Shown in pieces: positions 1 through 24,669 of a stretch of 24,669 nt of DNA. The notes below the pieces were generated by a model. It had not been told where the DNA came from, did no database searches, and was given only the letters and a program-made list of their open reading frames with translations. How positions within the stretch are numbered: the stretch's first letter is position 1; the number at the start of each line of letters is the position of its first letter. The DNA lies in contig JBEGVN010000051.1 in assembly GCA_041178325.1 (NCBI GenBank), positions 1 to 24,669 on the forward strand. The letters are read 5' to 3'. This stretch comes from Pseudomonadota bacterium. Its GTDB lineage: Bacteria > Pseudomonadota > Gammaproteobacteria > Methylococcales > Methylococcaceae. Position numbers and translations under genes: made by a program.

Positions 1-85
1 TTCAACTAAAAGGAGAATCCATGCGGAGGAAAATGGCCAAAATTGACGGATCATGAACACCTGAGATACAAAATCAAACAACGTA

Positions 86-1615
86 ATGCACCGGATAACG
101 CGTGTTCACCATCACGCAAGAATAGGTGTTCACGATCGCAGGAATACGCACAAGAACAACTTGCCCAATTTCAGTGCCACCTTGAATGCGCTCCACATTG
201 AGTTCGAAAAGCACTCGAAGAAATACGAAAAAGATGGGGTCTCCAAGCTAACAGCCTTCATTTCAAATGCTGGTGGCGTTGTTGAGTTAGCAAAAACGGT
301 TCCCGCTGAAGATGATGACAGCAAGCTACCCCCCATCGACCGCGCAAAGCTGTTGGCTCTTACTGAAAGCATCCGCGAAATGTTACTCAAAGAGGCTGTA
401 GTCTGTAGTCGCGGGTCCCCACTTCCAGTCCTTCCGATCCAGCAGTATTTTTCGCTTGGCTACCAGAATCACAGCCTGCTTTTGGTCAACAAGACTGAAA
501 GGGGTGTTGGCTGGTTTTCTACATGCGCAAACCCCAAGCTCATACAGGAAGTGCTCGTAGATGCTGTGAGGCGACGATTTGATTTACAGCATCCTAAAGT
601 TCGGCCTTTGCTGGAGCTGATTCAGACCCAATCGCTGCCCAAGCATCTTGCTGGACTATCGGCTGGGCTCGTTGAAAAGCATGAGGTTGAGGGCTGGGGC
701 AAAACGAAATTCAAAGCAGAGCGCCGTGTTCTGTTCGTCAGGGATACAGGCGAATTTGTTTTAAGTCCGATGAACGCTCAGTCTGGCGTTGTCAGCATCG
801 TAAAGCCTGATGCGACCGGATTGCCACGTCAGCTTGATAAGCCATTCTTTGCTGATTGCGCACACGATGTTCTTGTTCTGCCAAGCGTATTAGAAAGCGT
901 TGAGGCGAACATGCTCCATGAGTTTGATTTCAACGTTTACGACGCGGGGCCACTTTCGAGCATTCCTAAGTACTCAGAAAGGAACAGCGCATCGCATTTG
1001 ATGAGATTCAAGCATCGAGCAGACAATTCTAAGAGCTTCAATGTTCCTTTCTGGCCGTGCTACGACACATTTGATCAGCCGCAATATCAGTTGATTAGGG
1101 ACCCGGACTACAAGGCCAAGCCGAAATGGAAAGCAAACTTGTCCGTTTTCTGGTTCCAACAGCTTGCGGATGTTTTCCTCGATAAGTGGCTGGCAGGGCA
1201 TGGAAAGCACCTCAAGCGTAAGCATCAATACACGCTTCGGCTGATATTTGATCGTGAGTCATTGGGCTTTGAGTTTGTGTATCGGGATGGTGAGTTTGAA
1301 AACTACGAACTGGACATCCCGCTGGAGTCATCAGCTACATGCTCAAGTGCGGTCGTTAGCCTTTTTGCGTCCAAGGACCTTGTTCCAGTTTTGCGGAGCA
1401 TCGCTTATCTTCAAGCAGATTCCAACATCGCACTTGAGCTGACTGATGACTTGTTACGGTTAAGTTTTACAACTGTTGGGCCGGGTGGCAGCAAGCATGA
1501 GATTTTGGTTCCAACGCTGGATGCTGAAGGCAATCGAGCAAGGGCGCCATTCATGCTTTACCAGCCAACTATCGTTGCTGATGAGTCCTCGCAGAAAGTT
1601 GAGGCCGAGGCGTGA
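86..1615 (+). CDS. Hypothetical 509-aa protein, upstream partner of the DpdA-like gene. I recognise no family. The C-terminal ~130 aa has a DnaN/sliding-clamp-domain-like sequence pattern. The start codon is uncertain.
   Basis: This is a long ORF whose TGA stop overlaps the GTG start of the next gene (GTGA at 1612-1615). There is no SD before ATG 86. The frame is open only from 65. The first ~25 codons overlap direct DNA repeats, so the true start may be downstream (for example in-frame TTG 161 or 182). Confidence 0.6.
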   Translation: MHRITRVHHHARIGVHDRRNTHKNNLPNFSATLNALHIEFEKHSKKYEKDGVSKLTAFISNAGGVVELAKTVPAEDDDSKLPPIDRAKLLALTESIREMLLKEAVVCSRGSPLPVLPIQQYFSLGYQNHSLLLVNKTERGVGWFSTCANPKLIQEVLVDAVRRRFDLQHPKVRPLLELIQTQSLPKHLAGLSAGLVEKHEVEGWGKTKFKAERRVLFVRDTGEFVLSPMNAQSGVVSIVKPDATGLPRQLDKPFFADCAHDVLVLPSVLESVEANMLHEFDFNVYDAGPLSSIPKYSERNSASHLMRFKHRADNSKSFNVPFWPCYDTFDQPQYQLIRDPDYKAKPKWKANLSVFWFQQLADVFLDKWLAGHGKHLKRKHQYTLRLIFDRESLGFEFVYRDGEFENYELDIPLESSATCSSAVVSLFASKDLVPVLRSIAYLQADSNIALELTDDLLRLSFTTVGPGGSKHEILVPTLDAEGNRARAPFMLYQPTIVADESSQKVEAEA

Positions 1616-2892
1616 AGAAGCCTGATTTTGCTGTCTACTTGCCCGCCGTTAATACGCTTTACGCGCAGGCTTTAACGGCTGAACTTCCAGCTAAAAGACC
1701 ATTTCCCAAGGGCTTATCGCTGAGCGATTTGGAATTTTGGAACGAGAGTGCTGGACGCAACCTCTGGCATTACCCGTACTTTCTCCATTCAGTTGGGCAG
1801 TACAAAGTAGGCGAACTTGCTGATAACGCCGTTACGCGAAGAGGTAGAACAGATGGCGTGATGGTCGGTGACAGTGGCGGTTTTCAGATTGGTAATGGAA
1901 ACCTAACTGGACTTGTTGGGCTTGAACCTCAAATGGACCCGGACGATGCTTGCGCTGCTTGGCGTGAGAATGTTGATGCGCGTCTTTGGATCATTAACTG
2001 GTTGGAAACTTACTCCAACTTCGCGATGACAATCGACATGCCACTGTGGGCGACTACGCAAGATGGCAAAAACTCACCCTTTCATCGTTGTAACCATGAG
2101 CAGCTGACCCAGCTTACTGTTGAAAATCTGCGCTTCATCGATAGTCATCGGCAGGGCAGAACAAAGTGGCTCAATGTCCTACAGGGCGCCACTACCGAAG
2201 CAATGGCAGATTGGTGGGATGCGGTTAAGTGGTTCAAGTGCTCCGGTTACGCAATGAGTAGCAGGGGAGCAAGAACAGCTGGAATTGAAGCCTTGCTGGT
2301 TCCTTTGTTATTGATGCGCGATCAGAAGGCATTTGACACTGGAAAGGACTGGATACACTTGCTTGGAGTCTCAACGGCTCCTTGGGCTGTGGTCCTGTCT
2401 GCGATTCAGTCGGCTTTGCGCTCTTCAGCCAATACAGAACTGACTATCAGCTTTGATAGTGCATCACCCTTTCAAGATGCCGGAATCAGGGAGCAGTACG
2501 TCACAAAACCGGATTTTCGAAATGATTTGAAAAGCTGGACGATACAAAAGTTCGAATGTCCGCAAAGTAGGCTTCATGTGGTGAGTGATGATCCTGTGCC
2601 TTTCAGTTCAGCCATCGCAGACAAGCTGACATTAGCGCATTTGAGCATCAAAGACGGTATGTACGAGCCAGGACAGTTCGACATCATTAGTCGTGCCCTG
2701 TTGTCGAACCACAATGTCAGGATTTATTTGGATTCCTTTGATGAGGCAAATTGGCTCGTTCAAAAAAAGTCACCGAAAGTGCCATCCATCATTTCAGAAG
2801 TAGTTGGCATGATTGATCGCGTATTTAAGGCTGAGTGTTGGAAGGATGCCCTTGCGAAAGAACCCAGCCATGCCAAGGCCTTCAGAGGGTAG
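1612..2892 (+). CDS. TGT-fold transglycosylase, DpdA-like (queuine/archaeosine tRNA-ribosyltransferase superfamily; candidate DNA base-exchange enzyme).
   Basis: The motifs appear in TGT order: VGDSGGFQ (Asp87, nt 1870-1872), AMTIDMP (Asp142, nt 2035-2037), LNVLQG, HLLGVS, and ISFDSASPF (Asp282, nt 2455-2457; this resembles the FDSA nucleophile motif of ArcTGT/DpdA). GAGG SD-like elements lie 2-12 nt upstream of GTG 1612. I see no canonical CxCxxC...H zinc motif and no PUA-like tail. Confidence 0.8.
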   Translation: MKKPDFAVYLPAVNTLYAQALTAELPAKRPFPKGLSLSDLEFWNESAGRNLWHYPYFLHSVGQYKVGELADNAVTRRGRTDGVMVGDSGGFQIGNGNLTGLVGLEPQMDPDDACAAWRENVDARLWIINWLETYSNFAMTIDMPLWATTQDGKNSPFHRCNHEQLTQLTVENLRFIDSHRQGRTKWLNVLQGATTEAMADWWDAVKWFKCSGYAMSSRGARTAGIEALLVPLLLMRDQKAFDTGKDWIHLLGVSTAPWAVVLSAIQSALRSSANTELTISFDSASPFQDAGIREQYVTKPDFRNDLKSWTIQKFECPQSRLHVVSDDPVPFSSAIADKLTLAHLSIKDGMYEPGQFDIISRALLSNHNVRIYLDSFDEANWLVQKKSPKVPSIISEVVGMIDRVFKAECWKDALAKEPSHAKAFRG

Positions 2893-2949
2893 CCCATTCG
2901 CTATTACTTAAATTCAGTAATAGCTATAGCAGTTCGACTGCTTGCTGGC

Positions 2950-3005
2950 CTACTGTACTAAGGACAAGCGACGATGGGCATATCAGGATATGATGCCGCA
3001 AATAT
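2950..3005 (-). pseudogene. Decayed 3' end of a tyrosine recombinase gene (remnant).
   Basis: The minus-strand translation reads ...GII S * Y A H R R L S L V Q *. This parallels ...GIHTIMSLSGHRRLSSVQEY of the intact recombinase at 4379-4951. The two share a 17-nt identical core with flanks matching at about half to two-thirds of positions. The remnant has in-frame TGA and TAG codons, and the TAG replaces the GAG just before the catalytic Tyr. Confidence 0.55.
2961..2977 (+). repeat. Left copy of a 17-bp perfect direct repeat, AGGACAAGCGACGATGG.
   Basis: It is identical to 4441-4457, at an offset of 1480 bp. It lies inside the recombinase remnant. Confidence 0.9.
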
Positions 3006-3105
3006 CCATATCAGCAGATTTTCAAAGAAAACAAGAGAAGATTGTTTTCTAAAGGTTTTCTCAGATAAAAATAGCAACTAATTCTAAATATTTATGGAGT
3101 GAAAA

Positions 3106-4356
3106 ATGCCATTCTCAAAAATTATTGTTCTTGCGACGCTTTCAGCGGGTTCATTACATGGGGGGCAGTGGATCCAGCAGTTAGAGCCTGGAGACTTTAA
3201 CAGAGATGGGGTAGTTGACTTCGTTTTCACGACTTCTCAAGAAGCAGGATTTAAGCCGGTTCAGCCGCGTTTCTATCTTGGAAATAAATCCAGAAAGTGG
3301 GTGGAGAGCACTCAGGCTCTATTCTCTGGGAGTGTTCCTCGAGTGTTCTACTTGTCAAGAATTTCTGTTAGTGACTTCAATAAAGATGGGGCAAGCGATG
3401 TTTTTGCCCCTGATAATGGCGCTGATGCTCCACCTTATCCTGGCGGTATGGACTACCTATGGATATCTTCAGTTGATAAAAAACTAGTTGATCAGTCACT
3501 GACACTACCGCAGATTCGGAAAGCTTCCCATGGTCTATCAGTTGGAGACATCAATCATGATGGATACAAAGACGTTGTAGTTAATAGCTTTGCATTAAAA
3601 GACCGTTCGTATGATGGCCATCCCACAGACTTTGTTTATCTGAATAACAAAGCTGGCGGATTCCTGGATATATCAGGTAGTGCGATACCTAAGAGAGTGG
3701 CTTGGGCTGGCGGTCACAGCGCGTCTGCGATTGGGGACTTTAATGGTGACGGGTGGGGTGACATATTCCTTGGAGCTATCATTAGTCCTACTCAACCTTA
3801 TGATAAAACGTCAAGAGTATTGATTAATAATGGCTATGGCGCCTTTGAGGATGACTTGGTTTATGACGTTCCTCCTCCTCCGGTAGCCGAGCCCCTAGTG
3901 GTTGAAGCGAAGTCTTTTGATTTAAATAATGATGGATATGATGACCTTCTCCTTTCTCACACAACTATTATAGGGGGTTCTTCAGGGCCTGGGTACGACA
4001 AGGGATATATTCAGATTCTTATTAGTGATGGAAAGGGCGGTTTCACAGATGAGACAAATCTTAGGTACCCGCAGGACCCTAACAAAAAGGGCTCTTGGTG
4101 GAAATTTATTCGCTTAGCAGACATAAATGGTGATGGGATTACTGATGTGTTTTTAACAGGGCAAGACACAAAGGTATCTGGGAAGGTTTTGATTAATGAT
4201 GGAAAGGGGTACTTCCAAGATAGGTTCACTCTAAGTAAATATGCGGAGTCTGGTACCACAATAGCTGATATTACTGGAGATGGTAGGCCAGAAATTGTCT
4301 GTATTGATGAGAAAGGAAAGGGTAGGATTATTGCGCTCGTAAATGATATCAGGTGA
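3106..4356 (+). CDS. Secreted FG-GAP/VCBS-repeat protein (seven-blade integrin-alpha-like beta-propeller).
   Basis: Seven spaced Dx[ND]xDGxxD calcium-loop motifs are present: DFNRDGVVD, DFNKDGASD, DINHDGYKD, DFNGDGWGD, DLNNDGYDD, DINGDGITD and DITGDGRPE. The N-terminus is hydrophobic and signal-like (MPFSKIIVLATLSAGSL). A GGAG SD sits 7 nt upstream. The gene is visibly more AT-rich than its neighbours. Confidence 0.85.
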   Translation: MPFSKIIVLATLSAGSLHGGQWIQQLEPGDFNRDGVVDFVFTTSQEAGFKPVQPRFYLGNKSRKWVESTQALFSGSVPRVFYLSRISVSDFNKDGASDVFAPDNGADAPPYPGGMDYLWISSVDKKLVDQSLTLPQIRKASHGLSVGDINHDGYKDVVVNSFALKDRSYDGHPTDFVYLNNKAGGFLDISGSAIPKRVAWAGGHSASAIGDFNGDGWGDIFLGAIISPTQPYDKTSRVLINNGYGAFEDDLVYDVPPPPVAEPLVVEAKSFDLNNDGYDDLLLSHTTIIGGSSGPGYDKGYIQILISDGKGGFTDETNLRYPQDPNKKGSWWKFIRLADINGDGITDVFLTGQDTKVSGKVLINDGKGYFQDRFTLSKYAESGTTIADITGDGRPEIVCIDEKGKGRIIALVNDIR

Positions 4357-4378
4357 TAAGAGGTATTTACATTTTTGG

Positions 4379-4951
4379 TTAAAGTAACTCCACAGCCTGT
4401 CTTCTGTGCTCATCTGTCACACTCAAGTACTCTTGGACTGAGGACAAGCGACGATGGCCAGATAGCGACATGATTGTGTGAATGCCTACCGATTTGTTGG
4501 CAAGCGTTGTAATGAATTCCCTGCGAAAGCCGTGACTCGAGCAGCCATCCAAGCCCACTTCACGGAACAGTCGGCAGAAGAAACCAGAAATTCCATTCGC
4601 CGTAAATCCGCGCATTGAATTTTTCTGCGTGGGAAAAAGGCTCTGCTCGGGGCTTATGATCTTCATGCCCTCGATGTACGCGGCCAGCTCTTTACACAAT
4701 TTGGAATTGATCAAAACGGATCTGCCTGACTTGCCCTTGGTTTGCTGTGCTGTCAGGTAGATTTCGTTTTTGATTTGGCCTTGGGCGTCGACGACATCTT
4801 TGATTTTGAGCGAAGCGGCCTCACAAGCTCTTAGTCCCGCGTAGCGCATTGTGAAAATCAGCGCCTTGTTCCGGGCGGCATGGGGGCGGGTGGCAATATG
4901 GTCAAGTACGCGCCTCAACTCCTGCTTGGTCAAAATCCTCGCTTTCTTCAT
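4379..4951 (-). CDS. Short (190 aa) tyrosine recombinase of FimB/FimE size, consisting of the catalytic domain only.
   Basis: The catalytic signature is present: GLRACE (Arg I), HGFRREF (H-x-x-R) and GHRRLSSVQEY (His/Tyr175). The N-terminal PHAARN segment resembles FimB GPHAARN. A strong GGAGG SD sits 8 nt upstream of the ATG. Confidence 0.9.
   Translation of the reverse strand: MKKARILTKQELRRVLDHIATRPHAARNKALIFTMRYAGLRACEAASLKIKDVVDAQGQIKNEIYLTAQQTKGKSGRSVLINSKLCKELAAYIEGMKIISPEQSLFPTQKNSMRGFTANGISGFFCRLFREVGLDGCSSHGFRREFITTLANKSVGIHTIMSLSGHRRLSSVQEYLSVTDEHRRQAVELL
4441..4457 (+). repeat. Right copy of the 17-bp perfect direct repeat, AGGACAAGCGACGATGG.
   Basis: It is identical to 2961-2977. 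It lies inside the recombinase CDS, where the minus strand encodes HRRLS (His166-Ser170). Confidence 0.9.
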
Positions 4952-4965
4952 CTTCTGATCCTCCG

Positions 4966-4997
4966 AATTACATGTAAGGTTGGCTTACAGCGTAATT
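4966..4997 (-). promoter_or_regulatory. Nested palindrome immediately upstream of the recombinase SD; candidate operator or recombinase-binding site.
   Basis: A perfect 10-bp palindrome, TTACATGTAA, lies at 4968-4977. It sits within the nested inverted repeat AATTAC-at-GTAAG-gttgg-CTTAC-agc-GTAATT. Its function is only inferred. Confidence 0.3.
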
Positions 4998-6182
4998 TCT
5001 GCGGTTCTGTGAGGACAACCTAAAATGAAGATTGCGTAACCCCATGAAATAAAACGCTGTAGAGCCGAAATCGCAGGGTCTAACTAATCCTTGCGATTCT
5101 TGTATTTAGCGTCGAAGTTCGGATTCTGGCTGTTAACTGGAAGGGCAGAACGACAGCGTCAACAGCATCAAAAAGTGCTGGACTCGCTATCCAAGCCAGC
5201 CCATGCGCAAGATCAGGCGCTGTTGCTTCTTGTCGTGCGTTCGTCCGAAATTGGTCCTGTGCTTGTAAATTTCTGCTGCGCAAAAAATTGCTGGGAAGTA
5301 CTTGAAGATTCGGGCTGGCATTTTGATCTCGGTACCCCCTGTCTGTTGCTCGATCATGGAGCCCGGAACAAAAGGCAGAACATTTCATTTGTTTCAAAGG
5401 GGCATTGAAGAGCTGCGCTGCGCTTGCTTGCCCTTCACCATGTTCGATGAAGCTCGCAAAACTCGCTTCATCTCACATTGCTCGGACATGTCTCACAGTC
5501 CTAAGAATCAAAAATCCTGTTGATGTATTGCTGTTCTTGAATCTTTCTGTAGATCCTTGAGACATAACTTCCCCCTTTCGGAGGAAGTAAAAAAAGGTCT
5601 TTCTGTGAGTCCTCTTCGCATCCAGCTTTACAACGTAACAGAGGCGGTTGGTCTGTACCTCGCGTTGCCTTCTTCCGTAGGAGTTTTGAAGTCCTACACC
5701 AACGGTACCCGCGAAAATACAAGCCGGAGCATCTACGCGAGCCTGAGAGCACATCGCACAATCAAAGCGATGTCCCAGTCTTTAGCCTTACTAAATAAAA
5801 GTGCTGATCAGCAGCAAAATCCGTTCTTTTGGCATATCGGATCAACATCTGGTGGGGTAGTTGCTGCTGGTGCGCTGTTGTCGCTTGGTGTCCTCCCCCG
5901 TCCTCTGCGTGAAGTGTTGCCGCTTGTTTCAAACCCGCAAGCTCGGATATTTCAACAGTTGTCGTGCCTGTCCAACTGCCCGCATCGTGCTTTTCCTCTT
6001 GCTGTGCGGGTCGTTGGTTTGCCTAAAAGCGCCTGTGTTGCCTTTGTCATTTTTATTTATACGAATTACAGGAAAGGCTGAAGAAATGTGGTTGTAGCCG
6101 TGGTTGCTGGCAAATTCCGGTTGTCCAGGCCGAAGTTCTGAAAATACGCTCATGGCTCATTCAACAAGATCGAGGACGAGCA

Positions 6183-6626
6183 ATGAGCATTTTGAGTTCC
6201 CTGAAATTAGTCGCAGCGACCACGCAGCCGAAGGCAAATGGCATCCAGCGACAGCGTAATAAGTTGGCTGCGAAATTGGACGAGCAAATTGAAATGGCAT
6301 CGGCAAAACAATTGGGCGCCAACTACGCTCCGCGCATCGTTAAGTCCGTTACCAATCCAGCAACTGAGCAACGTGTCCAAGTCGAAGCGTACAAACGAGT
6401 GCGTCCGTGGTTTTGGGTGTCGGCTGCTGGGGGCTACTGCTTGAATATTCGGTATGGCAGCAAGGTGATTGAACTGGCCAAGGGCAAAAACGCCATTGAA
6501 GCAGCCGATCTGAAGACGCTCATCGAAGCATTAGGAACGGTCAAAAGCGCGGTACTGGCAGGGGAGCTGGATGCTGAAATTGAAAAAGCATCGGGCGCAC
6601 TTCGATCTGGATTCGGTAAGAAGTAG
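6183..6626 (+). CDS. Hypothetical protein (147 aa).
   Basis: It is a clean ORF with a GAGGA SD about 6 nt upstream of the ATG. Codon first positions are G-rich, which is typical of coding sequence. I recognise no family. Confidence 0.6.
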   Translation: MSILSSLKLVAATTQPKANGIQRQRNKLAAKLDEQIEMASAKQLGANYAPRIVKSVTNPATEQRVQVEAYKRVRPWFWVSAAGGYCLNIRYGSKVIELAKGKNAIEAADLKTLIEALGTVKSAVLAGELDAEIEKASGALRSGFGKK

Positions 6627-6678
6627 CAATCGAAGGCAAGGAGCTAAATACAAGGAAAGTAATGGAGACCTTTGTTTT

Positions 6679-7083
6679 ATGCGCCTTGCCGAATTTTCCT
6701 CTGCCCAAGATCAGTTGGCTCTGTGGAAGCTCATCAGCGATACCGTTTGGTCCAGCATCAATGCCCAAGCCAAGCAGCAAGCCCAAGTCGCGGCTCAACA
6801 AAAGCGCATCGTAAAGCCCAAGACGAAAGTAGCCAGCAAGGTCAAAATCCCACGGCCACCAGCACCTAAGCCTTTACCTCAACCCAAGCCCTTGTATCAG
6901 GCAAAAGCAAAACCCATCAAGCCGGCCCCGACGAAAGTTGACCCCGCATCAAAGCGTCTGCCGAGCCAATTGACAGCAAAACCACCGAATCCCAGTACAG
7001 CAAAAATGGACACGGGCGTGGTGCCGAGGGGCATAGCGACAATGAATGCCCTAGCCAATCCCGCTATTACTGAAAATAAGTAA
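6679..7083 (+). CDS. Hypothetical protein (134 aa) with a Pro/Lys/Ala-rich, low-complexity C-terminal half.
   Basis: I chose the internal ATG 6679, which has GGAG about 12 nt upstream, rather than the track start 6571, which overlaps the previous gene. The C-terminal half consists of PKP/KPxP repeats. Confidence 0.5.
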   Translation: MRLAEFSSAQDQLALWKLISDTVWSSINAQAKQQAQVAAQQKRIVKPKTKVASKVKIPRPPAPKPLPQPKPLYQAKAKPIKPAPTKVDPASKRLPSQLTAKPPNPSTAKMDTGVVPRGIATMNALANPAITENK

Positions 7084-7099
7084 TAACTTTTCGACAAGA

Positions 7100-7279
7100 T
7101 CAAAGCTGCCGAACACTCCATACGTGTACCCGGCCTCCATACTGTGCTTCAATCATTGCCTGTGCTTGTTGGCTCATTACGGCAGTCACAGTCGTCGTCA
7201 GATAGCTCAAGTTGCTGTCGGTCTGTGTTTTGGCGTCGTCGTAATAAACGGTAAATGAAATCTCAAAGGTTCTCAGCAT
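7100..7279 (-). CDS. Small hypothetical protein (59 aa).
   Basis: I chose the internal ATG at 7277-7279, which is preceded by a GGAG SD at 6 nt spacing. The longer 123-aa version has a basic, Cys/His-rich N-terminus that looks non-coding. Confidence 0.45.
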   Translation of the reverse strand: MLRTFEISFTVYYDDAKTQTDSNLSYLTTTVTAVMSQQAQAMIEAQYGGRVHVWSVRQL

Positions 7280-7405
7280 CACTTGCTCCGGTTGTTTTGA
7301 TCCCAAGCAAGTGTGTGGTCGATGGGCTGGAGTGGACAACCAGAAATGGATCTGGGACAAGTGAGCGGCAATTTCTTGGCAATCAATCAATTTGCGGTTT
7401 CGAAT

Positions 7406-8074
7406 ATGTCTTTTGTGTTTAAGGCTACGCTGGCATTTTTTATTATGCTGGGCGTTCCAACAGTGGCCCAATCCAGCACCTTTCAGGCTCTGGCCAATCT
7501 TCCCAGCAGCGCAACTGGCAGGACAGCGTTGGTGGGCGGTGAATATAAGGCGGTGATCTTTACCACGCCCAGTAATTACACTCAGGTGGAGACCATAAGG
7601 CTGGGGCTAATGAATAACACTTTTGGCTACACATCAAGTAGTTTTGTTCTCTTGACGCTTTTCTCAGTCGGAAATGATGGTAAGCCGGCAGGCGTTCTCG
7701 CAAGCACGTCTCAAACGCTGACGCTAACTGACTCCAATGACCTTTACACATTCGCCATACCAAATTGGACACTTTCTCCAAATACGAGCTATGCCATCGC
7801 GCTGAGCTCTGATAGCACGGGAGTTGCTTGGTGGAGAGATTCGGGATCGCCCACGGCGTACAATGATTTTTCATACGGTGGCTTCTACAGATCCTCTTCT
7901 GGCAGTTCTGGACCTTGGACTTTGCCTGCTTCAGCCGGTAATGCCCTTGAAATTCTTGTGTCTGACTACGTTCCAGTTCCGACTTTGGATGAAGTAGCAC
8001 GGTTCATTTTGGGTCTTTTTGTGCTTCTCATTCTTGCTTGGTGGCATCGAAGCAATGAGGAAGAACGGGTTTAG
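7406..8074 (+). CDS. Secreted protein with an IPTL-CTERM-like exosortase sorting tail.
   Basis: The signal peptide is MSFVFKATLAFFIMLGVPTVAQS. The C-terminus has VPTLDE (nt 7976-7993), then a hydrophobic helix (FILGLFVLLILAWW), then a charged tail (HRSNEEERV). This resembles the IPTLxxWG-CTERM architecture. The SD is weak, so the start is not certain. Confidence 0.6.
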   Translation: MSFVFKATLAFFIMLGVPTVAQSSTFQALANLPSSATGRTALVGGEYKAVIFTTPSNYTQVETIRLGLMNNTFGYTSSSFVLLTLFSVGNDGKPAGVLASTSQTLTLTDSNDLYTFAIPNWTLSPNTSYAIALSSDSTGVAWWRDSGSPTAYNDFSYGGFYRSSSGSSGPWTLPASAGNALEILVSDYVPVPTLDEVARFILGLFVLLILAWWHRSNEEERV

Positions 8075-8101
8075 TAAAAGGCAGACTACTTGGGATGATT
8101 G

Positions 8102-8329
8102 ATGAGCGTTGAGCAGCTACCCGATTTCACGCCCGATGCCCGAAAGCATTGGGAGTCCGTTCCTGCTGATGTCCGCCCGAAGTTGTTGGCTAATGTTTGG
8201 TGCGGAAAATGCCGAGATGCTGTGACGATTAAAAACTTCAGCGGAGCTATTAAAGGCGCTGATCTGCTTTTGGTCGGCAAGTGTTCGGTATGCCAAGGTG
8301 ACGTTGCTCGGGTGATCGAAGGCAGCTGA
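8102..8329 (+). CDS. Small zinc-ribbon-like protein (75 aa).
   Basis: Two CxxC pairs are present (CGKC ... CSVC). A strong terminator follows the gene. I prefer ATG 8102 to the TTG at 8099. Confidence 0.55.
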   Translation: MSVEQLPDFTPDARKHWESVPADVRPKLLANVWCGKCRDAVTIKNFSGAIKGADLLLVGKCSVCQGDVARVIEGS

Positions 8330-8357
8330 TTGGGTGACGATGCTGGTTTAACAAAAC

Positions 8358-8393
8358 GCAGGATTTTTCACAGCCATCAAAAATCCTGCTTTT
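8358..8393 (+). terminator. Rho-independent terminator.
   Basis: A perfect 11-bp stem pairs GCAGGATTTTT with AAAAATCCTGC, with a 10-nt loop. A TTTT run follows. Confidence 0.8.
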
Positions 8394-8643
8394 GCCTAAA
8401 CCCAATGCTGCTCTCAACGTAAAATCTTTTGACGTTTTGATGGCGCCGTAACAAGAGTCGACACCTTATATATAGCGGAAGGCGAGTGGAGCGCAGACGA
8501 CCTGAATTTTCAGCCCAACTTCCGTTTTCAGTGCTGTTGATTGCTTGGTTTTGAAAATATGGTTCGTTACACACTCTGTAGCACACCGACAAAAGTGATG
8601 CGTAACCATTTGAAAACAAAGTGGTGTGATCAGGGTGTATTTA

Positions 8644-8687
8644 CTCTGACTCCGTCAACCTAGGTTCGAATCCTAGTCCCCCAGCCA
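8644..8687 (+). pseudogene. Orphan 3' half of tRNA-Gln(CUG), from the anticodon loop to CCA; probable att site remnant.
   Basis: The sequence CTCTGAC-TCCGT-CAAC-CTAGG-TTCGAAT-CCTAG-TCCCCCA-G-CCA parallels the 3' part of E. coli tRNA-Gln as I recall it (...CTGATTCCGGCATTCCGAGGTTCGAATCCTCGTACCCCAGCCA). This includes the A72 partner of the U1-A72 pair and the G73 discriminator. Upstream there is no TGGGGGA acceptor strand and no ACGGA anticodon-stem strand. Confidence 0.7.
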
Positions 8688-8696
8688 AATCAAGAA

Positions 8697-8728
8697 GGCT
8701 CTGCGTGAAATCGCAGGGCTTTTTTTTT
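8697..8728 (+). terminator. Rho-independent terminator downstream of the tRNA fragment.
   Basis: A 9-bp stem (with two G-U pairs) pairs GGCTCTGCG with CGCAGGGCT, with loop TGAAAT. A run of 9 T follows. Confidence 0.8.
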
Positions 8729-8954
8729 GCCTGCCTTTTTGATGCGTCACCTTGATTAAGCAAATGAATATTTAAGGCGCTTTCCCATCACCAGACAGAA
8801 CTACGCTGCGTTATAGAATTTTTGTTGGATAAATCGCGAGGATAAAATTCCGTCCGGTCTACGTTTTCTCCAAAAACCCTCACACCAAGTTCTAATGCAC
8901 TATTTATGGGCAGTGGAGGGCTTTCGATTATGGTGAGACCGTTCAATCTGTAAA

Positions 8955-10136
8955 TCAGAGTGATTTCTTTATGTCTTTGATGGGAATGGTTTTTCCTCCA
9001 ATCTTGAGGTATTCGCAATATCGAATGGTCTTACTTCCATAAGTCGGACTAAATAGCTCCAGGAGTGTGAAATCACTTGATAATGCCACAAGTGAAAAAT
9101 CGTGAAGAGTGCCGGGAAGAATCACCGTATCAATCCCATTGTCGCCCCAGACTGTGTCGGAACCTGAGCCCGGTAAAATTCTGTCATTACCCCCAGCGCC
9201 ATGAATGACGTCATCGGTCTGGCCATTAGCATCGCCCGCAAGGGTATCGCTATGCTGCCCACCCCAGATAGGCATTTCAGGAACTTGAGCCTCGAGACTT
9301 CCCTTGCCCGACCAAGAAATTTGGTGGTAGGTGTTATCAGCGCTATCCCTGAAAATGCAATATTGGAAGGTGCCGTCACTCCCTACAGAGGGATAAATCG
9401 TGAGGTCCTTTTTCAGTTGCCGAGTCGACTTGTGCCAGCCATCCGGTAATACAGCGTCATTAAAAGCTTGCTGGACGCCGCTATCGGTTGATTGCCCAGA
9501 GGCATGCATGATGTATTCATTGTGCCACTGATCCGTGACGAAGTAGCGATTCAATGGAGTGGCGCCACGAGTCCCCGCTGGGACGCCATCTTGGTTCGCC
9601 CAAAACCGCATGTTCTGAGCCTTGTAGTTAACTGTTATTTTGACCGACCCTTTAGGTGGGGTTGTGACGAGGTTTCCTGCATAGTACGTATTGACTGCGG
9701 ATTGCCCCGAGTACTGCTTAGAGTCATAAGGCCACATGGCGTTGATCGCCATTGACATGGTGCCCCACGTATATCCATCGGTAGTCGTAATGTAGCTGGT
9801 ATCGCAGACGACTTGGCCCGGTGAAGCAATAAACTGGGACTCATTGAATTGGAGATTACGTGTCGTATTCCGCGAGTAGGGAGGTGGCGGCATATAGCCC
9901 GCATTCCAGACGGCTTCCGTCATCGGATTCGTTCCGCTACTTTTATAGGTCAGTATGGGGGCTTGAGGGTTGGTGCTGACAGTTGAGCCGTCTGTAATCT
10001 CGTAAGCCACATCGAGAGGAACAAAACCTTGTGTAAGGCATGAGATATGCGTGCCAGCCGAAACGCTCGTTGAAATGGAGCCGAGGAAAATGTGCTGAAG
10101 ACACTTTTGGTAGAAGCCCTTTCGATGCTGCGCCAT
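8955..10136 (-). CDS. RTX-type calcium-binding repeat protein with an uncharacterised ~300-aa N-terminal domain.
   Basis: C-terminal GGxGxD-type nonapeptides are present: GGAGNDRIL, GSGSDTVWG and DNGIDTVIL. A GGAGA SD sits 7 nt upstream of the ATG. There is no signal peptide, which is consistent with a T1SS-type substrate. Confidence 0.7.
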   Translation of the reverse strand: MAQHRKGFYQKCLQHIFLGSISTSVSAGTHISCLTQGFVPLDVAYEITDGSTVSTNPQAPILTYKSSGTNPMTEAVWNAGYMPPPPYSRNTTRNLQFNESQFIASPGQVVCDTSYITTTDGYTWGTMSMAINAMWPYDSKQYSGQSAVNTYYAGNLVTTPPKGSVKITVNYKAQNMRFWANQDGVPAGTRGATPLNRYFVTDQWHNEYIMHASGQSTDSGVQQAFNDAVLPDGWHKSTRQLKKDLTIYPSVGSDGTFQYCIFRDSADNTYHQISWSGKGSLEAQVPEMPIWGGQHSDTLAGDANGQTDDVIHGAGGNDRILPGSGSDTVWGDNGIDTVILPGTLHDFSLVALSSDFTLLELFSPTYGSKTIRYCEYLKIGGKTIPIKDIKKSL

Positions 10137-10903
10137 TTCCTTTTCTCCGAATTAATTTGAAGGTGAGAAACTACGCTCTTACGGGGGGCTTAACAAGTCT
10201 TCTATAACAATCTTGAGCTTAAAAACGGTAAGCCTTAAATCGAAAGTCGGATAATAGAAGGATGCTCGGGTTCAGTGGGAGCTCCCGAAATTAACCGAGG
10301 ACCATGCTACCCAGCACATCGAACATGATCTACCGCAGTCCCCTCAAAAGTAAGATAAATGTTTGACTCCTCTCTCCTGAAGAAGGAGAGTACTTTCCTG
10401 TTTGATCAGGCTGATGAAAAGAGCCCATCCCTGATCGAGATCGACTGGCTGAGCCCTTCTTCGGTATTCACGTTGGATCTGGGATTCTCGGATGTTCCCG
10501 GGATCTATTTCGTTATGTTCCTCACCTTAAAGCCATCGACGAGGATAGCTGCGCTATTTTTTGCTGAACAGCATCGAGTGCGTGTGAAGGAAATCCATGC
10601 GCTGATGGGCCATGTGTGAATTAATTCGAGGAACCCTCGCCTTCTGCTTCTTCCAGTGGATTGAGAGTAGATTATTGGGATTTCTCTGAACCGAAAAATC
10701 CGATTTCCGTCTTCTTGATCGCTAGGTGCAAGGGTGGTTCTCAGGGCTCCTTCAACCTGCGATCGCGCTCTCGCCCCGCAGCCAAATCGAATGTAAGCTC
10801 CTCGTTTTTGTGTGACATTGGGTCCGACGTGATTACAACATGCCGGAAACCCATTGGGCGAATGGGTCAGCTGTTCACTGCCATAGCACTTCGAGGATTA
10901 TGT

Positions 10904-11305
10904 ATGTTGCCAATTACAGCGGTTCTTGCATCACTTTTATCTGTCCTGCTTATATGGCTTTCGATACAAGTCATCAAGCGACGCAGGCAGTTAAAAGTAC
11001 TAATTGGTACAGGCGATAAGGAGGAGCTGGAGTGGGCAATTAGAGCCCAGGGTAACTTCTCAGAATATGTCCCCATTGCGTTGATTCTTTTTGCAATTGC
11101 TGAATTCAACAAGACCGACTGGAGATTACTGATTGTTTTTGCGGCGATTTTGGTTCATGGGAGGTTGTTGCATGCCTATGGTTTTCTCTATGCTCGGGAT
11201 CGTCTGGAGTTCCGGGTGAAAGGTATGAAGCTAACCTTTTTGGCCATTTTCATCCTTTCTATTTGGAACCTGGGGTTTGTTGGCTATCAAATGTTGGCCA
11301 ATTAG
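10904..11305 (+). CDS. MAPEG family membrane protein (YecN-like).
   Basis: RAQGNFSEYVPIALILF and GRLLHAYGF match the YecN segments RIHGNAVEYIPIAIVLM and GRLMHYYGF. I chose the internal ATG 10904, which gives 133 aa. The 81-aa upstream extension in the track looks non-coding. Confidence 0.8.
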   Translation: MLPITAVLASLLSVLLIWLSIQVIKRRRQLKVLIGTGDKEELEWAIRAQGNFSEYVPIALILFAIAEFNKTDWRLLIVFAAILVHGRLLHAYGFLYARDRLEFRVKGMKLTFLAIFILSIWNLGFVGYQMLAN

Positions 11306-11367
11306 TCTTACATTTCTCCAATTGCACTCGTGACTATGGGTGATTTGCAATAACTCAAGGAGTTTGA

Positions 11368-11880
11368 ATGATCTATTTCCGCCAACTTCCCTTGTTATTT
11401 GTGTTGATGCTATCTGTTACATTCGCCGTAGGTTTCAGCCAGACTGTTGCCGCGGCGGATGTGAAGCTCACCGTTTACAACAAGATTATGAGTTCAACAA
11501 ACATCAGTATGTCAGGTGCAGCGCAGCGCCAGATGGGGGACGGTTTTGCTGCTCATATGAACGTCTATCGCACGTCAGATGTAGGGCAGCTGCCAATTGC
11601 TACTGCTGACTTTTCATTGCTAATCACCGTTCCGGCGAGTGCATCGAATCCCATAGAGACGCGTCTATATCATGCCGTGTTTACTTTTAATCCAGATGAT
11701 TCGATCATTATCGATGGAATCAGTATTGCGGAAATGCCGGATAATTGGATGAACACATCTCCTTCAGCGCGAGCTGTTACGGGTGGCACAGGAAAATACA
11801 GGGGTGCAAAAGGAACGGCCATTTTTACCCGTATTGAGCAGAACCTTTTTAAAATGGATCTAAAATTCAAGACTAACTAG
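11368..11880 (+). CDS. Secreted hypothetical protein, possibly with a dirigent or allene-oxide-cyclase-barrel-like fold.
   Basis: The signal peptide ends at ...TVAAAD. The C-terminal TGGTGKYRGAKGTA motif is typical of AOC-barrel/dirigent-like domains. An AAGGAG SD is present upstream. Confidence 0.6.
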   Translation: MIYFRQLPLLFVLMLSVTFAVGFSQTVAAADVKLTVYNKIMSSTNISMSGAAQRQMGDGFAAHMNVYRTSDVGQLPIATADFSLLITVPASASNPIETRLYHAVFTFNPDDSIIIDGISIAEMPDNWMNTSPSARAVTGGTGKYRGAKGTAIFTRIEQNLFKMDLKFKTN

Positions 11881-11952
11881 AAAAAGAAAACAACCACGTG
11901 TTAGCGTGGGCGTTCCATCCAAGTGAGATAACTTCCTTTTGGAGTATTTAGA

Positions 11953-12327
11953 ATGAAAAGCGTTGTGGGAATAGCCGCCGCGGCGTGCGTTTGTCTTTTG
12001 ATTGGCTGTTCGGCCAACCCATTGATGTCCGGTGCTGAGAAGGTGCGAATTGTGACCAGCGACCCGCAGGGGTGTGAGTATCTTGGGGAAGCAACAGGAA
12101 ACCAGGGTAACTTTTTCACCGGTGGTTGGACCAGTAATGCAAACCTGGAGACAGGTGCCAGAAATGAACTGAAGAATGCTGCGCTCAAAATGGGGGGTAA
12201 CACAGTGCTCATTCTGACGTCGCGTGCCGGTGTAACTGGGAACTATAGTGTCTCCAATGGCTACGGAGGTGGAAGCAGTCAGGAGACTAACGTGACCTAT
12301 TCTGGAACTGTTTATCGCTGTAAATAG
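11953..12327 (+). CDS. Lipoprotein, DUF4156-like.
   Basis: The lipobox is LLIGC. The pattern CEYLGEATG...ARNELKNAALKMGGNTVLIL resembles DUF4156 lipoproteins, recalled from memory. Confidence 0.65.
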   Translation: MKSVVGIAAAACVCLLIGCSANPLMSGAEKVRIVTSDPQGCEYLGEATGNQGNFFTGGWTSNANLETGARNELKNAALKMGGNTVLILTSRAGVTGNYSVSNGYGGGSSQETNVTYSGTVYRCK

Positions 12328-12518
12328 AGAGTCTTGAATCTGTCGATTAGCGTACTGCTTTAAATCCCTGCCGCTTGTCCTTAGTGGCAGACGTTAAGGA
12401 GTGAAGAGCCTGCGTTGAAATGTTTCGCAATTAAATGAGAAGCCCGCCTGCTATTTTGCTCGGAGGTGGGCGAGCTCTTAGGTGCTTGTTAAATCTCGTT
12501 GTTTCAAGGGTTGATCAC

Positions 12519-13010
12519 ATGCGCCTCAGGCTTTTTTTCTTCGTGGTTCTTTTGGGCATCGGGACGACCATCGGCGGTTGGAACTCCCTTCAGAATGGTC
12601 TTCTGGAGCCTTGGTGCCAGTCTGCCGCCGCTATCAGCGAAGGGGTCATTCATCTTTTTGGGGGAGGCGCAGTCAGGGCGGGATCGGTGTTGCGTGATCC
12701 CCAAACACAAAAAGCCATCATGGTGTCTTGGGGCTGCTCGGGGGCTGATGCTACTTTCATCCTCTTTTCTGCAATTCTGATCTATCCCGCCTGCTGGTGG
12801 GCAAAAGTACAGGGATTGGTGGCTGGATTTCTGGCTGTTCAGGGAATGAATGTCGCTCGAATCATTACGCTCTTTCATCTAAATAGCTGGAACGAACAAC
12901 TTTTTAACTTTGCGCATTTGTATTTATGGCAAGGGCTGTTGATGTTAGACGTGCTTGTTTTCATGTTGGTCTGGCTCCGCTGGGAGAAGACGCGGTGTCA
13001 CGTCGCTTAA
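12519..13010 (+). CDS. Small exosortase-family protein, XrtH-like (163 aa).
   Basis: The catalytic-type motifs appear in order: WGCSGAD (Cys73, nt 12735-12737), NVARI (Arg) and FAHLYLWQG (His). The protein is polytopic and hydrophobic. I chose the internal ATG 12519. Confidence 0.7.
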   Translation: MRLRLFFFVVLLGIGTTIGGWNSLQNGLLEPWCQSAAAISEGVIHLFGGGAVRAGSVLRDPQTQKAIMVSWGCSGADATFILFSAILIYPACWWAKVQGLVAGFLAVQGMNVARIITLFHLNSWNEQLFNFAHLYLWQGLLMLDVLVFMLVWLRWEKTRCHVA

Positions 13011-13088
13011 GACTGTTCCCTCTTGGGCTGTTTTGTGCTCACCGCTTTGGGCTTTTGCCCCGGTGGCCATGGACTCTAGCTGAGTGAG

Positions 13089-13118
13089 AAAAAAGGCCAG
13101 CGATTTGCTGGCCTTTTT
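13089..13118. terminator. Bidirectional intrinsic terminator between convergent genes.
   Basis: The structure is AAAAAA-GGCCAGC-gattt-GCTGGCC-TTTTT. An A-run and a T-run flank the 7-bp GC-rich stem. Confidence 0.8.
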
Positions 13119-13145
13119 GTTTGAGACGGACGGCTAACCCGAAAA

Positions 13146-13388
13146 TCAGGTGGTGTCTTTTAGTATTTTGAAGAGTTCATCTTTGAGGGCCAGTCTCTTT
13201 TTTTTGAGTTCTTCGACGAAGTCGTCCGCGTGAACTTCAATTTCTGCTTCACAGCGACGCACTTGATGATCAAGTGCATCATATTCGTCGAAAAGATTTG
13301 CAAAGTGGCGGTTTGAGACCTTGAGTTCGTGGATACGATCCTTGAACTCAGGCAGTTCGTGAGCAAGATCGTGTTTTTCACCCAGCAT
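13146..13388 (-). CDS. YdcH/DUF465 family protein.
   Basis: It is an 80-aa protein. LPEFKDRIHELKVSNRHFANLFDEYDALDHQV ... KKKRLALKDELFKILK parallels E. coli YdcH. Confidence 0.8.
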   Translation of the reverse strand: MLGEKHDLAHELPEFKDRIHELKVSNRHFANLFDEYDALDHQVRRCEAEIEVHADDFVEELKKKRLALKDELFKILKDTT

Positions 13389-13654
13389 GTCAGTTTCCTT
13401 GATTTGAGATTCGATAGCGTACCGGCTGTGTTCAATGAAGCCACCCTTAGCGGAAGGTGCTCGAAATGACTTAACCGGCGATCAAATTATAGGGGGTGCT
13501 ATTCGCCATGATCTTGACCGATCTTAACAATGGGTGAATCAGACCTGAAGCACTAGGCGGAGCTTATGGCTGCCCGGTTCGATGCGCAATAAGCTAAATC
13601 CCCTTTGGCCAAAATGGTTGAAAAAAAAGGGAAGGGATTCATAATGCCTTGCAT

Positions 13655-13865
13655 ATCCAGGTGCCTGACCGTCGTTCGTCCGCGTCAGGTTAAACGGGAA
13701 GCTGGTGATGTTCCGTCCCAACGGAAAGAAGTCCAGCGCTGCCCCCGCAACGGTAGGTGAGTTAAAGCGCATCAAAATGCCACTGTGTCTGTGACATGGG
13801 AAGGCGGTGCGTTTGGCCACTCTTAATTAAGAGAGGGCTGCTCACAAGTCCGGAGACCGGCCTCG
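13655..13865 (+). promoter_or_regulatory. Cobalamin (B12) riboswitch upstream of the TonB-dependent receptor.
   Basis: The conserved blocks appear in order: AAACGGGAAGCTGGTGA, GCTGCCCCCGCAACGGTA (13738-13755), GCCACTG (13779-13785), GGGAAGGC (13798-13805), and the B12 box AGTCCGGAGACCGGCC (13847-13862). The boundaries are approximate. Confidence 0.8.
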
Positions 13866-14010
13866 ATATTGTCAGCCGTCGCGGTGGGCGATGGGTAGGC
13901 TGTTGCCCCCATGTCCTTCTCGGAATCAGGTTTCAGGCTATCCATTTTCATTGCACGGTTTTTGCCACTGCTGCGAGCGGGTGTTGCCGCGGCTTGACCA
14001 GAATCTGAGA

Positions 14011-15957
14011 ATGAAAAAAAAGCTGCTCTTTACTCTGTCCGTTTTTGTCCCTTTGCTTGCTCAAGCCGAGAGCGATTCCACCGATACATTGGATCCTGTA
14101 GTCATCACAGCGACGCGAAGTGATGTCAGAGAGTCCAATTTAGCCAACACCGTGACAGTGATTACGGCGGCAGAAATCAAAGCCCGAAGAATCAATGCCG
14201 TAGCCGATATTCTCCGGGTCGTTCCTGGGCTTGATGTGATGAGTTCGGGGGGGACAGGGCAGCAAACCTCCGTATTTACGCGAGGTGCTAATTCCAACCA
14301 AACCTTGGTGCTAATCGATAATATTCGGATGAACGATCCGAGTAATCCCAACAATTCCTTTGACTTTGCCAACCTGCAGGTTGATGACATTGAGCGCATC
14401 GAGGTTCTGAGGGGGGCAGCCAGTGCCATGTGGGGGGCTGATGCCATGGGCGGTGTGATTCACATCATCACCAAGCATGGAAAAGGACCGACCCAGTTCT
14501 CAGGACTGGCCGAGGGTGGCAACTACAACACTTGGAAAGTCGGTGGTGGGGTTTCGGGTGAGGTCGACCGATTGAATTACGCGGTCAATGCCAGCCACTT
14601 GAGCAATCTTGGAGTCTCAGCAGCGGCCCAGTCGATGGGAAATAGCGAGCGAGATCCCTACCAGAACACCACGCTTCAAAGTCGGTTCAACTATCAGGTG
14701 ACGGATACCCTCGATCTGGATTGGAGTCTGCGCTACAACGCCGCAGGGACAGGCCTCGACAACTGTGGTGGGTTTGGCTACAAGTCTTACACGGGGCAGT
14801 TTGTTCGCTGCGACAATCCCCATTACTTCAACAATAGCAATCAGCTTTACACCCGGGGTCAGGCCCGCTGGTTTTTATTTGATAATCTCTGGGAACAACG
14901 CTTTGGGGTGAACTTCACGCTGAGTGATCGTCAGACCTACTACACCGCACCGATCTCACCCGACTGGATTCCTCCCACATCCACCAATGGCCAGGAAACT
15001 AAAGTCGAGTGGTTGAATTTTATTCATGTTCTTCCAAATGACACCATCACCGCGGGGGTTGAGGGACGGTTCGATACGATGTACAGCGAAAGCGGTTTGG
15101 CTTCAGCGCAGACTAGCAACAATGGATCGATGAATAACGCTGGGTACTATCTGCAGAATCAACTCGACTGGCTGGATCGTTTTCATACGACCGCCGGGGG
15201 TCGTGTGGACGACAACTCTCAGTTTGGAAGTCATCTCACCTGGCGTTTCAATCAGACCGTGGATGTGTCGGAACTGGATAGCCGGATCAAGGCCAACATT
15301 GGCACCGCCTTTCGCGCTCCATCTCTGTGTGAACTCAGCAAGCAATGCTTTGGTAATCCAAATTTGATGCCTGAGACGAGTCTTGACTGGGATGCGGGAA
15401 TAGAGCAGGACCTTTTCGATAAAAAAGCCATGCTTGGGTTGGTGTATTTCGACAATAACTACAACAACCTCATCCAGTGGAATCCCAGCGCCAACGGAGG
15501 GATGGGGAATGTCGAAAATGTGAGTAACGCGATTGCCCGGGGTATTGAGACCTTTGCAGAGTACAAACCTTTGCCCGAGTTGGCCTTAAGGCTCAACTAC
15601 ACCTATGACGAGACATTTGGGCGCTACAACGCCACGACTGGGCAAAGATCAAATGACCCCTTATTACTTCGGCCTAAAAACAAGGGAAACTTTGACCTTG
15701 ATTACAAGTTTGTTCCGGAAGCCTCCGCACACCTCAATGTTCTCGTAGTGGGCTCAAGGAGCTCCTACGATACGATGGGTTCGATCACCCAAGTGCCGGG
15801 GTATGTTCTCGTGAATCTTTCTACAAACTATGAGATCAATAAGCAGGTGACTGTCTTCGCAAGGCTCGACAATCTCCTCAACAAACAATATCAGCAGGTT
15901 TGGGGATATGGCGCACTCGGTTTTTACGGACTGAGTGGCTTTTCGGTGAAATTTTAG
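14011..15957 (+). CDS. btuB: TonB-dependent outer-membrane receptor, BtuB-like (cobalamin/vitamin B12 transporter).
   Basis: The signal peptide is MKKKLLFTLSVFVPLLAQA. There is a TonB box (DTLDPVVITATR), a plug motif (IEVLRGAASAMWGADAMGGVIHIITK) and a C-terminal Phe. The gene is directly preceded by the B12 riboswitch. The track start at 13891 overlaps the leader and I reject it. Confidence 0.85.
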   Translation: MKKKLLFTLSVFVPLLAQAESDSTDTLDPVVITATRSDVRESNLANTVTVITAAEIKARRINAVADILRVVPGLDVMSSGGTGQQTSVFTRGANSNQTLVLIDNIRMNDPSNPNNSFDFANLQVDDIERIEVLRGAASAMWGADAMGGVIHIITKHGKGPTQFSGLAEGGNYNTWKVGGGVSGEVDRLNYAVNASHLSNLGVSAAAQSMGNSERDPYQNTTLQSRFNYQVTDTLDLDWSLRYNAAGTGLDNCGGFGYKSYTGQFVRCDNPHYFNNSNQLYTRGQARWFLFDNLWEQRFGVNFTLSDRQTYYTAPISPDWIPPTSTNGQETKVEWLNFIHVLPNDTITAGVEGRFDTMYSESGLASAQTSNNGSMNNAGYYLQNQLDWLDRFHTTAGGRVDDNSQFGSHLTWRFNQTVDVSELDSRIKANIGTAFRAPSLCELSKQCFGNPNLMPETSLDWDAGIEQDLFDKKAMLGLVYFDNNYNNLIQWNPSANGGMGNVENVSNAIARGIETFAEYKPLPELALRLNYTYDETFGRYNATTGQRSNDPLLLRPKNKGNFDLDYKFVPEASAHLNVLVVGSRSSYDTMGSITQVPGYVLVNLSTNYEINKQVTVFARLDNLLNKQYQQVWGYGALGFYGLSGFSVKF

Positions 15958-15967
15958 TAAGAACTTA

Positions 15968-15994
15968 GCCGGCACGACCCTTCGTCATGCCGGC
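15968..15994. terminator. GC-rich intergenic hairpin between convergent genes.
   Basis: GCCGGCA-CGAC-ccttc-GTC-A-TGCCGGC forms a 10-bp stem with one mismatch. There is no clear U-tract on either strand. Confidence 0.45.
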
Positions 15995-16003
15995 CTGTCC
16001 TCA

Positions 16004-16309
16004 TCAAAGGACAATGACAGAGTTTTCAGAATCGATACCGTTGTATGTAAAACGGTCCGCTTCAGGCTCATTTAGCCAATGGCTTCCATCGACAACATAC
16101 CGGAATTGGTATTCCCGATTGTTTTCAAGATCCACGGATATGGACCAGGTGCCATCTTTGGCGCGCTTCAAGGGTAATTCGTCCTTTGACCAAGCGTTAA
16201 AATCTCCCGCAAGGCTGACCGAGGACGCGTTGACAAAGGGCTCACCCGTAAGGCTGAACTTTACTTTGCACACGGGTTTTGTTTTAAGGAACTTCTTTTC
16301 AAGACTCAT
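16004..16309 (-). CDS. Glycogen-binding CBM48 / AMPK1_CBM (isoamylase N-terminal-like) single-domain protein.
   Basis: VSLAGDFNAWS...PLKRAKDGTWSISVDL..NREYQFRYVVDG..W is the classic CBM48 pattern. A GGTGA SD is upstream. The overlapping plus-strand ORF 15987-16370 is rejected. Confidence 0.8.
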   Translation of the reverse strand: MSLEKKFLKTKPVCKVKFSLTGEPFVNASSVSLAGDFNAWSKDELPLKRAKDGTWSISVDLENNREYQFRYVVDGSHWLNEPEADRFTYNGIDSENSVIVL

Positions 16310-16500
16310 GGACGATCACCTTGGAAATGGTTTCACACAACGCTCATTGTGGCGAGGCGAAAGCAACTGAACAAGCGCCTATTCGGTGACAGTGTGTCAA
16401 TCAGTCTCTATGTTTCATGGCCAGCATGGCCGTGAGATGGCACCTTGCTAAGGTAGAGGCGATTGGTGACAATGGCCAACACTTACTTTTCGGAGGTTCT

Positions 16501-17058
16501 ATGCGTGGTGTCCTGACGATAATTTTTGCTTTGGCCCTTGGAGGTTGCGGGGTTCAATTAAAAGGAGGGGTAACCGAACAGCGCAATCAAATCAAGACGA
16601 TGGAAACGGAGACTCTTGCCAAGCTCTATGCTAAGGATCCATCAGCGCGGAAGGACATTCGAAAGGCTGCGGGCTATGGCGTCTTTGATGCTACAGGCGG
16701 AAAGATCATGTTTGGCGGCATGGATCATGGGAATGGGGTCGTATTGGACAATGCCTCAGGACGCAGAACCTACATGAAGATGTTTGAGCTTCAGCCGGGT
16801 CTTGGCTTTGGCTATACCAATTTTAGGTTGGTCTTTGTTTTTGATACTCGTGAAGTGATGAATAACTTCATCACCAGCGGTTGGGAGTTCGGAACCCGCG
16901 CGGCCGCAGCAGCAAAGAGCAAGACGGACGGTGGAGCGGCTGAAATTGGTTATACGGTTGCACCAGGGATACATGTGTTTCAGCTGACGGAAGAGGGAGC
17001 ATTGGTTGGTTTGAGCATCACCGGAGCCAAATACTGGCGCAACGATGACCTGAATTAA
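16501..17058 (+). CDS. Lipoprotein with a SYLF/Ysc84-like (DUF500) lipid-binding domain.
   Basis: The lipobox is ALGGC, counted from the internal ATG 16501. The Gly-rich beta pattern GYGVFDATGGKIMFGG...LQPGLGFGY...AAAAKS is typical of SYLF-domain proteins. Confidence 0.65.
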   Translation: MRGVLTIIFALALGGCGVQLKGGVTEQRNQIKTMETETLAKLYAKDPSARKDIRKAAGYGVFDATGGKIMFGGMDHGNGVVLDNASGRRTYMKMFELQPGLGFGYTNFRLVFVFDTREVMNNFITSGWEFGTRAAAAAKSKTDGGAAEIGYTVAPGIHVFQLTEEGALVGLSITGAKYWRNDDLN

Positions 17059-17169
17059 TTCTTCGGCGGGGCATTCCAGGCCTGCCCCTCTGAACGCAAG
17101 AGCAAGCACTAAGAATTGCTGTTTCTCTACTATAAAAACAGCCTGGATTAACGTTGTGAGGAGATTGAG

Positions 17170-17412
17170 ATGGTCAACGTGATCTGTACAAGCTGTCACC
17201 ACGAAAACCGGAAACAGGCGGAAAACTGCGCAGCATGCGGTGCGGTTCTCCCTAAACCGGTCGCACCCATACGGAAGCTAAGTGGAAAGTTCTCTGCAAT
17301 CGGGGTGGTTGTGATTGCTCTGGGCGTCATCGGAACCGTTCTTGGGACCTGGTGGGGGCCCCCTACGATTCTTCCCGGTGTCGCTTTTTATATGATGGGC
17401 CGCTTCTTTTAG
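17170..17412 (+). CDS. Small zinc-ribbon membrane protein.
   Basis: A GAGGAG SD precedes the ATG. An N-terminal CxxC...CxxC (CTSCHH...CAACG) is followed by one or two hydrophobic helices. Confidence 0.6.
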   Translation: MVNVICTSCHHENRKQAENCAACGAVLPKPVAPIRKLSGKFSAIGVVVIALGVIGTVLGTWWGPPTILPGVAFYMMGRFF

Positions 17413-17429
17413 AAGTCTGGTCAAGGACA

Positions 17430-18635
17430 TCAGGGATAAAGGAGGAAGGGGCGACGCTCTTCCTCCCAAGCTTCTTCGTCTTCCCGTGCAATATTTTCAA
17501 GGTCTCTCCATGAAGCCTCTGCATCATCCACCCACTCCCTTAGCAGCGGGCTTCCATTGATCAGGTCGATGGCTAAGCGGTCAAACTCATACTCATAAGG
17601 AAAATCTCGCCACAAGGGATATTCGGGCATCAGTACCCTAATGGCCTTGAATGCAAGTGACTGAAGTCGCCAAGGTTTAAATCGGGCGTGATCGTACCCG
17701 GGCCCGTCCGTATGAATCTGGATGCCCGCGCAAAGCTCGGCACTGTGTTTATGAAAAGTGGGCTCAAACCAGCAGGGCCTGAGTTGACAGCCTTCCATCC
17801 ATTGTGGAGCCATCCCGTGCATTTCCTGGATGATCGCGTTCGGGACAAGGTTGGGCGCGCCAAACAACTCTAACGGGCGAGTGGTCCCTCGGCCTTCTGA
17901 AAGTGTCGTGCCTTCCAGCATAACCGTTCCAGCATAGGCGCGGGCCATTGAAAGGTTAGGAGCATTGGGGCTCGGGTTGACCCAACAGCGAGATTCGAGC
18001 GGCCAGCCAAATCCCGGCGCCTGATGTGGATCCCAGCCCTCCATCGTGATGACGCGATACTGCAGGTCCAGCTTGAAGTGATGGATGAACCACGCGCCTA
18101 GCTCCCCGAGAGTCAGTCCATGCCTCATCGGAATGGGGCCGGCGCCGACAAAACTTTCCCAGCCTGCTTTGAGGGTAAGTCCCTCGATGGGGCGGCCCGC
18201 TGGGTTAGGCCGATCCAGAACCCAGACAGCCTTGCCGGTTTTTGACGCTTCCTCGAGAACGTAAAGGAGCGTGGTGATAAAGGTGTAAATCCTGCAGCCA
18301 AGATCCTGAAGGTCAACCAGGACGATATCGAACTGATCCATCATTTCAGGCGTGGGTCGCCTGACTTCACCATAAAGGCTATAGATGGGTATGCCCAGAG
18401 TCGGATCCCGGTAGTCGCCCGACTCCATCATATTGTCTTGTTTGTCCCCACGGAGCCCATGCTGAGGACCAAAGGCAGCCGTTAAATGCAGCGAGGGATG
18501 GGCGGAGAGCGCATCAATGGAGTGTGTGAATTCCCGCGTCATTGAGGCGGGATGAGCAAGAAGCGCGAGCCTTAGGCCTGTAAGTTCGGCTAACAGTGCG
18601 GGTGTCGAAAGAAGTTTGTCTATGCCGAAATTCAT
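17430..18635 (-). CDS. DUF1343 family protein (NamZ-like exo-beta-N-acetylmuramidase).
   Basis: It is 401 aa. The N-terminal GIDKLL and the internal GLTLGELGAWF and LSEGRGTTRPLELFGAP patterns are typical of DUF1343/YbbC. Confidence 0.8.
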   Translation of the reverse strand: MNFGIDKLLSTPALLAELTGLRLALLAHPASMTREFTHSIDALSAHPSLHLTAAFGPQHGLRGDKQDNMMESGDYRDPTLGIPIYSLYGEVRRPTPEMMDQFDIVLVDLQDLGCRIYTFITTLLYVLEEASKTGKAVWVLDRPNPAGRPIEGLTLKAGWESFVGAGPIPMRHGLTLGELGAWFIHHFKLDLQYRVITMEGWDPHQAPGFGWPLESRCWVNPSPNAPNLSMARAYAGTVMLEGTTLSEGRGTTRPLELFGAPNLVPNAIIQEMHGMAPQWMEGCQLRPCWFEPTFHKHSAELCAGIQIHTDGPGYDHARFKPWRLQSLAFKAIRVLMPEYPLWRDFPYEYEFDRLAIDLINGSPLLREWVDDAEASWRDLENIAREDEEAWEEERRPFLLYP

Positions 18636-18659
18636 GGGTCAAGAGGGTTCGATCGTGAA

Positions 18660-19202
18660 TCAAAGGGCAAAAAAACTATCGGGGTTGTGGAAGTCGGGTT
18701 TATCCGCGGAATGCTTAACCGCCCAGTAGCTCATATTTCCGCACTTCTCTTTGAGGATAACCGATATCCCGGCCTCCAACGGCTGAGTTCCTGGGAGATG
18801 GTCGTTGATTATTGACCATGGCATATTTGCCGTAAGTGTAAGGGCTTCAGTCTCTATTTGGCTTTTGATGATGGGAGGCGCATTTACATCGGGGCGCTCC
18901 AACGCCTTTCGATAGCCACTGAAACGATAGAAAGCCCATAGGCCCGAAGGCGCGAAGTTGAATTCAAGATAGGGTGCAGGCTGATTTTTTCTGCGCAAAA
19001 AGACCTCACAACAAGTTGCTTGCCACAGGTTGTCTGCACGAAATGGTTCGGCCTGCTCTTTCGGAATCTCAATCTGTCTCATGTCACCGCTGATGCGATA
19101 AACGAGATCGAGGGTCGTTACACTGAACGTCGTGGTGGACTCAATCTGCCAAAACAGGGGCGCAGATGAGGACGTCGGATACGCGAGTAGAGTCCGAATC
19201 AC
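18660..19202 (-). CDS. Hypothetical protein, possibly DOMON/CBM9-like.
   Basis: Its GTG start overlaps the TGA stop of the upstream usp gene (GTGA at 19199-19202). The FRADNLWQATCCEVFL...YLEFNFAPSG pattern recalls DOMON-like domain proteins, but I hold that assignment with low certainty. Confidence 0.55.
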   Translation of the reverse strand: MIRTLLAYPTSSSAPLFWQIESTTTFSVTTLDLVYRISGDMRQIEIPKEQAEPFRADNLWQATCCEVFLRRKNQPAPYLEFNFAPSGLWAFYRFSGYRKALERPDVNAPPIIKSQIETEALTLTANMPWSIINDHLPGTQPLEAGISVILKEKCGNMSYWAVKHSADKPDFHNPDSFFAL

Positions 19203-19624
19203 TTAATCAACATCACCGGAATTTCGGCGAGCTGGATGACGCGCGCAGGGAGAGAGCCCAGCAGGAGCGCAGTAAGGGTGCTGATGTTCCGGTACCCGAT
19301 CACGATCTGATGCATGTCATTTTGTCGAGCGAATTGGGCGATGACTTCAGCGGCATCGCCGACACAAATATGGTGTTCAAAAGCTCGATTCACGGACTTA
19401 AGCTGCTCCATCGCGCCTTGCAGTTGTTTCATGCCCTCTTCACGCTGGAAGTCTTGAATCTGATCATGACTCAAGAACATTCCGACATCCCCATGGATGG
19501 CGGGTTGCACGTTGATCAAATGGATTTGGTGGGCTGTTTGGATGCGATCAATCCAATGGATCAAGGATCCGATGATCTCCTCGCGGATTTCGTTTTCTTC
19601 GACGGGAACAAGAAGCTTTAGCAT
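19199..19624 (-). CDS. Universal stress protein (UspA family).
   Basis: I chose the internal ATG at 19622-19624, which gives MLKLLVPVEEN... . The C-terminal IVIGYRNISTLTALLLGSLPARVIQLAEIPVMLI matches the Usp G-x2-G-x9-G(S/T) region. The track start would overlap terC. Confidence 0.75.
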   Translation of the reverse strand: MLKLLVPVEENEIREEIIGSLIHWIDRIQTAHQIHLINVQPAIHGDVGMFLSHDQIQDFQREEGMKQLQGAMEQLKSVNRAFEHHICVGDAAEVIAQFARQNDMHQIVIGYRNISTLTALLLGSLPARVIQLAEIPVMLIK

Positions 19625-19643
19625 GGGTTTACCCTGATATCGA

Positions 19644-20414
19644 TCAACGACCTTTAGTCTTGGTTTTATTTTTCCTTGGTCCGGATTTGCTTTTACGATT
19701 CGTGTGGGCAAGATCGACGAGGACGGGTTCTCGCTCGATGGCTGTGCGCGCTTTCAGCTTTCCGATCAAAAGGACCAATCCAGCAAAGGCATAAGGGAGA
19801 ACTTGGTGGGTGACCGCGCCTTCATTGAAAATGTCGACTGCGGCAAGAGCGGGTTCGGTCACGAGCATCTCGCCAGCGACAAATCCCAGGATTGCAGCCC
19901 CGAGGTCGATGATAAGAGGTTGCCGCTCCATAAGGCGAAGAATGATGGCGCTGCCGAAAATGACGATCGGAATGCTGATGCCTAATCCGACGATCAGCAT
20001 AACCTGGTTTCCACCGGCCGCAGCAGCTACCGCAAGAACATTGTCGAGGCTCATGACAAGATCGGCAATCAATATGGTCCTTACCGCTGAAGCCAGCGTA
20101 TTGTGAGAGCTGAGGTTGTTCTCATCCGACTCCTCGGGGGACAACAGCTTCGCTGCAATCCATAGGAGCATGATGCTGCCGAATAGCTTGAGGAACGGCA
20201 GCATCAAAAGTTGCAGAGCCGCAAAGGTCAGGCTGATTCGCATTAAAATTGCCGCCACAGATCCAAGAACGATGGCGCGATTGCGATCTTCGGCAGGAAG
20301 GGATCGGGCCGCGAGTGCAATCACCACGGCGTTGTCACCGGAGAGCACGATGTTGACCATCATGATCTGGCCGAGATCAAGCCAGAAAGCGGGATCACTG
20401 AGGTTGAACGGCAT
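19644..20414 (-). CDS. TerC/YjbE family integral membrane protein.
   Basis: The duplicated LSGDNAVVIALA and MSLDNVLAVAAAA motifs are characteristic of the TerC family. The protein is polytopic. Confidence 0.85.
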   Translation of the reverse strand: MPFNLSDPAFWLDLGQIMMVNIVLSGDNAVVIALAARSLPAEDRNRAIVLGSVAAILMRISLTFAALQLLMLPFLKLFGSIMLLWIAAKLLSPEESDENNLSSHNTLASAVRTILIADLVMSLDNVLAVAAAAGGNQVMLIVGLGISIPIVIFGSAIILRLMERQPLIIDLGAAILGFVAGEMLVTEPALAAVDIFNEGAVTHQVLPYAFAGLVLLIGKLKARTAIEREPVLVDLAHTNRKSKSGPRKNKTKTKGR

Positions 20415-20684
20415 ACGGGTATCTCTGATTTATGGCCAGCGGCGAACGGAACGAGTTCCGTGGGGTATTTGGGTAGCCCCTAATATTGTGGGTTCGATTC
20501 TATCAGGCAGGCTACCCGATAAGTGCAGGAAGGAGGGAACACCCGCGCCCCGACCTTTTTGTATAGGGGCCAGAGTCGCAGATGGCATGTGACATGCGGT
20601 TGTCCACTGAAGTCGGCATGCTGACTTCAGGGTGTGGCGGAGGGGGGGCAGCGCTGCTCCCCTCCGCCTTCTTCGGAACAGCGA

Positions 20685-21233
20685 CTACTTCTTTTTTTCG
20701 TCTGGTGTCGCGGTTTCTCTTGGCAGGATGGGTGTTTCGGTGCTGATCTTAAGGTCGGAAAGCAGATTGAGCTCATTTTCGATCTGCAGGAACTGACCGG
20801 CAATGATAGGCGAGGTCGCCTTCTTGACGCGGCTGTAATATTTGCGCCAGAGCTCGTTTCGATCATCACGAATTTTCAATGATCGAAGTGCCAGATTATC
20901 GGCAATCTCATTGTTCATATTCTCGTAATTAGCCGCGTAGTCGCGAATGATGCTGTAGCGCTCATCGTAGATTTTCTTGAGCTCGGCCTCATAGGCGTAA
21001 TACTCCTTCCAGAAAGCATCATGCTCAGAAGCGCTGAGGTTTAGTGCTTTTTCGATGAGGGCAACCTTCTTTTCACGGTATTTTGCGCGATCCGCATCCA
21101 GAGCCTTCATTTCCGGGTCATTTGCGGTGACCGGCGTCAGGGGCTTAGGAGTCTGAGCGCATCCGAAGAGGAAAAGTCCGGCGATGAAGGTCCCTGCTGT
21201 GAGCAGGCGAGAAGCATTAATCGAGTTAATCAT
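20685..21233 (-). CDS. Lipoprotein of unknown function.
   Basis: The lipobox is LFLFGC. The remainder is helical and rich in K, E and Y. I recognise no family. Confidence 0.6.
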   Translation of the reverse strand: MINSINASRLLTAGTFIAGLFLFGCAQTPKPLTPVTANDPEMKALDADRAKYREKKVALIEKALNLSASEHDAFWKEYYAYEAELKKIYDERYSIIRDYAANYENMNNEIADNLALRSLKIRDDRNELWRKYYSRVKKATSPIIAGQFLQIENELNLLSDLKISTETPILPRETATPDEKKK

Positions 21234-21354
21234 GGTGAGGTCCTAAAAAGGTCGAATCGCGGGCGCCATTCGGTCAAGTGGCATTCTATCCCATGCGCAA
21301 AACCTCTAACATCCGTCGATTTCCCAAGGCGCACTTCGTGCATCTTGAAAGCAT

Positions 21355-22746
21355 TCATGCCGATTCACGTAGTCCGTATTTTCTGACGCGATAACGGAGG
21401 GTTTCTCGTGTGGTTCCCAAAGCACGTGCAGCCGCAGTCACGTTTCCTTGGTGGGAGTTTAAGGTTGTTTCGATGATGTAGCGGTCCATATCATCAAGAT
21501 CCATGCTGCCATCAAGCGGGATGTAAAGGCCATTGGGAGGATGCGGGTTGGTGGCGGTTTGCGCGGCGCCATGAGGGGATAGCTGGAGCCATTGTTCTGG
21601 AAATGTCGGCCCATCGGCAAAAAGAACGCAGCGCTCAACCACATTTCTCAGTTCCCTTACGTTGCCGGGCCAGTCATAGCAATGCAGTTGGGCCCAGACG
21701 CCCTGTGAGATAATCTTGACCTGTTTCCCTGCCTTGGCGTTCAGTTCGGCGACAAACATGGGGACGAGCTCATCGAGATCCTCCTTGATGTCCCTCAGGG
21801 AGGGAAGTTCAAGTCGAAATACGCTAAGTCGATGATAGAGGTCGCTGCGAAAACTGCCCTCACGAACCATGGCTTCCAGATCCCGATGGCTGGCGGCCAA
21901 AATTTGGACATCCACACTGATTTCACGCTCTGAACCCAGACGCCGAAATTTTCGGTCCTCGATCGCTTTGAGAAGTTTTGATTGGAGGTCGAGGGGCATT
22001 TCTCCGATTTCATCCAGAAAGAGAGTCCCCCGATCGGCCTGTTCGATCAGTCCCCGATGTCTCCCTGATGCCCCGGTGAAGGCGCCCGCTTCATGACCGA
22101 AGAGTTCGGACTCCATGAGGTCTCGAGGAAGAGCGGCGCAATTCAACTCAATCAGAGGGTGGGCTCCCCTGGGGCCACCGTGGTGCAGAATTCGAGCGAC
22201 CAGGCCTTTTCCGGTTCCGGTCTCGCCCCCGATCACAATCGCACTAAATGGGACACGCGTCAGACGATCCAACATTTCCCGGATATGCTGAGCCTTTTTG
22301 CTGCGTCCTGCATAGGCCTGAGATGAGTAGCGTCGTGATCCTGCCTCCGCTTGGTCAAGCAGTCGACGTTGGGCAATCGTGGTTCTTTTTGCACTTGCGA
22401 TGACAAGATCGAGTCGATCCATTTCGCATGGTTTTTCGAGGAACTCATAAGCTCCAAGGCGGAGTGCCCGAACAGAGTCTTCAATTGCCCCATAGCCGGT
22501 AAGAAATAGCCATTCACAGTAGGTCAGGCTCCCTCTTGTGTCTTCCATGAAGTCGAGCGCATTGCCGTCGGGAAGGTTCATGTCGGAGAGGACTACCAGA
22601 GGCTCGATGCGCTGGACGGACAAAAGCGACAGCGCATCTGCGAGAGTTCGGGCAAGTTCGACTTCCCATCCTTTACTGCGGAAGTGGCGAGAGAGTTCCT
22701 GACCCAGGAGGGCTTCGTCTTCGATGATCAGAAGGGTATCGGCCAT
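21355..22746 (-). CDS. Sigma-54-dependent NtrC-type response regulator (receiver + AAA+ + Fis HTH).
   Basis: The receiver Asp lies in VLSDMNLPDG. The AAA+ domain has Walker A GETGTGKG, the GAFTGA loop (ESELFGHEAGAFTGA) and Walker B LFLDEIGEM. The C-terminal HTH is NVTAAARALGTTRETLRYRVRKYGL. Confidence 0.9.
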   Translation of the reverse strand: MADTLLIIEDEALLGQELSRHFRSKGWEVELARTLADALSLLSVQRIEPLVVLSDMNLPDGNALDFMEDTRGSLTYCEWLFLTGYGAIEDSVRALRLGAYEFLEKPCEMDRLDLVIASAKRTTIAQRRLLDQAEAGSRRYSSQAYAGRSKKAQHIREMLDRLTRVPFSAIVIGGETGTGKGLVARILHHGGPRGAHPLIELNCAALPRDLMESELFGHEAGAFTGASGRHRGLIEQADRGTLFLDEIGEMPLDLQSKLLKAIEDRKFRRLGSEREISVDVQILAASHRDLEAMVREGSFRSDLYHRLSVFRLELPSLRDIKEDLDELVPMFVAELNAKAGKQVKIISQGVWAQLHCYDWPGNVRELRNVVERCVLFADGPTFPEQWLQLSPHGAAQTATNPHPPNGLYIPLDGSMDLDDMDRYIIETTLNSHQGNVTAAARALGTTRETLRYRVRKYGLRESA

Positions 22747-22785
22747 GGAGGTCTCATTGGTTCAGTCAGGCGGTGAGTGCCAAAT

Positions 22786-24669
22786 TTAGAGGCCGGGTTC
22801 CCGGGTGTTCCGAATTTTAACGGGGCGTCCTGCACAAAGACGCATGTAGGTTCCGGACGCCGAAATACCGTTAAGTACGAGGCTCAAGGTTACCAGGGGT
22901 GCCATCCAGGCATGTTCCGAGCTGACGTGATAGAGGATCAAATCTTGGCCGATGAAAGATGGCCACAGTGGAAAACCTACCATTCCAAGAAAGCAAAGGA
23001 AGAAAAGGAGTGAGGCCACGGGAGCCCGTTCATCCATAGCTCTGAACATGAAAGGTTTTTCCGAAAAAGAATTGGTCCGATCCATCCAATGGATCACCAT
23101 TCGCCCAAACAACCAAAACGGAATGATGCCACTGAGGAATAACAGGACGTAACTCCAGTTGCCATCTCCGACAAGACCCGCGGCAATTCCTGCCAGCGTA
23201 TTGCTGGCACCAATGTAATTCCAGGTTGTTGCGGGATAGCGTTTTACGGTGAAGCCCAAAAGTGAGCAAGCAAACATTCCAAGAATCAGAGTGATGGCTA
23301 AAAAGGTCGTGAGATGACCGGTCTTGAGGTAAAAGGCCAATCCTCCGCCAAGCGTGATGGCCATGACCGTCCAACTGGTGTTGCGGCTGATGCGGGCAAG
23401 TTTTGATCCCATCGCCCTGAAAGAGTCCCAAAGCCATTTTCGGACAGCGAGTTCCAGGTTGAATTCTTGCAGGGAAAGCACGTGCAGGGTATTGCGAATC
23501 GTGCGGGGGAGTGGGTCGCGCAAGGCTCTGGGGAGTGACTGACTCATTCTGAGTCGCTGAAGATCAAGCGCAACATCAATTTCGCCTTCAACGCGCATCA
23601 GATGGGAGACGACGGAAGGCGAAACTAGTAATTGATAACAGCGGATAAACGCGTTGCCTAGGACATGGATCAATACAAAGCTCCCTAGCCCAAGGGCTAG
23701 TTCAATGAACATAAAACCCACTTGCGTGATCGAAGCATAAGCGATTCGCCCTTTAATGTTGGACTGTGTCTGCTCTGAGATGGACGCCACCAGAACGGTG
23801 ATACCACCAATCAGGAATACGACTACGCGAGAAAAGTTATCGAAGCCCCAAATGGCCTCTGTTCTCAGAAGCAGGAAGACGCCCAAATGAATCGACAGCG
23901 CACCGTAAAAAATAGCACTTGAAGGTGTTGGGCCTTCCATCGCACGAGGAATCCAGAAACAGAAGGGGAATTGTGCTGATTTACCCATGCTGGCAAGAAT
24001 GAGCAAAAGCGACAATCCCAAAAGCGTAAAGTCCCCATCGGATGAGGTGTGGGTGTTTATCGCATCCGTGAAATGGCTGAAGTGCCGATTTTCCTGAAAC
24101 AGTAGGTCGACCAAAAGGGCTGCAAGCAAAAGACCGATATCGCAGAGTCGGTAAATACTGTAGGCCCTCAGTGCATTGCGGATGGGTTGTTGGCGGTGAC
24201 GATAAAAGGCGATCAAAAGGAAGGAGGCGATGCCGACAATTTCCCAACCGGCAAAAAAGACGTCAAGCCCGCCAGAGAGGATTAAGGTGTTGAGGCCAAA
24301 AACGAAACCGAAAATAGTCAGAAAAAAACGGCGATAGCCAATTTCCCGATGAAGGTAGTAACGGCAGTATTTGACAATGACCGAGAAGATGACCCAGGTA
24401 CAGAAAAGATAGGCGGCTCCAATGTGGTCAAAAAAGAAAATCAAAGAGAACCGATACTCACCCTGCTGATATAAGGTTAACCAGTCGAACTCGGTGCTGG
24501 GGAATCCTTGTTGTGCCCATTCGGCCAGAAGCCCGAAGACTGCAACTCCGATGGCAAAACTTCCAGCCCGACTGATGGTCGCTATGGCTTTCTCGCGTTG
24601 TCCGAACATCAACAGCAGGATGAAGGCCGCCAATGGCGTCATCATGCAAGAAAGAATCAATTGGTTCAT
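22786..24669 (-). CDS. NuoL/MrpD-like proton-conducting membrane transporter subunit (627 aa) with an atypical C-terminal third.
   Basis: The N-terminus MNQLIL...AAFILLLMFG is NuoL-like. The core motif is FPFCFWIPRAMEGPTPSSAIFYGALSIHLGVFLLLR. A late GFPLWPSFIGQDLIL motif is also present. The ATG coincides with the window edge, so the upstream context is unseen. Confidence 0.8.
   Translation of the reverse strand: MNQLILSCMMTPLAAFILLLMFGQREKAIATISRAGSFAIGVAVFGLLAEWAQQGFPSTEFDWLTLYQQGEYRFSLIFFFDHIGAAYLFCTWVIFSVIVKYCRYYLHREIGYRRFFLTIFGFVFGLNTLILSGGLDVFFAGWEIVGIASFLLIAFYRHRQQPIRNALRAYSIYRLCDIGLLLAALLVDLLFQENRHFSHFTDAINTHTSSDGDFTLLGLSLLLILASMGKSAQFPFCFWIPRAMEGPTPSSAIFYGALSIHLGVFLLLRTEAIWGFDNFSRVVVFLIGGITVLVASISEQTQSNIKGRIAYASITQVGFMFIELALGLGSFVLIHVLGNAFIRCYQLLVSPSVVSHLMRVEGEIDVALDLQRLRMSQSLPRALRDPLPRTIRNTLHVLSLQEFNLELAVRKWLWDSFRAMGSKLARISRNTSWTVMAITLGGGLAFYLKTGHLTTFLAITLILGMFACSLLGFTVKRYPATTWNYIGASNTLAGIAAGLVGDGNWSYVLLFLSGIIPFWLFGRMVIHWMDRTNSFSEKPFMFRAMDERAPVASLLFFLCFLGMVGFPLWPSFIGQDLILYHVSSEHAWMAPLVTLSLVLNGISASGTYMRLCAGRPVKIRNTREPGL

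Follow-up and report, generated by a model that had tools for sequence, protein, structure and literature searches.

The closest described systems to the locus analysed here are built around enzymes of the DpdA kind. In bacteria such as Salmonella Montevideo (structure 7UI4), DpdA is a TGT-fold TIM barrel with three active-site aspartates whose gene lies on a genomic island. It needs a co-encoded ParB-like ATPase, DpdB, and has the zinc site CXCX2CX22H, a conserved feature of TGTs and DpdAs (PMC10164549). Phages have enzymes of their own, DpdA1 to DpdA4 (9g, Vibrio nt-1, Cellulophaga phiST and HVTV-1), of which nt-1 DpdA2 inserts preQ0 into DNA in E. coli (PMC10516641). The DNA of Pseudomonas phage PA5oct, which carries a relative of the enzyme described below, resists enzymes cutting G-containing sites, from which the authors of that study infer a modified G (PMC12191111).

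Here we describe a pair of genes from a 24,669-nucleotide stretch of methylococcal DNA, the whole of contig positions 1 to 24,669 (hereafter the window). We put at about 0.5 the probability that the pair encodes a clamp-tethered DNA guanine/7-deazaguanine transglycosylase of the DpdA kind.

A TGT-fold enzyme without the zinc site

The downstream gene of the pair (1612..2892, forward strand) encodes a predicted TGT-fold, DpdA-like base-exchange enzyme of 426 aa. Its GTG start codon (1612–1614) overlaps the TGA (1613–1615) of a 509-aa ORF that begins with ATG (86..1615), forming a 4-nt GTGA stop/start overlap, and GAGG lies 7 nt 5' of the GTG. An earlier, sequence-only reading of this DNA had called the same ORFs, had recognized the TGT motifs GDSGGFQ, IDMP, LQG, LLGVS and FDSAS in the 426-aa protein, and had proposed profile and structure searches. 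The ORFs and motifs stand as described; of the searches, AF2 and Foldseek returned a TGT fold, whereas profile searches tied neither the enzyme to TGTs nor its partner to clamps at a significant level.

The 426-aa protein had no match in Pfam, NCBIfam, PADLOC or PHROGs; the Pfam scan gave nothing at E ≤ 1, and hence neither PF01702 nor a PUA domain. No TGT was found when the enzyme profile was searched against PDB sequences, and hhalign against E. coli Tgt brought all five motifs into register but with E = 0.0027 and a probability of only 11%, so that none of these sequence-profile methods ties the enzyme significantly to TGTs. The AF2 model is a (β/α)8 TIM barrel (pLDDT 93.7) whose best Foldseek match in the PDB is human QTRT1 (6h42_A, E = 6.9e-8). 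This TGT structure matches the barrel better than other TIM barrels do: the remaining listed matches have E ≥ 3e-3, and those examined are unrelated (β/α)-barrel enzymes, for example GH10 xylanases. The Salmonella DpdA structure 7UI4 was absent from the top 50 PDB fold matches, which we count against the DpdA-like reading. A fold search of BFVD gave 18 matches at E ≤ 1e-3, annotated phage TGT/DpdA proteins among them; the phage proteins matched in fold include R9TGF0 of Vibrio phage nt-1 (E = 1.3e-8, TM 0.45), which we take to be nt-1 DpdA2, as well as phiST M4SLA5, a protein of Achromobacter phage Motura and actinophage TGTs.

Alignment with E. coli Tgt places D87 of GDSGGFQ (codon 1870..1872, forward strand like those that follow) on D89, D142 of IDMP (2035..2037) on D143, Q191 of NVLQG (2182..2184) on the IIQG motif, LLGVS on LMGVG, and D282 of FDSAS (2455..2457) on D264; the predicted roles of the three aspartates are general acid/base, base recognition and nucleophile, respectively. 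The model places them at, or immediately after, strands 83–87, 137–139 and 278–283. All three are invariant across 42 homologues and at least 99% conserved over 240 sequences; with Q191 included, conservation is 97% or more in either clade of this set (162 island-type and 78 phage-type sequences). The same 240 sequences hold no CxCxxC...H zinc site and no conserved Cys cluster in either clade; the Cys/His columns conserved to at least 80% in either are C160, H249, H367, H158 (island clade only) and two phage-clade-specific His. The lack of a zinc site and of a PUA domain claimed by the sequence-only reading is upheld, and we count the missing zinc site, too, against the DpdA-like reading.

The fold matches, the motif alignment to E. 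coli Tgt and the absence of a PF01702 or NCBIfam match support placing the protein in the TGT superfamily, as an enzyme with a catalytic Asp triad that is not a housekeeping tRNA-TGT. It shares with Tgt and QTRT1 the order of the five motifs, at a spacing near that of E. coli Tgt, but differs in the lack of a zinc site, in being island-borne with a clamp-like partner, and in occurring in up to two copies per genome; the earlier view that it is no housekeeping enzyme agrees with all of this. The protein ends in AKAFRG (2872..2889, forward strand), the local form of a tail, [LI][LIF]xxF[KT]G, found among the gammaproteobacterial members of the island clade. By analogy with the phage proteins described below, AKAFRG may be the peptide by which the enzyme docks on its clamp-like partner; the motif is degenerate here and varies among subclades, which counts against docking of this kind.

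A truncated partner with a predicted clamp-like fold

The upstream gene (86..1615, forward strand), earlier described as an orphan, belongs to a conserved family of proteins of 550–680 aa with 425 representatives at 50% identity, and it is truncated at its 5' end. Blastn homology to three related loci (L167, L168 and L164) begins at window nt 150–152, nt 150 being the counterpart of codon 88 in the full-length gene, and an in-frame stop lies at nt 44–46, 5' of the ORF; we conclude that about 87 codons have been lost. In place of these codons and of the promoter region stands a sequence unrelated to the relatives' partner gene (1..149), the last part of which (nt 122–149) is also present in L001, a second assembly of the same sequence. 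Only residues ~22–509 of the called 509-aa ORF are homologous to the family, and the first ~22 residues are fortuitous.

The fold of the partner was examined on P0122, a full-length homologue with 70% identity, and not on the window protein itself. Its AF2 model, a single one made from 16 sequences, has an overall pLDDT of 73.6, which we count against the clamp-tethered reading, with block means mostly of 76–95 in the PCNA-like region. Foldseek returned 252 PDB matches at E ≤ 1e-3 for this model, and all 50 of those listed are PCNA or 9-1-1 clamps, with target-normalised TM-scores of 0.51–0.63. On the strength of the model, the partner is predicted to fold like PCNA over its C-terminal ~340 residues (about two-thirds); this two-domain region, residues 225–565 of P0122, maps via the alignment offset to residues ~159–499 of the window protein (560..1582, forward strand). 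Sequence comparison gave little to set beside the fold: a profile search against PDB sequences found no clamp, Pfam and PADLOC gave no match, no Walker A motif or P-loop was evident by eye in the family consensus, and hhalign against a 245-aa, clamp-annotated phage family was collinear but weak (E = 0.0017, probability 15%). The predicted fold is that of PCNA, gp45 and the 9-1-1 clamps, but the partner differs from sliding clamps in its lack of sequence-level similarity, in an extra N-terminal region of ~220 residues, and in being encoded by a bacterium with no clamp loader gene nearby. The replicative clamp of bacteria is the β clamp.

With its first ~87 codons gone, the window copy of the partner may be impaired, and we regard it as a serious, if not the favoured, possibility that this copy is a decaying, non-working remnant, whatever the rest of the family does. 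The gene is cut at nt 150 with unrelated sequence 5' of it, no sigma-70-like promoter match was found 5' of the pair, and the locus has been rearranged on its other side. There, the 3' end of a second short-integrase gene survives in decayed form (2933..2994, reverse strand); it contains a 41-nt repeat that matches 4434–4474 and gives the tblastn alignment IIS*YAHRRLSLVQ against residues 160–173 of the 190-aa integrase. It is followed by a low-GC gene for an FG-GAP repeat protein (3106..4356, forward strand; Pfam FG-GAP_3, E = 4e-36; GC ~0.43), which is missing from all other loci searched except L001. In L164 and L167 the integrase gene directly neighbours that of the enzyme; the FG-GAP gene is an insertion between the two and lies outside the module. 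That such decay occurs is evident from another relative, L165, in which an IS66 element occupies the partner's place. Against decay, the enzyme ORF is intact and retains every family-invariant residue, the truncated partner still has an uninterrupted frame, all of its PCNA-like region and the stop/start coupling, an enzyme 96% identical to this one (P0001) is present elsewhere, and the window begins near a contig end, so that a promoter may lie further upstream.

Relatives of the enzyme in phages

A large sister clade in phages had gone unnoticed in the sequence-only reading. At least 593 phage contigs carry a relative of the enzyme, 24–35% identical to it over more than 90% of its length and with the same invariant residues. 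The gene order PolB (a family-B polymerase), 245-aa gene, TGT-like gene is found in 77 of 80 phage loci, with FolE nearby in 43 of the 80, and two depositors have annotated the 245-aa protein as PCNA or sliding clamp. PA5oct gp168 is a member of the clade, with a QueE-like gene nearby and gp170 upstream. The phage TGT-like proteins have an acidic tail of ~90 aa that bears a polymerase-like clamp peptide: the motif [FY]xx[LIMF]F is present in the tails of 63 of 78 TGT-like proteins and at 62 of 66 PolB C-termini, as against 3.4% of background ORFs. Judged by its motif, this tail mimics the polymerase's C-terminal clamp-binding-type peptide. The phage clade is the best clue to function that we have.

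The DpdA papers examined do not mention the enzyme's family by name. It has in common with phage DpdAs a DNA-metabolism context; in phage 9g, moreover, dpdA adjoins a clamp gene, and DpdA1 proteins of the 9g type have a clamp-binding-type QxLF, or something close to it, at their C-terminus. In other comparisons the two differ: hhalign of our 240-sequence profile against a 14-sequence DpdA1 profile gave E = 0.043 and a probability of 1.2%, tblastn with the window enzyme reached no named DpdA phage (nt-1 not at E ≤ 1e-3), and the 9g enzyme has 317 aa, compared with 426–550 aa in the enzyme's family. The jumbo-phage proteins of the PA5oct gp168 type, in contrast, are true homologues, each preceded by a clamp-annotated gene. 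They differ in using a separate 245-aa clamp-annotated protein and in having PolB, FolE and QueE-like genes beside them, whereas the island enzyme comes with a dedicated partner of 550–680 aa, which is extended at its N-terminus, and is accompanied by no genes for deazaguanine synthesis. It is possible that the island pair originated in phages.

The pair belongs to the backbone of genomic islands

A survey of co-occurrence, suggested by the sequence-only reading, found the two genes together in 47 island-type loci, with the partner directly 5' of the enzyme gene on the same strand. The pair's most conserved companion is a short tyrosine recombinase of 190 aa that consists of the catalytic domain only (4379..4951, reverse strand; Pfam Phage_integrase, E = 4e-26, residues 6–182) and is present in 50 related loci; a DUF6641 gene (6183..6626, forward strand; Pfam E = 1.9e-11) is present in 31. 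Because the pair is co-conserved with the recombinase and the DUF6641 gene, it is part of the island backbone and not lone cargo, and its earlier description as cargo was misleading. These islands form a tRNA-integrating family found in aquatic Pseudomonadota. The more specific claim that this island is integrated at tRNA-Gln found no support, as no tRNA was detected in the window by ARAGORN, or by Rfam at the gathering score or at E ≤ 1.

No sign of the usual Dpd and Que partners was seen, as had been stated: no que, folE, ParB or helicase match was returned by Pfam for the submitted window ORFs of 100 aa or more (most of those listed), no dpdB–K or que neighbour is conserved in the 47 paired island-type loci, and neither the conserved neighbourhood of 58 loci nor the Pfam-annotated contexts showed dpdC or the helicase and nuclease genes of dpdD–K. 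That the islands hold no 7-deazaguanine genes we count against the transglycosylase reading. Bacterial DpdA, however, is reportedly also fed by the host queuosine pathway, and the absence of que genes is therefore weak evidence.

A 25-nt palindrome, GCTATTACT-N7-AGTAATAGC (2900..2924), begins 8 nt past the enzyme stop codon, and a second copy with the same 9-7-9 architecture is found at 7063..7087; in distant relatives the palindrome lies 18–19 nt past the stop, and in L013 and L164 it is also found 5' of the partner gene. It could be a recombinase site, an operator or a terminator. Together with the short recombinase, these palindromes bracketing the pair raise the thought that the pair serves the life cycle of the island, for example by marking the excised element or processing it ahead of recombination, replication or transfer. 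The linkage to the recombinase is tight: the recombinase is 88–89% identical to its L164 and L167 counterparts, compared with 72% for the enzyme, and integrase-family ORFs lie no more than 6.5 kb away in 41 of 58 loci; the second gene copy in some genomes, moreover, is as in mobile backbones. We nonetheless consider such a role unlikely, since no known recombination or replication system has a TGT-fold enzyme, no short tyrosine recombinase lies beside the phage relatives, the palindrome need not be a recombinase site, and the linkage is equally explained if a modification module provides the element's anti-restriction function.

A possible clamp-guided mechanism

The reading that we favour, a DpdA-like transglycosylase tethered to DNA by a clamp, would work as follows. 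The enzyme, a divergent, zinc-less member of the TGT/DpdA superfamily that most likely acts on DNA, would remove guanine through a covalent Asp282–deoxyribose intermediate; Asp87 would serve as acid/base, and the guanine edge would be read by Asp142 and Gln191. A host-made 7-deazaguanine base, such as preQ0 or preQ1, would then be inserted. The enzyme's obligate partner would be the upstream PCNA-like protein, which would hold or slide on DNA, offer a docking site to the conserved C-terminal peptide of the enzyme, and take the place of the ParB-like DpdB; ParB proteins are DNA clamps. If this is true, the pair marks DNA chemically under the guidance of a clamp, in a manner not described before. 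The fold, the invariant residues, the pairing of the genes, their setting on islands and the relatives in phages are results of the analysis; the substrate (DNA), the base inserted, clamp action, docking and the benefit are inferred. The likely benefit would be a DNA mark that shields the element or host from restriction, or that allows self to be told from non-self; the biological role is a guess because no restriction or nuclease partner is conserved with the pair.

The neighbourhood of the pair in related islands also suggests a different role, since defence cargo (SIR2-HerA, ThiF/ubiquitin-like, and M78+HTH genes) adjoins it there. The enzyme might be a defence effector of the DNA glycosylase type, whose clamp-guided excision of modified (for example, 7-deazaguanine) or ordinary guanines would leave abasic sites that kill phage DNA; the first step of TGT chemistry is indeed the excision of a base via a covalent intermediate (PMC10164549), and the defence glycosylases Dag1 and Dag2 act against 7-deazaguanine phages (bioRxiv 10.1101/2025.10.29.685425). 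This seems improbable to us: the closest relatives are in phages, near FolE and QueE-like genes, which fits base insertion and not defence; the guanine-reading D142 and Q191 are retained, as in exchange enzymes; PADLOC returned nothing; and the pair is island backbone, not variable cargo. That the enzyme modifies tRNA or another RNA like classical TGTs, with a partner that is a scaffold merely resembling PCNA, is least likely of all, for although its top PDB match, QTRT1, is a tRNA enzyme and the FDCA nucleophile motif of the phage clade and the QG motif are nearer to bacterial Tgt than to bacterial DpdA, it has neither PUA domain nor zinc subdomain, its partner has a predicted DNA-clamp fold, its phage relatives sit in a DNA replication module with a polymerase-like clamp peptide, and its gene is island-borne, sometimes duplicated and matched by no tRNA-TGT model.

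Set against the bacterial Dpd system, a clamp-tethered transglycosylase would differ in several respects: there is no detectable sequence similarity between the enzymes (nil in PADLOC and NCBIfam), the zinc site is missing, the partner is predicted to be PCNA-like with no evident P-loop instead of being a ParB-like ATPase, and the dpdC–K genes of the bacterial island are absent. The suggestion of a mechanistically different DNA base-exchange module was a fair description. What the two share is the TGT-fold TIM barrel with its three active-site Asp, the location on genomic islands, the dependence on a co-encoded partner, which for our pair is predicted, and presumably supply by the preQ0 pathway of the host.

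Enzyme sequence, fold and family

The enzyme is encoded by a 426-codon ORF (1612..2892, GTG start) whose GTG at 1612 overlaps the TGA of the partner gene at 1613-1615, with a GAGG 7 nt 5' of the start. Both this GTGA stop/start overlap and the TGT-type motifs described in the sequence-only reading are present. Alignment of 42 homologues shows no variation at D87, D142 or D282, and in both clades of the enzyme family the conservation of these three residues and of Q191 (in NVLQG) is 97% or higher. The zinc site conserved in TGTs and bacterial DpdA (PMC10164549) is indeed missing, as had been noted: neither clade has a conserved Cys cluster able to form one.

Library searches left the protein unnamed. 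It had no match in Pfam (E<=1), NCBIfam, PADLOC or PHROGs, nor among PDB sequences by single-sequence or profile search, and a homologue search returned 959 relatives (~960 protein clusters at 90% identity), none of them named. A housekeeping Tgt is ruled out by the missing Pfam and NCBIfam matches and by the occurrence of up to two copies per genome.

An AlphaFold model built from 42 sequences (pLDDT 93.7, pTM 0.92) is a barrel of alternating strands and helices. Its sole PDB fold match below 1e-3 is human QTRT1, the TGT catalytic subunit (E=6.9e-8); the other listed matches lie at E>=3e-3, and those inspected belong to unrelated classes of (β/α)-barrel enzyme, for example GH10 xylanases. A search of predicted viral structures gave 18 matches below 1e-3, headed by two uncharacterised phage proteins (TM up to 0.81) and followed by annotated TGT/queuine tRNA-ribosyltransferases of Achromobacter phage Motura and of Arthrobacter, Mycobacterium and Dinoroseobacter phages; Vibrio phage nt-1 R9TGF0 and a protein of Cellulophaga phage phiST are also among them.

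At the level of profiles, a 240-sequence alignment matched E. coli Tgt over nearly its full length, at a statistically weak E=0.0027, pairing D87 with D89, D142 with D143, NVLQG with IIQG, LLGVS with LMGVG and D282 with D264. In hhalign comparisons the narrow A1 profile gave just one short, non-significant stretch with E. coli Tgt, at the GDSGGFQ motif, and aligned with the DpdA of phage 9g over residues 156-205 alone, again non-significantly. A search for diverse Tgt sequences among viral contigs yielded only three near-identical loci. The enzyme is a genuine TGT/DpdA superfamily member, though very divergent and lacking the zinc site. A rival reading is that such an enzyme acts on an RNA substrate.

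The partner is truncated in the window and has a predicted clamp fold

The 509-aa partner (86..1615) had been taken for an orphan; an exhaustive profile search instead placed it in a family of 425 representatives at 50% identity, typically 550-680 aa long. Its homologues, mostly of 567-683 aa, carry a conserved N-terminal stretch of ~85 residues that is missing from the window copy. DNA similarity to the closest relatives starts at window nt 150, which corresponds to codon 88 of their partner gene; nt 1-149 are unrelated to that gene and include an in-frame stop at 44-46. The window gene is therefore 5'-truncated, and the first ~22 residues of its product are fortuitous. For this copy specifically, truncation may have abolished function, and the region matching the PCNA-like part of P0122 is found at roughly nt 560-1582.

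P0122, a full-length homologue 70% identical to the partner, gave a model with an overall pLDDT of 73.6 and block means mostly of 76-95 across residues 225-565. This model had 252 PDB matches below 1e-3, and the 50 listed are without exception PCNA or 9-1-1 clamps (target-normalised TM-scores 0.51-0.63). A profile search against PDB sequences found no sequence-level link between partner and clamps. Pfam, NCBIfam, PADLOC and PHROGs returned nothing useful for the partner, a second, word-indexed homologue search started from the partner alignment yielded nothing further, and the family consensus, read by eye, has no Walker A motif.

The pair belongs to the backbone of an island family

A scan of the reference-genome collection, limited to a single genome for each species, gave 55 loci, mostly from aquatic Pseudomonadota (Pseudohongiella, Limnohabitans, Polynucleobacter, Rhodobacteraceae); together with metagenome-derived loci, the scan loci make up 58 non-redundant loci. 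The co-occurrence survey proposed in the sequence-only reading bears out the pairing: the partner lies directly upstream of the enzyme, on the same strand, in 47 of the 58, and does so in all loci at least 31% identical that have upstream sequence. Three betaproteobacterial or Flavobacteriales loci (L029, L030, L034) have ~600 nt between the two genes and no overlap. One close relative, L165, has IS66-family genes at the expected partner position (1-1400) and retains the enzyme and short recombinase. Several genomes hold the pair twice, at separate places on the chromosome (L009/L011 on OZ253535.1, L010/L033 on OZ254078.1, L026/L039 and L028/L029). In the Pseudohongiella genomes among these, each copy is accompanied by a short and a long integrase of its own, consistent with several related islands per genome.

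The neighbour next in conservation after the partner is a short tyrosine recombinase (~190-240 aa) made up of the catalytic domain alone; ORFs of the integrase family occur nearby, within 6.5 kb and on either strand, in 41 of the 58 loci, and a DUF6641 gene (6183-6626 in the window) recurs in 31. Related islands are flanked by full-length integrases and tRNA genes (Phe five times; also Ser, Cys, Met, Leu, Ala and Thr), and the genes near the pair vary, including SIR2-HerA, a ThiF/ubiquitin-like set and a mer operon. The pair had been described as cargo on an island. Its conserved association with the short recombinase and DUF6641 in related islands makes it part of the backbone of an island family. 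A rival reading would have the pair serve recombination or replication of the island itself.

The proposed integration at tRNA-Gln is unsupported, since neither ARAGORN nor Rfam (gathering score and E<=1) detected a tRNA gene or fragment in the window. The statement that no que, folE or dpdB-K genes are visible agrees with a Pfam search of most window ORFs of at least 100 aa, in which que, folE, ParB and helicase domains were all missing, and no dpd or que gene is conserved near the pair across the 58 loci.

A sister clade in phages

Relatives of the enzyme occur on at least 593 viral contigs, with 26-35% identity and a length of ~514 aa. In the best 80 phage loci the gene order is a family-B DNA polymerase (~889 aa), a 245-aa protein, the TGT-like gene and several unknown genes; the 245-aa protein gene is present in 77 of these loci, and 43 have a GTP cyclohydrolase I gene (Pfam E=1.6e-39) no more than a few kilobases away. 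The 131-aa phage neighbour was considered as a QueD and dropped for want of Pfam support.

Cultured members of the clade are found in the Pseudomonas jumbo phage PA5oct group (gp168), Sinorhizobium phage Phosso and a Vibrio phage. The order in PA5oct is gp170 (the homologue of the 245-aa protein), then gp168 and, 3 kb further downstream, a QueE-like gene. PA5oct DNA is reported to resist enzymes that cut at G-containing sites and probably to contain a modified G (PMC12191111), and the phage has been reported to have a deazaguanine synthesis and incorporation system (PMC7824862).

The 245-aa protein had no match in the libraries or among PDB sequences; its depositor-given names are 'proliferating cell nuclear antigen' in phage PAC2 and 'sliding clamp beta' in phage Phosso. 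Its profile aligns collinearly, and weakly (E=0.0017, probability 15%), with the PCNA-like part of the island partner.

Phage enzymes carry putative clamp-docking peptides

The C-terminal peptide of T4/RB69-type polymerases binds the sliding clamp. The acidic C-terminal tail of the phage TGT-like proteins carries a motif, for example NTFGSLFEVEE, that copies the extreme C-terminus of the adjoining polymerase, for example NTFNKLFDFE (N-x-F-x-x-L-F). Across loci L066-L145, 63 of 78 TGT-like proteins have [FY]xx[LIMF]F within their last 80 residues and 62 of 66 polymerases have it within their last 12, as against 3.4% of 525 background phage ORFs and 1 of 392 windows from TGT-like bodies. The stricter Nx[FY]xx[LIMF]F was found in 45/78, 53/66 and 0/525 of the TGT-like proteins, polymerases and background ORFs, respectively. 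This shared peptide suggests that the phage TGT-like proteins dock on the phage sliding clamp.

A comparable arrangement exists in phage 9g (DpdA1), whose validated dpdA (L065 3007-3960) adjoins a 'replicative clamp' gene. Among DpdA1 C-termini taken from L065 and L146-L162, the ending QxLF, or one close to it (PGLF, QGFF), is shared by 9g DpdA and 13 relatives with identities down to 40%. It resembles the bacterial β-clamp-binding motif, and known phage DpdAs may thus be clamp-tethered too. In the gammaproteobacterial subclade of island enzymes the closing residues are [LI][LIF]xxF[KT]G; those of the window enzyme are AKAFRG.

A proposed clamp-tethered transglycosylase model

The best-supported model of the pair, drawing on fold, residues, pairing, context and motif statistics, is a clamp-tethered DNA guanine/7-deazaguanine transglycosylase. 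In this model the substrate would be DNA and the exchanged base guanine or a 7-deazaguanine; the partner would form a ring on which the enzyme docks and to which it would be tethered as it works. Its role would be anti-restriction marking of the element or the host, or self-marking for defence; a rival reading makes the enzyme a glycosylase-type defence effector.

ParB proteins act as DNA clamps gated by nucleotide. The ParB-like ATPase DpdB is required by bacterial DpdA (PMC10164549). The island enzyme has, in the same position, a non-homologous clamp-like partner, which would thus be a coherent variation on a known theme. We give a probability of roughly one in three (0.35) to a wider reading taken as a whole, in which DNA-guanine transglycosylases are clamp-coupled as a rule and this enzyme family rides a PCNA-fold clamp. 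Under that joint reading, the phage proteins would use the replisome clamp through their polymerase-like C-terminal peptide, and the islands a PCNA-like protein dedicated to the task, unusual as a bacterial relative of PCNA; DpdA1 would act through a QxLF peptide of the β-clamp type and bacterial DpdA through the ParB-type clamp DpdB. The island pair would then be a minimal, self-contained DNA 7-deazaguanine-marking module, kin to the phage genes, that has spread as the backbone of tRNA-integrating islands.

In the searchable literature we found no account of the island pair (including under TgtA5, PCNA-like anti-phage and DUF6641 topics), no PCNA-like partner of a TGT-fold enzyme and no clamp-binding peptides on DpdA-type enzymes. 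Given the report of a PA5oct deazaguanine system (PMC7824862), the phage clade may already have been flagged computationally, the literature covered being that outside the DpdA supplementary tables and the 2013 paper of Iyer et al. on TGT-like DNA-modification systems.

If correct, the model would extend the set of enzymes writing 7-deazaguanines into DNA by a large branch so far without annotation, and supply a candidate for the missing transglycosylase of PA5oct-type jumbo phages, whose DNA has a reported modified G. Riding a sliding clamp would be how a base-flipping exchange enzyme locates its sites on double-stranded DNA, which would rationalise the need of bacterial DpdA for ParB-like DpdB, and a bacterial PCNA-fold protein family outside replication would be established. 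Marks of the 7-deazaguanine type affect restriction, CRISPR cutting and the sequencing of environmental DNA, and a compact two-gene writer would be a useful tool.

The window locus is rearranged and carries a recurrent palindrome

The short recombinase of the window (4379-4951, minus strand; 190 aa, catalytic domain only) has its R-K-H-R-H-Y residues intact, as read by eye, and shares 88-89% identity with its counterparts in the closest relatives, compared with 72% for the enzyme and 66-69% for the partner. Its orientation relative to the pair varies among relatives. In the close relatives L164 and L167 the enzyme and recombinase genes are adjacent; in the window an FG-GAP repeat protein gene of low GC (3106-4356; 0.43) has been inserted between them, and it is missing from all other loci searched except L001, a second assembly of the same sequence. 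A 41-nt direct repeat of 80% identity (2933-2994 versus 4434-4474) stands on either side of the FG-GAP gene; its first copy is a decayed 3'-end remnant of a short-integrase gene, pointing to a past insertion or to recombination between two elements here.

A 9-7-9 palindrome, GCTATTACT-N7-AGTAATAGC, occurs at window positions 2900-2924 and 7063-7087, and also at ~6162 and ~9289 in L013, 1847 and 4891 in L164, 11301 in L002 and 9282 in L009. Relatives whose protein is only 56% identical still have it just 3' of the enzyme stop codon; another copy is placed ~38 nt upstream of the partner gene in L013 and L164, so that the palindrome brackets the pair there. There were 11 matches in 0.8 Mb of related loci, as against 0.2 expected from shuffles. 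The element looks like a tyrosine-recombinase core site; it could instead be an operator or a terminator.

Elsewhere in the window, a cobalamin riboswitch (13642-13879; Rfam 106.6 bits) lies directly 5' of a TonB-dependent receptor gene (13891-15957), an ordinary BtuB-type arrangement outside the island.
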